Shown one piece after another: positions 1-64,000 of a stretch of DNA of 64,000 nt (positions within the stretch are counted from its first letter, which is position 1; each line of letters begins with the position of its first letter). The notes below the pieces were generated by a model. The model made no database searches, was not told the origin of the DNA, and was given only the letters and a program-made list of their open reading frames with translations. The position numbers and the translations under genes are program-made. This stretch comes from Alphaproteobacteria bacterium (GTDB taxonomy: Bacteria; Pseudomonadota; Alphaproteobacteria; UBA828): NCBI GenBank assembly GCA_963422645.2, contig CAXXVO010000008.1:320001-384000 (forward strand), written 5' to 3'.

Positions 1-4
1 CCCG

Positions 5-1438
5 ATGAGCCGCGAAACCGTCACTGATGAGATTTTCTTCAATCGAGCCGGCCTCGACCGGCCGCGCACCGAGGGGATCGTCGCGAACGCTCTCCAGGGC
101 GCTGACGACGGCGAGCTCTTCCTCGAGTACTGCCAGAGCGAAAGCTTCGCCTTCGACGACGGCCGGCTCAAGAGCGCGAGCTTCGATACGCGCCAGGGTT
201 TCGGCCTGCGCGCGGTCTCCGGCGAGACCACCGCTTATGCCCACGCCGGCGAGCTCGGCGAGGAGGCGCTGAAGCGGGCGTCCGCAACCGTGAGTACGGT
301 GCGCCGTGGCCATGGCGGGACCATGGCGGATGCGCCCTCCCGCACCAACCGCTCGCTCTACGTGGAGGACAATCCGCTCGACGGCACGCCCTTCGACGAC
401 AAAGTGGCGCTGCTGGCGGAGATCGACGCCTACGCGCGGGCGAAGGAACCGAGGGTGCGCCAAGTCATGGCCTCGCTGCTCGGCGAATGGCAGGCCGTGG
501 AGATCATCCGCGCCGACGGCAGCCGCGCCTGCGACGTGCGCCCCCTCGTGCGGCTCAACGTCGCCGTCATGGTCGGCGATGGTGCGCGGCAGGAGACCGG
601 CTCGCAAGGGGTTGGCGGGCGCGCAGTCTACGACGAATTCCTCGCGCCCGAGCGCTGGCGAGCACAGGTGGACGAGGCGCTCCGCCAGGCCTTGGTCAAT
701 CTCGAAGCGGTTGCGACCCCCGCTGGCGAGATGCCGGTGGTGCTCGGCCCTGGCTGGCCCGGCATCCTGCTGCACGAAGCGATCGGCCACGGCCTCGAAG
801 GCGACTTCAACCGCAAGAAGACCAGCGCCTTCTCCGGCCTCCTTGGCGAGCGGGTGGCATCGCCGGGTGTGACAGTGGTGGATGACGGGACCATCGACGA
901 CCGGCGCGGCTCGCTCACCGTGGACGACGAGGGCACGCCCACCGGCCGCACCGTGTTGATCGAGGACGGCATCCTGCGTGGCTACCTGCAGGATCGCATG
1001 AACGCACGCCTCATGGGCATGGAACCCACCGGCAACGGCCGGCGCGAGAGCTACGCGCACTCGCCCATGCCGCGCATGACCAACACCTTCATGCTGGACG
1101 GCGCCGACGAGCCGGAAGAGATCATCGGCCGGGTGAAGAAGGGCATCTACGCCAAGAATTTCAGCGGCGGTCAGGTAGACATCACCTCCGGCAAGTTCGT
1201 GTTCTCGGCCGCCGAGGCCTACCTCATCGAGGACGGTAAGACGACCGCGCCGCTCAAGGGCGCGAGCCTGATTGGCAACGGGCCAGACGTGCTCACCCGT
1301 GTCACCGCGATCGGCAACGACTTTGCGCTCGACACCGGCATCGGCACCTGCGGCAAGAACGGCCAGGGCGTGCCGGTCGGCGTCGGCCTGCCCACGCTGC
1401 TGGTCGACCCGATCACCGTGGGCGGTACCGACGCCTGA
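5..1438 (+). CDS. tldD: Metalloprotease TldD
   Basis: 477 aa; GPGWPGILLHEAIGHGLEGDFNRK, MPRMTNT and GTCGKNGQGVPVGVG motifs of TldD. Confidence 0.95.
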   Translation: MSRETVTDEIFFNRAGLDRPRTEGIVANALQGADDGELFLEYCQSESFAFDDGRLKSASFDTRQGFGLRAVSGETTAYAHAGELGEEALKRASATVSTVRRGHGGTMADAPSRTNRSLYVEDNPLDGTPFDDKVALLAEIDAYARAKEPRVRQVMASLLGEWQAVEIIRADGSRACDVRPLVRLNVAVMVGDGARQETGSQGVGGRAVYDEFLAPERWRAQVDEALRQALVNLEAVATPAGEMPVVLGPGWPGILLHEAIGHGLEGDFNRKKTSAFSGLLGERVASPGVTVVDDGTIDDRRGSLTVDDEGTPTGRTVLIEDGILRGYLQDRMNARLMGMEPTGNGRRESYAHSPMPRMTNTFMLDGADEPEEIIGRVKKGIYAKNFSGGQVDITSGKFVFSAAEAYLIEDGKTTAPLKGASLIGNGPDVLTRVTAIGNDFALDTGIGTCGKNGQGVPVGVGLPTLLVDPITVGGTDA

Positions 1439-1536
1439 CCGAGTTCAGAGCAACGGTGCCGGCGCCCGATTCTGCTGCGGGGTTTGCGCGCCTCGTGGTA
1501 AAAGCTAGTAATGAATATTCAGCGGAGACAGCCGGC

Positions 1537-2070
1537 ATGAGGCGCTCGAATATCGTCGTGGGGATGCTTGTCGTCTTCCTTATGGGATTGACGGCGGCCG
1601 GCTGCGAAAACTTCGGCAACCTGCCAGCGCCGCGCCCGGATCCCGTGCAGGGTGGTCCGTCCAAAATCCAAGGCAAGATATTCGGCGACGACGGCATTAC
1701 GCTGTTTAGCAGCGGCAGCAAGAGTCGAGACGCAGCGCCCCGCAGCGGCATTGGCGTCAATGCCTTCCTTTGGCGCGCGACCCTCGACACCATCTCGTTC
1801 ATGCCACTGCTCTCGGCCGATCCCTTCGGCGGGGTGATCATCACCGATTGGTACGCCCCGCCCGAGAGCCCCGACGAGCGCTTCAAGCTGACGGTCTACA
1901 TCCTCGGCAGGACGCTGCGCGCGGACGGCGTGCAGGTCTCCGTGTTTCGCCAGGAACGCGGCGGGGACGGCCAATGGGAGGATCGCACCACGAACCCGGA
2001 TACCGCTGTCAGCCTCGAGGACAAGATCCTCGAACGCGCCAGACAACTGCGCACCGCACAACTCGGCTGA
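1537..2070 (+). CDS. DUF3576-family lipoprotein
   Basis: Signal peptide with LTAAGC lipobox-like motif; IGVNAFLWRATLDTISFMPL.SADPFGGVIITDWY motif; usual position upstream of leuS in alphaproteobacteria. Confidence 0.8.
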   Translation: MRRSNIVVGMLVVFLMGLTAAGCENFGNLPAPRPDPVQGGPSKIQGKIFGDDGITLFSSGSKSRDAAPRSGIGVNAFLWRATLDTISFMPLLSADPFGGVIITDWYAPPESPDERFKLTVYILGRTLRADGVQVSVFRQERGGDGQWEDRTTNPDTAVSLEDKILERARQLRTAQLG

Positions 2071-2185
2071 CAAAGAGGCCAGCGCCCCACGACCGGCCGC
2101 CCGGTGCGGCTGCGCCGGCTCATTCTTCATGCTATAGGGACGCCGCTCTCCGGTGCCGGCCGGAGTGAGGGAGCGAGCGTTGCCG

Positions 2186-4753
2186 ATGAGTGAGCGTTAC
2201 GACGCGCAGGCGGTCGAGGCCAAGTGGCAGGCCGCCTGGGAGGACGCGGGCCTGTTCCGGGCGGAGCGCAGCGGCGGGCGCCCGACCTACTACGTCCTGG
2301 AGATGTTCCCCTACCCTTCGGGCCGCATCCACATGGGCCATGTGCGCAACTACACCATGGGCGACGTGGTTGCGCGCTACAAGCGGGCGCGGGGCTTCGA
2401 TGTCCTCCACCCCATGGGCTGGGACGCCTTCGGCCTGCCGGCGGAGAACGCGGCCTTCGAGCGCGGCGTCCACCCTGCCGAGTGGACCTACGCCAACATC
2501 GCGACCATGCGCGGGCAGTTGCAGATGATGGGGCTCTCGATCGATTGGGAGCGCGAGTTCGCGACCTGTCACCCCGGCTACTACGAACACCAGCAGGCGT
2601 TGTTCCTCGACTTCTTCGAGGCCGGGTTCGTCGAGCGCAAGGAGGCCTGGGTCAACTGGGATCCGGTCGATCGCACGGTGCTCGCCAACGAGCAGGTCGT
2701 GGACGGGCGCGGCTGGCGCTCGGGCGCGGTGGTGGAGAAGCGCCGGCTGGCGCAATGGTTCTTCCGCATCACCCGCTTCGCAGACGAGCTCCTGGAGGCA
2801 CTGGAGGCATTGCCGCGCTGGCCCGACAAGGTGCGGCTCATGCAGCGCAACTGGATCGGCCGCTCAGAGGGAGCCCGCATCCTCTTCCCCATCGAGGACC
2901 ATGACGAGGCGCTGGAGGTCTTCACCACGCGACCCGATACGCTCTTCGGCGCGTCCTTCTGCGCGCTCTCGCCCAACCACCCTCTGGCGACATCGCTTGC
3001 TGCTTCGGATTCCGCGCTCGCCGATTTCATTGCCGAGTGCAATCGCGCCGGCGTTGGCGAGCGCGACATCGAGGCGGCGGGCAAGCGCGGCTTCGATACG
3101 GGCGTCAGGGTCCGCCACCCCTTCGACGCCGAGCGGACGCTGCCGCTCTATGTCGCGAACTTCGTGCTCATGGACTACGGCACCGGCGCAATCTTCGGCT
3201 GTCCCGCCCACGACCAGCGCGACCTCGACTTCGCGCGCGGCCAGGGCCTGCCCGTCATCCCGGTGGTGTGCCCGCCAGGAGAGGATGCGAATTCGGTCGA
3301 GATCGGCGATGAGGCCTATATCGGCGACGGTACGGCCATCAATTCCGAGTTTCTCAACGGGTTGTCGGTGGCCGACGCCAAGGCGCGCGCCGTCGCAGAG
3401 CTTGCGGAATGCGGCGCGGGCGGCTCTGCCGTCAGCTATCGGCTCCGCGACTGGGGCATCTCGCGGCAGCGCTATTGGGGCTGCCCGATTCCTGTGGCCC
3501 ATTGCGCATCGTGCGGCGTGGTGCCGGTGCCGCGCGAGGCGCTGCCGGTGCGACTACCGGAGGACGTGACCTTCGATACGCCGGGCAATCCCCTCGATCG
3601 CCATCCCACCTGGAAACACACCACGTGCCCGCGCTGCGGTGCCGCTGCGGAGCGGGACACCGACACGATGGACACGTTCGTGGATTCCTCCTGGTATTTT
3701 GCGCGCTTCTGCGCGGCCCGCGCCGACGAGCCGCTGCCGGAGGAGGATGTCGCGCCCTGGCTGCCGGTCGATCAGTACATCGGCGGTATCGAGCACGCGG
3801 TGCTGCACCTGCTCTATTCCCGCTTCTTCACCAAGGCGCTCAAGCGCTGCGGATACGTGACAATCGACGAGCCCTTCGCCGGCCTCTTCACCCAGGGCAT
3901 GGTGTGCCATGAGACCTACCGCGACGCCGATGGGCGCTGGTACTACCCCGACCAGGTCGAGACCCTCGCGGGCAACCTGGTGACCAGGGAGGACGGGCGC
4001 CCGATCGCTATCGGCCGGTCGGAGGCGATGAGCAAGTCGAAACGCAACACCGTTGATCCCGAGGCGATCATCGAGGCCTACGGCGCCGACACGGCACGGC
4101 TCTTCATGCTTTCCGACAGCCCACCCGAGCGCGACCTGGAGTGGACCGATACCGGCGTCAAGGGCGCCTGGCGCTATGTCGCGGCGCTCTGGCGCCTGGT
4201 CTCGGCTCCGCCCCTTTCCCTGCCGCCCTGCGAGGCGTCGCCGCCTAAGCTCGAAGCGCTGCCCGCCCCGCTGCGCGAGCTGCGCCGGACGATCCACAAG
4301 ACCATCGCCGGTGTGAGCGACGATCTGGAGCGATTTCGCTTCAACCGGGCGGTGGCGCGGGTGCGGGAGCTGACCAATGCGCTCTCCGCTATCGAGGACG
4401 CGCCTGGCGCGGGCCACGTGATGCGGGAGGGCCTGGAGACGGCCATACGTCTGCTCGGCCCGGTGGTTCCGCACTTGGCCGAGGAGGCGTGGCGCCGCCT
4501 CGGTCACGACGGCTGGCTCGCACGCGAGCCGTGGCCGGAGGCGGACCCTACCCTGCTTGCCGACGACGTCGTGGTCATTGTCGTGCAGGTGGACGGCCGG
4601 AAGCGCGCGACCATCTCGCTTCCGGCGGGCCACGATAAAGCGGAGGCGGAAACCGCGGCGATGGCGGACGGCGGCGTGCGTCGGGCGCTTGCCGGCCGGG
4701 AAGTGCGCAAGGTGATCGTCGTGCCCGGGCGGATCGTGAATGTCGTCACCTGA
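2186..4753 (+). CDS. leuS: Leucine--tRNA ligase
   Basis: [17 protein letters not shown] (HIGH-like), MSKSK (KMSKS), [11 protein letters not shown]; ATG at 2186 chosen as start. Confidence 0.97.
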
Positions 4754-5279
4754 TCGGCCGCTCTCTCGCATCGTTGCGCGCTTGAGGCGCGCGCCGACCC
4801 CCGTCCTCGCCCTCACTCTTTCCCTCGTCCTGCTCGGCGCCTGCTCCGTCGAGCCTCTCTACGGCGCCCGCACCGGCAAGGCGCGTGGCGGCGGCGTGGC
4901 AGCGATCGAAATCGCACCGATCAAAGACCGGGTCGGCCACATCGTGCGCAACCATCTGATCGACAGCCTCACCCCGAGAGGGCAGCCGACCCATCCTGAC
5001 TATCGCCTGACCCTCTCGGTCGAGCAGGAAAAGACCCCGCTGCTGATCCAGCGCGACGACCATGCGACCCGGTTCAATCTCACGCTCCGTGCCCGGTTTT
5101 CGCTAGCCGATAGGGACGGGGCGGTGGTTTACAGCGACGCCGCGCAGGCGACGGGCAGTTTCAACGTGGTCGAGTCAGGATTCGCCACCGTGACGGCGGA
5201 GCGGGATGCGGCCGAAGGGGCAGCGCGGGTGCTGAGCGAGGAAATTCTGACGCTGATTCTCCTCTATCTCCGTCGATGA
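4740..5279 (+). CDS. lptE: LPS assembly lipoprotein LptE
   Basis: LLGAC lipobox followed by PLYG; leuS-lptE-holA synteny; start uncertain. Confidence 0.8.
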
Positions 5280-5316
5280 GGCGCCGGGCATCGCACTTGC
5301 CGGTGGCTGACGCACC

Positions 5317-6357
5317 ATGAAAATCCCGCCGGCGCGCGCCGACCGCTTCTGCGCCACGCCGGAGGCGGGCGTTCGGCTGGTCCTGATCTACGGCCCCAAC
5401 GAAGGCCTGGTGCGGGCCCGCGCCGAGGCCTGCGTCAAGGCCGTCGCGGAGGACCTGGGCGACCCCTTTCGCGTCACCAACCTGGACCCGGCGCTGCTGC
5501 GCGACGAGCCGGGCAGGCTTGCCGACGAAGCAGCGGCGCTCTCGCTGATCGGCGGTCGACGCGCCGTCCGCCTGCGCGGGGCGACCGAGGCTGTGGTTCC
5601 CGCAATCCGCTCGTGCCTCGCGCTGCCGGCCACGGAGAGTCTGGTGATCGCGGAGGCCGGGCTGCTAACCCCACGTTCAGGCCTCAGGCGTCTGTGCGAG
5701 CAGGACTCTCACCTCGCTGCCGTCGCCTGCTACGACGAAAGCGCCGCGGACGCCGCAGGGTTGATCGAGGCCCTCTGCACCAAGCGCGGCATCAAGGTGG
5801 CATCCGAGACCGCCGCCTGGCTTGCCGAGCGCCTGGGCAGCGACCGCCGCCAGATCGAGAGCGGGGTCGAGAAGCTCGCAGTCTATCTCGGCGATCCGGG
5901 GGCCGAGGGCGGCGTGCTCACGATGGAGGTCGCGGAGGTCTGCGTCGGTGATGCGGCCGAGGCATCCGCCGATGCGGTTGCGCGTCTGGCCCTGTCCGGC
6001 GACCGTGAGGGGCTGGACCGGGCGATGTCGCGGGCGCTCTACGGCGGCGTCCAGCCGATCACCATCCTCCGCGCTGCGGCCCGGCGTCTTGCGCGCCTTC
6101 ATCTCGCGGTTGCCGCGCTGGAAGGCGGCGCCAGCCGGGCGGATGCGATGGGCGGCCTCAAGCCACCCGTATTCCCCCGAGAGCGTGCCGCGTTCGGGCA
6201 GGAGATGACGCGTTGGCCCAGCGCCCGCGCCGCCCGCGCGCTGGGGCTGCTGACCCGTGCCGAGCGCGACTGCAAGATTTCCGGCGGCGCGCCCGAGGCG
6301 ATCTGTTGGCAGGCGCTGCTCCGGGTCGCGCGTGCGGCCCGCAGACAGGGTGCTTGA
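5317..6357 (+). CDS. holA: DNA polymerase III subunit delta
   Basis: MKI...LIYGPNEGLV, RLADEAAALSLIGGRR, EKLAVY; synteny with leuS-lptE. Confidence 0.9.
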   Translation: MKIPPARADRFCATPEAGVRLVLIYGPNEGLVRARAEACVKAVAEDLGDPFRVTNLDPALLRDEPGRLADEAAALSLIGGRRAVRLRGATEAVVPAIRSCLALPATESLVIAEAGLLTPRSGLRRLCEQDSHLAAVACYDESAADAAGLIEALCTKRGIKVASETAAWLAERLGSDRRQIESGVEKLAVYLGDPGAEGGVLTMEVAEVCVGDAAEASADAVARLALSGDREGLDRAMSRALYGGVQPITILRAAARRLARLHLAVAALEGGASRADAMGGLKPPVFPRERAAFGQEMTRWPSARAARALGLLTRAERDCKISGGAPEAICWQALLRVARAARRQGA

Positions 6358-6374
6358 GCGGAACGACCTTCGCG

Positions 6375-6788
6375 TCAGGCGGCGATGCCCGCCAGGGTGC
6401 AGATGCGCCGCCACTCGGCTGCAGACACGGGGCTTACGGAAAGTCGCGATTGGCGCACGAGCTGCATGTCCTGGAGAGCCGGGTCTTCCTTGATCTGCTT
6501 CAGCGAGACCGGCTGACCCACCGGAACCACGGCTTTGACGTCGACCATGCCGAAGCGCCCGGAGGAGTCGGTGGGATCGGGGTAGTGCTCCTTGACGACC
6601 TCGACGACGCCGACGATCTCCTTCGCATTGACCGAGTGGTAGAAGAAGCAGCGGTCGCCCTGCTTCATGGCCTTCATGTTGTTGTTCGCCTGATGGTTGC
6701 GCACGCCATCCCATTCGGTGACGACATCGCGCACCTGGTCGTCCCACGACCAGGATCCGGGTTCCGATTTCAAGAGCCAATAGGCCAT
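6375..6788 (-). CDS. EVE domain-containing protein
   Basis: MAYWLLKSEP...WDGVRNHQA...FFYHS...RQSRLSVSPV; ATG at 6788. Confidence 0.92.
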   Translation of the reverse strand: MAYWLLKSEPGSWSWDDQVRDVVTEWDGVRNHQANNNMKAMKQGDRCFFYHSVNAKEIVGVVEVVKEHYPDPTDSSGRFGMVDVKAVVPVGQPVSLKQIKEDPALQDMQLVRQSRLSVSPVSAAEWRRICTLAGIAA

Positions 6789-6989
6789 TCCGCGCCCCTC
6801 CAAACGACCGCTTCGCCGTGAGCTAAGTGTAGCCAACCGGCACCCGGCCGTCAGCCGTCGCACCTTCTGCCCACAGGTCGCCGTCTTGATGTCGGCGAAC
6901 GATGCCCCCACACTAAGACAATTGCTAGATAAGGAGTCTGTCGGGTGGTGCCGTGAGCGGTGCCGGCGGCGGCGGGTGAACGCGGGGAA

Positions 6990-7199
6990 ATGTCGTTCTT
7001 CGAAATGGGCGGCTACGCTGCCTATGTGTGGCCGGCCTTCGGTGCCGCGGCCGTGATCATGGTCGCGCTCCTCGTGCTGAGCATCCGCACCATGCGCGCG
7101 CGGGAGGCGGCGCTCAGGGCTCTTGAGGCGACCGCCCGCCGGCAGCGTGCCGCCGATGGAGACGGCGACCGTGACGGGGAGCAGAACGCCCCGGCATGA
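6990..7199 (+). CDS. ccmD: Heme exporter protein CcmD
   Basis: FFEMGGYAAYVWPAFG single TM helix followed by a basic tail; directly upstream of ccmE. Confidence 0.85.
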   Translation: MSFFEMGGYAAYVWPAFGAAAVIMVALLVLSIRTMRAREAALRALEATARRQRAADGDGDRDGEQNAPA

Positions 7200-7639
7200 A
7201 GCGCAAGCACTGGCGGTTGGTCTTTGTCGGCGGAGGGCTCGGCGCGCTTGGCCTCGCGGCGGGCCTTGTGCTCACCGCGCTCGATGACACGCTCGTCTTC
7301 TTCCAAGACCCGAGCACGATCAAGGAGCAGCAGTTTTCGCCTGAGCAGCGGCTTCGCGTGGGTGGTCTGGTAGAGGAAGAAAGCGTGGTGAGGGGTGACG
7401 ATGGGCTCACGGTGCGCTTCACCATTACCGACCTTGCTCACACCGTGCCCGTGACCTATCGCGGTATTCTGCCCGACCTGTTCCGTGAGGGGCAGGGGGT
7501 GGTGGCCGAAGGTTATCTGAAGGGCGGCGTGTTCGAGGCCGATGAGGTGCTTGCCAAGCATGATGAGAATTACATGCCCCGCGAAGTAGCGGACGCGCTG
7601 AGGAAGTCCGGTAACTGGAAGGGTGAGGGCGCCGAATGA
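7196..7639 (+). CDS. ccmE: Cytochrome c maturation heme chaperone CcmE
   Basis: GILPDLFREGQGVVAEG and LAKHDENYMP heme-binding motif. Confidence 0.96.
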   Translation: MKRKHWRLVFVGGGLGALGLAAGLVLTALDDTLVFFQDPSTIKEQQFSPEQRLRVGGLVEEESVVRGDDGLTVRFTITDLAHTVPVTYRGILPDLFREGQGVVAEGYLKGGVFEADEVLAKHDENYMPREVADALRKSGNWKGEGAE

Positions 7640-9627
7640 TCCCCGAGATCGGCCATTACGCCCTGATCCTCGCGCTGGCGATGGCGCTGGTGCAAGCCGC
7701 TGCCGCGCCACTCGGCGCAAGGCTTCGCGATGGTAGCTTGATGGCGCTGGCACGACCGGCTGCGGTGGCGCAGTTCGTCTTTATCTCGGCATCGCTCGCC
7801 TGCCTGATGCAGGCCTTCGTCGTCTCCGATTTCTCGGTGGTGACGGTCGCTGACAACTCCCACTCGGCCAAGCCGCTGCTCTACAAGTTCACCGGCACCT
7901 GGGGCAATCACGAAGGTTCAATGCTGCTCTGGGTGTGGATTCTGGCGGTCTACGGTGCCGCCGTGGCGGTCTTCGGGCGCAACTTGCCGCCGCCCTTCCG
8001 CGCTTGGGTGCTGGCTGTTCAGGCGCTGATCGGGCTCGGCTTTCTGGTCTTTGTGCTCGCCACCTCCAACCCCTTCATGAGGCTCGATCCGGCGCCGTTC
8101 GACGGGCGCGACCTCAACCCCTTGCTGCAGGACCCCGGCCTCGCCTTCCACCCGCCACTGCTCTACCTGGGCTATGTCGGGCTTTCGACAGCCTTCGCTT
8201 TCGCCGTGGCGGCGCTGATCGAAGGGCGTGTGAATGCGGCTTGGGCGCGCTGGGTCCGGCCGTGGACGCTGCTCTCATGGTGCGCGCTGACCGCTGGTAT
8301 CGCGTTGGGTTCCTGGTGGGCCTATTACGAGCTCGGCTGGGGCGGGTTCTGGTTCTGGGACCCCGTAGAGAACGCCTCCTTCATGCCCTGGCTGATGGCG
8401 ACCGCGCTGCTGCACTCTTCGATCGTGGCGGAGAAGCGGGACAGCCTGAAGAGTTGGACCGTTCTGCTGGCGATTCTCGGTTTCTCGCTCAGCCTTCTGG
8501 GGACCTTCCTTGTGCGCTCCGGCGTCCTGACTTCGGTGCATAGCTTCGCCTCCGACCCGGCACGCGGGGTCTACATCCTCGTGTTCCTGGTGATCGTGGT
8601 CGGCGGCTCGCTCACGCTCTACGCCTGGCGCGCACCGGGTATGCGGGCCGGCGGCTCGTTCCGCCCGCTCTCGCGCGAAGGCTCGCTGTTGGCCAACAAT
8701 TTGCTGCTGGCGGTCGGCTGCGCCACGGTCTTCATCGGCACGCTCTATCCGCTAATTCTCGACGCGATCGCGGACCAGAAGGTCTCGGTTGGCCCGCCCT
8801 TCTTCGAATCGACCTTCGTGCCCTTGATGATTCCGCTCCTCCTGATGATGGCGGCGGGGCCCTTGATGGCATGGAAGCGCGCGGGCCCCGGCGCCGTGCT
8901 GCCGCGCCTCGCGATCTCGCTCGCCGCAGCCATCGCGGTGGCGGCGGGGGTCGGACTGAGCGGCGGCGGCCCCTGGGGCGCGGTGCTTGGCATGGCGCTT
9001 GCCGGCTGGGTCGTGGCGGGTGTGCTGACGGAGCTTGCGGAGCGCGTGCGGCTCTTCCGGGTGCCGCTCGCGGAGAGCGCGCGTCGCGCTATCGGCCTGC
9101 CGCGCGCGGCCTGGGCGATGAGCCTCGCCCATCTCGGCGTCGCGGTTCTGGTTGTGGGCACGGTCGGCGCCAGCAATTGGGCAGTGGAGCGAGAGCAAGC
9201 GATGCGGCCGGGTGAGTCGCTCGCCCTTGCCGGCTACGACTTTGAGCTGCAGAGCATCGGCGACGTACCCGGCCCCAACTACCTCGCTCGGCAAGGCGAG
9301 GTCCGGGTCCTGCGGGACGGCGAGGACGTCGCGCTGCTCCTGCCCGAGCGACGGCACTATCCGGTGCAGGACACCTGGACCACCGAGGCCGCGATTCACA
9401 CGACCTGGCTATCCGACCTCTATGTCGTGGTCGGCGAGGACGCGCCTGGCGGCGGTACGGCAATCCGCATCCATCACAATCCGCTCGTTCCCTGGATCTG
9501 GATCGGCGCACTCGTCATGGTGGCGGGCGGTGTCGTCTCGCTGACCGACCGCCGCCACCGCGTGGGCGCACCCGCCCGACGCCGCCATTCGGCACCCGCT
9601 GTCGCCGCTGCCGGCACGGGCGACTGA
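7636..9627 (+). CDS. ccmF: Cytochrome c heme lyase CcmF
   Basis: WGNHEGS, HPPLLYLGY, WWAYYELGWGGFWFWDPVEN (WWD domain), SVHSFA. Confidence 0.97.
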   Translation: MIPEIGHYALILALAMALVQAAAAPLGARLRDGSLMALARPAAVAQFVFISASLACLMQAFVVSDFSVVTVADNSHSAKPLLYKFTGTWGNHEGSMLLWVWILAVYGAAVAVFGRNLPPPFRAWVLAVQALIGLGFLVFVLATSNPFMRLDPAPFDGRDLNPLLQDPGLAFHPPLLYLGYVGLSTAFAFAVAALIEGRVNAAWARWVRPWTLLSWCALTAGIALGSWWAYYELGWGGFWFWDPVENASFMPWLMATALLHSSIVAEKRDSLKSWTVLLAILGFSLSLLGTFLVRSGVLTSVHSFASDPARGVYILVFLVIVVGGSLTLYAWRAPGMRAGGSFRPLSREGSLLANNLLLAVGCATVFIGTLYPLILDAIADQKVSVGPPFFESTFVPLMIPLLLMMAAGPLMAWKRAGPGAVLPRLAISLAAAIAVAAGVGLSGGGPWGAVLGMALAGWVVAGVLTELAERVRLFRVPLAESARRAIGLPRAAWAMSLAHLGVAVLVVGTVGASNWAVEREQAMRPGESLALAGYDFELQSIGDVPGPNYLARQGEVRVLRDGEDVALLLPERRHYPVQDTWTTEAAIHTTWLSDLYVVVGEDAPGGGTAIRIHHNPLVPWIWIGALVMVAGGVVSLTDRRHRVGAPARRRHSAPAVAAAGTGD

Positions 9628-9632
9628 GATCC

Positions 9633-10238
9633 ATGACAGACGAGAGCAACCAGGCGCCGGCAGGGGAGCAGGCGGAGGAGAAGCCGGTCTCCATCGCCCG
9701 CAGGCTGCGTTATCTCGCGCCGGTGTTTCTATTCGTTGCACTGGCTGCCGCGCTTGGCGTTCAGTTGCTGACTGGCGAGCCCAGCAAGGTGCCGTCGGCG
9801 CTGATCGACAAGCCGGTGCCCGGGTTCTCGCTCCCGCCGGTCCAGGGCTTCGAGGAGGCGGGCGGGTTCGCGACCGCCGACCTCGGCAAGGGCGAGATCG
9901 CGCTCGTCAACATCTTCGCGTCCTGGTGCGGCCCCTGCCGGGTCGAGCACCCGCTGCTCATGACGCTCGCTGCGGCTGGCACGGTCCCGCTCTATGGCAT
10001 CAACTATAAGGACACGCCTGACAACGCCGAGCGCTGGTTGGGCCGGCTCGGCAATCCCTACACGCTGATGGGCGCCGACCTCGACGGCCGCACCGGGATC
10101 GAGTGGGGCGTCTACGGCGTGCCTGAGACCTTCGTGGTGGACGGCTCAGGCCGCATCCGCCATCGCCACGTGGGCGTCCTCTCGAAGCATGACCTGGACG
10201 AGACCATCCTGCCTCTGATCGAGGACTTGCGCGGATGA
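9633..10238 (+). CDS. ccmG: Thiol:disulfide interchange protein CcmG/DsbE
   Basis: N-terminal TM helix, ASWCGPCRVEHP, GVYGVPETF. Confidence 0.93.
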   Translation: MTDESNQAPAGEQAEEKPVSIARRLRYLAPVFLFVALAAALGVQLLTGEPSKVPSALIDKPVPGFSLPPVQGFEEAGGFATADLGKGEIALVNIFASWCGPCRVEHPLLMTLAAAGTVPLYGINYKDTPDNAERWLGRLGNPYTLMGADLDGRTGIEWGVYGVPETFVVDGSGRIRHRHVGVLSKHDLDETILPLIEDLRG

Positions 10239-10735
10239 GCGCCACGATTCGGACCGTACGGTGTGCGCTCCTTGGGGCAACGTGCGCGCTCTGGCTCGGG
10301 CTCGCGGCGGGTCCCAGTCTGGCGTTCACGCCCGACGAGCCGCTGGCCGACCCCGCGCTCGAGGCCCGCGCCCGTGCGCTCCATGCGGAGCTCCGCTGTC
10401 TGGTGTGTCAGGGCCAGTCGATCGCCAATTCCAATGCGGCGCTGGCCCAGGACATGCGCGCCATCGTTCGTGAGCGCCTCGCCGCCGGCGAAAACGATGA
10501 CGCGGTAAGGGGGTTCCTGACCGACCGCTACGGCGATTACGTGCTGCTGGACCCGCCGGTGAAGCCCGAGACCTACGCGCTCTGGTTCGGCCCCGCTGCC
10601 GTCTTCGTCATCGGTGCCGGCATCGCCTTCGCCCTGTTGCGGCGCGCGAGGGCCGGTGCGCGCGAAGCGGGGGCGGCGCCGCTTTCCGCCGAGGAGAGGC
10701 GGCGGCTGGACGCGCTTCTCGACGACGACGCCTGA
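10235..10735 (+). CDS. ccmH: Cytochrome c biogenesis protein CcmH
   Basis: LRCLVCQGQSI.SNA.LA motif, RYGDYVLLDPP. Confidence 0.93.
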   Translation: MSATIRTVRCALLGATCALWLGLAAGPSLAFTPDEPLADPALEARARALHAELRCLVCQGQSIANSNAALAQDMRAIVRERLAAGENDDAVRGFLTDRYGDYVLLDPPVKPETYALWFGPAAVFVIGAGIAFALLRRARAGAREAGAAPLSAEERRRLDALLDDDA

Positions 10736-10746
10736 CCGGGCAGCCG

Positions 10747-12177
10747 ATGCTCTTCGCGCTTGCCGCCGCATTGCTGACGGCGCTCGCCGTCGTGGCGGTG
10801 CTGATCCCGTTGCTGCGCCGGCACCGCCGGGAACCGTCGCGGGCGGACTACGACCTCACCGTCTATCGCGATCAGCTTCGCGAGCTGGAGAGCGACCGTG
10901 CCCGCGGGCTGGTCAGCGAGGGGCAGATCGAGGCAGCCCGCACCGAGATAGAGCGGCGCATGCTGCGCACGGCACGGGCGCGGGAAAGAGCGCAGGCGGC
11001 GGACGCGGCTCAAGCACCCGGTTCGGTGGACACCGGGTCGCGCGCGCACCGGTGGCGGTGGGCGGCGGCTATCGTGCTCGGACTCTGCGTCCCGGCCCTG
11101 GCGGCCGGCGTCTATGCGAGCCTCGGCAGCCCGGGTCTGCCCGGTCGCCCGTTCGCGGAGATCGAGCGGCCGGTCGAACCACCGGCGGCGGCCGCGGCCT
11201 TCAGCGAGCCGGTCGAGCGGCTCGCGGCGCGGCTCGCGGCGAACCCAGACGATCTCGAAGGCTGGCTTCTGCTCGGCCGCTCCTACGTGGTGCTGCAGCG
11301 CTACGGCGAGGCGGCGGACGCGCTGCGGCAGGCAGCGGCGCTTTCCGGCGGCGATCCGGACGTGCTGGGGATGCTGGGGGAGGCGATTGTCTGGGCCAAC
11401 GACGGCGTGGTGGTGCCCGAGGCTGCCGGCATCTTTCGCCAAGTCCTCGACGCGCGGCCGCAGGACCCGGCGGCGCGCTTCCATATGGCGCTTGCCCGCG
11501 CCCAGGCCGGTGAGGTGCGGGAGGCCTATGACATGTGGCTGGCGCTCGCCGCCGATACGCCGGCGGACGCGCTCTGGCGCGGGGACCTGGAGGGTCTGAT
11601 CCGCCAGGCGGCGGAAGTGTTAGGGGTGGAGCCGGGGTCGGTTCCGAGCGGGCCCGCTAGCGCGCCGCGCGCACCGGCCGTGACCGAGGCACCGTCCGGC
11701 CCGACGGTGGACGACATGGCGGCTGCGGCGGAGATGTCTCCCGACGAGCGTATGGACATGATCCGCAGCATGGTGGAAAGCCTCGCCGAGCGTCTTGAGG
11801 AGAACCCCGACGACCCCGAGGGCTGGCTACGCCTCGCGCGCTCCTACACCGTGCTTGGCGAGCCTGAAAAGGCGACAGATGCGCTGCGCCGGGCCGTGGA
11901 GCTGATGCCCGACGACCTCGCGACCCTTCACGCTTACGCCCGCGCGCTCTCTGGCGAGATCGGAGCGGAACCGCCTCCGGCAGAGGCGGTGGCCGTCTAT
12001 GAGCGCATTCTGGCGTTCGACCCGGACGATGGGGCGGCGCTCTGGTTCGTCGGGCTCGCTGCGGCGCAACGGGGCGACGGTGCCACCGCGCGCGCGCATT
12101 GGGAACGCCTCCTCGCCCTTCTTGCGCCGGGTACGGACGAGCACCAGGCGGTTCAGACGGCGCTGGACACTCTCTAG
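10747..12177 (+). CDS. ccmI: Cytochrome c biogenesis TPR protein CcmI/CycH
   Basis: TM + VYRDQLRELE.D..RG motif; two 'L..RL..NPDD.EGW..L.RSY' TPR modules. Confidence 0.9.
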   Translation: MLFALAAALLTALAVVAVLIPLLRRHRREPSRADYDLTVYRDQLRELESDRARGLVSEGQIEAARTEIERRMLRTARARERAQAADAAQAPGSVDTGSRAHRWRWAAAIVLGLCVPALAAGVYASLGSPGLPGRPFAEIERPVEPPAAAAAFSEPVERLAARLAANPDDLEGWLLLGRSYVVLQRYGEAADALRQAAALSGGDPDVLGMLGEAIVWANDGVVVPEAAGIFRQVLDARPQDPAARFHMALARAQAGEVREAYDMWLALAADTPADALWRGDLEGLIRQAAEVLGVEPGSVPSGPASAPRAPAVTEAPSGPTVDDMAAAAEMSPDERMDMIRSMVESLAERLEENPDDPEGWLRLARSYTVLGEPEKATDALRRAVELMPDDLATLHAYARALSGEIGAEPPPAEAVAVYERILAFDPDDGAALWFVGLAAAQRGDGATARAHWERLLALLAPGTDEHQAVQTALDTL

Positions 12178-12412
12178 CGCTTCTCCACGCGTCCGACACT
12201 CCCTCGATTGGACGGTGCGGACACTTGCTTATCTTCCGATGACACCGAGCTGTCCCATAAGCGCAATCAGCGCGTCATGCCGGTCGCCTAGGGTCCCATT
12301 CTCCCGCTCCGCAAGGGTAAGCGCGTCGGGTGAGACGTGCGGGCTAGCCACGGGGAATACCGCTTTTCCGCTCGACACATAGTCGCGTACGATACCTCGC
12401 GTACGTCTCCCC

Positions 12413-12467
12413 TTGACATTGGTGGCGAACCAAACTAGAACAAAGGTGGGAGGTTTCCTCTTTGTTC
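12413..12467 (+). promoter_or_regulatory. lexA promoter with alphaproteobacterial LexA (SOS) boxes
   Basis: TTGACA (12413-18) N17 TAGAAC (12436-41), overlapped by GAAC-caaacta-GAAC (12427-12441); degenerate GTTT-N7-GTTC at 12453-12467. Confidence 0.85.
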
Positions 12468-12485
12468 GACTGATGAGGTTCGCCG

Positions 12486-13193
12486 ATGCTGACCAGAAAG
12501 CAAAAGGAACTATTGCTCTTCATCGATTCCTATCTCGAAAGTCGCGGTATCGCCCCTTCGTTCGAGGAGATGAAGGAGGCGGTCAACCTCAAATCCAAAT
12601 CCGGCATTCACCGGCTTGTCAAAGCACTTGAGGAGCGCGGATTTCTGCGGCGGTTGCCGCATCGGGCACGCGCGCTGGAAGTGCTGAGGCCGCCGCCCTC
12701 CCGTGTCGCCGACGTGCCGGAGCGGCAGCCGAACCGTCGCTTTCGGCCGAGCGTGATCAAGGCCGATTTCCGCTCCGGGCGCGGGACCGAGCGCCCGTCG
12801 GACGACCGAGCCAGCGTAGCGCTTCCGCTTTACGGCCGCATTGCTGCCGGCACGCCGATCGAGGCTTTGCGCGACGAGACCAACCAAGTCGACATTCCAG
12901 GCGCAATGTTGGGTGCGGGCGAGCATTACGCGCTCGAAGTCGACGGCGATTCGATGATCGAAGCCGGGATTCTCGAGGGCGATACCGCCGTGATCGAGCG
13001 CTGCGAGACCGCCGAGAGCGGCGCCATCGTCGTGGCCCTGGTGGACGACAGCAAGGTGACGCTCAAGCGGCTGCGGCGCAAGGGCGAATCCATCGCGCTG
13101 GAGCCCGCAAACACGCGCTACGAGACGCGTATTTTCGGCCCCGGCCGGGTCAAGGTGCAGGGCAAGCTCAAGGGCATTCTCCGCAGCTACTGA
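12486..13193 (+). CDS. lexA: Transcriptional repressor LexA
   Basis: [17 protein letters not shown]...SKSGIHRL; IAAG cleavage site; GDSM (Ser) and TLKR (Lys) catalytic dyad. Confidence 0.97.
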
Positions 13194-13204
13194 GCCAACT
13201 ACCC

Positions 13205-15313
13205 TTAACGGGCCTGCGCGCGTCGGGCGACCCAGGGCCGCTCGCCGCGCACCGCTGCCACGCTTTCGACACGAGCACCCTCTCCATCCAGCCATATGGC
13301 GTGGCTGCCGCCCCGCCAGAGGTCGAAGCGCGCCACCACCGTCTCGGGACCTTCGCACAGGTCCCAGGCCGGGACGGCACTGACCACCAGGTCGGCGCGG
13401 CGACAGTCTTCCTCGAACGCGCGTGGGTCGCGCACGAACGCAATCGTTCGATTACCGCGCCGCTGTATGCAGCCAAGTGTATCGCAGCGGATCCCTGCGG
13501 CAGGTGCGCCACGGCCGTCCCGCGGCCAGGTCGGCGCCTCCGCCTGCCCGTCCCGCCTGAGCCAAAAGTCGCTCACGAAGCGCCCCCGCTGGCGGGTGGA
13601 AATCCAAAGCTGCCCGTCCTCGCCGCGTGTCGCCATCACCTTTGCATCGCCGTCGACCAGGATGTCCGGCCTCCGCTCCAGGCCGGTCAGCACCACCCCG
13701 CCGCCAATCACCAGTATCCCGAGAAAGCGCCAGCGGCTGCGCCAGAGGCAGAGCCACAGGCCGCCAACCGAGATCGCGAGCAAGGCCGCCGGCGGCATCG
13801 CCGGAACGAGGGTAACCGCCCCCGGCTGCGCTGCGACCTCGCGCGCGATCCAGACCACCGCGTCGATCCCCCAGCCCATCGGGGCGAGGGCAATCCCCTC
13901 GAGCCCGAGCGGCATCAGGATGAGCGCGACCAGTCCCCAGGGCATGATCCAGAAGCCGGTGATCGGCACGGCCCCGAGATTGGCGAGAAGCCCGTAATCT
14001 GCGATGCGGTTGAAGTGGTAGACCGCGAAAGGGCCGGTGGCGATGCCGGCCACGAGCGACGTGAGCGCCACGCCGGCCGCGTAGACCACGGGGCGGAGAG
14101 CGAGGCCGCCGCGTGCCGCCATGCGGGCGAAGAGGCCCCGCGCCGCTTCGTAGGTCGCGATCAAGGCAGTCGCTGCGGCGAAGGACATCTGGAAACTGGG
14201 CCCGAGCATGCTTTCAGGCGCGATCGCCAGCACTAACAGCGCTGCCCAGGCGATCAGCCGCATCGAGAGGCTCGCCCGGTCCAGCATGATCGCGAGCAGC
14301 ACGACGCCCACCATGATGAATGCCCGCTGGGTCGGCACGCTCATGCCGGAGAGCAGCAGGTATGCCGCGGCACCCAACAGCGCACAGGCTGCCGCCCACT
14401 TCTTGATCGGCGCTCTGAGGGCCACCGGTTCGATCAACGCCAGCAGGCCCCGTGAGGCGAAGAAGATGAATCCGGCGATCAGGCCGACGTGGAGCCCCGA
14501 GATAGCCAGCAGGTGCGCGAGGCCGGAATCCCGCATCGCCTTGAGCGCGGTCTTCTCGATGGCGCTGCGGTCGCCGGTTAGCAGCGCCGTCGCGAACGGC
14601 CCTGCCGAGGGCGACGCCGCCGCGAGGATTCGCGACGAGACCCAATGGCGGACCCGCGAGAGCAGCGAGAGCAGGCTGTCGCTTTCTCCCTCGGGCGCGT
14701 CCTCGGGCGACGCCGCGCCGTAGACGAAGCCCACCGCGCCGATCCGCTGGAACCACGCTTGGCGCCCGAAGTCCCACGCCCCGGGTTCCGCAGGCGTGGG
14801 CGGCGGTCTTAGCGACGCGAGAGCGCTCAGCCACGACCCGGGCGAGGCCGGACCATGCGGGCCGGTGCTGCGTATGCTGAGCCGCACGCGCGTTGGCGTT
14901 TCCTCCGGGGCCAAGCCCTCAATCGTCGCGCGATCGAGGAGGTAGCGCTGTGGGCCCTCACCGGCGCCGACCCAGATCACGCGGCCCGACACGTCCACCG
15001 GGCCGATGGGGCCCGCAAGCACCGGCGCACTGACCCGGTCGGAGCGCCAGTCGGCGGCGGCGACCCCGGCGGCGAGCAGCGCCAACGCCGCGAGACCAAG
15101 GGCCGGTGCCGTGAACCGGCGCAGCAATAGCGCCGCGAGGGCGAAGAACCCGGCCCCCGCCGGCGCAATCCAGCCGATCGGTTCGGTCGGCAGCGTGAGG
15201 TAAAGGCCGCCACCGGCGCCGAAGAGGACCGGCACCCACAGGAAAACGCGGCGGCGCTCGGTGGCCCACACCGCGTCGAGTTGGATGCGCAGGCCGGCTG
15301 CGAGCCTCAGCAC
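13205..15313 (-). CDS. comEC: ComEC/Rec2 competence protein
   Basis: [28 protein letters not shown] motifs; lexA-comEC-gltX synteny. Confidence 0.92.
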
Positions 15314-15441
15314 TTGCTCGGAACCGTGTCGCCACGCAACCGGTGGCCGGCCGGTCGCCTGTTGCCGGACGATATGCTAAACGCTCGACGGTTCCGATCC
15401 GTGGCCAACGGCCGGGTCGTCTGCCGGGGGTAAGATCGCAC

Positions 15442-16851
15442 ATGAGCGTCGTCACGCGTTTCGCGCCGTCGCCGACCGGCATGCTGCACCTCGGCGGCGC
15501 GCGCACCGCCCTCTTCAACTGGCTTTACGCGCGCCGTCACGGCGGCAGCTTCCGGCTGCGGCTGGAGGACACCGACCGCAAACGCTCAACCCCCGAAGCC
15601 ATAGCCGCAATCATCGACGGGATCACCTGGCTCGGTCTCGATTGGGACGACGAGATCGTGCGTCAATCAGAGCGCAGAGAGCGCCATATTGACGTCGTGC
15701 AGGGCTTGCTCGCAGCCGGCGGCGCCTACCGCTGCTACTGCACGCCAGAGGAGCTGGAGGCCATGCGCGCCGAGGCTCGTGCCGCTGGTCGCGCAGCGCT
15801 CTACGACGGGCGCTGGCGAGACCGTGACCCGGCGCAAGCGCCACCCGGCGTCGATCCCGTGATCCGCTTTCGAGCACCGCAGGAAGGCAACACTATCATA
15901 CCAGATTTGGTCCAACGAGATGTCCAAATTGATAACACAGCTCTCGACGACATGGTACTGCTGCGTGCCGACGGCACGCCGACCTACATGCTCTCGGTGG
16001 TGGTGGACGACCACGACATGGGGATCACCCATGCGATCCGGGGCGACGACCACCTCACCAACGCCTTTCGGCAGACCCAGCTTTTCCTCGCCCTCGGGTG
16101 GGAGCCGCCGGCCTATGCCCATATCCCGCTGATCCACGGCCCCGACGGCGCGAAGCTCTCCAAGCGGCACGGCGCGGTCGCCGTCGGCGCCTATGCCGAG
16201 CTCGGCATTCTGCCCTCTGCCATGCGCAATGCGCTGCTGCGGCTCGGCTGGAGCCACGGTGACGACGAGATCATCGACACCGACCAGGCCATCGCCTGGT
16301 TCGACCTCGACGCGGTGAACCGCGGCGCGGCGCGCTTCGACATGGAGAAGCTCCAGAGCCTCAACGGCCACTACATCCGCACGAGTGCCGATTCCGAACT
16401 GCTGTCCGATGTCGAACGAAGGCTCGCCGCGCGCTATCCTGCGGCCGCCACGGACGAAGGACGGCGGCGGATTGCCGCCCTGCTACCGGAGGCCAAGGCG
16501 CGTGCGAAGACGCTGGTCGAGCTCGCCGACAAGCTGGCGTTCCTGGTCTGCGACCGGCCCTTGGAGATGACGCCCAAGGCAGCGCGGCTGCTGGGCGACG
16601 AAGGTAGTGAGGCGCGGGGCCGCCTCGGCCGTCTGACCGCTGTGCTGCAGGACGGCGCGGCTTCGGATGAAGCGCAACTCGAAACCGCGGTCCGCAGCTT
16701 TGCCGAGAGCGAAGGCGTCGGTCTCGGCGCCATCGCGCAGCCGCTCAGGGCGGCGTTGACAGGCGCGCACGCGTCACCCGGAATCTTCGCCGTCATGGCC
16801 GCGCTCGGCCGGGAGGAGACGCTGGCGCGCCTGGTGGACGCCGGAGGTTGA
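15442..16851 (+). CDS. gltX: Glutamate--tRNA ligase
   Basis: [32 protein letters not shown]. Confidence 0.96.
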
Positions 16852-16865
16852 GGGAGGAGCGAACG

Positions 16866-18116
16866 ATGACGGAAGACCGGGTCGACCTCGCGATCACGGG
16901 CGCGCATCTCTGGCGGGAGGACGGGCCGCGCGATCTCTTCGTCAGGGACGGCCGCTTCGTGCCCGCGCCTTCCGGCGGCGCGGCCGCGTCCGAGCGCACC
17001 ATCGATGCCGGCGGGCGCCTCTGCGTGGCGGGCTTCCTGGAGCCGCACATCCACCTCGACAAGGCGCAGATCAACGACGATGTCAGGCCCAACCGGTCCG
17101 GCACCCTCGACGAGGCCATCGAGATCATCTGGGCGCGGAAGCGTGCCTACACCGTGGAGGAGATCGCCGCGCGCGCGGTGCGCACGATCCGCTCGGCCGT
17201 CGCCAACGGCGTCACGCGCTTCCGCAGCCATGTCGATGTGGACAGCATCGGCGGCCTCCGTCCGCTGGAAGGCGTGCTGGAAGCGCGCGAGCGCACCCGC
17301 GACATTGCCGACGTTCAGATCGTCGCCTTCCCGCAAGAAGGCATTTTCAAGGACAAGGGGACCGACGACCTGATGTGGAAGGCGATGGAGGCGGGTGCCG
17401 ACCTGGTGGGCGGCATGCCCTTCAACGAGGCGACGCCGGAGGACAGCGCCCGCCATATTGCGCTCGCCTTCGAGATCGCAGCGCATCACGACGCCGACAT
17501 CGACATGCACGTGGACGAGACCGATGATCCCGACGCGAAGACGCTCGAAGTGCTGGCCGAGCAGACCATGGAGAAGGGCTGGCAGGGGCGTGTTACCGCC
17601 GGCCACACCTGCGCGCTCGCGGGCTACGAGGAGGACTACGCCAACCGCGTGATCGGGCTCGTGAAGGACGCGGGCATCCACATGATCGTGAACCCCGCGA
17701 CCAACCTCATGCTCCAGGGGCGGGGCGATGCGCAGCCCAAGCGGCGCGGCATCACCCGCGTAAAGGAGCTGCTGGAGGCCGGCGTCAACGTCTCCTGCGG
17801 ACAGGACTGTATCCGCGATACCTTTTACCCTTACGGGCTGGGGGATCCGCTGGAGGTGATGTTCCTCGCGAGTCACGCCGCGCACATGAGCCGCCCGCAC
17901 GAGATCGAGACGGTCTTCGACATGCCGACCGGTGCCGCCGCCCGCACCATGGGGCTCGACGACTATGGCGCAGAGCCCGGCTGCGTCGCCGACCTGGTGA
18001 TCATCGACGCGGCCGATCCGCTGGAAGCGCTGACCCGGCGGGCGGACCGCACCCACGTCATCAAGGGCGGCCGAGTGGTAGCCGAGACCGTGACCCAGCG
18101 GACCGCCTGGTCCTAG
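16866..18116 (+). CDS. Cytosine/creatinine deaminase-like amidohydrolase
   Basis: EPHIHLDK, RSHVDVD, VAFPQEG, HVDE, GHTC, GQDCIRD: CodA-type metal-binding motifs; substrate uncertain. Confidence 0.85.
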   Translation: MTEDRVDLAITGAHLWREDGPRDLFVRDGRFVPAPSGGAAASERTIDAGGRLCVAGFLEPHIHLDKAQINDDVRPNRSGTLDEAIEIIWARKRAYTVEEIAARAVRTIRSAVANGVTRFRSHVDVDSIGGLRPLEGVLEARERTRDIADVQIVAFPQEGIFKDKGTDDLMWKAMEAGADLVGGMPFNEATPEDSARHIALAFEIAAHHDADIDMHVDETDDPDAKTLEVLAEQTMEKGWQGRVTAGHTCALAGYEEDYANRVIGLVKDAGIHMIVNPATNLMLQGRGDAQPKRRGITRVKELLEAGVNVSCGQDCIRDTFYPYGLGDPLEVMFLASHAAHMSRPHEIETVFDMPTGAAARTMGLDDYGAEPGCVADLVIIDAADPLEALTRRADRTHVIKGGRVVAETVTQRTAWS

Positions 18117-19947
18117 ATTCGCACGCTCCTAAGGTCGCCGCCGCGCGCGCTGAGCGCCTGCCGGCTCTCGCCGGGCTTGAGGTGCTCAGGATCGGACATC
18201 GCCCAACTGAGCTTGTTGTGGTTCCGTTCAGATTGCCCTGAAGGTGGCCATTTGACAGGGTGCAGACCCCCTTACCTGCTCCCCGCCCTTCTTCGCCCAG
18301 GCGACGGAGGGCCTCGTTCATCAGGATTACGGGGCCGGTGCCGGCGAGCACGATGAGGAGTGCCGGCACCGCCGCCTGCTCCAACAACTCGTCCTTGGCG
18401 TATTGGTAGAGGTGGGTCGCGAGCGTATCGAAGCCAAAGGGGCGGAGCAGGAGCGTCATCGGCAGCTCCTTCATTACGTCGACGAAGACGAGCAGCCCGC
18501 CGGCGAGGAAGGACGTGCCGAGCAATGGCAGGATCACGCGGACGACGTTCGCGGGCAGGCTCAGGCCCAGCACCCGGCCGGCGGATACCGTATTGGGCGG
18601 CAGCCGGTTCATGCCCGAAGTCAGCGCGCCGTAGCCGATCGCCTGGAAGCGCACCATGCACGCGAAGAGCACGAGGCCGATGCCGCCGGTGAGGAAGCCA
18701 TCGAACGAAAGCCCCATCACACCCGAGATCAGGTCGTCGAGCCCGCGATCCACCGCGCCGGCAAAGGTGACGACGCCGATGGCGAGGATCGTGCCGGGAA
18801 AGGCATAGCCGGACGACGCGATGCCAGCCAGCACCGTGAGAGGGCGGCTCGGCCGGTAGGCGACAGTGACCACCATCAGCGCCGCTGCCGCCATCACCAG
18901 CGCAGCTACGGCGAGCGCCACGACCACCGAGTTGAGCGCGACGATGAGGACGTCGCCGTAATCCGGCAGCGCGTAGCCTTTGACCACAAAGCTCAGCAGC
19001 ACGCCCACGGGAATGAGAAATCCCACTGTCACCGGCAGCAGGCACACGGCGAGGCAAGCGGCGCTGCCCGCCGGCCCTGCGCGAAGCCGCGCGAGGCTCC
19101 GCATCCGCCGGCCCGTGTCCACGTAGCGCCGGCGGCGGCGCGACATCAGCTCCAGCACCAGCATCGCGAGGACGAAGAGGAAGCCCAACGAGGCAATCTG
19201 CGCGGCTGCCGGCAGGCTGTTCATGCCGAGCCAGACGTTGAAGATGCCGAGCGTCAACGTCTCCAGCGCGAAATAGTCCACGGTGCCGAAGTCGGAGACC
19301 GTCTCCATCAGCACGAGCGCGAGGCCGGCGGCGATGGCGGGCCGCGCCAGCGGCAGGCCGACGGTGCGGAAGAGGCCCCGGTCGTGCACCCGCGCGATCT
19401 CGAAGAGCGTGTGCGGCGTCAGTTTGAAGGCTGTCCGCGCCATCATGTAGACGTAGGGGTAGAGCACCGCGCCCATCACCGCGATGGCGCCGCCCATGGA
19501 GCGGATCTCGGGGAACCAGTAGTCCCGCCGCGTCTGCCAGCCAAAGGCATCGCGCAGCGCGCCCTGCACCGGCCCCGCATAGTCGAGGAAATCGGTGTAG
19601 ACGTAGGCGATGAGGTAGGCCGGCACGGCGAAGGGCAGCACCAGCATCCATTCCAGCACCCGGCGGCCCGGGAACTCGTAGCGCGTCACCACCCAGGCGG
19701 TGCTCACGCCGAGCATCAGGCTGAGCCCGCCGACGCCCGCCATGAGTGCCAGTGTGTTCGCGACGTAGCGAGGCAGCACGGTCGCGAAGAGGTGCGCCCA
19801 GAGGCCTTCGCTGTCCCCGGTCGCGGCGGCGATCACCGAGAGGATCGGCGCCACAATGATCAGCGCGAGCAGGAGTGCGAGGAGCGACCATCGGTTCGAC
19901 CAGGCGAGGACGGCCCGGTGCGCCAACGTCGCCGTGTGACTTACCAC
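18061..19947 (-). CDS. Fe(III) ABC transporter permease (FbpB/FutB-like)
   Basis: Two permease repeats (YPYVY...LPLARPAI..G; FVDVMKELPMTL); atypical C-terminal extension overlaps the convergent gene. Confidence 0.88.
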   Translation of the reverse strand: MVSHTATLAHRAVLAWSNRWSLLALLLALIIVAPILSVIAAATGDSEGLWAHLFATVLPRYVANTLALMAGVGGLSLMLGVSTAWVVTRYEFPGRRVLEWMLVLPFAVPAYLIAYVYTDFLDYAGPVQGALRDAFGWQTRRDYWFPEIRSMGGAIAVMGAVLYPYVYMMARTAFKLTPHTLFEIARVHDRGLFRTVGLPLARPAIAAGLALVLMETVSDFGTVDYFALETLTLGIFNVWLGMNSLPAAAQIASLGFLFVLAMLVLELMSRRRRRYVDTGRRMRSLARLRAGPAGSAACLAVCLLPVTVGFLIPVGVLLSFVVKGYALPDYGDVLIVALNSVVVALAVAALVMAAAALMVVTVAYRPSRPLTVLAGIASSGYAFPGTILAIGVVTFAGAVDRGLDDLISGVMGLSFDGFLTGGIGLVLFACMVRFQAIGYGALTSGMNRLPPNTVSAGRVLGLSLPANVVRVILPLLGTSFLAGGLLVFVDVMKELPMTLLLRPFGFDTLATHLYQYAKDELLEQAAVPALLIVLAGTGPVILMNEALRRLGEEGRGAGKGVCTLSNGHLQGNLNGTTTSSVGRCPILSTSSPARAGRRSARAAATLGACESRTRRSAGSRSRLPLGRP

Positions 19948-21053
19948 CCGGTGCGGTCGATCACGCGTTGCGCCGTGGGCGCGAGCTCGGCGATGCGCAC
20001 GATCGGCAGCGAGTCTTCCTTGAATGCGCCCCAGGCGGCGACCTTGGGCGCCGGCGCCAAGGCGGGATTGACGGGGAACTCGTAGTTGACGGTGCCGTAA
20101 AGCATCTGCGCGGCGTCCTGCGTCAGGAACTCCAGGAAGGCCACGGCAGACTCCTTGTTCCTGGAATACTTGGCGACGCCGCCGCCTGAGATGTTGATAT
20201 GCGTGCCGCGGTCATCCTGATTGGGAAAGACCATAGTTATGGCCGCTGCCCACGCCCGCTGCTCCTCGATGTCGGAGGAGGCGAGCTTGCCGTAGTAGTA
20301 GCTGTTGATAATGGCCACGTCGCAGAGGCCCTCGTAGATCGCCTTGACCTGCGCCCGGTCGTTGCCCTGGGGGCGGCGCGCCAGGTTGGCCACGAGGCCG
20401 GTGGCCCACTCCTCTGCCTTCTCTTCCCCGTGCGCGGCGATCATCGAGGCCATGAGCGCCCGGTTGTAGACGTGGCTGCCGGGCCGCGTACAGATGCGCC
20501 CCTCCCATTCGGGATGCGCCAGATCCTCGTAGGTCTCGATCGCACCAGCGGGCACGCGGTCCTTGGAGACCGCGATCACCCGCGCCCGCTTCGACAGCGC
20601 GAACCAGCGCCCGTCGGGCTCGCGCAGATGGGCCGGCACCGCCTCGGTCAGCACGGTGGATTCAACCGGCGCGAGCAGGTCCTTGTCCGCATAGATGCTG
20701 AGGCGCCCGATATCCACGGTCAGCACCACGTCCGCCGGGCTGTTCTTGCCCTCCGCCTGGAGCCGCTGGGCGAGACCCTTGGAAGCATAGACGACGTTTA
20801 CCGTCACCCCGGTCTCGGCGGTGAAGGCCTCGAGGAAGGGCTCGATCAGGAAGGGCTGCCGGTGCGAATAGAGGTTGAGCTCGTCCGCCGCCTGGACTTC
20901 CGCCGCCGCCCAGGCGAGGCCGGCAAGGCCTGCGAGCACTCCAAATACACTGACGCGTGCCGGTGACCGCATCGCGGACCCGACGCGCGCCAGCAACCCA
21001 CGCCCCGCGCGAGCCGTCCGCTCGCCTGGAGCAGCGACCGCAATCCCACGCAT
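19941..21053 (-). CDS. Fe(III) ABC transporter substrate-binding protein (FutA/FbpA-like)
   Basis: LYSHRQ, EGKNSPADV.LTVD, NSYYYGK (Tyr iron ligands), HINISG; start uncertain. Confidence 0.9.
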   Translation of the reverse strand: MRGIAVAAPGERTARAGRGLLARVGSAMRSPARVSVFGVLAGLAGLAWAAAEVQAADELNLYSHRQPFLIEPFLEAFTAETGVTVNVVYASKGLAQRLQAEGKNSPADVVLTVDIGRLSIYADKDLLAPVESTVLTEAVPAHLREPDGRWFALSKRARVIAVSKDRVPAGAIETYEDLAHPEWEGRICTRPGSHVYNRALMASMIAAHGEEKAEEWATGLVANLARRPQGNDRAQVKAIYEGLCDVAIINSYYYGKLASSDIEEQRAWAAAITMVFPNQDDRGTHINISGGGVAKYSRNKESAVAFLEFLTQDAAQMLYGTVNYEFPVNPALAPAPKVAAWGAFKEDSLPIVRIAELAPTAQRVIDRTGW

Positions 21054-21083
21054 AGACGTGCCTCCCTGTGAATTTGAACTGCA

Positions 21084-21102
21084 AACGCGAACGATTTTCA
21101 TG
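21084..21102. promoter_or_regulatory. Possible Fur/Mur-type iron box
   Basis: AACGCGAACGATTTTCATG, an imperfect 9-1-9 palindrome resembling AATGCGAATNATTCGCATT, just upstream of the Fe-binding protein gene. Confidence 0.45.
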
Positions 21103-21225
21103 CGCATCGTAGTCCGGCCGCCGCACTGTGACAAGCCGGTTCGCGCGAACGCGTGGCCGCTTTGAGGCACACGCCTCTGCCGTTATGTTACGGCCTCGCG
21201 AGCCGACCAATGGGAGCGTCGAGAG

Positions 21226-22572
21226 ATGAGCGAGGCGGCAACGGGTCCTGTGCGCTTCACGGGCACGAGCGATCAGGTCATCGACTGGCTGCGCGCCAAC
21301 GGCGTCCAGCGCGTCCGCGTCGAGTATTGCGACTATGGCGGCGTTTCCCGCGGCAAGGCGATGGACATCGCCCACTTCGAGCGCACGATGCACCACGGCA
21401 TCGCCTTCTGCGCCACGGTCATGGCCTTCGACATCGCCGCCAACGTGGTCCTCGGCACCGACTATGGCGAGAACATCGGCTACGCCGACTTCCTCGCCGT
21501 GCCGGACCTCTCGAGCCTGCGCATCCTGCGCCATGAGCCCGACACGGCGCTGGTCATGGGCACGATGAAATGGCCCGACGGGCGCTTGGTCGAGGGCGAG
21601 CCCCGCAACGTGCTGCACCGGGTCGCCAAGCGCATGGAGGCGATGGGCTACGACGCCCGCTGCGCGCCGGAGTTCGAGTTCTTCCTCCTGGATAGCGAGC
21701 ACGAGAGGCTCGATGACGGCCTGCAGTGCTACTCGATGCAGAAGCGCACACAGTTCCTGGCCGAGGAATACTCGCTGCTCGACGCGGTCGCCGCCCACGG
21801 CGAGCTCGAATGCAGCCACTACGAGTGGGGCCCCGGTCAGTACGAGGTGAGCATCCGCCACCGGCCGGTGCGCGAGATGGGCGACGACGGCCACCTCTTC
21901 CGCGCCACCATGAAGGAGGCGGCGATGCAGATGGGCCGCCGCATCACCTTCATGGCGAAGCCCTTCGACAAGATGACCGGCAACTCCTGCCATATCCACA
22001 TGTCGCTGGTGGACGGCGACGGCAACAATGCCTTCGCGGCGCCGGACGAGCCGCAGCACATCAACGACACCTGCCGGCACTTCATGGGCGGCGTGCTCGC
22101 CCGGCTCACGGAACTGACCGCCGTCTTCTTCCCCAATTCCAACTCTTATCGACGGCTGGTGCCCGGCGCCTTCGCGCCGATTTCGCTAGCCTGGGGCGTG
22201 GACAACCGGACCGCCGCGATCCGCCTGATCAACGAGAGCCCGGCTGCCACGCGGCCGGAACTCCGCGTCTGTGGCGGCGACGTCAACGTCTACCTCGCCC
22301 TCGCCGCCTATCTCGCGGCCGGCCTCGACGGTATCGCCAACCGGACCGATCCGGGCCCGCCGGCGGAGGGCGACCTCGACGAGCAGGACGTGACCCGGCT
22401 ACCCGACGACTGGGGCGAGGCCCTCGCCAAGTTCGAGGCCTCGGACTGGGCCAAGGAGTGGTTCAGCGAGAAGTTCTGCCGCAACTACGCCCTGGTCAAG
22501 CGCTACGAGTACGACGATTTTCGTCGCCAGGTGCCGGAAACCGAGCGCGCGCGCTACGTTGAGTGGCTGTAG
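21226..22572 (+). CDS. Glutamine synthetase-like gamma-glutamyl ligase (PuuA-like)
   Basis: PEFEFFL, EWGPGQYE, FMAKP...GNSCHIH.SL, NSYRRL.PG.FAP, WG.DNRT. Confidence 0.88.
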   Translation: MSEAATGPVRFTGTSDQVIDWLRANGVQRVRVEYCDYGGVSRGKAMDIAHFERTMHHGIAFCATVMAFDIAANVVLGTDYGENIGYADFLAVPDLSSLRILRHEPDTALVMGTMKWPDGRLVEGEPRNVLHRVAKRMEAMGYDARCAPEFEFFLLDSEHERLDDGLQCYSMQKRTQFLAEEYSLLDAVAAHGELECSHYEWGPGQYEVSIRHRPVREMGDDGHLFRATMKEAAMQMGRRITFMAKPFDKMTGNSCHIHMSLVDGDGNNAFAAPDEPQHINDTCRHFMGGVLARLTELTAVFFPNSNSYRRLVPGAFAPISLAWGVDNRTAAIRLINESPAATRPELRVCGGDVNVYLALAAYLAAGLDGIANRTDPGPPAEGDLDEQDVTRLPDDWGEALAKFEASDWAKEWFSEKFCRNYALVKRYEYDDFRRQVPETERARYVEWL

Positions 22573-22590
22573 TTCGAGCCTTCGCGCTAG

Positions 22591-23823
22591 CTAAAGCGGC
22601 TCGCCCCGTGCGAGGCGCGACAGGTCGCCCGCGAGACCCATGGCGTGGCGCATGAAGAAGCGCTTGACCGGCGGCATCTCATTGACCGCCGCGAGGCCCA
22701 CGTCGCGGACCAGACGCAGCCCTTGATTGTCGTTCGAGAACAGGCGGTTGAGCCCGTCAGTCACGCCCATCAGCACCACTGAGTCGAAGCGCCGGCGGCG
22801 CTGATAGTGCGTGAGCACGTCGTCGCCGCCGATGTCGAGGCCGAGACGCGCGCGATCCACCACGAGCTCGGCCAGCACCGCGGCGTCGCGGATTCCGAGA
22901 TTGAAGCCCTGGCCTGCCAGCGGGTGAATCGCGTGCGCCGCATCGCCCGCGAGCGCGAGGCGTGGCGCGACATAGCGCTTCGCATGGGCGAGCCGGAGGG
23001 GATAGCTCCAGCGCGGGCCAGTCGGCTCCAGCGCGCCGAGGAAATCGCCGAAGCGCGCGCCGAGCTCCCTGGCAAAGACCTCGGATGAAGCCTCCATCAG
23101 GGAGGGCGCCAGCGCCGCCCTCTCGGTCCAGACCAGGGAGGAGCGGTCGCCCGTCATCGGCAGAATCGCGAAGGGACCGGCCGGCAGAAAGCGCTCGTGC
23201 GCGATGCCCCGGTGCGGTCGCTCGTGCGCCACCGTGCAGACGATTCCTGTCTGCTCGTAGGACCAGCGCACGGTCTCGATCCCGGCGGCGGCCCGCAGGC
23301 CGGAATTGGCGCCGTCAGCGGCGACCGCAAGCCGCGCACGCACGCACCGGCCGTCCGCAAGCCTCGCCTCCACCCCGCTGCCGGCGGGCTCCAGCGCCTC
23401 GACCGAGGCCGGCGCCAGGTGCCGGAGTGCAGCCAGCGCCGCCGCCCGCTCCAGCAAGGCGGCACGGATGTTCCGGTTCTCGACGATGTAGCCGAGCGGA
23501 TCGCTGCCCACGGTCTCGTGGTCATAGTGCAGGAAGAGCGGTGCATCGCTGTCGGAGACGCGGATCTCCAGGATCGGCTGCGCATCGTCCGCGAGCGCGA
23601 GCCACACTCCGATGCCGTCCAGAACCCGCCTGGAACCGAGCGCGATCGACGAGACCCTGCCGTCGAACGCGGCATCCTTCATCGCCGCCGGCGGCGCACC
23701 GTCGACCACCGCCGTCTCGATCCCGGCGCCGGCGAGCGCGACACCCAAGGTGAGCCCGACGAGGCCGCCGCCGGCGATGACGACATCGACCTCGATCCGC
23801 TCCCCCGCTTCAGCCGCCGCCAT
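22591..23823 (-). CDS. UbiH/UbiL-family FAD-dependent ubiquinone hydroxylase
   Basis: GGGLVG, AADGANS, ERFLPAGPFAILP, GDAAHAIHPLAGQGFNLG. Confidence 0.9.
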   Translation of the reverse strand: MAAAEAGERIEVDVVIAGGGLVGLTLGVALAGAGIETAVVDGAPPAAMKDAAFDGRVSSIALGSRRVLDGIGVWLALADDAQPILEIRVSDSDAPLFLHYDHETVGSDPLGYIVENRNIRAALLERAAALAALRHLAPASVEALEPAGSGVEARLADGRCVRARLAVAADGANSGLRAAAGIETVRWSYEQTGIVCTVAHERPHRGIAHERFLPAGPFAILPMTGDRSSLVWTERAALAPSLMEASSEVFARELGARFGDFLGALEPTGPRWSYPLRLAHAKRYVAPRLALAGDAAHAIHPLAGQGFNLGIRDAAVLAELVVDRARLGLDIGGDDVLTHYQRRRRFDSVVLMGVTDGLNRLFSNDNQGLRLVRDVGLAAVNEMPPVKRFFMRHAMGLAGDLSRLARGEPL

Positions 23824-23909
23824 GCCTCGCCATGCTCCGGGACTTGCCCTCCGACCGCCTCATCCTACCCCGGATCGCCGCTTGGCGGGCGTCGAGCGGG
23901 CAGCCGGCG

Positions 23910-24410
23910 CTAACGTTTCAGGCCGGCCAGGTCCCAGCCCACCTGGTTGTACATGTCGGGCGCGTTCCAGAGGCCGCGCAGGTACTGAATCCGGCCCTTC
24001 TCGACGAAGCAGATCTGGGAGAACTGGCAGTCGAAGCGCTGGCCGGTGCCCGCAAGGCCAAAGTAGTCTTTCGTGATGGTGCCGCTCATCCAGCCCATGT
24101 CGCAGACGACATTGCCCTGGACGCAGAACGCCTCGATGTAGAGCGAGAGGTCGGGCACTGCGTCCAGCCAGCCCGCGCCGAACTTCCGGATCGCGTCGTG
24201 GCCCACCGCCGGCGGCAGGGTGATGTCGTGATAGACCCCGTCCGCGGCCATGACGGCCACCACTTCATCGATATTCTGGCTCGACCAGCCTCGGCACTGC
24301 CGGACGAGGAGCGCGAGATTGTCCCGCTCGCTCTCGCTCATATCGCCGAGGTTCTCGATCGCCTCGTCGGCCAGGTTGCGCTCGCTCATCAACCACTCGC
24401 GTGTGCCCAT
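23910..24410 (-). CDS. SnoaL/NTF2-like (ester cyclase) protein
   Basis: YHDITLPPAVGHDAIR...PDL...GW.SGT...GL..TG.RF; ATG at 24410. Confidence 0.7.
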   Translation of the reverse strand: MGTREWLMSERNLADEAIENLGDMSESERDNLALLVRQCRGWSSQNIDEVVAVMAADGVYHDITLPPAVGHDAIRKFGAGWLDAVPDLSLYIEAFCVQGNVVCDMGWMSGTITKDYFGLAGTGQRFDCQFSQICFVEKGRIQYLRGLWNAPDMYNQVGWDLAGLKR

Positions 24411-24436
24411 GCGTTGCTCCTCTTTCCCTGCTTCTC

Positions 24437-25045
24437 TCAGCCCCGTCCGCCGGGTGCGAGCTCTGGACCGCCATGATCCGTCCGCCTCGACCACTGGATG
24501 ATTGTCTCGATCATCCCGGACTTCGCCTGAGCATAGGCGTTCATGTCCTGCCAGTCCTGCGCAGCGAGGTTCTGCTTGAGCGCCTGATATCGCGCGCGGA
24601 GGAAGGGGGCGGCACGCAGCGCGTCTCGCAGGCGCAGATAGCGCTCGATCTCAGGCGAGCCGACGGAGAGGACATGGACATGCACGTCGCGCTCCGGCGT
24701 GCGGAACATCCTGTGCTCCTCGAAGTCGGGCTCGCGCACGCGAAGCACGTAGCCCGCGCGCTCCATCGCCGGCAGATAGGAGTCTTCATCGGCTGAATTG
24801 GCGACCACCACCAGAATGTCCACGACCGGCTTCGCGGCGAGGCCAGGCACGGCGGTGGAGCCGATATGGTCGATCCCGACCGCGCCCGCGCCCAGCGCGG
24901 CGGCGATGCGCGCGCGATGCCGGCCGACGGTCTCGGGCCACTCCTGGCGGTACGGCACGATGACGACGGCAGGCGCCTCGACCCCGCCGATCAGTTCGGT
25001 CTCCCGCGGCGACCCGTCGCCGGACCCGTTCTCAGCTTCCGTCAC
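24437..25045 (-). CDS. GrpB family protein
   Basis: IVPY...W, IDHIGSTAVPGLAAKPVVDI, VHVHV, LRDALR, YAQAK. Confidence 0.9.
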   Translation of the reverse strand: MTEAENGSGDGSPRETELIGGVEAPAVVIVPYRQEWPETVGRHRARIAAALGAGAVGIDHIGSTAVPGLAAKPVVDILVVVANSADEDSYLPAMERAGYVLRVREPDFEEHRMFRTPERDVHVHVLSVGSPEIERYLRLRDALRAAPFLRARYQALKQNLAAQDWQDMNAYAQAKSGMIETIIQWSRRTDHGGPELAPGGRG

Positions 25046-25283
25046 AGGCTGCTCCCTGCGCCTCAGGGCGGATGATGCACCAATACCACAGCCGCCCCCG
25101 TCTCTTCCCGTTGGTGGGAGTGGCGAGGGCTGGGCCGCAAAGCGGCCCGGAGCGCGCGACCGCGCGCCGCGCCAATGGCGCGTAGCGTCGCGCGTCCACG
25201 CGCGCGGAACGCACGATCGAGCGGAGCGAACGCCCGGCGCCTGAGGGATTTGAAAGAATCACGTGGCGACGCATAATGGCGTC

Positions 25284-25496
25284 GTGATGACGGCAGTAAC
25301 GGTTGAGCAACGCAGACTTCGGCGCGGCGCGCGCCGCGGGCTCCTGATCGGGGCGGCGGCGGTGCTCGGCGTCGGACTCGTCGCCGCGCACGCGGACACC
25401 TGCTACGCACTGGCCGCCGAGGCCTACCAAAGCGTCACGGATTCCTACCTCGTCATGTGGATCGAGCGGGCGGGCGCCGCGCTCGGTTGCTTCTAA
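25284..25496 (+). CDS. Small hypothetical membrane/exported protein
   Basis: About 70 aa with one hydrophobic segment; preceded by TTGAAA-N16-CATAAT. Confidence 0.45.
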   Translation: MMTAVTVEQRRLRRGARRGLLIGAAAVLGVGLVAAHADTCYALAAEAYQSVTDSYLVMWIERAGAALGCF

Positions 25497-25535
25497 CGCG
25501 CAGCCTCGCCGGGGCCGCCGGGCACCGGAGGGACC

Positions 25536-26336
25536 ATGCCGAATTTTGCTGCCAATCTCAGCTTCCTCTTCCAGGAGCACGACTTTCTCGACCGCTTCGA
25601 GGCGGCGCAGCGCGCCGGCTTCAAGGCGGTCGAATACCTGTTTCCTTACGATCTTGCGTCGCCCGGGGAGATCGCGGCCCGTCTCAACGACCACGGGCTC
25701 GCCCAGGCGCTTTTCAACCTCGGGCAAGGCAACTGGCAGGCCGGCGAGCGCGGCATTACCGCATTGCCGGGCAGGGAGGACGACGTCCGCCGCGCGGTCG
25801 ACAACGCGCTACGCTATGCCGATGCGTTGGGCTGCCGCCAGCTCCACGTGATGGCCGGCATCGTGCCGGAGGGGGCGGACGCGCGGGCCTACGAGGACAC
25901 GTTCGTCGAGAATCTCGCCTACGCGGCGGAAGCACTGGGGCGCGAAGGCATCCGTGCGCTCATCGAGCCTCTGAACACGATCGACAATCCAGGCTATCTG
26001 CTGTCAACCGCTGGCCAAGCGCAGCGGGTGATTGACACGGTGGGGAGCGACAACCTCTTCCTCCAGTACGACTTCTATCACCGCCAGATCATGGAGGGGA
26101 GCTTGGCAGCGGGCTTCGCCCAGCATCGCCCGATCATCGCCCACATCCAGGTTTCCGGCGTCCCCGGCCGCCATGAGCCCGACGTGGGTGAGATCAACTA
26201 CCCCTACCTTTTCGACATGCTCGATGCGGCGGGGTATGACGGCTGGATCGGCTGCGAGTACCGACCCAAGGGAGGCACGCTGGAGGGCCTGGGCTGGCTC
26301 GAGCCTTACGGCATCGGAACCGCTTTGATCGCCTGA
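25536..26336 (+). CDS. Hydroxypyruvate isomerase family (Hyi/OtnI)
   Basis: MPNFAANLS.LF.E..FLDRF, IEPLN, YDFYH.QI, VPGRHEP..GEINY, GCEYRP. Confidence 0.92.
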   Translation: MPNFAANLSFLFQEHDFLDRFEAAQRAGFKAVEYLFPYDLASPGEIAARLNDHGLAQALFNLGQGNWQAGERGITALPGREDDVRRAVDNALRYADALGCRQLHVMAGIVPEGADARAYEDTFVENLAYAAEALGREGIRALIEPLNTIDNPGYLLSTAGQAQRVIDTVGSDNLFLQYDFYHRQIMEGSLAAGFAQHRPIIAHIQVSGVPGRHEPDVGEINYPYLFDMLDAAGYDGWIGCEYRPKGGTLEGLGWLEPYGIGTALIA

Positions 26337-26371
26337 GCAGCCGCAAGCGGCGCAGGAGCGAGGGGAAGGCA

Positions 26372-26738
26372 ATGAGCGACGACACTTACCAGGACATCGG
26401 CTACGGCGCGATGGAGATCGGCTTCGGCGAGCGACCCGGCATTCTCGTGGTCGATTTCCAGACCGGCTTCACCCAACCCCAATTTCCCCTCGGCAACTGC
26501 CCCCTGGTGCATCGCGCCGTGGAGAACACGGCGCGGGTGCTCGAGTCCGCCCGCGCGGCGCGTGTGCCGGTCGCCAACTGCTACACCGCCTATCATTCCG
26601 AGCGCGACATGCCCTACTGGAAGATCGCACCGGTGCGCGAGCACTTCTTCGAGGGCGACCCTTGCGCCGAGATGGAGCCCCGGACCTCCGACCCCGACTA
26701 TGACTACATCCTGCGCAAGTCGGGCCCTTCGATCTTCT
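26372..26738 (+). pseudogene. Isochorismatase-family amidohydrolase (N-carbamoylsarcosine amidase-like), truncated by IS-A
   Basis: GFGERPGILVVDFQ...LRKSGPSIF then IS inverted repeat at 26739; the C-terminal half with the catalytic Cys is absent. Confidence 0.85.
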
Positions 26739-28570
26739 GTAACTGCCCAGGTTCTTGCTGTGAAAATTCTCTGGGATTCGGCACAACGCTACCCACGCGA
26801 CGCCCGTGTGCTCCTCTGGGGTCGCCGGGTTTCACAGCTCACGATGCCCCTCTTGCGGACTGCGACCGGTAAGCTACCCCGATGTGGCCCGAAGTCCGCC
26901 CGCGCGACGGGCACCGATTTTCATTCTATGGGGTGGTCCAGCACGGCGTCGACCATGATCGTTTATGAGAATGGCTCCGCTGTTGGAGAACCCGTGCCAG
27001 GTGAGCTTACGCGCACTTGACGGTGGCGATGAGCCGATCCGATGGGCTGGTCAGGGCTTCGATGATATTCCAGCCCTGCTTTCTGGCGGTGGTGATGACG
27101 CTGCGCAGGATGGCGAAGTTCTCGGCCCCCTGCGCGGACCGGAAGCCCCCGGAGATCTTCTGGCGCAGCTTCATCATCCGAAGGTCGCGCTCGGCCTCGT
27201 TGTTCGTGAACCCGACCTCGAGGTCGATCAGGAACCGGAGCACCGCGCATTTGTGGTCGCGCAGCCTCAAGGCCAGATTGTGACCGATCCTTCGCTTCCG
27301 GCGCTTCTTCCTCTTGCCAGGCGAGAACGGTGGTTGGCTCTCGTGAAAGGCCAGCGCATCGGCGATGATCTCGTCGTATCGGCGCTCGATCAGCGCCACA
27401 AGCCTCGCCGGAACGGCGATATCCTTGTCCAGCGCGATGCGGGCGGCGCGATTGGCTCGGCGCAGGAGCTGCTGCATCCGCCGGGCCCAAGCCTCCCCTT
27501 CGATGTCCACCAGCGCCTGCAACTCCCGCAGGTGATGGGCGTTGCACAGGCCGTGCTCCACCCCTTCCATCGCGAAGTACGGCTTCCAGTGATCGTGCAC
27601 GACGATGCCGGAGACACCCGAGAGCAGGGCGCCGCGCTTGCCGCTGACCCGGTACGCCGCCAGCAGCGGCGTGCAGATCACATGAAGCCACTGCGTCTGA
27701 CCGCCGATCCGCAAGCCGGTCTCGTCCATGTGTTTCACCCGCGCCGTGCCCGCCGCCAGGTCCTGTATGTGCAAGGCCGCGTCCCGCAGCCGCTCGGCCG
27801 CCCTCTCGCTCATCGTCGCCAACGTCGCAGCCGTCACCGGCGCGCCGAAGAGCTCGGCCATCACCTGCGACAGCCGATCCTCCGGCAGGAAGTGAGCGTG
27901 CTGAAGGTAGACCGCCACCCCGGCAATGCGCGGGCCGTACTGCACCGGCGCCGACACCCCGTCGGGGAACGCCGCCCGGGTCACCGTCCCGCAATGCCCG
28001 CAGCACTTGGCATGCGCCCGGTGCTCGGTCACCTCCAGGGGGCTCGGCTCGGGCAGATCGAACACCTGGCGGGCGACGGGCGTTCCCGCCCTGGCCGCGT
28101 CCGAAAGCGGCGAACCGCATCCCTTGCAGGAAGCCGGGACGTGATCCTTCACCCGATCCGGGTGATCGGCGCGGCGCAGCGTCTTGCCCTTGTGGCCGGG
28201 CTGGCCACCGGGCTTGCGGCCCGATTTGCCGCGCAGGCTTCGGGTTCGCCGCTTCGAATTCGGCTTCCTCAGCCCATCGCTCGAAGGCGGCTTGCCGCTG
28301 TTGAGGCCGAGACGGCGCTCCAACTCCTCGATGCGCTCGACGAGACGCGCGACTTGCTCTTCCAGCCGCGCGTTCTGCTGCCGAAGCCAGGCATTTTCCT
28401 CCCGAAGCCGGGCGTTCTCCTCCTCCAGGCGGGCGATCTTCTGCGCGGGCGTTTCGGGCGCTGCTCCCGTCGAAGGGCCGCGCGGCGACTCGGGATTGCT
28501 CATGTCGTTGTTGAGTCATTTCCCGAAATTCCCGTCAAGCCCTTTCCACCAACTCCGAACGAGAAACGCC
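26739..28570 (-). mobile_element. IS66-family element IS-A copy 1 (left 47 bp missing)
   Basis: Right IR GTAACTGCCCAGGT at 26739; matches other IS-A copies up to 28570, where IS-B starts; 9-bp in-frame deletion (AACAGCGGC). Confidence 0.95.
27007..28503 (-). CDS. IS66 transposase (IS-A), the only uninterrupted ORF among the five copies
   Basis: Coiled coil, KPPSSDG, GGQPGH, Zn ribbon, HMDETG, VHDHW, CNAHHLREL, TNNEAER. Confidence 0.93.
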   Translation of the reverse strand: MSNPESPRGPSTGAAPETPAQKIARLEEENARLREENAWLRQQNARLEEQVARLVERIEELERRLGLNSGKPPSSDGLRKPNSKRRTRSLRGKSGRKPGGQPGHKGKTLRRADHPDRVKDHVPASCKGCGSPLSDAARAGTPVARQVFDLPEPSPLEVTEHRAHAKCCGHCGTVTRAAFPDGVSAPVQYGPRIAGVAVYLQHAHFLPEDRLSQVMAELFGAPVTAATLATMSERAAERLRDAALHIQDLAAGTARVKHMDETGLRIGGQTQWLHVICTPLLAAYRVSGKRGALLSGVSGIVVHDHWKPYFAMEGVEHGLCNAHHLRELQALVDIEGEAWARRMQQLLRRANRAARIALDKDIAVPARLVALIERRYDEIIADALAFHESQPPFSPGKRKKRRKRRIGHNLALRLRDHKCAVLRFLIDLEVGFTNNEAERDLRMMKLRQKISGGFRSAQGAENFAILRSVITTARKQGWNIIEALTSPSDRLIATVKCA

Positions 28571-28735
28571 GTAACTGCCCAGGTACCCCCTCTCTCTTAT
28601 GGAACAAGCCAGTTCCTTTTGCGTCAACGCCCCCACGCCGCGGGGGTGCCTACTCTCTTGAGCGCGAGAGGATGATGAACGCCGCGTCGCGAACAAGATG
28701 AGAGGACAGCGATACTCAGGATGAGCCGGAGAAGT

Positions 28736-30274
28736 TCAGGAGCGCAGTATAGGGATCAGCTGCATCGGTTCCGGGTGCGCCAGGATTTGCAGGATGTTCC
28801 AGCCTTGCTTTCGAGCGGTGACGATGACGCTGCGCATTCCGGCGAAGTTGCAGGCGCCTTGCAGGGAGCGGAAGCCGCCTGAGATCTTCTCATGCACTTT
28901 GTTCATACGGATGTCACGCTCCGCCTCGTTATTCGTGAACGGCGTGCGCAGGTCGGTGAGGAAGCGCAGGCAGCCCTCCTTATGCTTTTGAAGGCGGCGC
29001 GCGAGGTTGTGGCCGATGCGGCGTTTCTTTCGCCCTCGCTTTGCGATCTGGAGCGGCGGTTGGGCCTCATGGAAGGCGATGGCTTCTTCGAGGATACGGT
29101 CCCATGCCCTTGAGATGCGGGCCACCAGGGAGGCGGGGACTTGACGGTCTTTCTCACGGGCGAAGCGGGCGGCCCTGCGCGCGCGCTGAAGCAGGCGGTG
29201 CATGCTCGCCGCCCATTCCTCCTTCTCGATGTCGATCAGGGCCTGGAGTTCGCGCAGGTGATGTGCGTTGCAGGCGCCGTGGCGGACGCCCTTGATGGTG
29301 AAGTAGGGGGCGAAGTCGTCGTGGACGAGGATGCCTTTCAGGTTCTTTTCGACATCGCCGCGTCCCTCGCCGATGCGCAGGACGGTGAGCAACGGGGTGC
29401 ACAGCACATGGAGCCAGCGGGTACGGGCGGCGATACGCAGGCCGGTCTCGTCGAGGTGCTTGACCGGCGCCTGCGTGCGGATCAGATCGGCGACATGGTC
29501 GAGGAAGCCCTCGAAGCGCTGCGCTGTGCGCCGGCCCATGGCGGCGATCGTGGCAGTGGAGATGGACACCGCGAAGATGTCGCTCATGAGTTCGGCCAGA
29601 CGCTTCTCGGGCACGAACTGGGCGTACAGCAGGTAACTCACCCAAGCGGTGATGCGAGGGCCGTACTGGACCGGGGCGGTGACGCCCGGCGGGAAGGCGG
29701 CTCGTGTCAGCGTGCCGCATGCGCCGCAGAGGCAGCGATGGGCGCGGTGTTCGGTGACCTCGAGAGGCTGCGGCTCGGGTACGTCGAAGACCTGCCGACA
29801 GGCGGGCGCGCCTTGCCGGTCGGCGTCCGAGAGCTCGACGCCACAGCCGGAACAGGTGGAGGGGTGGTGATCGACGACACGGTCCGGGCTGTCGCTCCGC
29901 GCGAGGGTGGTTCCCTTGTGGCCGGGCTGGCCGCCACTGGGCCCGCCGGACTTTCCGCGCTGGCTTTGGGTGCGCCTCTGGGCTCCGCTTTTCTTCTTGA
30001 GCCCGTCGCTGGCGGGGGGCTTGCTGCTTGTGGTGCTGTTGAGGGCCGCGCTGCGCTCGAGTTCGGCGATGCGCTCGCGCAGGGCCGCGTTCTCCTGCTC
30101 GAGTGCGGCATTTTCCCGGGCGAGCGCGGTGGCTGATCGCAGCAGCCCCTGCCCCCATTCCCGGACGGCAACGACGACAGTGGTTGCGAGGGATGATGGC
30201 TCGAGAAGCTCCTTCAGGCAGCAGAAGGCCTCGTTACGGGCGGCGAGGTCTTCGTGCCAGTGCGACACCGTCAC
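28736..30274 (-). CDS. IS66 transposase (IS-B)
   Basis: SSKPPASDG, KHLDETG, VHDDF, CNAHHLREL, FTNNEAERD; GTG start overlaps the MTase stop (GTGA). Confidence 0.9.
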   Translation of the reverse strand: MTVSHWHEDLAARNEAFCCLKELLEPSSLATTVVVAVREWGQGLLRSATALARENAALEQENAALRERIAELERSAALNSTTSSKPPASDGLKKKSGAQRRTQSQRGKSGGPSGGQPGHKGTTLARSDSPDRVVDHHPSTCSGCGVELSDADRQGAPACRQVFDVPEPQPLEVTEHRAHRCLCGACGTLTRAAFPPGVTAPVQYGPRITAWVSYLLYAQFVPEKRLAELMSDIFAVSISTATIAAMGRRTAQRFEGFLDHVADLIRTQAPVKHLDETGLRIAARTRWLHVLCTPLLTVLRIGEGRGDVEKNLKGILVHDDFAPYFTIKGVRHGACNAHHLRELQALIDIEKEEWAASMHRLLQRARRAARFAREKDRQVPASLVARISRAWDRILEEAIAFHEAQPPLQIAKRGRKKRRIGHNLARRLQKHKEGCLRFLTDLRTPFTNNEAERDIRMNKVHEKISGGFRSLQGACNFAGMRSVIVTARKQGWNILQILAHPEPMQLIPILRS

Positions 30275-30936
30275 GTGTCTTCGGCCTCGACGGCCATCAT
30301 GGCGGCGAGCACGGCGAGGCGTTCGCCCGGCGGCAAGGCCTGGTAGCGCCGGCCCCAGTTGGCTGCCTTGCGCTTGATGCGCTGGCGGTCGGTGAAGTTC
30401 CGGCCTGCGTGGCTGGCCCAATGCATCCGGTCGGGGGCGTAGTTGAACCAGACGACCTCGGTTCGCACCAGACCCTGGGTCGTGACCTGCAGCGCCAGCC
30501 GGCGCCATCCCGCCAGCACCTCGTCATAGAGCGCCGACGGATGGCCCGAGATCATGACCTGGCAGGGCAGAGCCTTGAGCAGCGCGAGAAGCGCGACGTG
30601 GCCGGCCTCCTCGTACTCGAAGCGGTAGCGCTGCGCCGAGCGGCGGGTCGCGTGCAGATAGGGCGGATCGCTGTAAACCAGCTCCGGGCCCAGGAACGGG
30701 AACGAGGCCAGGAAGTCATGGGCACAGCCGTGAACCAGATCGACCGGGTAGTCGCAGACGAAGGCCTCGAGCGCCTGCGCATCGCGGTCGATGCCGATCG
30801 AACGCACGGCCGGCGGCTTGCGCTTCGTCAGCGCCCCGCCCCCAAGGTGGCTTTCGATGTAGACGGAGTGCGGCGGCATCAGCGCAATCAGCGCTTGGCA
30901 CAGACCTGCTGTCGCCTTCGAGCCGAAATACCCCAT
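30271..30936 (-). CDS. Compact Dam-like N6-adenine DNA methyltransferase (IS-B passenger)
   Basis: GYFGSK, YIESHLGGGA (motif I), GIDRD, YSDPPY (motif IV); 221 aa. Confidence 0.85.
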   Translation of the reverse strand: MGYFGSKATAGLCQALIALMPPHSVYIESHLGGGALTKRKPPAVRSIGIDRDAQALEAFVCDYPVDLVHGCAHDFLASFPFLGPELVYSDPPYLHATRRSAQRYRFEYEEAGHVALLALLKALPCQVMISGHPSALYDEVLAGWRRLALQVTTQGLVRTEVVWFNYAPDRMHWASHAGRNFTDRQRIKRKAANWGRRYQALPPGERLAVLAAMMAVEAEDT

Positions 30937-31609
30937 GGACCGCTCCCGTCACGCGAGAGAGCAGTCCATAGTCCCGCAACTCTATGAGGTCAAGAACCAA
31001 TCGCGGTGGCAGAACCAGGCCGCGGCCGCCGCCATAATCACCGTCCTCAACTCAGGATTGGGGTACCTGGGTAGTTACCATATATTTAGTCAGTTAGGCG
31101 ATGAACTTCATCCGATGAGACAATATCAATGTCCTCCGTAATCGTCGAACGGATCGAGTTGCTGGCGATCGGGCCCGATGGCGAGAGGGTGACGTGGTCG
31201 TCGCACCTCGGGCCCATGTACGAGGCGCTGATCGTGGCGCGGCTCTTCCTCTCCAATGGCGTGGAGGCCATTGCCGGTACGACGACCTATACGGAACACG
31301 AGTTCGACAAGACTGCGTACTCTGCTGCCAACCTGATGGCGCCATTCGTGCTCGGGCGAGACGCATTCGACACCCACGCTGCTTACAAAGACATGCGAAA
31401 GCGCTACGTCCCTCTTGGGCATGCGGCGCTTTCCCTCTTCGACATTGCCCTGCACGACGGCAAAGCGAAGTCTGAGAACCTGCCGATATATCGAATGCTG
31501 GGCGCCGCCCGGCACGAAATCCCCGCCTATGCGTCGAGCCCGTTATTGTCTACAGATCAAGCCTATATCGAGTACTGCCGTCAAGTACTTGAGCTGGGCT
31601 ATCGGGCGA

Positions 31610-32660
31610 ACCGCTTATGCACATGGCTCCGGTCGCGAGAGTTTGCCACCAGATGTTGAGGTTGAGGTTAGGGCGGGAGAACGGGTAGAATGTTGCCTAT
31701 ACGTTCCTGCCGACGGAGCCACCACATGAAACAGGTCGCCGACAGCCTCCTCGCCTTCCAGCACATGTTCCCGGACGATGACGCCTGCGCCGCCTGGCTG
31801 ATCGAAATGCGCTGGCCGGACGGCTTCGTCTGTCCCGCGTGCGGCCATGAAAAGGGATGGGCGCTGCGCAGAAAAGCACACACCTTCGAGTGCGCCGGCT
31901 GCCGCCGGCAGACCTCGGTGACGGCCGGGACGATCCTGCACGCCAGCAAGCTGCCGCTCACCGTCTGGTTCTGGGCCGCCTACCTGATGGCGACCCACTC
32001 CAACGGCATCTCTGCCCTGCAGCTCCAGAAACAGCTCGGTATCGGCTCTTACCGCAGCGCTTGGCTGCTCGCCCACAAGCTGCGCGCCAGCATGGTCGAC
32101 CCCGAGCGCAACCCGTTGTCGGGCCTGGTGGAAATCGACGAGGCCAGCCTTCCATTCCGGACCAAAGACGATCCTCCCACCGGAGGGCAAGGACGCAGCC
32201 ACGACGGCAAGATGCTCATCGTCGGCGCCATCGAACTGGGGGATGGAACCATCCCGGGCCGCCTGCGGCTGGCCGAAATCTCCTCCTACGGCGCCGCCGA
32301 CCTCGGACACTTCGTCGAAACCGCCGCCGATCCCGACGCCATCGCGAAAACCGACGGCTGGTCCGGCTACGCTGCGGTCCCCGCCGATCGCCACAATGTC
32401 CATGTCGTCGGGAAGACCGCCGCTCACCTCGTCCTGCCGTGGATCCACCAAGTCTTCTCCAACCTCAAAGGATGGGCGCGAGGCGTCTACCACGGGCTGC
32501 GCCGCAAGCATCTGCAGGCCTATCTCGATGAGTTCGCCTTTCGCTTCAACCGCCGCAAAACCCGCCACGCTGCTTTCCGCTCGCTCTTCCGCATCGCCAC
32601 CAATGCAAAACCCCTTACCTACAGCATGTTGATCGAACCGGAGCCATGTGCATAAGCGGT
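31610..32660 (+). mobile_element. IS1595-family element (1051 bp)
   Basis: 24-bp perfect IR ACCGCTTATGCACATGGCTCCGGT; 8-bp TSD TCGGGCGA (31602-09 and 32661-68). Confidence 0.95.
31726..32655 (+). CDS. IS1595 transposase (Zn ribbon + ISXO2-like domain)
   Basis: RWPDGFVCPAC, VEIDE, KTDGW..Y, NLKGW..GVYHG, YLDEF.FRFNRR. Confidence 0.93.
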   Translation: MKQVADSLLAFQHMFPDDDACAAWLIEMRWPDGFVCPACGHEKGWALRRKAHTFECAGCRRQTSVTAGTILHASKLPLTVWFWAAYLMATHSNGISALQLQKQLGIGSYRSAWLLAHKLRASMVDPERNPLSGLVEIDEASLPFRTKDDPPTGGQGRSHDGKMLIVGAIELGDGTIPGRLRLAEISSYGAADLGHFVETAADPDAIAKTDGWSGYAAVPADRHNVHVVGKTAAHLVLPWIHQVFSNLKGWARGVYHGLRRKHLQAYLDEFAFRFNRRKTRHAAFRSLFRIATNAKPLTYSMLIEPEPCA

Positions 32661-33308
32661 TCGGGCGATTAAAATCCATCCCTACTGCGTGTTCGATGAC
32701 GATATGCGTTTGATCAACGCGCTCGTCGAAGAATTCGCGGGATGGGATGTCGATTGGAGCCTGGACGTGGACGGAATGTACTCGGTCGACCAATCGCTTT
32801 GTATGGGAAAAATCCTGGATGAAGCGGGTTGGAACTTCTTCGAGGCACCGCTTCCCGACGGCGATTTGGATGGATACAAGACGCTGGCGGACGCGCTCCA
32901 GCTCGATGTGATCTGCGGCGGAAACAGTCTCCCTAACCAGCATCTGATAGAGTTCGCGTTGAAGATAGGTGCGTGGGATCGAAGCCGTTTCGACGTGACC
33001 GGTATCGGCGGCTTCAGCGGTGCCGGCGAGGTCGTGGCGGCCACGCGCGCCCACGCTAAGACCTGCGAAGTGCAGAGCTGGGGCTACACGCTGACGCAGG
33101 CGGCGAACCTGCACCACATGCTCACGCATTCGATCTGCGACTACTTCGAACAGGCGACTCCGGCAGAAAAATACGAATTCGGCGCGAGACAGGCCATTCG
33201 CCCGGACACAGACGGCCTCGTCCGCCCGAGCGATCTGCCTGGACTGGGGGTCGAGATGGACTGGGAGCGGATCGAGCCCTTCGTCTACGCCCGGCGAGTC
33301 TTCTCGAC

Positions 33309-34466
33309 ATGACCGTGACGATCGAGCGGGTGGAGGTCCTCTGCCTGCAGGATCCGCAAGCTGCCTATTACCGCTTCGAGGGCAGCTATCGGAACGTCGT
33401 CGTGCTGGTGCATGGCGACAACGGGCTCGTGGGCATTGGCGAGAGCGACGCGCCGCCCGAGATCGTCAAGGCCGCGATCGAGATGGCGCCCTACAACCAC
33501 CTGGCGGAGGGGCTCGCTGGCATCGTCACCGGGCGGGCGGTGGACGATCCGCGCCGCCTGTGGGACCAGATGTATGCGCGCACTCAGTGGCATGGCCGGC
33601 GCGGCGCGACGCTTCACGCGATCAGCGCGCTCGATATTGCCGTCTGGGACCTGTTCGCGCAGTCAAGGAGCATACCGGTCTGCGAGGCGCTTGGCGGCTC
33701 TCATCACGACCGTCTCCCTGCCTACGCGACCATCTATCCCCTCGAAGACACGCCCACGCGCATCGACGCACAAGTCGTGCCGCTGCTGGGGCGGGGTTTC
33801 CGCCACCTCAAGATCTGCGTCGAGCCGTGGTGGAGCGAGCCGGACCGAGTGCGGCGAAACCTGTCTCACCTGCGCGACCTGGTGGGGTCGGAGCGCAGCC
33901 TGATGCTCGACGTCACTCAGGAGTTCACGTGCCTCGATCAACTGGCGCCTTTCCTCGAGCTGCTGGCGGAATTGGACTTCGCCTGGATCGAGGCGCCCTT
34001 CCCGCTCGATGAGGTAGAGGAGCACGCGCGGCTGCGCGCCACGACGCGCATCCCTATCGGCGTCGGTGATTTAGGACTCACCACCTGCAAGGAGTTCGAG
34101 CCCTTCCTCGCGGCCGATGCCTTCGACGTCGCACAGCCAGATCTCAGCATGTTCGGCGGCTTCACCGAGGCGCTGCGCCTCGCGCAGATGTTGGAAAACA
34201 CCGGCCGGCGGATCGTCCCCCACGCCTACAACACTGACATCACGATCGCGGCCAATCTTCACTTCCTGTCCACGCAGCCGGAGATAGAAATTGTCGAGTA
34301 TTCGACAAGCCCGTCGCGCCTGCGGCAGGGTCTGGTACGAGGCCTCGCGCCGATCGACGCCGATGGGATGATCGCGGTCCCCACCGCCCCCGGACTCGGC
34401 GTCACGCTGAACGACGATGCGGTCGCGGAGTTCGGGCTCAGTCGCGCCGCTGAAGCATGCCGTTGA
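33309..34466 (+). CDS. Mandelate racemase/MLE family enolase-superfamily enzyme
   Basis: G.GES, ISALDIAVWDL, HLKI, LMLD, WIEAP, QPDL...GGFTE, PHA, VEY. Confidence 0.88.
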   Translation: MTVTIERVEVLCLQDPQAAYYRFEGSYRNVVVLVHGDNGLVGIGESDAPPEIVKAAIEMAPYNHLAEGLAGIVTGRAVDDPRRLWDQMYARTQWHGRRGATLHAISALDIAVWDLFAQSRSIPVCEALGGSHHDRLPAYATIYPLEDTPTRIDAQVVPLLGRGFRHLKICVEPWWSEPDRVRRNLSHLRDLVGSERSLMLDVTQEFTCLDQLAPFLELLAELDFAWIEAPFPLDEVEEHARLRATTRIPIGVGDLGLTTCKEFEPFLAADAFDVAQPDLSMFGGFTEALRLAQMLENTGRRIVPHAYNTDITIAANLHFLSTQPEIEIVEYSTSPSRLRQGLVRGLAPIDADGMIAVPTAPGLGVTLNDDAVAEFGLSRAAEACR

Positions 34467-35235
34467 TGGTGAGCCCCACCGCCAGGATGATCCCGCCCAG
34501 CACCACCGTAATCAACCCGACTGCTGGCACCATGGGCGTGTAGCCGCCGATCATCTTGCCGTAGAGCCATTCGGGCACGGTGACATCGGCCCCGCTGGTG
34601 AAATAGGCGAGCGGGAAGTTGCCCCACGAGAGCAGCACCGCAAACAGAAATCCGGCGAAGATGCCGGGCCCGAGCAGGGGCAGCGTAATGGTTCGGAAAA
34701 TCTGCCAGCGCGAGGCGCCGAGGTCGTAGGCCGCCTCTTCCACCGCCGAATCGTAGCCATAGGCCTGGATCGCGATCACCAGTGTCACGATCGGCACGAT
34801 CCAGACGAGCTGGGCGAACACCGTCGACTGCCAGGACATCTGGATGCCGAAGGAGTTGAACCAGAGCTGCAGCGCGAGCCCCAGCACCGCCTGTGGGAAA
34901 AAGATCGGGATCAGCAGTACCTGCTGAAAGAGCCTGCGCCCTCGCCAGTCGTAGCGGGCGTAGGCGAGCGCACCGAAGAAGGCCAGGATTACCGAGATCA
35001 GCGCCACGCAGACGGCGATCGTCAGCGACGTGAGAAAGCTCTCGTGCACCTGCAGCGAATCCCACGTCATCTCGTACCACTTCGACGAGGTTCGCCGCAT
35101 GGGGAAGAGGAAGAAGCGCGACTTGGAGATCGACGCCAGCCCGACGATCACCATCGGGATGTACATGATCACCAGGATGACGGCGATGTAAGCAGCCAGC
35201 AGTCGGCGGGTGAGCAGCCTGTCGATGGTGCCCAC
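34438..35235 (-). CDS. ABC transporter permease (PotC-like)
   Basis: EEAAYDLGASRWQIFRTITLP EAA motif; six TM segments. Confidence 0.9.
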   Translation of the reverse strand: MGTIDRLLTRRLLAAYIAVILVIMYIPMVIVGLASISKSRFFLFPMRRTSSKWYEMTWDSLQVHESFLTSLTIAVCVALISVILAFFGALAYARYDWRGRRLFQQVLLIPIFFPQAVLGLALQLWFNSFGIQMSWQSTVFAQLVWIVPIVTLVIAIQAYGYDSAVEEAAYDLGASRWQIFRTITLPLLGPGIFAGFLFAVLLSWGNFPLAYFTSGADVTVPEWLYGKMIGGYTPMVPAVGLITVVLGGIILAVGLTINGMLQRRD

Positions 35236-35238
35236 GGC

Positions 35239-36147
35239 CTAGCGTCTTCCCAGCATGCGGTCGAGGTTCACCCGCCGCATCGCGAGCCACACGGCGGACC
35301 CCGCCAGCACGATCATCAGCACCGATAGCGCGGAGCCGCGCGGCCAGTTCTGCCCGAAGGTAAATGCGGATTCGATGTCCTGCGCGACGGTGACGATGAC
35401 GCCCTTGCCGAGGAACTTGGCCTCGTTAAAGGCGCCGAGCGAGATCACGAAGCAGAGCAGCGAGCCAATCAGGATTCCAGGCATCGCCAGCGGCAGCTCG
35501 ATGTCCCGAAAAACCCGCCAGCGCGATCCGCCCAGGTCGTAGGCCGCCTCGCGCGCCTCCCTGGGCACATTGCTGAGCCCCAGCAGGATGGGGAACAGCA
35601 TAAAGGGCAGGTAGATGTAGCAAATGCCGAAGACGATGGCCGGCACGTTGTTGACCAGACTCCCGGTCTCCAGACCCGTCACCACCTTGAGCGCACCGTC
35701 GAGGAAGCCGCTCTTGTCGAAGAAGAGCACCCAGCCCTGCAGCCGAATGTTCTCGGCGACGAAAAGTGGCGCCACGATCAGGAGAGTGAGCAGGTGCGCC
35801 CGGCGCCCCTTGATTCGCCTCAACGCGACCGCCAGCGGATAGCAGACGACGAGCAGGATCACGACGCTGATGAACGCAAGGAAGAGCGACCAGACGAAGG
35901 AGATGTAGAAGTCCTGCTCGACGATATCGATGTAGTTCTCGAGCGACAGCGGACCCGGTATGGAGAAGCTGCCGCGCTCCATGAAGCTGTAGATCAGCAC
36001 CAGTGCCATCGGTCCGATGAAGCCGATGAACAGAAGGATGATGATCGGCAGTGCCGCGACGAAACCTTCGGAAAGCTTCCACGGCAGAATCCTGCGCCAG
36101 GGGCGCTCCGGCTCTTCCGTCAGAGACTCGATCACCGCCTCGGTCAT
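35239..36147 (-). CDS. ABC transporter permease (PotB-like)
   Basis: Y.YLPFMLFP, EAAYDLGG, NWP.GSA. Confidence 0.9.
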   Translation of the reverse strand: MTEAVIESLTEEPERPWRRILPWKLSEGFVAALPIIILLFIGFIGPMALVLIYSFMERGSFSIPGPLSLENYIDIVEQDFYISFVWSLFLAFISVVILLVVCYPLAVALRRIKGRRAHLLTLLIVAPLFVAENIRLQGWVLFFDKSGFLDGALKVVTGLETGSLVNNVPAIVFGICYIYLPFMLFPILLGLSNVPREAREAAYDLGGSRWRVFRDIELPLAMPGILIGSLLCFVISLGAFNEAKFLGKGVIVTVAQDIESAFTFGQNWPRGSALSVLMIVLAGSAVWLAMRRVNLDRMLGRR

Positions 36148-37220
36148 TCCGGAAAGACCATCGAATCGCCCGGCTGCCACGAGAGCGTCACCTCCGCGCC
36201 CGGCAGGCGGGCGACGGCATCGGCGCGCAACTCCTCGATGAGGAACACCATCGCGCCGCTTCTCACTTGGTATTGGATGCGGGAGCCGAGCAAATATTCG
36301 TTGAAGAGCTCGCCCCGGACCAGGTTTCCGCCAGCCGCCGGCGGGGCATCGTCGGAAATTGCGACGTTCTCCGGCCGGACGATCAGGACGCCACGGCTGA
36401 AGCCGCGCGGCATTCCGGCGGGCGGATCGAAGCTGGCTTCGAGCGCCTCGCAGTGGAGTTTTCCGTCATCGGCGAGACGCACAGGGAGCGAGTTCACCTC
36501 GCCCATGAATTCGGTGACGAAGCGGTTCTCGGGCCTCGTGTAAATCGTCGCGGGGCTTCCAACCTGGGAGAGCTTGCCCTCGCGCATCACGCCGATGCGG
36601 TCGGACATCACCATCGCCTCCTCGAGGCTGTGGGTGATGTAGACGAAGGTCTTGCCCGTCTCGCGCTGGATATCCTTGAGCTCCTTCTCCAGCGTCTTGC
36701 GGAGCCGGTAATCGATGGCGGAGAGCGGTTCGTCGAAGAACAAGATCTCAGGATTGAAGGCCAAGGCTCTGGCCAGCGCCACGCGCTGGCGCTCGCCGCC
36801 CGAGCACTGCGTGACCGCCTTGTCGTAGTAGCTCTGCGGCAGGTGAGAGAGCTTCAGGCACTCGGCGGCACGCTCCCGTCGCTCCTTCCTTCCGATACCC
36901 TTGCACTTGGCCGAATACTCGACGTTCTCGCCGACGCTCATATGGGGGAAGAGCGCCAGAGACTGGAACACCATGCAGGTCGGGCGTTTGTTGGCGGGCA
37001 CTTCGTTGATCCGCTTGCCCCTGAGCAGGATGTCGCCGGAGGTCGGCTTGTCCATGCCGACCAGCAGGCGGATGAGCGTCGTCTTGCCCGAGCCCGAGGG
37101 GCCGACGATGGTGAAGAGCTCGCCCTCCACGATGTCGAGGCTCACGCCGTCGACCGCGTTCAGGCTGCCGAAGCTCTTGACGATGTCCCTGAGTTGCAAG
37201 ATGGGCGTGGCTGCGGCCAT
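36144..37220 (-). CDS. ABC transporter ATP-binding protein (PotA-like)
   Basis: GPSGSGKTT, SGGERQRVALAR, DEPLSA, C-terminal TOBE-like region. Confidence 0.93.
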   Translation of the reverse strand: MAAATPILQLRDIVKSFGSLNAVDGVSLDIVEGELFTIVGPSGSGKTTLIRLLVGMDKPTSGDILLRGKRINEVPANKRPTCMVFQSLALFPHMSVGENVEYSAKCKGIGRKERRERAAECLKLSHLPQSYYDKAVTQCSGGERQRVALARALAFNPEILFFDEPLSAIDYRLRKTLEKELKDIQRETGKTFVYITHSLEEAMVMSDRIGVMREGKLSQVGSPATIYTRPENRFVTEFMGEVNSLPVRLADDGKLHCEALEASFDPPAGMPRGFSRGVLIVRPENVAISDDAPPAAGGNLVRGELFNEYLLGSRIQYQVRSGAMVFLIEELRADAVARLPGAEVTLSWQPGDSMVFPE

Positions 37221-37290
37221 CGCGCCTTGTGCTCCCGGTATGCACGAGCGCCGGAGCGGGCGGCGGGCCACCCACTCCGGCTGGTAGGGA

Positions 37291-38580
37291 TCAGGCGCCG
37301 CGCGCGCGCTTCGCCTGGGTGTAGAGGTCGTGCATCGCGTCGTAGTCGGGGTTGATGTCGAAATCGATGCAGCGATCGACCAGCGAGGCCAGCCAGCTGC
37401 CCTCTTCGCCCCAATGCACGGCTTCGAGCTCGTCCTGGGAGAACTGGCTCAACACCTCAGGAGCGCCCATCTGCACCACCGGGTTCAGCGTGCCCGGCGC
37501 CCTGGCTGCCACCTTGTAGGAGGCTTCCGCCGTGTGGCAATAGATCAGGAACGCCTCTGCGAGCGGCGTCGGGTCTGGGTTGTTGACTAGTGAGGTGATC
37601 TCGATCCAGATAATCCCGGCCTGACCGTTGGGCCGCTCGGCGGTCTTGGTTTCCTCCGGGCCTTCCGCCGGCACGACGTTCACGAGCTGGGTCTCGCCTT
37701 CAAGTCTGGCGGCAGAGACGGTGTAGACCGAGCCGGGGAAGGTCCCCATGATCTCGCCGGTGATCATGTCGCGGGCCAGCGCCGCCTGGTCGTCCGAGAC
37801 CTTCTTGGCGTTCTCGAAGATCTTGAAGATGGTCTCTTCGAACTTCGCCATCTCGTCGGCGGTGTGCTGGCGGAAGGGGATGAAGCCCGACGCCAGGCAC
37901 GCATGCATGATCACCCAATTCTCGTAGTCGAGAATGCCGTACTGGCCCTTGGCGCCCTCGATCATCTCCGCATAGCCGCCGCTCTCGATGGTCGCCGGGT
38001 CGACAGCGTCGGAACTGACCGCCATGGCCGAAGGGCCGTAGCGCTGCAGCATTCCCAGCAGATGATCGCCGCTCTCGTCGAGCGCCCAGTGATAAGGCCA
38101 CTCGAAGCTCGTCACGTTCATGTCGTAGAGTGGCGCGAACTTGTCCTTGTTCAGCGGCGTGATCAGCCCCTCGGGGAAGAGCTGCTTGCGCTGCCAGGCA
38201 TTGTTGAGGTTAATCACGTCCCAGGTGGACGTGCCGCCGCCGCGCAGGTTGTTCACCGCCGCGGGGTCCGAGATCAGCATCTGCGGGTTGACGTTGGCGC
38301 CGGTCTGGCGGCTGAAGGGGTCGAGCACCGGCTCTTCGGTGTAGCCTTCCCACGAGTGCAGGTTGAGGTCCATGCGGATATCGCTCATGCCGGCGAGCTC
38401 GGCCTTGGTCTTTTCCCAAAGCTCGTCCGCATAGGCCGCGCCGGCTGCCGCGTTCGCGCTGCTCGATCCTGCGCCGAGAACCGCCGGCGCCACGCCGACC
38501 GCTGCAGCCAGCGCCGCCGACTGCTTGAGGAATTGTCGGCGCGAAGAGCTGAAGCTTCGGTAAATGTTACCACCGTACAT
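37291..38580 (-). CDS. Tat-exported ABC substrate-binding protein (PotD-like)
   Basis: SRRQFLK twin-arginine signal; LHSWEGY, F...TG; first gene of the ABC operon. Confidence 0.85.
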   Translation of the reverse strand: MYGGNIYRSFSSSRRQFLKQSAALAAAVGVAPAVLGAGSSSANAAAGAAYADELWEKTKAELAGMSDIRMDLNLHSWEGYTEEPVLDPFSRQTGANVNPQMLISDPAAVNNLRGGGTSTWDVINLNNAWQRKQLFPEGLITPLNKDKFAPLYDMNVTSFEWPYHWALDESGDHLLGMLQRYGPSAMAVSSDAVDPATIESGGYAEMIEGAKGQYGILDYENWVIMHACLASGFIPFRQHTADEMAKFEETIFKIFENAKKVSDDQAALARDMITGEIMGTFPGSVYTVSAARLEGETQLVNVVPAEGPEETKTAERPNGQAGIIWIEITSLVNNPDPTPLAEAFLIYCHTAEASYKVAARAPGTLNPVVQMGAPEVLSQFSQDELEAVHWGEEGSWLASLVDRCIDFDINPDYDAMHDLYTQAKRARGA

Positions 38581-38867
38581 GTTGTCCTCCCGGATTGCCG
38601 TTTCGTCTCACGCAATGTAGTCCGTACACATGCTAATTGATGCTAGGAGCTGTCTCTAGTGCGTCCGAGCAGGATATCGAAACGAACACGCCACCGACTC
38701 CCGGGCACAGGCCGACTTCGGCGCCCCGAGGCGCCCAGACGGACGCCGTCGGTCGACGTCGCGATCCCGACAATTTGTTGCGGATTCGCAGTAGTGGCGA
38801 CGGTCCGCGCCACGGTATCCTGATCTGGCGGCGGGAGCGGCCGCAGGCTGATGTGGAGAACACAGCC

Positions 38868-40070
38868 ATGACTGACCACTGGTGGGAGAGCACGGCGAGT
38901 GTGCGCGCCACTCTCGCCAATGTCATGCGCCCCATCGAAGAATGGGCAAGCGGGCTGCCGAACGAGGCCTATACATCCGACGCCTTCGCCGAGTGGGAAC
39001 AGGATGTACTCTTGGCCAGCACCTGGGCCTGCATCGGCACTGGCAGGCGCGTTCCGGAGGTGGGCGATGCGATGCCGCTCGAATTCACCGGCCTGCCGCT
39101 CTTCATGCTGCGCGGGCGCGACGGCGAGGTTCGCGTCTTCCACAACGTGTGCAGCCACCGCGGCATGATGCTGATGGAGAAGCCCACGCGGACGCACGGC
39201 GCGATCCGCTGCCCCTACCATTCCTGGACCTACAACCTCGACGGCTCGCTTCGCTCGACGCCCATGATCGGCGGAACCGACATCAATACGTGCGAAGGGT
39301 TCGAGGGGGCGAAGCATGGTCTGAAGCCGGTGCGGACGGCCACGTGGTTCGACGCCATATTCGTCAACTTGAGCAGCGATGCGCCGCCCTTTGAGTCCTT
39401 CATCGCGCCGGTGGCCAAGCGCTGGAAGGATTTTGACGGCGCCGACCTGCATTATGAGAAGAGCGACTCGTCCTTCACGCTGGATGTCGCCTGCAACTGG
39501 AAGCTCGCAGTGGAGAACTTCTGCGAGGCTTATCACCTGCCCTGGATCCACCCCAGCCTCAACAGCTACTCGCGGCTCGAGGACCACTACCAGATCGCAG
39601 AAGAGGAGCACGGCTACGCCGGCCAGGGCAGCACCGCCTACCGGCCGCAGCTCGCCGGAAACGGCAACGGCTTTCCGACCATGCCGGGCCTGCCCGCGCG
39701 CTGGCATGGGACGGCAGAATATGTCGCGCTGTTCCCGACTGCGTTGTTTGGCGTCCACGCCGACCATTGCTTCGTCGGCACGCTGATGCCGGCGGGCAAC
39801 GCGCGAACCATCGAGCATCTCGACATCTACTACTTCGCCGACGAGGCCGTGGGCGAGGGCTGCGCCGAGCTCAGAGAGGCCAACACGCGACAGTGGCGCG
39901 GTATCTTCGAGGAGGACCGCTTCGTCGTCGAAGGGATGCAGCGCGGCCGGGCCTCACCGGCCTACAAGGGCGGCGTGCTCTCGCCGGCGCTGGAGCGCAC
40001 CACCCACTGCTTCTACCGCTGGGTGGCGCGGAAGATGCTGGAGGCGAACGGGACTGAAAGCGCCGCGTGA
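38868..40070 (+). CDS. Rieske non-heme iron oxygenase alpha subunit (choline monooxygenase/betaine demethylase-like)
   Basis: NVCSHRG...CPYHSW Rieske motif; NWKL.VENF.E.YH...IH; ED...VEGMQRG. Confidence 0.9.
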   Translation: MTDHWWESTASVRATLANVMRPIEEWASGLPNEAYTSDAFAEWEQDVLLASTWACIGTGRRVPEVGDAMPLEFTGLPLFMLRGRDGEVRVFHNVCSHRGMMLMEKPTRTHGAIRCPYHSWTYNLDGSLRSTPMIGGTDINTCEGFEGAKHGLKPVRTATWFDAIFVNLSSDAPPFESFIAPVAKRWKDFDGADLHYEKSDSSFTLDVACNWKLAVENFCEAYHLPWIHPSLNSYSRLEDHYQIAEEEHGYAGQGSTAYRPQLAGNGNGFPTMPGLPARWHGTAEYVALFPTALFGVHADHCFVGTLMPAGNARTIEHLDIYYFADEAVGEGCAELREANTRQWRGIFEEDRFVVEGMQRGRASPAYKGGVLSPALERTTHCFYRWVARKMLEANGTESAA

Positions 40071-40298
40071 GCTATCGGACTCCTGACTATCCCTTCCTAT
40101 TGCCAGCTCCAACTTCCTAGAGGGGGCGACTTCGACTTGCATTCCTTTCCCTTGTTCGTATAGTCGCTTTACGACACCTTCCACGATCCACTAAGAACGC
40201 GTGTTTCACTGACTCAGTTTGACGGACATTTTCCCGCCTACCCGCCAATCCTGACCAGTTCCCTACTCCTGACGTTCGTGAATCGTGTAGGATGCTCT

Positions 40299-40456
40299 AT
40301 GGATTTTCCATCCTTAATCAGATCGTGGACATTTTGGATAATCCTAGGGGCGCTTCTCCTTTTACTTGGCGCCAGTGTTGCATATCTACAGTATTGGGAT
40401 TGGCTTTCCGAAGGTGAATCCAGAAGTGATGTAGTCCGTAATATCATTCTTGCGAT
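40299..40456 (+). pseudogene. Low-GC membrane protein 5' fragment truncated by IS-A copy 2
   Basis: TM segment + WDWLSEGESRSDVVRNIIL, ending at the IR at 40457. Confidence 0.6.
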
Positions 40457-42345
40457 GTAACTGCCCAGGTCGTCTGATTTGTCATTTTGGGCCAGTGGAT
40501 TGATGCGTTTCTCGTTCGGAGTTGGTGGAAAGGGCTTGACGGGAATTTCGGGAAATGACTCAACAACGACATGAGCAATCCCGAGTCGCCGCGCGGCCCT
40601 TCGACGGGAGCAGCGCCCGAAACGCCCGCGCAGAAGATCGCCCGCCTGGAGGAGGAGAACGCCCGGCTTCGGGAGGAAAATGCCTGGCTTCGGCAGCAGA
40701 ACGCGCGGCTGGAAGAGCAAGTCGCGCGTCTCGTCGAGCGCATCGAGGAGTTGGAGCGCCGTCTCGGCCTCAACAGCGGCAACAGCGGCAAGCCGCCTTC
40801 GAGCGATGGGCTGAGGAAGCCGAATTCGAAGCGGCGAACCCGAAGCCTGCGCGGCAAATCGGGCCGCAAGCCCGGTGGCCAGCCCGGCCACAAGGGCAAG
40901 ACGCTGCGCCGCGCCGATCACCCGGATCGGGTGAAGGATCACGTCCCGGCTTCCTGCAAGGGATGCGGTTCGCCGCTTTCGGACGCGGCCAGGGCGGGAA
41001 CGCCCGTCGCCCGCCAGGTGTTCGATCTGCCCGAGCCGAGCCCCCTGGAGGTGACCGAGCACCGGGCGCATGCCAAGTGCTGCGGGCATTGCGGGACGGT
41101 GACCCGGGCGGCGTTCCCCGACGGGGTGTCGGCGCCGGTGCAGTACGGCCCGCGCATTGCCGGGGTGGCGGTCTACCTTCAGCACGCTCACTTCCTGCCG
41201 GAGGATCGGCTGTCGCAGGTGATGGCCGAGCTCTTCGGCGCGCCGGTGACGGCTGCGACGTTGGCGACGATGAGCGAGAGGGCGGCCGAGCGGCTTGCGG
41301 GACGCGGCCTTGCACATACAGGACCTGGCGGCGGGCACGGCGCGGGTGAAACACATGGACGAGACCGGCTTGCGGATCGGCGGTCAGACGCAGTGGCTTC
41401 ATGTGATCTGCACGCCGCTGCTGGCGGCGTACCGGGTCAGCGGCAAGCGCGGCGCCCTGCTCTCGGGTGTCTCCGGCATCGTCGTGCACGATCACTGGAA
41501 GCCGTACTTCGCGATGGAAGGGGTGGAGCACGGCCTGTGCAACGCCCATCACCTGCGGGAGTTGCAGGCGCTGGTGGACATCGAAGGGGAGGCTTGGGCC
41601 CGGCGGATGCAGCAGCTCCTGCGCCGAGCCAATCGCGCCGCCCGCATCGCGCTGGACAAGGATATCGCCGTTCCGGCGAGGCTTGTGGCGCTGATCGAGC
41701 GCCGATACGACGAGATCATCGCCGATGCGCTGGCCTTTCACGAGAGCCAACCACCGTTCTCGCCTGGCAAGAGGAAGAAGCGCCGGAAGCGAAGGATCGG
41801 TCACAATCTGGCCTTGAGGCTGCGCGACCACAAATGCGCGGTGCTCCGGTTCCTGATCGACCTCGAGGTCGGGTTCACGAACAACGAGGCCGAGCGCGAC
41901 CTTCGGATGATGAAGCTGCGCCAGAAGATCTCCGGGGGCTTCCGGTCCGCGCAGGGGGCCGAGAACTTCGCCATCCTGCGCAGCGTCATCACCACCGCCA
42001 GAAAGCAGGGCTGGAATATCATCGAAGCCCTGACCAGCCCATCGGATCGGCTCATCGCCACCGTCAAGTGCGCGTAAGCTCACCTGGCACGGGTTCTCCA
42101 ACAGCGGAGCCATTCTCATAAACGATCATGGTCGACGCCGTGCTGGACCACCCCATAGAATGAAAATCGGTGCCCGTCGCGCGGGCGGACTTCGGGCCAC
42201 ATCGGGGTAGCTTACCGGTCGCAGTCCGCAAGAGGGGCATCGTGAGCTGTGAAACCCGGCGACCACAGAGGAGCACACGGGCGTCGCGTGGGTAGCGTTG
42301 TGCCGAATCCCAGAGAATTTTCACAGCAAGAACCTGGGCAGTTAC
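40457..42345 (+). mobile_element. IS-A copy 2 (both ends intact, frameshifted transposase)
   Basis: GTAACTGCCCAGGT...ACCTGGGCAGTTAC, 1889 bp; flanks CTTGCGAT/CATTTGTT do not match. Confidence 0.96.
40571..42077 (+). pseudogene. IS66 transposase with +1 frameshift
   Basis: Extra T at 41295-96 (CGGCTTGCGG versus CGGCTGCGG in other copies). Confidence 0.9.
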
Positions 42346-42443
42346 CATTTGTTGCAGCGGAGGTGCCGCCTTCGGATGAGCCGGTCGTGACCGCCGCGGC
42401 CGCCGATGGTTGCAACCGCCGCCGGCGCCGATAGGATGAGCGC

Positions 42444-42704
42444 ATGTCAGTGGCGTTCGACACATTGAGGGCCGCGCGCAAGCTGCGCGACGAAGGCGGC
42501 TTCGACGAAAGGCAGGCCGCGATCCTGGTCGACACCTTCGCCGAGGGCATGACCGAGACCCTCGCCACCAAAGCCGACCTGAAGAGCACCGAAGAGTCGT
42601 TGCGGGGCGAGATGCGCGAACTCGAGCAGCGCATGACCATTCGCCTAGGCGCGATGATGGTGGGCGCCGTGGCGCTCATCGTCGCGCTCATCAAGCTGGT
42701 ATAG
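42444..42704 (+). CDS. DUF1640/CCDC90-like coiled-coil membrane-anchored protein
   Basis: FDTL...KL...GF...QA...LATKADL coiled coil, C-terminal TM helix. Confidence 0.8.
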   Translation: MSVAFDTLRAARKLRDEGGFDERQAAILVDTFAEGMTETLATKADLKSTEESLRGEMRELEQRMTIRLGAMMVGAVALIVALIKLV

Positions 42705-42969
42705 CCGCTCCGCACTCGTCTGGCGGCGAGCCGCAAACCCCATCTGCCGCCTGCGTGGCCCCTGACGCCGCTCATGCTGCCGTCCCGGGGAAGGGCCGTA
42801 CCGGCCTACCGGGTGAAGGTGGCGACGCATGCGCGCATCCATGGCCGCGACGCTCGCCCGCAGGCCGCGCTCCGGTGCACCCAGGTACCTCCGTGCACCG
42901 CGGCAACACCCTGCCTGCGGTGATCGCGTCGATGACTACGAAGCCCTCGCCCCGGCCGCTGGCGCCGGT

Positions 42970-43090
42970 CATCCCCTGCCTCGCTTCGGCCTGCCGATGA
43001 CGGTCTCCACCTGCGCGCGGGAGAGCCGCAACTGTCGCGCGATGGCCGCCGGCTTCACGCCGGCCTCGTAAGCGGCTCGGCGGGCCTGAC
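42970..43090 (-). pseudogene. HTH protein 3' remnant
   Basis: Minus frame reads AAYEAGVKPAAIARQLRLSRAQVETVIG...*; no start found; boundaries approximate. Confidence 0.45.
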
Positions 43091-43410
43091 CTCGCCCGCG
43101 CGGCCGGAATCAAATCGCCCCGCTGTGGGGCGATTTTCGATCCCGTCGGCGCGGCGGAACAGGCCGGTGACGGTCTACGCCGGGTGCGCCCGGTAGCCGC
43201 CTGACCGACTTCGGCAGGACCGGTCGCGATCGCCGACACGGCCACGGCCGCCAGCATGGTTCCAGGCTTCGGCGGCGGTGACAGAATGAACGCCATGACG
43301 GTGGCCTTCCACGCTCTCAGCTCGGCATGGCTGCTGCGGGGGATTTCAGCCGGCCCATTTGAAGCCTCCAGCGTGTCTCGAGTCCGGAAGGTCATTGCTG
43401 TCAGCTACGC

Positions 43411-43438
43411 TTGACGTACATCGTCAATGGGCTATCTT
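43411..43438 (+). promoter_or_regulatory. higBA promoter with palindromic operator
   Basis: TTGACG-TACAT-CGTCAA perfect IR (43411-27) overlapping the -35; TATCTT -10 at 43433-38. Confidence 0.7.
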
Positions 43439-43446
43439 GTCCGCCG

Positions 43447-43734
43447 ATGATCCTCGGCTACAGGGACAGGAAGACGGAGAGATTCGCCGCCGGCCGAGCG
43501 GTCCGGGATTTTCGCGGCTTCGAGCGGCAGGCGTCGAGGCGTCTCGCGATCCTCAACGCGGCGCCGTCGCTCGGCACACTGCGAAACTTGCCCAGCAATC
43601 GGTTGGAGGCCCTTGGGGGAGACCGGAAGGGACAGTATTCCATTCGCGTCAACAGACAGTGGCGCATCTGTTTCGAGTGGCCGGAGGGTCAGCCGGGACC
43701 GAGCAATATCGAGATTGTGGACTATCACTCGTGA
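43447..43734 (+). CDS. higB: HigB-family toxin (RelE/ParE superfamily)
   Basis: MI..YRDR.TE.F, PSNRLEAL.GDRKGQYSIRVNRQWRICF.W, EIVDYH. Confidence 0.92.
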   Translation: MILGYRDRKTERFAAGRAVRDFRGFERQASRRLAILNAAPSLGTLRNLPSNRLEALGGDRKGQYSIRVNRQWRICFEWPEGQPGPSNIEIVDYHS

Positions 43735-43747
43735 GAGGGGGGTTGCC

Positions 43748-44065
43748 GTGCTGAGACGCGCCATTCATCCCGGCCTGATACTGAAGGAAGAGCTGGCGGA
43801 GGCCGGCATCACGCCGACGGAGTTCGCGCGCCAGATCGACGTGCCCGCCAACCGGGTCAGCCAGATCGTCAACGGCAGGCGCTCGATCACCGGCGACACA
43901 GCGCTCCGCTTCGGCCACTGGTTCGGTGTCGAGCCCGAATTCTGGCTCAACCTCCAGGCACACTACGATCTCGTCCACGCCGACAACGCGAGGGGCGACA
44001 CAATCCGCCTTCTGCCGACGCGGGCCGATCTCGCCCCTCGACCCGGGCTGCGGGACGCGGTGTAG
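43748..44065 (+). CDS. higA: HigA-family antitoxin
   Basis: IHPG.IL.EEL, RVSQIVNGRRSITGDTALR, FWLNLQ..YD. Confidence 0.92.
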   Translation: MLRRAIHPGLILKEELAEAGITPTEFARQIDVPANRVSQIVNGRRSITGDTALRFGHWFGVEPEFWLNLQAHYDLVHADNARGDTIRLLPTRADLAPRPGLRDAV

Positions 44066-44109
44066 GCGACTGGCGCCGGACCCCATGGCGCGTATCCCCT
44101 CGCCCGGCG

Positions 44110-47100
44110 TCAGCTTGATGGTGCGGCGGGCGTGGCGCCGAAGAGCGCATCGATGTCATCGCCGGTGAGTGTCAGAGGACCCTGGCCGGTTCCTTCGAAG
44201 AGCGCGTCCGCCAGAGCCTGCTTGCGTTGTTGCATCTTCTGGATTGCGGTCTCCACGGTGTGCTCGGCGATCAGGCGGTGAACGAAGACCGGCTTGTCCT
44301 GGCCGATGCGGTGCGCCTGTCCATGGCTTGCCGTTCCACCGCCGGGTTCCACCACGGATCGCAGAGGATCACGGTGTCGGCTGCGGTCAGGTTGAGGCCC
44401 GTGCCTCCGGCCTTGAGGCTGATCAGGAAGAGCGGCAAGGCTCCCGACTGGAAGTTCGCTATCTGGGTGTCCCGGTCCTTCGTTTCGCCGTGCAGCATCG
44501 CGTACTCCCAGCCGCGGGCCGCGACGTCGGCCTCCACCAGGCGCAGCATCTCGACGAACTGCGAGAAGATCAGCACCTTCCGCTCCTCAGCGACGAGCTC
44601 CTCCAGGAGCGCGAGAAGCCGCGCCCGCTTGGCACTCTCCGTCACCTTGCGCGCCGCCTCCAGCTTGACCAGGCGCGGGTCGCAGCAGACCTGCCGCAGC
44701 TTCAGCAGGGCGTCCAGGATCGCGATGCGCGAAGCATCCAGGCCTCTCCTGGCGATTGCCTCGCGGATCCGCGCATCCATTGCCGCCCTGATGCTCTCGT
44801 AGAGCGCGGCCTGTTCCTCTTCGAGCGGGACGAGCTCGTCGATCACCGTCTTCGCCGGCAGCTCGGCGGCAACCTCCTCCTTGGTGCGCCGCATGAGAAA
44901 GGGTTTGATCCGCCTCGACAGCAGGCGCTGCCTTGCGCCATCGCCCTCCTTCTCGATCGGCGTGCGATAGCCGCTCGCGAAGGCCTTGCGGTTTCCCAGC
45001 AGTCCGGGGATCAGCCAGTCGTACAGCGACCACAACTCCTGCAGATTGTTCTCGATCGGCGTCCCGGTCAGCGCCAGGCGCTGGCGGGTCCGGATTCCCC
45101 GGATGCGCTTGGTGACCCCGGCCGCAGGGTTCTTGACCGTCTGCGCCTCGTCCAGCACGGCGGTGTCGTACTCATAGCGGAACAGCGCCTCGTGATCGCG
45201 ATTGACCAGCGGATAGGTGGTGACCACGAGATGATGGTCAGGGATTGCGCCGAAGTGCCGCAGCCGGCCCGGCCCGTGAAGGACCAGGAGCTTCAGGTCC
45301 GGCGTGAAGCGCGCGGCCTCCCGCCGCCAGTTGCCCACCAGGCTCGTCGGCACCACGAGAAGGCTGGGGCGGTCGGTCTTTACCTCCAGATGCCTGTGCG
45401 CCAGCAGGGCCAGCGTCTGCACGGTCTTGCCGAGCCCCATGTCGTCGGCGAGCACGCCGCCGAAGCCGCACTCCGAGAGCGACTTGAGCCAGCCGTAGCC
45501 TGCGCGCTGATAGGGACGCAACTCGCCGTGCAGCGCGGCGGGCGACGGCACTTCCGGGTTCTCCGCAAGGGAGCAGAGGCGGGCGCCAAGATCGAGCAGC
45601 GCGCGGCTGCCCGTCCACGGCGCGCCGCAGCCCTCCAGCGCCTCGGCCAGCTCGTATAGCCGGCCGGCCTCGGCGCCATGGAAGCCGATCAGCCCCTGCG
45701 TCTCCAGAAACGCCTCGGCAAAGCGCGCAAACCGCGCGCCTTCGAGCGCGAGATACGATCCGTCTTCGAACCGGGCATGGAATATCCGGCCCGCGAGATG
45801 CCTCTCGACGTCGAAGCCTTCCTCCAGCCGCCCCAACCCGTCGACCGGCAGCGTTTCCACAAGCTCGAGGACGATCGGTGCGATGGCGAAGGTGCGGCCG
45901 TTTGCCTCCATCGACAGGCGAAGCGAGAACCACTCGGAGTCCGACGGTTCCAGGGAGGTCGTGAACGCGACCGGCCCCTCGTAGATGCGAAATGGCCATG
46001 TCCCGTCGATCTCGACGCGCCAGCCCTCGGCGCGGAGCGCGGGAACCGCCTGCGCAGCGAAGCCGAGGCCGGCTGCGGCCTCGTCATCGTTTCCGGCCCG
46101 GATCGGGGGGAAGACGATATCGGCATCGCGCACTTCGGAAGGCGGCGAGACGTCGTAGCGCGGCGCGTCCGGATTCCTGCCGTCGTGGCGCATGGCCTCG
46201 TCCACGAAGCGCTGCCGGTACTTTGCCTCCAGCTCGGCATCGCGCCGGATGACCACCAGGCGCTCGCCGTCCCCGGCCTGAAGGTCGCCGGTCTCGCGCG
46301 GACGCAATCTCCGCTCGGCGCCCTCGTAGGCCATCTCCACGCGGGCGCAGGGATAAAGGGCGGAAAGGTCGGTGCCCGGTCCGCTGCGGTCTTCGCCGGG
46401 ACCGTAATGCCTGACGTTCCGCTCGCGGCCATAGAGGATCAGGACAGGTTGGAGCGCCACATCAGTGCGCTCCTCGATCCGGTGCAGCGGGGGCACCGGC
46501 GCGCCTTTGCCCAGGCGCGACAACTTCGAGGCGACCTCGGCGGTCGCGGCGCGCGGCACCGCCGGGGCGGCAGCGAGCCAGGACGCCAACTCCGGCGCCA
46601 GCGCCATTTCCGCGACGCCGCTCTCGCCGGTCTCGGGATCGAGAAAGAAGGGGGTCGGAAACGGCAGCAGCGTCAGAGTGGACCCCGCGGCGTCGCGAAC
46701 CGCGAAGCGCTGCTCGCCGCTCGCGCCGACCTCCCACACCGGCTCGCACCGTCGCGGCGGCGACCAGGAAAGCGCGATGCCGTGGATGTCGTGGGCCCTG
46801 GCGCGGCCCGTCCCGACGATCTCAGCGACGAGTTCGATCAGGACCTCGCCCTCCGGCCAGTCGTAGCTCGGCTGAAAGCCCTCATCGGCGAAGAAGTCGA
46901 GCTTCCCGATCAGCCCGGCGTCCTGCAGGGTCAGGTTCCGCCGCGTCCAGGTCGAGTTCCTGTCGAACTCCCGAAAGTTGCTGCCGATCATGCCGTCCTG
47001 CTTCAGGTACGCCCTGTAGGGCGAGATGCACATGCGGCCCACCGAGTTCCGATGAATGACGTAGAAGAGGTGGTCCCGCCCCGGCGCCGCGGGGCCCGCG

Positions 47101-47495
47101 GCCCGCACCTCTGCGACGGTGCCGCCCTTTGCGGGCCAGCAATCGAGCCAGCGGCGGACTTCGTGCGAAACCGCCTCGCGCGACCTCCCTCCCCGCTCGC
47201 CCGTCCCATCCCACGTCATACCCTCCGCAGCAAGCAGCACCGCCACCACATGCTTGCAATTGAAGCCCACCGGACAAGAGCAATGCCCCTCGAACCAGAA
47301 GCGGTTTCCATCCGACACCAGTTCGGCCGACACCGAGTAGACTTGCGCGCCGCTGCCCGACACCACGCCAAGCATTTCGGAGGGCGTCTCGAACTCGACG
47401 CTCCGCACCATGCCGCGTTCGAAGTAATCCCGCCCCCTCGAGAAATGGGGCTCGCCGATTGCGCGCAGGATATGGCGCGCTGTGATCCTTTCCAA
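44110..47495 (-). pseudogene. SWIM Zn-finger SNF2/DEAD-box helicase with a frameshift near the C-terminus
   Basis: CSCPVGFNCKH; LADDMGLGKT, DEAQ, LTGTPIEN, DPWWNPAVE.QAMDR; the AHRIGQ tail continues in another frame after about 44316 (one base missing; may be a sequencing error). Confidence 0.85.
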
Positions 47496-47569
47496 TCCGA
47501 CCTGTCCTTCCCGCTACAAGGCTCGATGCCCAGCTCGCACCGGGCCCGTGGTCGACAATCCGCTCGATC

Positions 47570-48030
47570 TCCCCGGCGGAGAGGCCAGGACCTCCTCGAA
47601 TGCCGGGGCCTCCCCGAAGATCATGGCCCTGGTGTTGGCGTAGTCGCGGGCGAGGGCGTCAATCATCGCGCTCTTGGGCGCGCCGGCAAGGGTTCCGGGG
47701 ACGGCCGGGGCGAGATCGTAGCCGGGTCGACCGAAGAACATACCGTGCCAATCCGGTTGGCGCGGACAGCCACTACATGTAGGAGAATTCCGCTCATGTC
47801 CATGCTGCCCCACATCCGTCCCTGTGGGTGTGTGTGACTAGCGGATAGGCACGGAACATACGGGCGTGCCGGACGCAGTCGATGCCGAGACCGCGATCCG
47901 CAAGCGCCGCCTTGCCCGCCTCCCGGCGGAGCAGGCAATCCAGGTCGTAGTAGTGGCGCGACACGCGCCGTTCCTCCTGCCGCAAGACCCCGCGCCGTTC
48001 GTGCCAGCGGCGCAGGCCATGAGCGATCGG
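47570..48030 (-). pseudogene. AbiEii/AbiGii-like nucleotidyltransferase 3' remnant, interrupted by a MITE
   Basis: HGLRRWHERRG...SRHYYDL...CVRHARMF|FGRPGYDL...PGT...L.RDY..T.AMIFGEAPAFEE; boundaries approximate. Confidence 0.7.
47744..47853. mobile_element. 110-bp MITE with 8-bp TSD
   Basis: Ends CGTGCCAATCCGGTTG / CGTGCCTATCCGCTAG (revcomp); TSD GAACATAC at 47736-43 and 47854-61; removal restores the reading frame. Confidence 0.85.
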
Positions 48031-48330
48031 CGCAAATGCGAACGCGGGCTCCCGCACCGCGCCCTCCCTGTGCCGCAGCAGCGGAGCGACAAAGGCAGCC
48101 GGGAGCACCGGCCCGGCAGCCGATGCCGCCCCGAGCGCCATCGGCAGCTGCGAGGCCGGCAGGCCCTTCGACAGCACGATCCGCTTCAACGCCGCCCGCG
48201 CGGGCCCGCAGTCCAGACGCGCCAGTGTGTTCAGGACGGCGCGCTGCTCCACAAGGGGCTTCACCGACACCAAACCCGGCGAACCGGCGCCACAGCCGCT
48301 CCAGCGCCGGCACGGCCCCTTCCAGGAAGC
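48030..48330 (-). pseudogene. Fragment of an alpha-helical (HEAT-like) protein
   Basis: PALERLWRRFAGFG.../PLVEQRAVLNTLARL...FVAPLLRH...VREPAF across shifted frames; boundaries approximate. Confidence 0.4.
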
Positions 48331-48548
48331 GCGGTACAACCGCCGCGCAGAGCCGCTCCGCGTTCGCCGGCGTGGCGTGTGTTGATGACGCCTGCCGCGC
48401 GGCAAGGTCAACACGGCGAGGTCAACACGCGGGGCGGGGCAAGCCGGGGCTCCTGTTCCGGAGCACGGTGTCGGCGACTGCGCAAGGTCGCGAAGCTGAA
48501 GCCCTCGAACGCCTGCAGCAGCGCCGCGTACACCCCTTTGGGCTGCGA

Positions 48549-49045
48549 TCAGACGAGCTCTATGTCCGTCGCCTGGGGGCCGCGCGTTCCCTGCTCCACC
48601 ATGACGCTCACGCGCTGGCCTGCCTCCAGGCCGCCGATGCCCGCGCGGTTGAGCATACTGCCGTGCAGGAACACGTCCGGGCCGCCGTCGTCCGGGACCA
48701 CAAAGCCGTAGCTCATGGCGGCGTTGTAGAACTTCACGCCGCCGCGGCACTCCTCGGTAAGCGCGTCCGGCCCCTCGCGGTCGCGCTGGCGTCCCCGACG
48801 CTCACGCCAGCGGTCCTCACGGATTTCACCATCGGCCGAGGCTGTCGAGACATCGACGGTCAGGATCGACGCCACCACCGGACCGCGCCGGCCTTCCGTC
48901 ACCTCGCAGGTGGCCGTCGCGCCCGAAGGCAGCGTGCTGTAGTAGTCCGCGCCTTCGACCGCCGAGACATGGCAGAACACGTCGGGAGAGCCGTCGTCGG
49001 GAACCAGGAACCCGAAGCCTCTCGACGGAACAAACCACTTTACCT
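48549..49045 (-). pseudogene. Two-domain cold shock protein, 5'-truncated by IS-A copy 3
   Basis: VKWFVPSRGFGFLVPDDGSPDVFCH... and GGVKFYNAAMSYGFVVPDDGGPDVFLH; IR begins at 49046. Confidence 0.85.
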
Positions 49046-50359
49046 GTAACTGCCCAGGTCGTCTGATTTGTCATTTTGGGCCAGTGGATTGAGGCGTTTC
49101 TCGTTCGGAGTTGGTGGAAAGGGCTTGACGGGAATTTCGGGAAATGACTCAACAACGACATGAGCAATCCCGAGTCGCCGCGCGGCCCTTCGACGGGAGC
49201 AGCGCCCGAAACGCCCGCGCAGAAGATCGCCCGCCTGGAGGAGGAGAACGCCCGGCTTCGGGAGGAAAATGCCTGGCTTCGGCAGCAGAACGCGCGGCTG
49301 GAAGAGCAAGTCGCGCGTCTCGTCGAGCGCATCGAGGAGTTGGAGCGCCGTCTCGGCCTCAACAGCGGCAACAGCGGCAAGCCGCCTTCGAGCGATGGGC
49401 TGAGGAAGCCGAATTCGAAGCGGCGAACCCGAAGCCTGCGCGGCAAATCGGGCCGCAAGCCCGGTGGCCAGCCCGGCCACAAGGGCAAGACGCTGCGCCG
49501 CGCCGATCACCCGGATCGGGTGAAGGATCACGTCCCGGCTTCCTGCAAGGGATGCGGTTCGCCGCTTTCGGACGCGGCCAGGGCGGGAACGCCCGTCGCC
49601 CGCCAGGTGTTCGATCTGCCCGAGCCGAGCCCCCTGGAGGTGACCGAGCACCGGGCGCATGCCAAGTGCTGCGGGCATTGCGGGACGGTGACCCGGGCGG
49701 CGTTCCCCGACGGGGTGTCGGCGCCGGTGCAGTACGGCCCGCGCATTGCCGGGGTGGCGGTCTACCTTCAGCACGCTCACTTCCTGCCGGAGGATCGGCT
49801 GTCGCAGGTGATGGCCGAGCTCTTCGGCGCGCCGGTGACGGCTGCGACGTTGGCGACGATGAGCGAGAGGGCGGCCGAGCGGCTGCGGGACGCGGCCTTG
49901 CACATACAGGACCTGGCGGCGGGCACGGCGCGGGTGAAACACATGGACGAGACCGGCTTGCGGATCGGCGGTCAGACGCAGTGGCTTCATGTGATCTGCA
50001 CGCCGCTGCTGGCGGCGTACCGGGTCAGCGGCAAGCGCGGCGCCCTGCTCTCGGGTGTCTCCGGCATCGTCGTGCACGATCACTGGAAGCCGTACTTCGC
50101 GATGGAAGGGGTGGAGCACGGCCTGTGCAACGCCCATCACCTGCGGGAGTTGCAGGCGCTGGTGGACATCGAAGGGGAGGCTTGGGCCCGGCGGATGCAG
50201 CAGCTCCTGCGCCGAGCCAATCGCGCCGCCCGCATCGCGCTGGACAAGGATATCGCCGTTCCGGCGAGGCTTGTGGCGCTGATCGAGCGCCGATACGACG
50301 AGATCATCGCCGATGCGCTGGCCTTTCACGAGAGCCAACCACCGTTCTCGCCTGGCAAG
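49046..50359 (+). mobile_element. IS-A copy 3 (left 1314 bp only)
   Basis: Left IR at 49046; identity to IS-A ends at ...CCTGGCAAG (50359). Confidence 0.93.
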
Positions 50360-51424
50360 GTCTACGTCCTCCAGGCGCGCATCGAGGGCCGCACCAGGCG
50401 CATGGTCATCGCCCGCCACGGCGAGATGGACCTCGACGAGGCGCGCCGGCGCGCCCGCGCGCTCATCGCCCGCATCCAGGCGGGCGAGAACCCGGTCGAG
50501 GAGGCGCGCAGGGCCAGGACGGCCCCGGACACCCTCAAGACCTTCGCAGACGAGTACCTGCGGCGCTCTGAGCCGCACTGGAAGCCGTCGGGGCGCAAGA
50601 CCGTGCGCGTCTACCTCAAGGCGCGCATCCTGCCCGCCTTCGGCGCGATGGCGCTCGACGCGATCGCGCCCGCGGACGTCGCCGCGTGGTTCGACGAGGC
50701 CAGCCGCGACTACCCCGGCGCCGCCAACCGCGCCTTCGAGATCCTGCGCGCGATGATGTTCCGCGCCGAGGACTGGGGATGGCGCGCGCGCGACACCAAC
50801 CCCTGCCTCGGCATCCGCAAGAACCCCCGCCGCAAAGTCGCCCGCTTCCTCGACACCGGCGAGCTCGAACGCCTCGGCCGCGCCCTCGATACCCATGAGC
50901 GGCGATGGCCCAACGCCGTCGCCGCCATTCGCCTGCTCGCGCTTACCGGGTGCCGGCGCTCCGAGGTCCTCGACCTGCGCTGGGGTGGTATCGGAGATGA
51001 CGCCATCCGCTTGGCCGATAGCAAGACGGGACCGCGCGACGTGCCGCTCGGCAACGCCGCGCGCAAGCTCATCGACGCGCTCCCCGGCGAGCGCTGTGCC
51101 GATGTCCTGCTGTTCCCGCTCTACGCTCATGGACAGCACCAGGATCTTCTCCGCCTGATCTGGTGCACGGTCTGCGACGATGCCGGGCTCGGCGCACTGC
51201 GGCTCCACGACCTGCGACATACCGTGGCGAGCCACGCCGTGATGTCCGGCGAGAACCTGCCCCTGGTCGGCAAGCTGCTCGGCCATCGCCGGCACCAGAC
51301 CACCGCCGGCTATGCGCACCTCGCCGACGACCATCTGGTCGAGGCCGCCGAGCGTGTCGGCGCCGTCATCGCCGCCGCGATGGCAGACGGTCATGACGCC
51401 CATCGGATCACGGCACGACCATGA
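49160..51424 (+). CDS. In-frame fusion of IS66 transposase N-terminal 400 aa to a tyrosine recombinase/integrase
   Basis: Junction FSPGK|VYVLQARIEG; integrase motifs TGCRRSE, DSKTG, LHDLRH, LGH, TAGYAH. Confidence 0.85.
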   Translation: MSNPESPRGPSTGAAPETPAQKIARLEEENARLREENAWLRQQNARLEEQVARLVERIEELERRLGLNSGNSGKPPSSDGLRKPNSKRRTRSLRGKSGRKPGGQPGHKGKTLRRADHPDRVKDHVPASCKGCGSPLSDAARAGTPVARQVFDLPEPSPLEVTEHRAHAKCCGHCGTVTRAAFPDGVSAPVQYGPRIAGVAVYLQHAHFLPEDRLSQVMAELFGAPVTAATLATMSERAAERLRDAALHIQDLAAGTARVKHMDETGLRIGGQTQWLHVICTPLLAAYRVSGKRGALLSGVSGIVVHDHWKPYFAMEGVEHGLCNAHHLRELQALVDIEGEAWARRMQQLLRRANRAARIALDKDIAVPARLVALIERRYDEIIADALAFHESQPPFSPGKVYVLQARIEGRTRRMVIARHGEMDLDEARRRARALIARIQAGENPVEEARRARTAPDTLKTFADEYLRRSEPHWKPSGRKTVRVYLKARILPAFGAMALDAIAPADVAAWFDEASRDYPGAANRAFEILRAMMFRAEDWGWRARDTNPCLGIRKNPRRKVARFLDTGELERLGRALDTHERRWPNAVAAIRLLALTGCRRSEVLDLRWGGIGDDAIRLADSKTGPRDVPLGNAARKLIDALPGERCADVLLFPLYAHGQHQDLLRLIWCTVCDDAGLGALRLHDLRHTVASHAVMSGENLPLVGKLLGHRRHQTTAGYAHLADDHLVEAAERVGAVIAAAMADGHDAHRITARP

Positions 51425-51854
51425 AGACCTCGCACGACCGACCGTTGTCCATCCGCTCGACGAAACATTGTGTTGTTCTGACTGCTTCCTATAATTGCGA
51501 CTCGAAGCCGCGCGACGGGTCCGGAACCGTCTCAGCAGAAGCGCGGCGAGCGTTGCCGCAAAGGCATCGATCAGGCCAACCGTTTGTGCTTCAACGGGTT
51601 GGGGGCCTGAGCGCTACAGGTGTGACCGATGGCCAGCTTTACGCCATTCGGCGGATTGATCTCACACCCCACGCATCGATGATGCAGGGGCCGTCTTGGC
51701 GGTCAGGAGTGCGCTGGACTACGCTTTGGCCCTCAGCAGCACGCGGATGTATGACGGGAAGGTGTCCCTGTCTCGGGTGACGGCGCAACCGTCTGATATC
51801 GTGCGCCAATTAGGCCATGTGCCCATTGCGTCGCATCGCTCTTTCGCTATCGTG

Positions 51855-52300
51855 CCGGACGCTACTGAACCTGCTCTGGCATCTCGGCTGCCGGTGAAGG
51901 TGTAGCCCGAAACGGTTATCGTCTCATCGGCGTTGGTCGTGACGGTACAAGTCGCCCCAGCAGCACAGGTTGGGCTCCCGGAAAAGCCAAAGCCCCAATC
52001 CTCGGTATCCGCTCCCGCCTCGAAGAGGGTAACACCCGTGTAGTTGTCGACGTCGTCTCCGGTGCCCTCTGTACCTGGGACAGTAACGGTTCCGCCAGAA
52101 GCTCGGGCATTCACCAAGGACTTGGCCGTCACCGCTGGGACTGCTGCCGTAGCGTGGGTGCCCTGCTGCTTGTTGGTGAAGGCGATCACGCGGGCGCGGT
52201 CCGTGTTGGTGGTCGCGTCCCCGTCATCTTCCCAGATGTCGAAGCCCTGGAAGGCACCGAGATCGTCATCAACAGGCAAACCAAGGGGGGCAATGTTCCA
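51855..52300 (-). pseudogene. Internal fragment of a second Asp/Thr/Gly-rich surface protein gene
   Basis: Open frame DDDLGAFQGFDIWEDDGDATT...TCAAGATCTVTTNADETITVSGYTFTG without start or signal peptide; boundaries approximate. Confidence 0.5.
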
Positions 52301-52313
52301 CGCCGAACAACGA

Positions 52314-53786
52314 TCAGAACGCCCGGCGCAGCGAGAGCTCGGCCCGGTTGCGCTTGTAGTCGAAGAGGTCGGCGATGTTGGAGTCGCGGCGCTCATGGAC
52401 CAGGGACAGCGCCGGGACGAAGCCGAACAGCTCCAGATTGTCGTTGAAGAGCGTCAGCCGGGAGATCGACAGCCGGTCCCGGCGCGCGTCCGGGCTGATC
52501 AGCGTATGGCCCGGCTCGTCGTAGTCGGTGAACAGAACGTCATGGGAGAGTTGGAGGCCGAACCCCGCGACGCCGAGCACCGGCGGCAGGTCGGCACCGG
52601 CGAACGCGCCGAGCCTGCGGGTGCTGCTGCGCAGGGTGGGGCCCTCCGCGCGGGTTCTCTGCCAGCCGCCGCGCACGCCGAGCGCGATCGCCGGCGTCAC
52701 CGCATAGGCCAGGTCGAGGTCGAGGTCGAGCCTGGGGCCGTCGTTGGCGGGGGCATTGCGGTGGCGCCGTTCCATGCGCTCGCCGCCGGCGCCGAGCCAC
52801 AGGCGCTCGCCGAGGCGCAGGCCGCCTTCGAGGCGCAGGCCGAGACCATCGCTGACCGGGTCGTTGGCGTACCAGCGCCGGTCCGCCCTGGCTAGCAGGG
52901 AGGCGCGGCCGCGCCGGAACAGCACCTCCGGGCCTGCGTGCAGCGACAGCGTCATGTCGTCGAAGCGGCTGCCGCCATGCTCGCGCCGCCAGACGCCGGC
53001 GCCGATCCGCAGCCGGGTCGCCGTCTCCTCGAAGGGTTGAAACGCCAGGGGATGGCGGTACTCGCCCGAGGCCGAGACCACGACCCCGACGCCCGAGGTC
53101 GCGCGGGTCCTCTCGTCGATCTCGAACTCCAGCGGCAGGAAGCGGAGGCGGAAGGTCCGCGCCTCGGTGCCGGCATTGACGTTGCTGTCGGGCGCAAGCG
53201 CCATGCGGAACTGTCCGGAAACCCGCCGGCGCGCCTGGATGGCGGCGAGGAAGCGGGAGACCGCCCCGGCGACCGTCTCCGGGAGGTCGCCCGCCAGGGC
53301 ACGCCGGAAGTGGTGTGCCGCCGCGTCGCAGTCGTCGCCCAGCAGATGCTCCAGCAGGTCCTCCGGCGGCGCCAGGCAGCGCCCGCGCTCGAACAGCGCC
53401 CGGGCCAGCTCGAGCCGCGCCCCGCCGAGGGCCGGGCGCCGTTGCAGGATATGGCGGTAGCTCGCCACCGCCTCGTCCCGCAGCGCCTTGCGGGCCTCGT
53501 CGGTCGCGGGCGCGCCGGGTTGGTCCTCCGGCAGGCGGGCCGCGTTCAAGGCCGCCATGCCGCGGAAGAACCAGGCGTCAGTGTCGTCGGCATCGCTTTC
53601 GGCCAGGGGCCGCAGCAGGTCAAGCGCCTCGGCCGGCTCGCCGGCGAAGATCAGCGCCTCGGCCCGCGCCAGCGCGGCCGCCGGGTCTTTCGGCAGGTCG
53701 TCGGCGTCGTCGGCGAAGCCCGGTGCGTGCAGGAGAAGCGTCAGCGCGACGATCGCGGCGACGCGGAAGGCCCTACGAATCGTCAT
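52314..53786 (-). CDS. Surface lipoprotein assembly modifier (Slam/DUF560; T11SS outer-membrane translocon)
   Basis: Signal peptide, TPR-like region (ARLELARALF), APDSNVNAG, beta-barrel strands, RRDSNI..F.Y.RN, C-terminal Phe. Confidence 0.85.
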   Translation of the reverse strand: MTIRRAFRVAAIVALTLLLHAPGFADDADDLPKDPAAALARAEALIFAGEPAEALDLLRPLAESDADDTDAWFFRGMAALNAARLPEDQPGAPATDEARKALRDEAVASYRHILQRRPALGGARLELARALFERGRCLAPPEDLLEHLLGDDCDAAAHHFRRALAGDLPETVAGAVSRFLAAIQARRRVSGQFRMALAPDSNVNAGTEARTFRLRFLPLEFEIDERTRATSGVGVVVSASGEYRHPLAFQPFEETATRLRIGAGVWRREHGGSRFDDMTLSLHAGPEVLFRRGRASLLARADRRWYANDPVSDGLGLRLEGGLRLGERLWLGAGGERMERRHRNAPANDGPRLDLDLDLAYAVTPAIALGVRGGWQRTRAEGPTLRSSTRRLGAFAGADLPPVLGVAGFGLQLSHDVLFTDYDEPGHTLISPDARRDRLSISRLTLFNDNLELFGFVPALSLVHERRDSNIADLFDYKRNRAELSLRRAF

Positions 53787-53846
53787 CGATCGCAATCCGC
53801 ATGAAAAACCCCGATGCCGACGGTCGCAGTATCGGAGGGTGTGAAC

Positions 53847-53887
53847 GGGAAAAGGAGCCCGCCGCGCCCCGAAGGAACGCGGCGGGC
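53847..53887 (-). terminator. Probable intrinsic terminator between the lipoprotein and Slam genes
   Basis: GCCCGCCGCG/CGCGGCGGGC 10-bp stem (53857-53887) followed by TCCTTTTCCC on the minus strand. Confidence 0.55.
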
Positions 53888-53932
53888 CTTGATGACCATT
53901 CTCCCCTGGCGGCCGGGGAGAACCGCTACCGG

Positions 53933-55907
53933 CTATTCAGCCGCGCAGCCCTTGGTGCACACCGCGCCGAAGGCGCCGCCGACCGCCAAGAACACGTCTC
54001 TATTGTCGCCCATCGCCGGGAGCATCCAGTGGCCGCCGGTTTCCAGTCCGGTGACCGGGCCGTAGAAGGTTCCTCCGTAGGTGCCTGTATCCCAGTTCTC
54101 CGTGTCTGTCGCGTCTGCCGTTATGGCTTCACCGGAATAGGCGCCGCCAGCCTCGATACCGCCCAACTTCAATTCAACGCCTTCACTGAGAGGAGCGAAG
54201 TTATACCACCCCAACCCTTGAGCTGCCTGCAAGTTCTCGATGGATCCGGAGATCTTGTTGGCAGTGGCGCCTTCGCCGCCGATCGTCGCCTTGAGCATGA
54301 CATCGCCCCGCACGCGGGTGAGATCGCCCATCCCCTTGGAACCGGTAGCGGCGGGGTGCACGATGTGGCCAATGGTCGTGCCCTTGAACTCGCCGGAGAT
54401 CGCCTCGTCGGGAAGCTCGTCGAACGCGTCGTAGCCGAAGTGGAACGCCTGCCAGCGGCCGGGTACGATCTGGTCATCGTGGGTGGTATAGTCCCAGTAG
54501 ACGAACAGGCCGTAGGCCGCGTAGGACAGGTAGCGGTGCTCGTCGTCATCGGCCGCCGTGCCCTGATCCGCGAGTTTGTTGTTCTCGCCGTCCGTCAATA
54601 CATTGCCCTCGTCGAAGACGCCGTAGTTCGACAGCCAGAGATTGTACTCGCCACTGGCGCCCCGGTCGGCAATCTTCACTCCGTCGCCCTCGGGATCGTC
54701 GAGATCGGGCGTGGGTTGGTCGGCATGAACCGGTAGTCTCGCCGACCAGTAGTGAACGGCCTCGCCGACGTTGGGGGACCGCGAAGGCTCGCCGAAGGTG
54801 ATCGTCAGGTCGTCGCGGTTGAAGTCGTTGCAGTTGAGAACCTCCCAGCAGTCGTCGGCCTTGGCGTCTTCAAGCGCCGTCACGTGGGCAGCCGTAAAGC
54901 CACCGGGGGTCGTTGCGGCCAGCGTCGGAAGGTCGTCCTCTTCTACTCCCAGCGCCTTCAAGCTGTCGATGTGCTTCTGCTCTACTTCGGTAGTTGCCGC
55001 CACCACCGTGAACCCACGGACTAGGTCCTGGCCATCACCCGACGACACGTCGAGGTCGTGCTTCATGTCGCCGTAGAGGATGCCCGACCCCCCCGGTTTT
55101 CCAGACCAGCCCGTCATACGTCAACTCGATCGAACTGTGCAGCGCCGCGGACTGAGCGTTGAGCGTGGCGGGGTCGTCGTCGGTGTCCACGCCTTGAACC
55201 TGAGCACGATCGCGCAGGGTGAGCGCCCGCAGAGGCAACTCGGCCGTCTTGCCTGCGCCGCCCGCCTTGATCACCGTCGTCTCTTCCGTGTCGTCGCCGG
55301 CCGCGGCATAGGGGACGGCCTCCATCCCGATCTTGAGCGCGCCGGACGCATCATAGGTGCCGTCGGACTTCTTGACCTCGCGCGGGGTCCGCACGATGGC
55401 GATATCGGAGGATGGTCCGACAGTGCCCAGCGTGTCCAAGTCGCTTGGCGCCAACGCCGGCCCCGCGGCCCAGCTCAAGGCCCCTTGCGCGGCCGTCAGA
55501 GCCGCCGCCGCATCCCCGTCCCGGTACTCCTGCGCGGCTGCCAGCGCCGCCGCCGCTTCCTCGTCGGCCGTCTCCACCTCGTCGTCGTCGTCGTCCGCCA
55601 CCTCGACGGTCTCCTCCGCCGCCGTCACGGCGGCCGCCAGGGCCGTCCGCGCCGCCGCCAGGGCCGTCCGCGCCGCCGCCCTCTCCTCCGGCGACTCGGC
55701 CGCCTCCGCGTCCGCCTCGGCCTTCATCACCGCCGCCTCCGCGGCGGTCAGGGCCGTCTCCGCCGCCGCCAGGGCAGTCTCCGCCGGCGTCGGCATCGAC
55801 ACGGCCGGAGCATCGTCGTCGTCATGTACGCAGCCGTACATGACCGCCGAGAGCACGACCACCGAACAGGCCGCCATCAGTGTGCGAGTCAGCTTCGTCT
55901 TCTTCAT
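53933..55907 (-). pseudogene. TbpB-like surface lipoprotein, frameshifted at a G7 tract
   Basis: MKKTKL...AVMYGC lipoprotein-like signal, Ala-rich coiled coil, C-terminal barrel-like GTYGGTFYGP...GGAFGA; G6 instead of G7 (55088-94) gives one 657-aa ORF. Confidence 0.8.
55633..55674. repeat. 21-bp tandem repeat x2 encoding a heptad
   Basis: GCCGCCAGGGCCGTCCGCGCC twice, inside the Ala-rich stalk (ARTALAA). Confidence 0.8.
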
Positions 55908-57414
55908 GGCTCGAGGCTCTCCTCTGGTTGAAGAGGCCTCGCCCGGAGGCCTCGCTGGTGTTATGAGCTTTGCAGCCGTCAGCGTACTCGACGACTCCGT
56001 TCTTAATCCGTAACTGCCCAGGTCGTCTGATTTGTCATTTTGGGCCAGTGGATTGAGGCGTTTCTCGTTCGGAGTTGGTGGAAAGGGCTTGACGGGAATT
56101 TCGGGAAATGACTCAACAACGACATGAGCAATCCCGAGTCGCCGCGCGGCCCTTCGACGGGAGCAGCGCCCGAAACGCCCGCGCAGAAGATCGCCCGCCT
56201 GGAGGAGGAGAACGCCCGGCTTCGGGAGGAAAATGCCTGGCTTCGGCAGCAGAACGCGCGGCTGGAAGAGCAAGTCGCGCGTCTCGTCGAGCGCATCGAG
56301 GAGTTGGAGCGCCGTCTCGGCCTCAACAGCGGCAACAGCGGCAAGCCGCCTTCGAGCGATGGGCTGAGGAAGCCGAATTCGAAGCGGCGAACCCGAAGCC
56401 TGCGCGGCAAATCGGGCCGCAAGCCCGGTGGCCAGCCCGGCCACAAGGGCAAGACGCTGCGCCGCGCCGATCACCCGGATCGGGTGAAGGATCACGTCCC
56501 GGCTTCCTGCAAGGGATGCGGTTCGCCGCTTTCGGACGCGGCCAGGGCGGGAACGCCCGTCGCCCGCCAGGTGTTCGATCTGCCCGAGCCGAGCCCCCTG
56601 GAGGTGACCGAGCACCGAGCGCATGCCAAGTGCTGCGGGCATTGCGGGACGGTGACCCGGGCGGCGTTCCCCGACGGGGTGTCGGCGCCGGTGCAGTACG
56701 GCCCGCGCATTGCCGGGGTGGCGGTCTACCTTCAGCACGCTCACTTCCTGCCGGAGGATCGGCTGTCGCAGGTGATGGCCGAGCTCTTCGGCGCGCCGGT
56801 GACGGCTGCGACGTTGGCGACGATGAGCGAGAGGGCGGCCGAGCGGCTGCGGGACGCGGCCTTGCACATACAGGACCTGGCGGCGGGCACGGCGCGGGTG
56901 AAACACATGGACGAGACCGGCTTGCGGATCGGCGGTCAGACGCAGTGGCTTCATGTGATCTGCACGCCGCTGCTGGCGGCGTACCGGGTCAGCGGCAAGC
57001 GCGGCGCCCTGCTCTCGGGTGTCTCCGGCATCGTCGTGCACGATCACTGGAAGCCGTACTTCGCGATGGAAGGGGTGGAGCACGGCCTGTGCAACGCCCA
57101 TCACCTGCGGGAGTTGCAGGCGCTGGTGGACATCGAAGGGGAGGCTTGGGCCCGGCGGATGCAGCAGCTCCTGCGCCGAGCCAATCGCGCCGCCCGCATC
57201 GCGCTGGACAAGGATATCGCCGTTCCGGCGAGGCTTGTGGCGCTGATCGAGCGCCGATACGACGAGATCATCGCCGATGCGCTGGCCTTTCACGAGAGCC
57301 AACCACCGTTCTCGCCTGGCAAGAGGAAGGTAACTACCCAGGTACCCCAATCCTGAGTTGAGGACGGTGATTATGGCGGCGGCCGCGGCCTGGTTCTGCC
57401 ACCGCGATTGGTTC

Positions 57415-57443
57415 TTGACCTCATAGAGTTGCGGGACTATGGA
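57415..57443 (+). promoter_or_regulatory. Putative sigma70 promoter of the IS-B MTase-transposase operon
   Basis: TTGACC-N17-TATGGA followed by GGGAG before ATG 57472. Confidence 0.45.
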
Positions 57444-57471
57444 CTGCTCTCTCGCGTGACGGGAGCGGTCC

Positions 57472-58137
57472 ATGGGGTATTTCGGCTCGAAGGCGACAGC
57501 AGGTCTGTGCCAAGCGCTGATTGCGCTGATGCCGCCGCACTCCGTCTACATCGAAAGCCACCTTGGGGGCGGGGCGCTGATGAAGCGCAAGCCGCCGGCC
57601 GTGCGTTCGATCGGCATCGACCGCGATGCGCAGGCGCTCGAGGCCTTCGTCTGCGACTACCCGGTCGATCTGGTTCACGGCTGTGCCCATGACTTCCTGG
57701 CCTCGTTCCCGTTCCTGGGCCCGGAGCTGGTTTACAGCGATCCGCCCTATCTGCACGCGACCCGCCGCTCGGCGCAGCGCTACCGCTTCGAGTACGAGGA
57801 GGCCGGCCACGTCGCGCTTCTCGCGCTGCTCAAGGCTCTGCCCTGCCAGGTCATGATCTCGGGCCATCCGTCGGCGCTCTATGACGAGGTGCTGGCGGGA
57901 TGGCGCCGGCTGGCGCTGCAGGTCACGACCCAGGGTCTGGTGCGAACCGAGGTCGTCTGGTTCAACTACGCCCCCGACCGGATGCATTGGGCCAGCCACG
58001 CAGGCCGGAACTTCACCGACCGCCAGCGCATCAAGCGCAAGGCAGCCAACTGGGGCCGGCGCTACCAGGCCTTGCCGCCGGGCGAACGCCTCGCCGTGCT
58101 CGCCGCCATGATGGCCGTCGAGGCCGAAGACACGTGA
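57472..58137 (+). CDS. Compact Dam-like N6-adenine DNA methyltransferase (IS-B passenger)
   Basis: Motif I ESHLGGGA, motif IV DPPY; differs from the 30271-30936 copy by one residue (M/T). Confidence 0.85.
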   Translation: MGYFGSKATAGLCQALIALMPPHSVYIESHLGGGALMKRKPPAVRSIGIDRDAQALEAFVCDYPVDLVHGCAHDFLASFPFLGPELVYSDPPYLHATRRSAQRYRFEYEEAGHVALLALLKALPCQVMISGHPSALYDEVLAGWRRLALQVTTQGLVRTEVVWFNYAPDRMHWASHAGRNFTDRQRIKRKAANWGRRYQALPPGERLAVLAAMMAVEAEDT

Positions 58138-59672
58138 CGGTGTCGCACTGGCACGAAGACCTCGCCGCCCGTAACGAGGCCTTCTGCTGCCTGAAGGAGC
58201 TTCTCGAGCCATCATCCCTCGCAACCACTGTCGTCGTTGCCGTCCGGGAATGGGGGCAGGGGCTGCTGCGATCAGCCACCGCGCTCGCCCGGGAAAATGC
58301 CGCACTCGAGCAGGAGAACGCGGCCCTGCGCGAGCGCATCGCCGAACTCGAGCGCAGCGCGGCCCTCAACAGCACCACAAGCAGCAAGCCCCCCGCCAGC
58401 GACGGGCTCAAGAAGAAAAGCGGAGCCCAGAGGCGCACCCAAAGCCAGCGCGGAAAGTCCGGCGGGCCCAGTGGCGGCCAGCCCGGCCACAAGGGAACCA
58501 CCCTCGCGCGGAGCGACAGCCCGGACCGTGTCGTCGATCACCACCCCTCCACCTGTTCCGGCTGTGGCGTCGAGCTCTCGGACGCCGACCGGCAAGGCGC
58601 GCCCGCCTGTCGGCAGGTCTTCGACGTACCCGAGCCGCAGCCTCTCGAGGTCACCGAACACCGCGCCCATCGCTGCCTCTGCGGCGCATGCGGCACGCTG
58701 ACACGAGCCGCCTTCCCGCCGGGCGTCACCGCCCCGGTCCAGTACGGCCCTCGCATCACCGCTTGGGTGAGTTACCTGCTGTACGCCCAGTTCGTGCCCG
58801 AGAAGCGTCTGGCCGAACTCATGAGCGACATCTTCGCGGTGTCCATCTCCACTGCCACGATCGCCGCCATGGGCCGGCGCACAGCGCAGCGCTTCGAGGG
58901 CTTCCTCGACCATGTCGCCGATCTGATCCGCACGCAGGCGCCGGTCAAGCACCTCGACGAGACCGGCCTGCGTATCGCCGCCCGTACCCGCTGGCTCCAT
59001 GTGCTGTGCACCCCGTTGCTCACCGTCCTGCGCATCGGCGAGGGACGCGGCGATGTCGAAAAGAACCTGAAAGGCATCCTCGTCCACGACGACTTCGCCC
59101 CCTACTTCACCATCAAGGGCGTCCGCCACGGCGCCTGCAACGCACATCACCTGCGCGAACTCCAGGCCCTGATCGACATCGAGAAGGAGGAATGGGCGGC
59201 GAGCATGCACCGCCTGCTTCAGCGCGCGCGCAGGGCCGCCCGCTTCGCCCGTGAGAAAGACCGTCAAGTCCCCGCCTCCCTGGTGGCCCGCATCTCAAGG
59301 GCATGGGACCGTATCCTCGAAGAAGCCATCGCCTTCCATGAGGCCCAACCGCCGCTCCAGATCGCAAAGCGAGGGCGAAAGAAACGCCGCATCGGCCACA
59401 ACCTCGCGCGCCGCCTTCAAAAGCATAAGGAGGGCTGCCTGCGCTTCCTCACCGACCTGCGCACGCCGTTCACGAATAACGAGGCGGAGCGTGACATCCG
59501 TATGAACAAAGTGCATGAGAAGATCTCAGGCGGCTTCCGCTCCCTGCAAGGCGCCTGCAACTTCGCCGGAATGCGCAGCGTCATCGTCACCGCTCGAAAG
59601 CAAGGCTGGAACATCCTGCAAATCCTGGCGCACCCGGAACCGATGCAGCTGATCCCTATACTGCGCTCCTGA
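58134..59672 (+). CDS. IS66 transposase (IS-B), 512 aa
   Basis: GTGA overlap with the MTase stop; complete D-D-E motifs (LDETG, VHDDF, NNEAER). Confidence 0.9.
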   Translation: MTVSHWHEDLAARNEAFCCLKELLEPSSLATTVVVAVREWGQGLLRSATALARENAALEQENAALRERIAELERSAALNSTTSSKPPASDGLKKKSGAQRRTQSQRGKSGGPSGGQPGHKGTTLARSDSPDRVVDHHPSTCSGCGVELSDADRQGAPACRQVFDVPEPQPLEVTEHRAHRCLCGACGTLTRAAFPPGVTAPVQYGPRITAWVSYLLYAQFVPEKRLAELMSDIFAVSISTATIAAMGRRTAQRFEGFLDHVADLIRTQAPVKHLDETGLRIAARTRWLHVLCTPLLTVLRIGEGRGDVEKNLKGILVHDDFAPYFTIKGVRHGACNAHHLRELQALIDIEKEEWAASMHRLLQRARRAARFAREKDRQVPASLVARISRAWDRILEEAIAFHEAQPPLQIAKRGRKKRRIGHNLARRLQKHKEGCLRFLTDLRTPFTNNEAERDIRMNKVHEKISGGFRSLQGACNFAGMRSVIVTARKQGWNILQILAHPEPMQLIPILRS

Positions 59673-60390
59673 ACTTCTCCGGCTCATCCTGAGTATCGCT
59701 GTCCTCTCATCTTGTTCGCGACGCGGCGTTCATCATCCTCTCGCGCTCAAGAGAGTAGGCACCCCCGCGGCGTGGGGGCGTTGACGCAAAAGGAACTGGC
59801 TTGTTCCATAAGAGAGAGGGGGTACCTGGGCAGTTACAGAGGAAGAAGCGCCGGAAGCGAAGGATCGGTCACAATCTGGCCTTGAGGCTGCGCGACCACA
59901 AATGCGCGGTGCTCCGGTTCCTGATCGACCTCGAGGTCGGGTTCACGAACAACGAGGCCGAGCGCGACCTTCGGATGATGAAGCTGCGCCAGAAGATCTC
60001 CGGGGGCTTCCGGTCCGCGCAGGGGGCCGAGAACTTCGCCATCCTGCGCAGCGTCATCACCACCGCCAGAAAGCAGGGCTGGAATATCATCGAAGCCCTG
60101 ACCAGCCCATCGGATCGGCTCATCGCCACCGTCAAGTGCGCGTAAGCTCACCTGGCACGGGTTCTCCAACAGCGGAGCCATTCTCATAAACGATCATGGT
60201 CGACGCCGTGCTGGACCACCCCATAGAATGAAAATCGGTGCCCGTCGCGCGGACGGACTTCGGGCCACATCGGGGTAGCTTACCGGTCGCAGTCCGCAAG
60301 AGGGGCATCGTGAGCTGTGAAACCCGGCGACCACAGAGGAGCACACGGGCGTCGCGTGGGTAGCGTTGTGCCGAATCCCAGAGAATTTTT

Positions 60391-62279
60391 GTAACTGCCC
60401 AGGTCGTCTGATTTGTCATTTTGGGCCAGTGGATTGAGGCGTTTCTCGTTCGGAGTTGGTGGAAAGGGCTTGACGGGAATTTCGGGAAATGACTCAACAA
60501 CGACATGAGCAATCCCGAGTCGCCGCGCGGCCCTTCGACGGGAGCAGCGCCCGAAACGCCCGCGCAGAAGATCGCCCGCCTGGAGGAGGAGAACGCCCGG
60601 CTTCGGGAGGAAAATGCCTGGCTTCGGCAGCAGAACGCGCGGCTGGAAGAGCAAGTCGCGCGTCTCGTCGAGCGCATCGAGGAGTTGGAGCGCCGTCTCG
60701 GCCTCAACAGCGGCAACAGCGTCAAGCCGCCTTCGAGCGATGGGCTGAGGAAGCCGAATTCGAAGCGGCGAACCCGAAGCCTGCGCGGCAAATCGGGCCG
60801 CAAGCCCGGTGGCCAGCCCGGCCACAAGGGCAAGACGCTGCGCCGCGCCGATCACCCGGATCGGGTGAAGGATCACGTCCCGGCTTCCTGCAAGGGATGC
60901 GGTTCGCCGCTTTCGGACGCGGCCAGGGCGGGAACGCCCGTCGCCCGCCAGGTGTTCGATCTGCCCGAGCCGAGCCCCTTGGAGGTGACCGAGCACCGGG
61001 CGCATGCCAAGTGCTGCGGGCATTGCGGGACGGTGACCCGGGCGGCGTTCCCCGACGGGGTGTCGGCGCCGGTGCAGTACGGCCCGCGCATTGCCGGGGT
61101 GGCGGTCTACCTTCAGCACGCTCACTTCCTGCCGGAGGATCGGCTGTCGCAGGTGATGGCCGAGCTCTTCGGCGCGCCGGTGACGGCTGCGACGTTGGCG
61201 ACGATGAGCGAGAGGGCGGCCGAGCGGCTTGCGGGACGCGGCCTTGCACATACAGGACCTGGCGGCGGGCACGGCGCGGGTGAAACACATGGACGAGACC
61301 GGCTTGCGGATCGGCGGTCAGACGCAGTGGCTTCATGTGATCTGCACGCCGCTGCTGGCGGCGTACCGGGTCAGCGGCAAGCGCGGCGCCCTGCTCTCGG
61401 GTGTCTCCGGCATCGTCGTGCACGATCACTGGAAGCCGTACTTCGCGATGGAAGGGGTGGAGCACGGCCTGTGCAACGCCCATCACCTGCGGGAGTTGCA
61501 GGCGCTGGTGGACATCGAAGGGGAGGCTTGGGCCCGGCGGATGCAGCAGCTCCTGCGCCGAGCCAATCGCGCCGCCCGCATCGCGCTGGACAAGGATATC
61601 GCCGTTCCGGCGAGGCTTGTGGCGCTGATCGAGCGCCGATACGACGAGATCATCGCCGATGCGCTGGCCTTTCACGAGAGCCAACCACCGTTCTCGCCTG
61701 GCAAGAGGAAGAAGCGCCGGAAGCGAAGGATCGGTCACAATCCGGCCTTGAGGCTGCGCGACCACAAATGCGCGGTGCTCCGGTTCCTGATCGACCTCGA
61801 GGTCGGGTTCACGAACAACGAGGCCGAGCGCGACCTTCGGATGATGAAGCTGCGCCAGAAGATCTCCGGGGGCTTCCGGTCCGCGCAGGGGGCCGAGAAC
61901 TTCGCCATCCTGCGCAGCGTCATCACCACCGCCAGAAAGCAGGGCTGGAATATCATCGAAGCCCTGACCAGCCCATCGGATCGGCTCATCGCCACCGTCA
62001 AGTGCGCGTAAGCTCACCTGGCACGGGTTCTCCAACAGCGGAGCCATTCTCATAAACGATCATGGTCGACGCCGTGCTGGACCACCCCATAGAATGAAAA
62101 TCGGTGCCCGTCGCGCGGGCGGACTTCGGGCCACATCGGGGTAGCTTACCGGTCGCAGTCCGCAAGAGGGGCATCGTGAGCTGTGAAACCCGGCGACCAC
62201 AGAGGAGCACACGGGCGTCGCGTGGGTAGCGTTGTGCCGAATCCCAGAGAATTTTCACAGCAAGAACCTGGGCAGTTAC
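60391..62279 (+). mobile_element. IS-A copy 5 (both ends intact, frameshifted transposase 60505-62011)
   Basis: 1889 bp; same extra T (61229-30) as copy 2; followed by CTTAATCC, matching the flank left of copy 4. Confidence 0.96.
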
Positions 62280-62289
62280 CTTAATCCAT

Positions 62290-62318
62290 ACTCTAGCACC
62301 TCAACAGATCATCGCCAA
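62290..62318 (-). promoter_or_regulatory. Orphaned sigma70 promoter of the lipoprotein-Slam locus
   Basis: Minus strand TTGGCG-N17-TAGAGT with extended TGn; predicted +1 falls within the TSD. Confidence 0.55.
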
Positions 62319-62753
62319 GTTGTCTACTTGCCGATGATCACCACTCCGAAAGGCCCCGATACCAGGACCATCCCGACGGCGAAACCCTTGCGATCCCCAG
62401 CATTTCCAAGGCCTCCGCCCCGTCCCGCCGAATACCGCCTGCACATCCTCGCGGCGTCCCTCCTGCCGTCACGGGCGTGCCGTACCCGAATCACGCCACA
62501 TTCCTGCCGTCTTTGCAAGCGTCAAATTTGCCACGCGGCAGGAAATTCGGAACAGCCAAATCCCCTGCCCGACGGCGCCCGGCAGAGCCAGTCCCGTCGC
62601 CCTGCTTCCGCAGTGATGCCGGTGAATTCCGCCGAACCGGGGGTCGCGGCGGACCGAGGCGAACGGACGGCGGCACGGCAACGGCCGCCGTCCGCAGAGC
62701 AATGGAGACTGCCCGTGGGATGGGTGTCCGGTGGGTGGCGCTCAGCCTTCATC

Positions 62754-62805
62754 GGTGTCCGCATTACGGCGGCCGTCGACTGACGGCGGCCGTAATGCGG
62801 ACACC
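62754..62805. repeat. 52-bp fold-back element with 3-bp flanking direct repeat
   Basis: 24-bp arms (1 mismatch) GGTGTCCGCATTACGGCGGCCGTC, 4-nt loop, ATC on both sides. Confidence 0.8.
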
Positions 62806-63153
62806 ATCAAGTCGGCATCCAGCTTCGGCTCGTCCCATCTCCGGATGGCGCGCTGCCACAACCCCAGCATGGCCTGAAAACCCGGATCGTCGAAGTGAAT
62901 GAACATGGAACGTATAGAGCCGGTTGACGACCTGCCGCATCAGGTCGCGCATCGCGTCGTCGTCGAAGTGCGACACCCGAGGCCAGGGAATGCGGTTGCC
63001 GTCCGCGCCGACCACGACCACATCGGAATAGTCCCCGGTGCGGCTGACCGGGACGATGCCCGCGTGGATATCCTCGAGCTTTGTGTTGCGCACGCACGTC
63101 ACGGCCATCAGCTTGGACAGGGCAGCAAGGGTCTCGCGCTTTTCCTCATCCAT
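62764..63153 (-). pseudogene. Conserved hypothetical protein, frameshifted
   Basis: CVRNTKLEDIHAG..PVSRTGDYSDV.V..ADG.RIPW...VV.RLYTF; a TTCA duplication near 62900 shifts the DDPGF...WDEPKLD tail out of frame. Confidence 0.6.
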
Positions 63154-63417
63154 GGCCCGGTCTCCTCCGCAATGTCCCGGCCGTCGCCGTCGCGCAGCGT
63201 TCGCTGGCCGCACGCTCCCGGTCATCCCAGCGGCGTGCTCGCGCTTGACGCGGCATCCCGCAGACGAGTTCCCGTTTCCCACGCCGCCGCTGCTGCCGCA
63301 AGCGCCGCGCCAAGGTGGGCAGGTGGGCTTCTGGCCCCGCCCTCTGCCCTCTGCCCTCGGCTACGATCGCAGCCGACGGTTGCACCGCCAGCGCGGCCGC
63401 ACGGGGAGCACGCGGCC

Positions 63418-64000
63418 ATGCGCCACGACCAGATATACAAGTCGATATTTTCGCACCGCGTGTCCGTCGAGCATCTGCTCCACTTCATCGCCGGCATGGT
63501 CGACGACGGCCCCGAGTGGCTCGCGGCCTTCGACCCGGAGACCCTGGAGCCGGTGCCGACCGAGCGCATCGACGAGACCCTTCACCGCCACCTCAGCGAT
63601 CTGATCTGGCGCGTTCGCCTGCGGGGCGGCGGCGAGGAGGACTGGGCCTACCTGTTCGTGCTGATCGAGTTCCAGTCTTCCGTGGACCATCTGATGGCGC
63701 TGCGGGTCAACACCTACGTCAATCTGCTGTACCGGGGCCTCTGGGCGGGCCGGCACTTCGGCGCTTCGGACCGCCTGCCGCCGGTGCTTCCGGTGGTGCT
63801 CTACAACGGCGCCTCGCCGTGGACGGCGGCGGCGAGCGTTGAGGCCCTGGTCTCGCCGGAGGGGCGGCCCTCCGGGCTTGCGGGTCCTGCGCCGGTCTAT
63901 GCGGGCTCGGCCTACGTGACGCTTGACGTCGGCCGGGTTGGGGGCGGACACTCCCCGCCGGACGATGTGGTTTCTCTTGTGATCGGCATCGAGCGGATGT
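63418..64000 (+). CDS. Rpn/YhgA-family recombination-promoting nuclease (PD-(D/E)XK), runs off the window
   Basis: Own translation: MRHDQIYKSIFSH...SDLIWRVR...YLFVLIEFQSSVDHLMALRV..Y...LPPVLPVVLYNG..PW; absent from the ORF track because it has no stop in the window. Confidence 0.88.
   Translation, partial: MRHDQIYKSIFSHRVSVEHLLHFIAGMVDDGPEWLAAFDPETLEPVPTERIDETLHRHLSDLIWRVRLRGGGEEDWAYLFVLIEFQSSVDHLMALRVNTYVNLLYRGLWAGRHFGASDRLPPVLPVVLYNGASPWTAAASVEALVSPEGRPSGLAGPAPVYAGSAYVTLDVGRVGGGHSPPDDVVSLVIGIERM

Follow-up and report, generated by a model that had tools for sequence, protein, structure and literature searches.

The locus examined here raises the question of why an insertion sequence would carry a gene for a protein resembling a DNA adenine methyltransferase directly in front of its transposase gene. 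The common view is that an insertion sequence encodes a transposase alone, or at most has in addition one small regulator specific to its family. The element in question, IS-B, is a 2508-bp unit of the IS66 family and was found in an alphaproteobacterial contig, in a stretch of 64,000 nucleotides referred to below as the window. The original prediction interpreted IS-B as a self-methylating transposon; the underlying observation is confirmed by the present analysis, but the interpretation is only partly supported. The relevant features, in window coordinates, are the following.

57322 to 57329, no strand: left copy of the target site duplication (TSD), an 8-bp direct repeat, AGAGGAAG
57330 to 57348, plus strand: left inverted repeat (IRL) of IS-B, GTAACTACCCAGGTACCCC
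57415 to 57443, plus strand: promoter-like region with a dyad that has the geometry of the upf31 operator and is kept in all element types
57442 to 57470, plus strand: predicted leader hairpin directly 5' of the start codon, spanning the likely ribosome-binding site
57472 to 58137, plus strand: Dam-like protein of the Upf31 family, 221 aa, without a target-recognition domain (TRD), with motif I HLGGGA, DPPY and a C-terminal two-helix domain
58134 to 59672, plus strand: IS66-family transposase TnpC, 512 aa, DUF6444 + zf-IS66 + DDE_Tnp_IS66
59819 to 59837, minus strand: right inverted repeat (IRR) of IS-B
59838 to 59845, no strand: right copy of the TSD, a direct repeat, AGAGGAAG
28571 to 31078, minus strand: second copy of IS-B, the lower end of which abuts IS-A left-end sequence
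56010 to 57329, plus strand: left part of IS-A, a single-ORF IS66 member interrupted by IS-B; the IRL of IS-A begins at 56010
40457 to 42345, plus strand: intact IS-A, 1889 bp, with the same terminal 14 bp as IS-B and a TnpC that is 60% identical

The boundaries of IS-B at 57330-59837, the exact TSD and the 19-bp inverted repeats, which pair with one mismatch (reverse complement of IRR, GTAACTGCCCAGGTACCCC, against IRL, GTAACTACCCAGGTACCCC), are as originally described. The ORF and profile matches likewise confirm the predicted contents, namely the Dam-like ORF and a complete transposase whose GTG start (58134) overlaps the TGA stop of the Dam-like ORF (58135-58137) as GTGA. The transposase passes the IS66 models PF03050 (E 4.4e-41, 141.6 bits with a cut-off of 23.1) and NF033517 (289.7 bits with a cut-off of 180), and the assignment to IS66 is further indicated by the 8-bp TSD and by GTAA-type ends, with GTAACTRCCCAGGT at both ends; the terminal inverted repeats of the IS66 family begin with GTAA. 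This end motif occurs 11 times in the window compared to 0.01 occurrences expected. The tnpA and tnpB genes of the canonical three-gene IS66 type are absent from IS-B, which has room for two ORFs only, the upstream one being the Dam-like gene, and, in agreement with the original prediction, no restriction gene is present within the element. IS-B sits inside the tnpC gene of IS-A and resembles single-ORF members of this kind, which we take to be the ISBst12-type group, in its TnpC domain architecture, lack of tnpA/tnpB, 8-bp TSD and GTAACT ends; it differs from the one-gene, 1889-bp IS-A by a 0.7-kb cassette between IRL and tnpC. The sequence GGTACC is present in both ends of IS-B and absent from those of IS-A, as was noticed originally, but the suggestion that it is a conserved self-mark was rejected: in close relatives it is restricted to IRL, the ends of the second IS66 subgroup are devoid of GTAC, and neither this subgroup nor the L089 type contains GGTACC. 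GANTC does not occur in IS-B, compared to 4.6 occurrences expected from the genome rate.

IS-B is a real, highly active insertion sequence. The host genome contains 36 full-length copies that are at least 99.7% identical, and 22 of the 36 are flanked by perfect 8-bp TSDs at differing AT-rich sites (GC content of the TSDs 37.5%, compared to 67% for the genome). The second copy in the window (28571-31078), for which no TSD was found, differs by a single base that results in the M37T substitution in the Dam-like ORF. The 221-aa ORF is intact in all 36 full-length copies, the gene has 72 matches in the host genome, and its dN/dS values (0.12-0.30) can be compared with 0.25-0.34 for TnpC. The Dam-like gene belongs to the element proper: it moves with IS-B, as had been proposed from the two copies in the window, and is under selection. 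IS-A has no Dam-like gene, yet is present in 65 full copies; given that its TnpC is 60% identical and its termini are the same, the Dam-like protein has no part in the transposition chemistry, which fits a regulatory role. Since IS-A outnumbers IS-B (65 vs 36), the benefit of the gene to the element in this host is not obvious. What looked like a frameshift in the transposase of IS-C is confined to one of 20 copies.

Some precedent for this arrangement exists in the tIS (transporter IS) of the IS66 family, a class defined by ISfinder/TnCentral (bioRxiv 10.1101/2021.05.26.445724). These are IS-like units with inverted repeats and a TSD that carry a non-transposase gene and move as one piece, and all 36 full copies of IS-B have the Dam-like gene inside the inverted repeats. 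Passenger-bearing IS66 elements being already catalogued, IS-B appears as a further variant of these and its architectural novelty is lowered. Compared by class definition, IS-B and its relatives differ in that the extra gene invariably precedes the transposase gene in the same orientation, brings the sole promoter-like signal and recurs in IS701 and IS1634 elements. Our literature search, which turned up only the tIS definition and papers on Upf31, yielded no description of an insertion sequence carrying this gene.

The nearest structural and profile matches of the Dam-like protein are the alpha-class N6-adenine DNA methyltransferases Dam, DpnM and T4 Dam (2dpm, E 1.2e-9; 4rtj, TM 0.56), with which it shares a Rossmann core, an N-terminal GxK, motif I (here ESHLGGGA) and DPPY. 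Unlike these enzymes, it has no TRD, about 100 residues being absent between the half that binds SAM and the catalytic half: profile positions 66 to 82 align against DpnM residues 78 to 184, which bears out the original remark that little space is left for such a domain. It also has an additional C-terminal helix pair (residues 181-199 and 203-220 in the model) and scores under the curated cut-offs, with no match to PF02086 or to any other Pfam family at E <=0.01 and only 22.1 bits for TIGR00571 (cut-off 114.85); a precomputed PF02086 match accompanies six of the 120 homologs listed. PADLOC MTase_II (76 bits) and phrog_56 'DNA methyltransferase' (E 2e-17) do match. The structure was modeled on the alignment of homologs (pLDDT 92.2); a single-sequence AlphaFold model (pLDDT 33) was discarded. 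Judging from the profile alignment and this model, the protein is a Dam-type core without a TRD. Across 62 diverse aligned members, D90, P91 and P92 are invariant, and G32 and G34 are present in at least 90%. The invariance of the residues for SAM binding and of DPPY makes it probable that the protein retains a SAM-dependent activity of some kind, which could be methylation restricted to a few kinds of site or SAM sensing.

The Dam-like protein is 45% identical, across its full length (222 aa), to Upf31 (upf31.0) of the IncP-1beta plasmids pBP136, pB3 and R751, with which it has HLGGG, DPPY and the C-terminal helix pair in common. According to the study by Elg et al. (Mol Biol Evol 2025, PMC11997246), Upf31 of pBP136 shows no GATC methylation and no SMRT signal in methylation-free E. 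coli and is an autorepressor; a 68-bp upf31 fragment has promoter activity that is repressed by full-length Upf31, the C-terminal helix pair is a dimerization domain needed for autorepression, and the phenotype runs through the plasmid regulator KorB. Upf31 being the sole experimentally studied relative, these results weaken the original proposal that the element methylates itself. Methylase activity cannot be assumed for the Dam-like protein, which has less the look of a conventional DNA methylase than of a regulator that represses itself and controls how much transposase is expressed. Upf31 differs in its setting, a stand-alone gene in the plasmid backbone beside parA with no transposase.

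The promoter region strengthens the parallel. The Dam-like genes are preceded by the consensus TTGAC-N3-ATAG-N10-CTAT, represented in IS-B by TTGACC (57415-57420), ATAG (57423-57426), CTAT (57437-57440) and the putative -10 hexamer TATGGA (57438-57443). In all 27 unique upstream sequences, TTGAC, the AG of ATAG and CTAT are invariant, and the 10-bp spacer is free to vary; the motif was also found at 75 of the 77 metagenome loci with at least 100 bp of upstream sequence (68 of them unique). Of the 83 ATAG-N10-CTAT sites in the host genome, 79 are promoters of the Dam-like gene. In pB3, upf31 is preceded at -62 by TTGAC-AGC-ATCG-N10-CGAT, which is the inverted CAGCATCG repeat given by Elg et al. 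(PMC11997246) as the likely Upf31 operator. The conservation of the dyad and its geometric identity with the upf31 operator are plain: IS-linked genes and upf31 share TTGAC-N3-AT(A/C)G-N10-C(T/G)AT, 60-65 nt 5' of the start and at the same distance from the -35 element, with half-sites ATAG/CTAT in the former vs ATCG/CGAT in the latter. A consensus scan called no sigma-70 promoter in IS-B, TATGGA matches three of the six consensus positions, and, the CTAT half-site overlapping the -10 element, part of its conservation could reflect promoter function alone. Within IS-B, ATAG occurs once and CTAT at 108, 418, 550 and 2327, so that the half-sites are not repeated at the ends of the element. The leader hairpin (-17 kcal/mol, z -2.19) has a counterpart in the other IS66 subgroup, in the same position but of different sequence.

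We examined the gene neighborhoods of 80 genome loci and 80 metagenome loci. An IS66 TnpC gene lies directly downstream on the same strand at 70 of the genome loci, in line with the predicted pairing, but the pairing is not peculiar to IS66, given that seven of the 80 have an IS701-family transposase in this position. In the metagenome set, the downstream gene encodes an IS66 transposase, as judged by tblastn, at 64/80 loci, IS66 N-terminal domains at 2/80, an IS1634-family transposase at 2/80 and an IS701 transposase at 1/80; seven of the 80 contigs are too short to tell, and in four no transposase was found. The gene with its promoter is thus found upstream of, and co-oriented with, the transposase in two IS66 subgroups, the IS701 family and one IS1634-family element. 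The IS701-type element (2781 bp) has perfect inverted repeats and 5-bp CTNAG TSDs in all six copies read, and the IS1634-type element has its own inverted repeats, with an IS66 left end embedded 157 bp 5' of the Dam-like gene. Among close relatives of IS-B, the conserved TnpC N-terminus begins at the stop codon of the preceding gene or within a few bases of it; gaps of 68 to about 160 bp separate the two genes in the IS701 and IS1634 types and in the other IS66 subgroup, so that translational coupling is not general. The cassette is found in hundreds of contigs from metagenomes, and the genomes that have it bear the labels of eight phyla. Stand-alone relatives occur in 196 plasmid records (134 conjugative) and 78 phage records, all of the latter below 60% identity; the homologs are accordingly not confined to prophages, the case in which the original prediction would have failed. 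The proteins linked to insertion sequences group in a clade separate from Upf31 (support 98/99).

The explanation that we favor, and to which we assign about an even chance, is that transposase expression is set by the cassette, acting as a portable 5' module under its own autoregulation. On this view IS-B, an active single-ORF (DUF6444-TnpC) IS66 element, has acquired, between IRL and tnpC, a dyad promoter, a leader hairpin and the gene of a TRD-less, Dam-fold protein of the Upf31 family. We infer from the Upf31 analogy that this protein binds the dyad over its own -35/-10 region and represses its own transcription, presumably as a dimer formed via the C-terminal two-helix domain, and that transposase level is coupled to this repression. 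With tnpC lacking a promoter of its own and its start codon lying on the upstream stop, the transposase would be made solely from the autoregulated transcript, by translational coupling. Entry into a cell lacking the protein would then cause a burst of transposase, followed by copy-number-dependent shut-down in trans. The case for repression is drawn from a homolog at 45% identity and from motif conservation. The invariant or near-invariant D90, P91, P92 and motif I glycines argue for an enzymatic activity that this model does not need, and the link of the Upf31 phenotype to KorB, which has no known counterpart here, also counts against it. Factors that hold expression down at a transposase promoter are familiar: host Dam regulates IS10 and IS50, and IS1 InsA and Tn3 TnpR are repressors encoded by the elements; in the former case, however, the methylase belongs to the host, and in the latter, the repressor does not have the methyltransferase fold.

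The invariant catalytic residues would also be accounted for if the gene were a passenger encoding an active orphan N6-adenine methyltransferase, which, having no TRD, would be of low or relaxed specificity. By methylating the resident DNA, it would shield the element, the plasmid serving as its vector or the host against restriction, or alter the host methylome, without controlling the transposase. The Dam-type fold and motifs, the MTase_II and phrog_56 matches, the presence of stand-alone relatives on plasmids and phages, elements that meet restriction, and the existence of tIS with unrelated passenger genes are all compatible with this possibility. We nevertheless consider it unlikely, because constant upstream, co-oriented placement in three IS families is not expected of a passenger, the conserved dyad is left unexplained, a chromosomal insertion sequence gains little by anti-restriction, and for Upf31 no methylation was detected by SMRT in methylation-free E. 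coli. That negative result would be explained by a long, rare target if the test strain lacked the site; the vector used had the gene under a foreign promoter. Such a target is invoked if the protein methylates a narrow site within the element, for example, the ATAG/CTAT dyad over the -10 region, such that full or hemimethylation alters promoter use or transposase binding. The coincidence of invariant catalytic motifs with a dyad at a fixed place over the promoter, and the adenines on both strands of each half-site, are suggestive in this respect, but without a TRD such specificity has no evident basis, the originally proposed site GGTACC is not conserved and the ends of IS-B contain no further copies of the dyad half-sites; we give this mechanism, which comes close to the original idea, little credence. 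Transposition would thereby be linked to replication, much as in IS10 and IS50 under host Dam, except that the enzyme would be borne by the element, which appears similarly improbable.

A combination of repression and methylation, in which a TRD-less Dam-fold dimer both represses the promoter and methylates the dyad, would make the module a portable epigenetic switch that allows a transposase burst in a naive cell and, briefly, after each passage of a replication fork; because such a module would work with any transposase behind it, IS66, IS701 and IS1634 elements would have acquired it independently. We regard this as quite a long shot. Finally, the gene might serve the host or itself: together with its promoter and an IS66 left end, it would form a cassette, selfish or domesticated, that hitch-hikes in any insertion sequence and is kept after transposase loss. 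One Thalassobaculaceae genome has two 'solo' copies with just 828 bp in common (degenerate IRL, promoter and gene), their ORFs being intact, 95% identical and at a dN/dS of about 0.33; at one metagenome locus no transposase is present and the gene has DNA-glycosylase-like and nucleoside deoxyribosyltransferase genes as neighbors, and the IS66 left end embedded in the IS1634-type element is of the same tenor. However, loci without an adjacent transposase are few (3/80 genome and 4/80 metagenome loci), and the solo copies adjoin IS630 and IS5 fragments and look like decay products, which makes this scenario very improbable.

Several implications extend beyond IS-B. Thousands of such genes should not be annotated as 'DNA adenine methylase'. 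Upf31, a puzzling IncP-1 plasmid protein, becomes one member of a broader family united by an autoregulated promoter, and the conserved dyad offers a direct and cheap experimental handle. If the protein also methylates, IS-B would be an insertion sequence that brings its own Dam-like gate, for which we found no example in print and know of no earlier case. One gene and one promoter architecture serve as the 5' module of three unrelated transposase families and, if the protein is a repressor, this module would be a transferable device for the control of transposon copy number, built on a methyltransferase fold.

The element IS-B, an IS66-family member in which a gene for a Dam-like protein (a Upf31-family homologue) precedes the transposase gene tnpC, occupies positions 57330-59837, where the sequence reads as terminal inverted repeats of 19 bp with one mismatch, bounded by an exact 8-bp TSD, AGAGGAAG. 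These ends, together with the 221-aa ORF and the GTG/TGA overlap, agree with the original prediction, as does the near-identical copy claimed at 28571-31078. The product of the second ORF is an IS66 TnpC that matches PF03050 (E 4.4e-41), DUF6444 and zf-IS66, and scores 289.7 bits against NF033517 (cut-off 180). IS-B is inserted in the tnpC gene of IS-A, another IS66 member. GANTC, the CcrM-type site, occurs 0 times in IS-B against 4.6 expected at the genome-wide rate.

Features of IS-B and IS-A in the window
57472-58137, plus strand: Dam-like ORF, 221 aa, with the motifs ESHLGGGA and DPPY
58134-59672, plus strand: IS66 tnpC, with its GTG start overlapping the TGA of the Dam-like ORF
28571-31078, minus strand: second IS-B copy, a single base different, without TSD
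40457-42345 and 60391-62279: intact IS-A copies, 1889 bp
56010-57329: left part of the IS-A copy split by IS-B
26739-28570: IS-A copy adjoining the other IS-B copy
49046-49059: solo IS-A end

The host genome (5.9 Mb, 23 contigs, 67% GC) contains 36 full-length copies of IS-B with identity of at least 99.7%, along with many fragments interrupted by other IS. Perfect 8-bp TSDs flank 22 of the 36 copies, at differing, AT-rich insertion sites, and the unmatched flanks of the remaining 14 are as expected from recombination between copies. The Dam-like ORF is intact in all 36 copies, and in 34 the TnpC is 512 or 513 aa long. In pairwise comparison, dN/dS lies at 0.12-0.30 for the Dam-like gene and at 0.25-0.34 for TnpC. 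Of 40 other genomes searched, 20 belong to the same genus and 20 do not; the Dam-like gene is held by 3 of the former and 1 of the latter, the patchy pattern expected of a recent invader. A separate IS of 2513 bp (e.g. 167028-169540 of host contig C5; ends CAGACTTCCTGAC, with 242 such end 13-mers genome-wide) has inserted repeatedly in the 3' part of IS-B, near element positions 2071-2076, 2093-2100, 2274, 2284 and 2329-2333, and may have a preference for IS66 transposase sequence.

Two related elements share the genome with IS-B. IS-A is a single-ORF IS66 element of 1889 bp whose terminal 14 bp are identical to those of IS-B and whose TnpC is 60% identical to its IS-B counterpart; it is devoid of the Dam-like gene and is present in 65 full copies. 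IS-C, of 2462 bp and of the same design as IS-B, lies outside the window (e.g. near position 145111 of host contig C3); compared with IS-B, identity is 86% for its Dam-like protein and about 75% for its TnpC. TSDs of 8 bp were found in 7 of the 8 full IS-C copies with flanks checked, and none at the reference copy. Two families combining a Dam-like gene with an IS66 transposase, IS-B and IS-C, coexist in one genome.

Analysis of the genes downstream of the Dam-like gene in genomes and metagenomes revealed linkage to several kinds of transposases.

Downstream neighbours of the Dam-like gene at 80 genome loci (not independent, because 28 assemblies supplied them, many with multiple copies) and 80 metagenome loci
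Genome, IS66 TnpC on the same strand: 70/80
Genome, IS701-family transposase on the same strand (NF049999, 309-313 bits, cut-off 170): 7/80
Genome, decayed copies adjoining IS630, IS5 or IS91 insertions: 3/80
Metagenome, IS66 transposase of a second subgroup: 64/80
Metagenome, IS701-family transposase: 1/80
Metagenome, IS66 N-terminal domains only: 2/80
Metagenome, IS1634-family transposase (NF033559, 249 bits, cut-off 100): 2/80
Metagenome, contig too short to judge: 7/80
Metagenome, no transposase found (one locus adjoining DNA-glycosylase-like genes): 4/80

The second IS66 subgroup has the ends GTAACTACTCACCC and 8-bp TSDs, as read in two loci (L092 and L094); compared with IS-B, its TnpC is only 26-31% identical and its Dam-like protein near 70%. 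Elements of the IS701 type measure 2781 bp and have perfect IRs, and each of the 6 copies read is flanked by a 5-bp CTNAG duplication. They also carry a conserved divergent ORF of 95 aa upstream of the Dam-like gene (L079:3475-3759, minus strand; also in L095), whose match to DUF3024 is weak (21.4 bits, under the 24.9 cut-off). Elements of the IS1634 type have IRs of their own and contain an embedded, complete IS66 left end, GTAACTACTCACCCC (L169:476-490), 157 bp before the Dam-like gene, so it was an IS66 left end that was captured, and the embedded end is a trace of cassette capture. A tree of 35 proteins places the IS-linked Dam-like proteins in one clade (98/99); the IS701-linked proteins form a clade (97/90) nested in a well-supported group (99/98) that holds the IS-B-type IS66 proteins.

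Two solo copies in one Thalassobaculaceae genome (L071 and L074) have only 828 bp in common: a degenerate IRL, then the promoter and the Dam-like ORF, which is intact. The IS that lie behind them differ (IS630, an IS5 fragment); here the Dam-like gene has outlived its transposase. At one metagenome locus (L156:3501-6869), no transposase follows the gene; the next ORFs are an Ogg-HhH glycosylase-like one and one for a PfkB/nucleoside 2-deoxyribosyltransferase, a setting that may represent a DNA-modification context.

The Dam-like protein matched no Pfam family at E <=0.01, reached 22 bits against the NCBIfam dam model (cut-off 114.85), and as a single sequence found no match in the PDB. A profile of 62 diverse members matches DpnM (E 1.2e-9), E. 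coli Dam and T4 Dam, with the alignment split in two; in the comparison with DpnM, the SAM-binding N-terminal half aligns, as does the half that bears DPPY, and about 100 intervening DpnM residues have no counterpart. A confident AlphaFold model built on the 62-member alignment (pLDDT 92.2, pTM 0.86) has a Rossmann core and, after it, a pair of C-terminal helices (181-199 and 203-220), and its top Foldseek match is E. coli Dam (TM 0.56). Residues D90, P91, P92, H23, H113, G178 and R184 are invariant across the 62 sequences. The earlier suggestion that a target-recognition domain is missing is therefore borne out.

The family includes 3706 proteins at E 1e-3 (90% identity clusters), of which the best 120 are all at least 70% identical, many on contigs of 1-3 kb; at the 50% identity level, 5660 clusters match. 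Homologues outside IS were found in 196 plasmid records (134 conjugative) and 78 phage records, all below 60% identity. The plasmid genes stand alone, are labelled 'DNA adenine methylase', and include upf31.0 of IncP-1beta plasmids; Upf31 of pBP136 is 45% identical to the Dam-like protein over the full length. According to a study of Upf31 (bioRxiv 10.1101/2024.02.05.579024; PMC11997246), the protein brings about no GATC methylation and, in an E. coli strain free of methylation, no SMRT signal, the upf31 transcript is ~16-fold lower with the intact protein, and a 68-bp upf31 promoter fragment is repressed by full-length Upf31; the likely operator is an inverted CAGCATCG repeat, and autorepression requires the C-terminal dimerization domain.

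The motif TTGAC-N3-ATAG-N10-CTAT is located 60-65 nt before the Dam-like gene in all types of element, and also in the solo copies. Across 27 unique upstream sequences, no variation occurs in TTGAC, in CTAT or in the AG of ATAG, the left half-site, and the spacer is not conserved; of the 77 metagenome loci whose upstream sequence is long enough, 75 have the motif. The host genome contains 83 ATAG-N10-CTAT sites, of which 79 are Dam-like gene promoters, with IS-C accounting for 20 promoter matches. The promoter of upf31.0 on pB3 has the same geometry (TTGAC-AGC-ATCG-N10-CGAT at -62), at the site proposed as the operator of Upf31; in a homologue from a Xanthomonas plasmid, the sequence is CATAG-N10-CTATG. 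Evidence against a promoter comes from a consensus scan of IS-B, which called none, TATGGA being weak as a -10 hexamer. A hairpin is predicted between the -10 and the start codon in all 10 sequences folded (z -0.7 to -3.6), with group-specific sequence; in IS-B it lies at 57442-57470, directly 5' of the Dam-like start codon, and both IS66 subgroups have it at this position, each with a sequence of its own. This leader hairpin may mask the ribosome-binding site.

Elements of the IS66 family that bear passenger genes already have a class name, transporter IS (tIS). The literature searched, with ISfinder, TnCentral and REBASE outside its scope, yielded no account of a Dam-like gene in an IS. The identification of the Dam-like IS gene as a Upf31-family member, the dyad promoter common to the cassette-bearing elements, and the recurrence of the gene in IS701 and IS1634 elements all appear to be new.

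What the Dam-like gene does for these elements can be read in several ways. The invariant catalytic residues leave room for an enzymatic role. We consider it unlikely that the gene is a plain orphan methylase, and quite improbable that it encodes a methylation gate acting at the dyad of its own element. The proposal that GGTACC at the IS-B ends is a self-mark fails, given that the sequence is not conserved. We favor, with moderate confidence, a different role, which is suggested by the fixed position and orientation of the gene before three kinds of transposases, the conserved dyad promoter that belongs to the cassette itself, the homology of the protein to the proven autorepressor Upf31, the overlap of the Dam-like stop and the tnpC start in the IS-B group, and the existence of a thriving sister IS, IS-A, without the gene. 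On this evidence, the Dam-like gene and its promoter could well constitute a regulatory 5' module of the transposable element rather than a free passenger.
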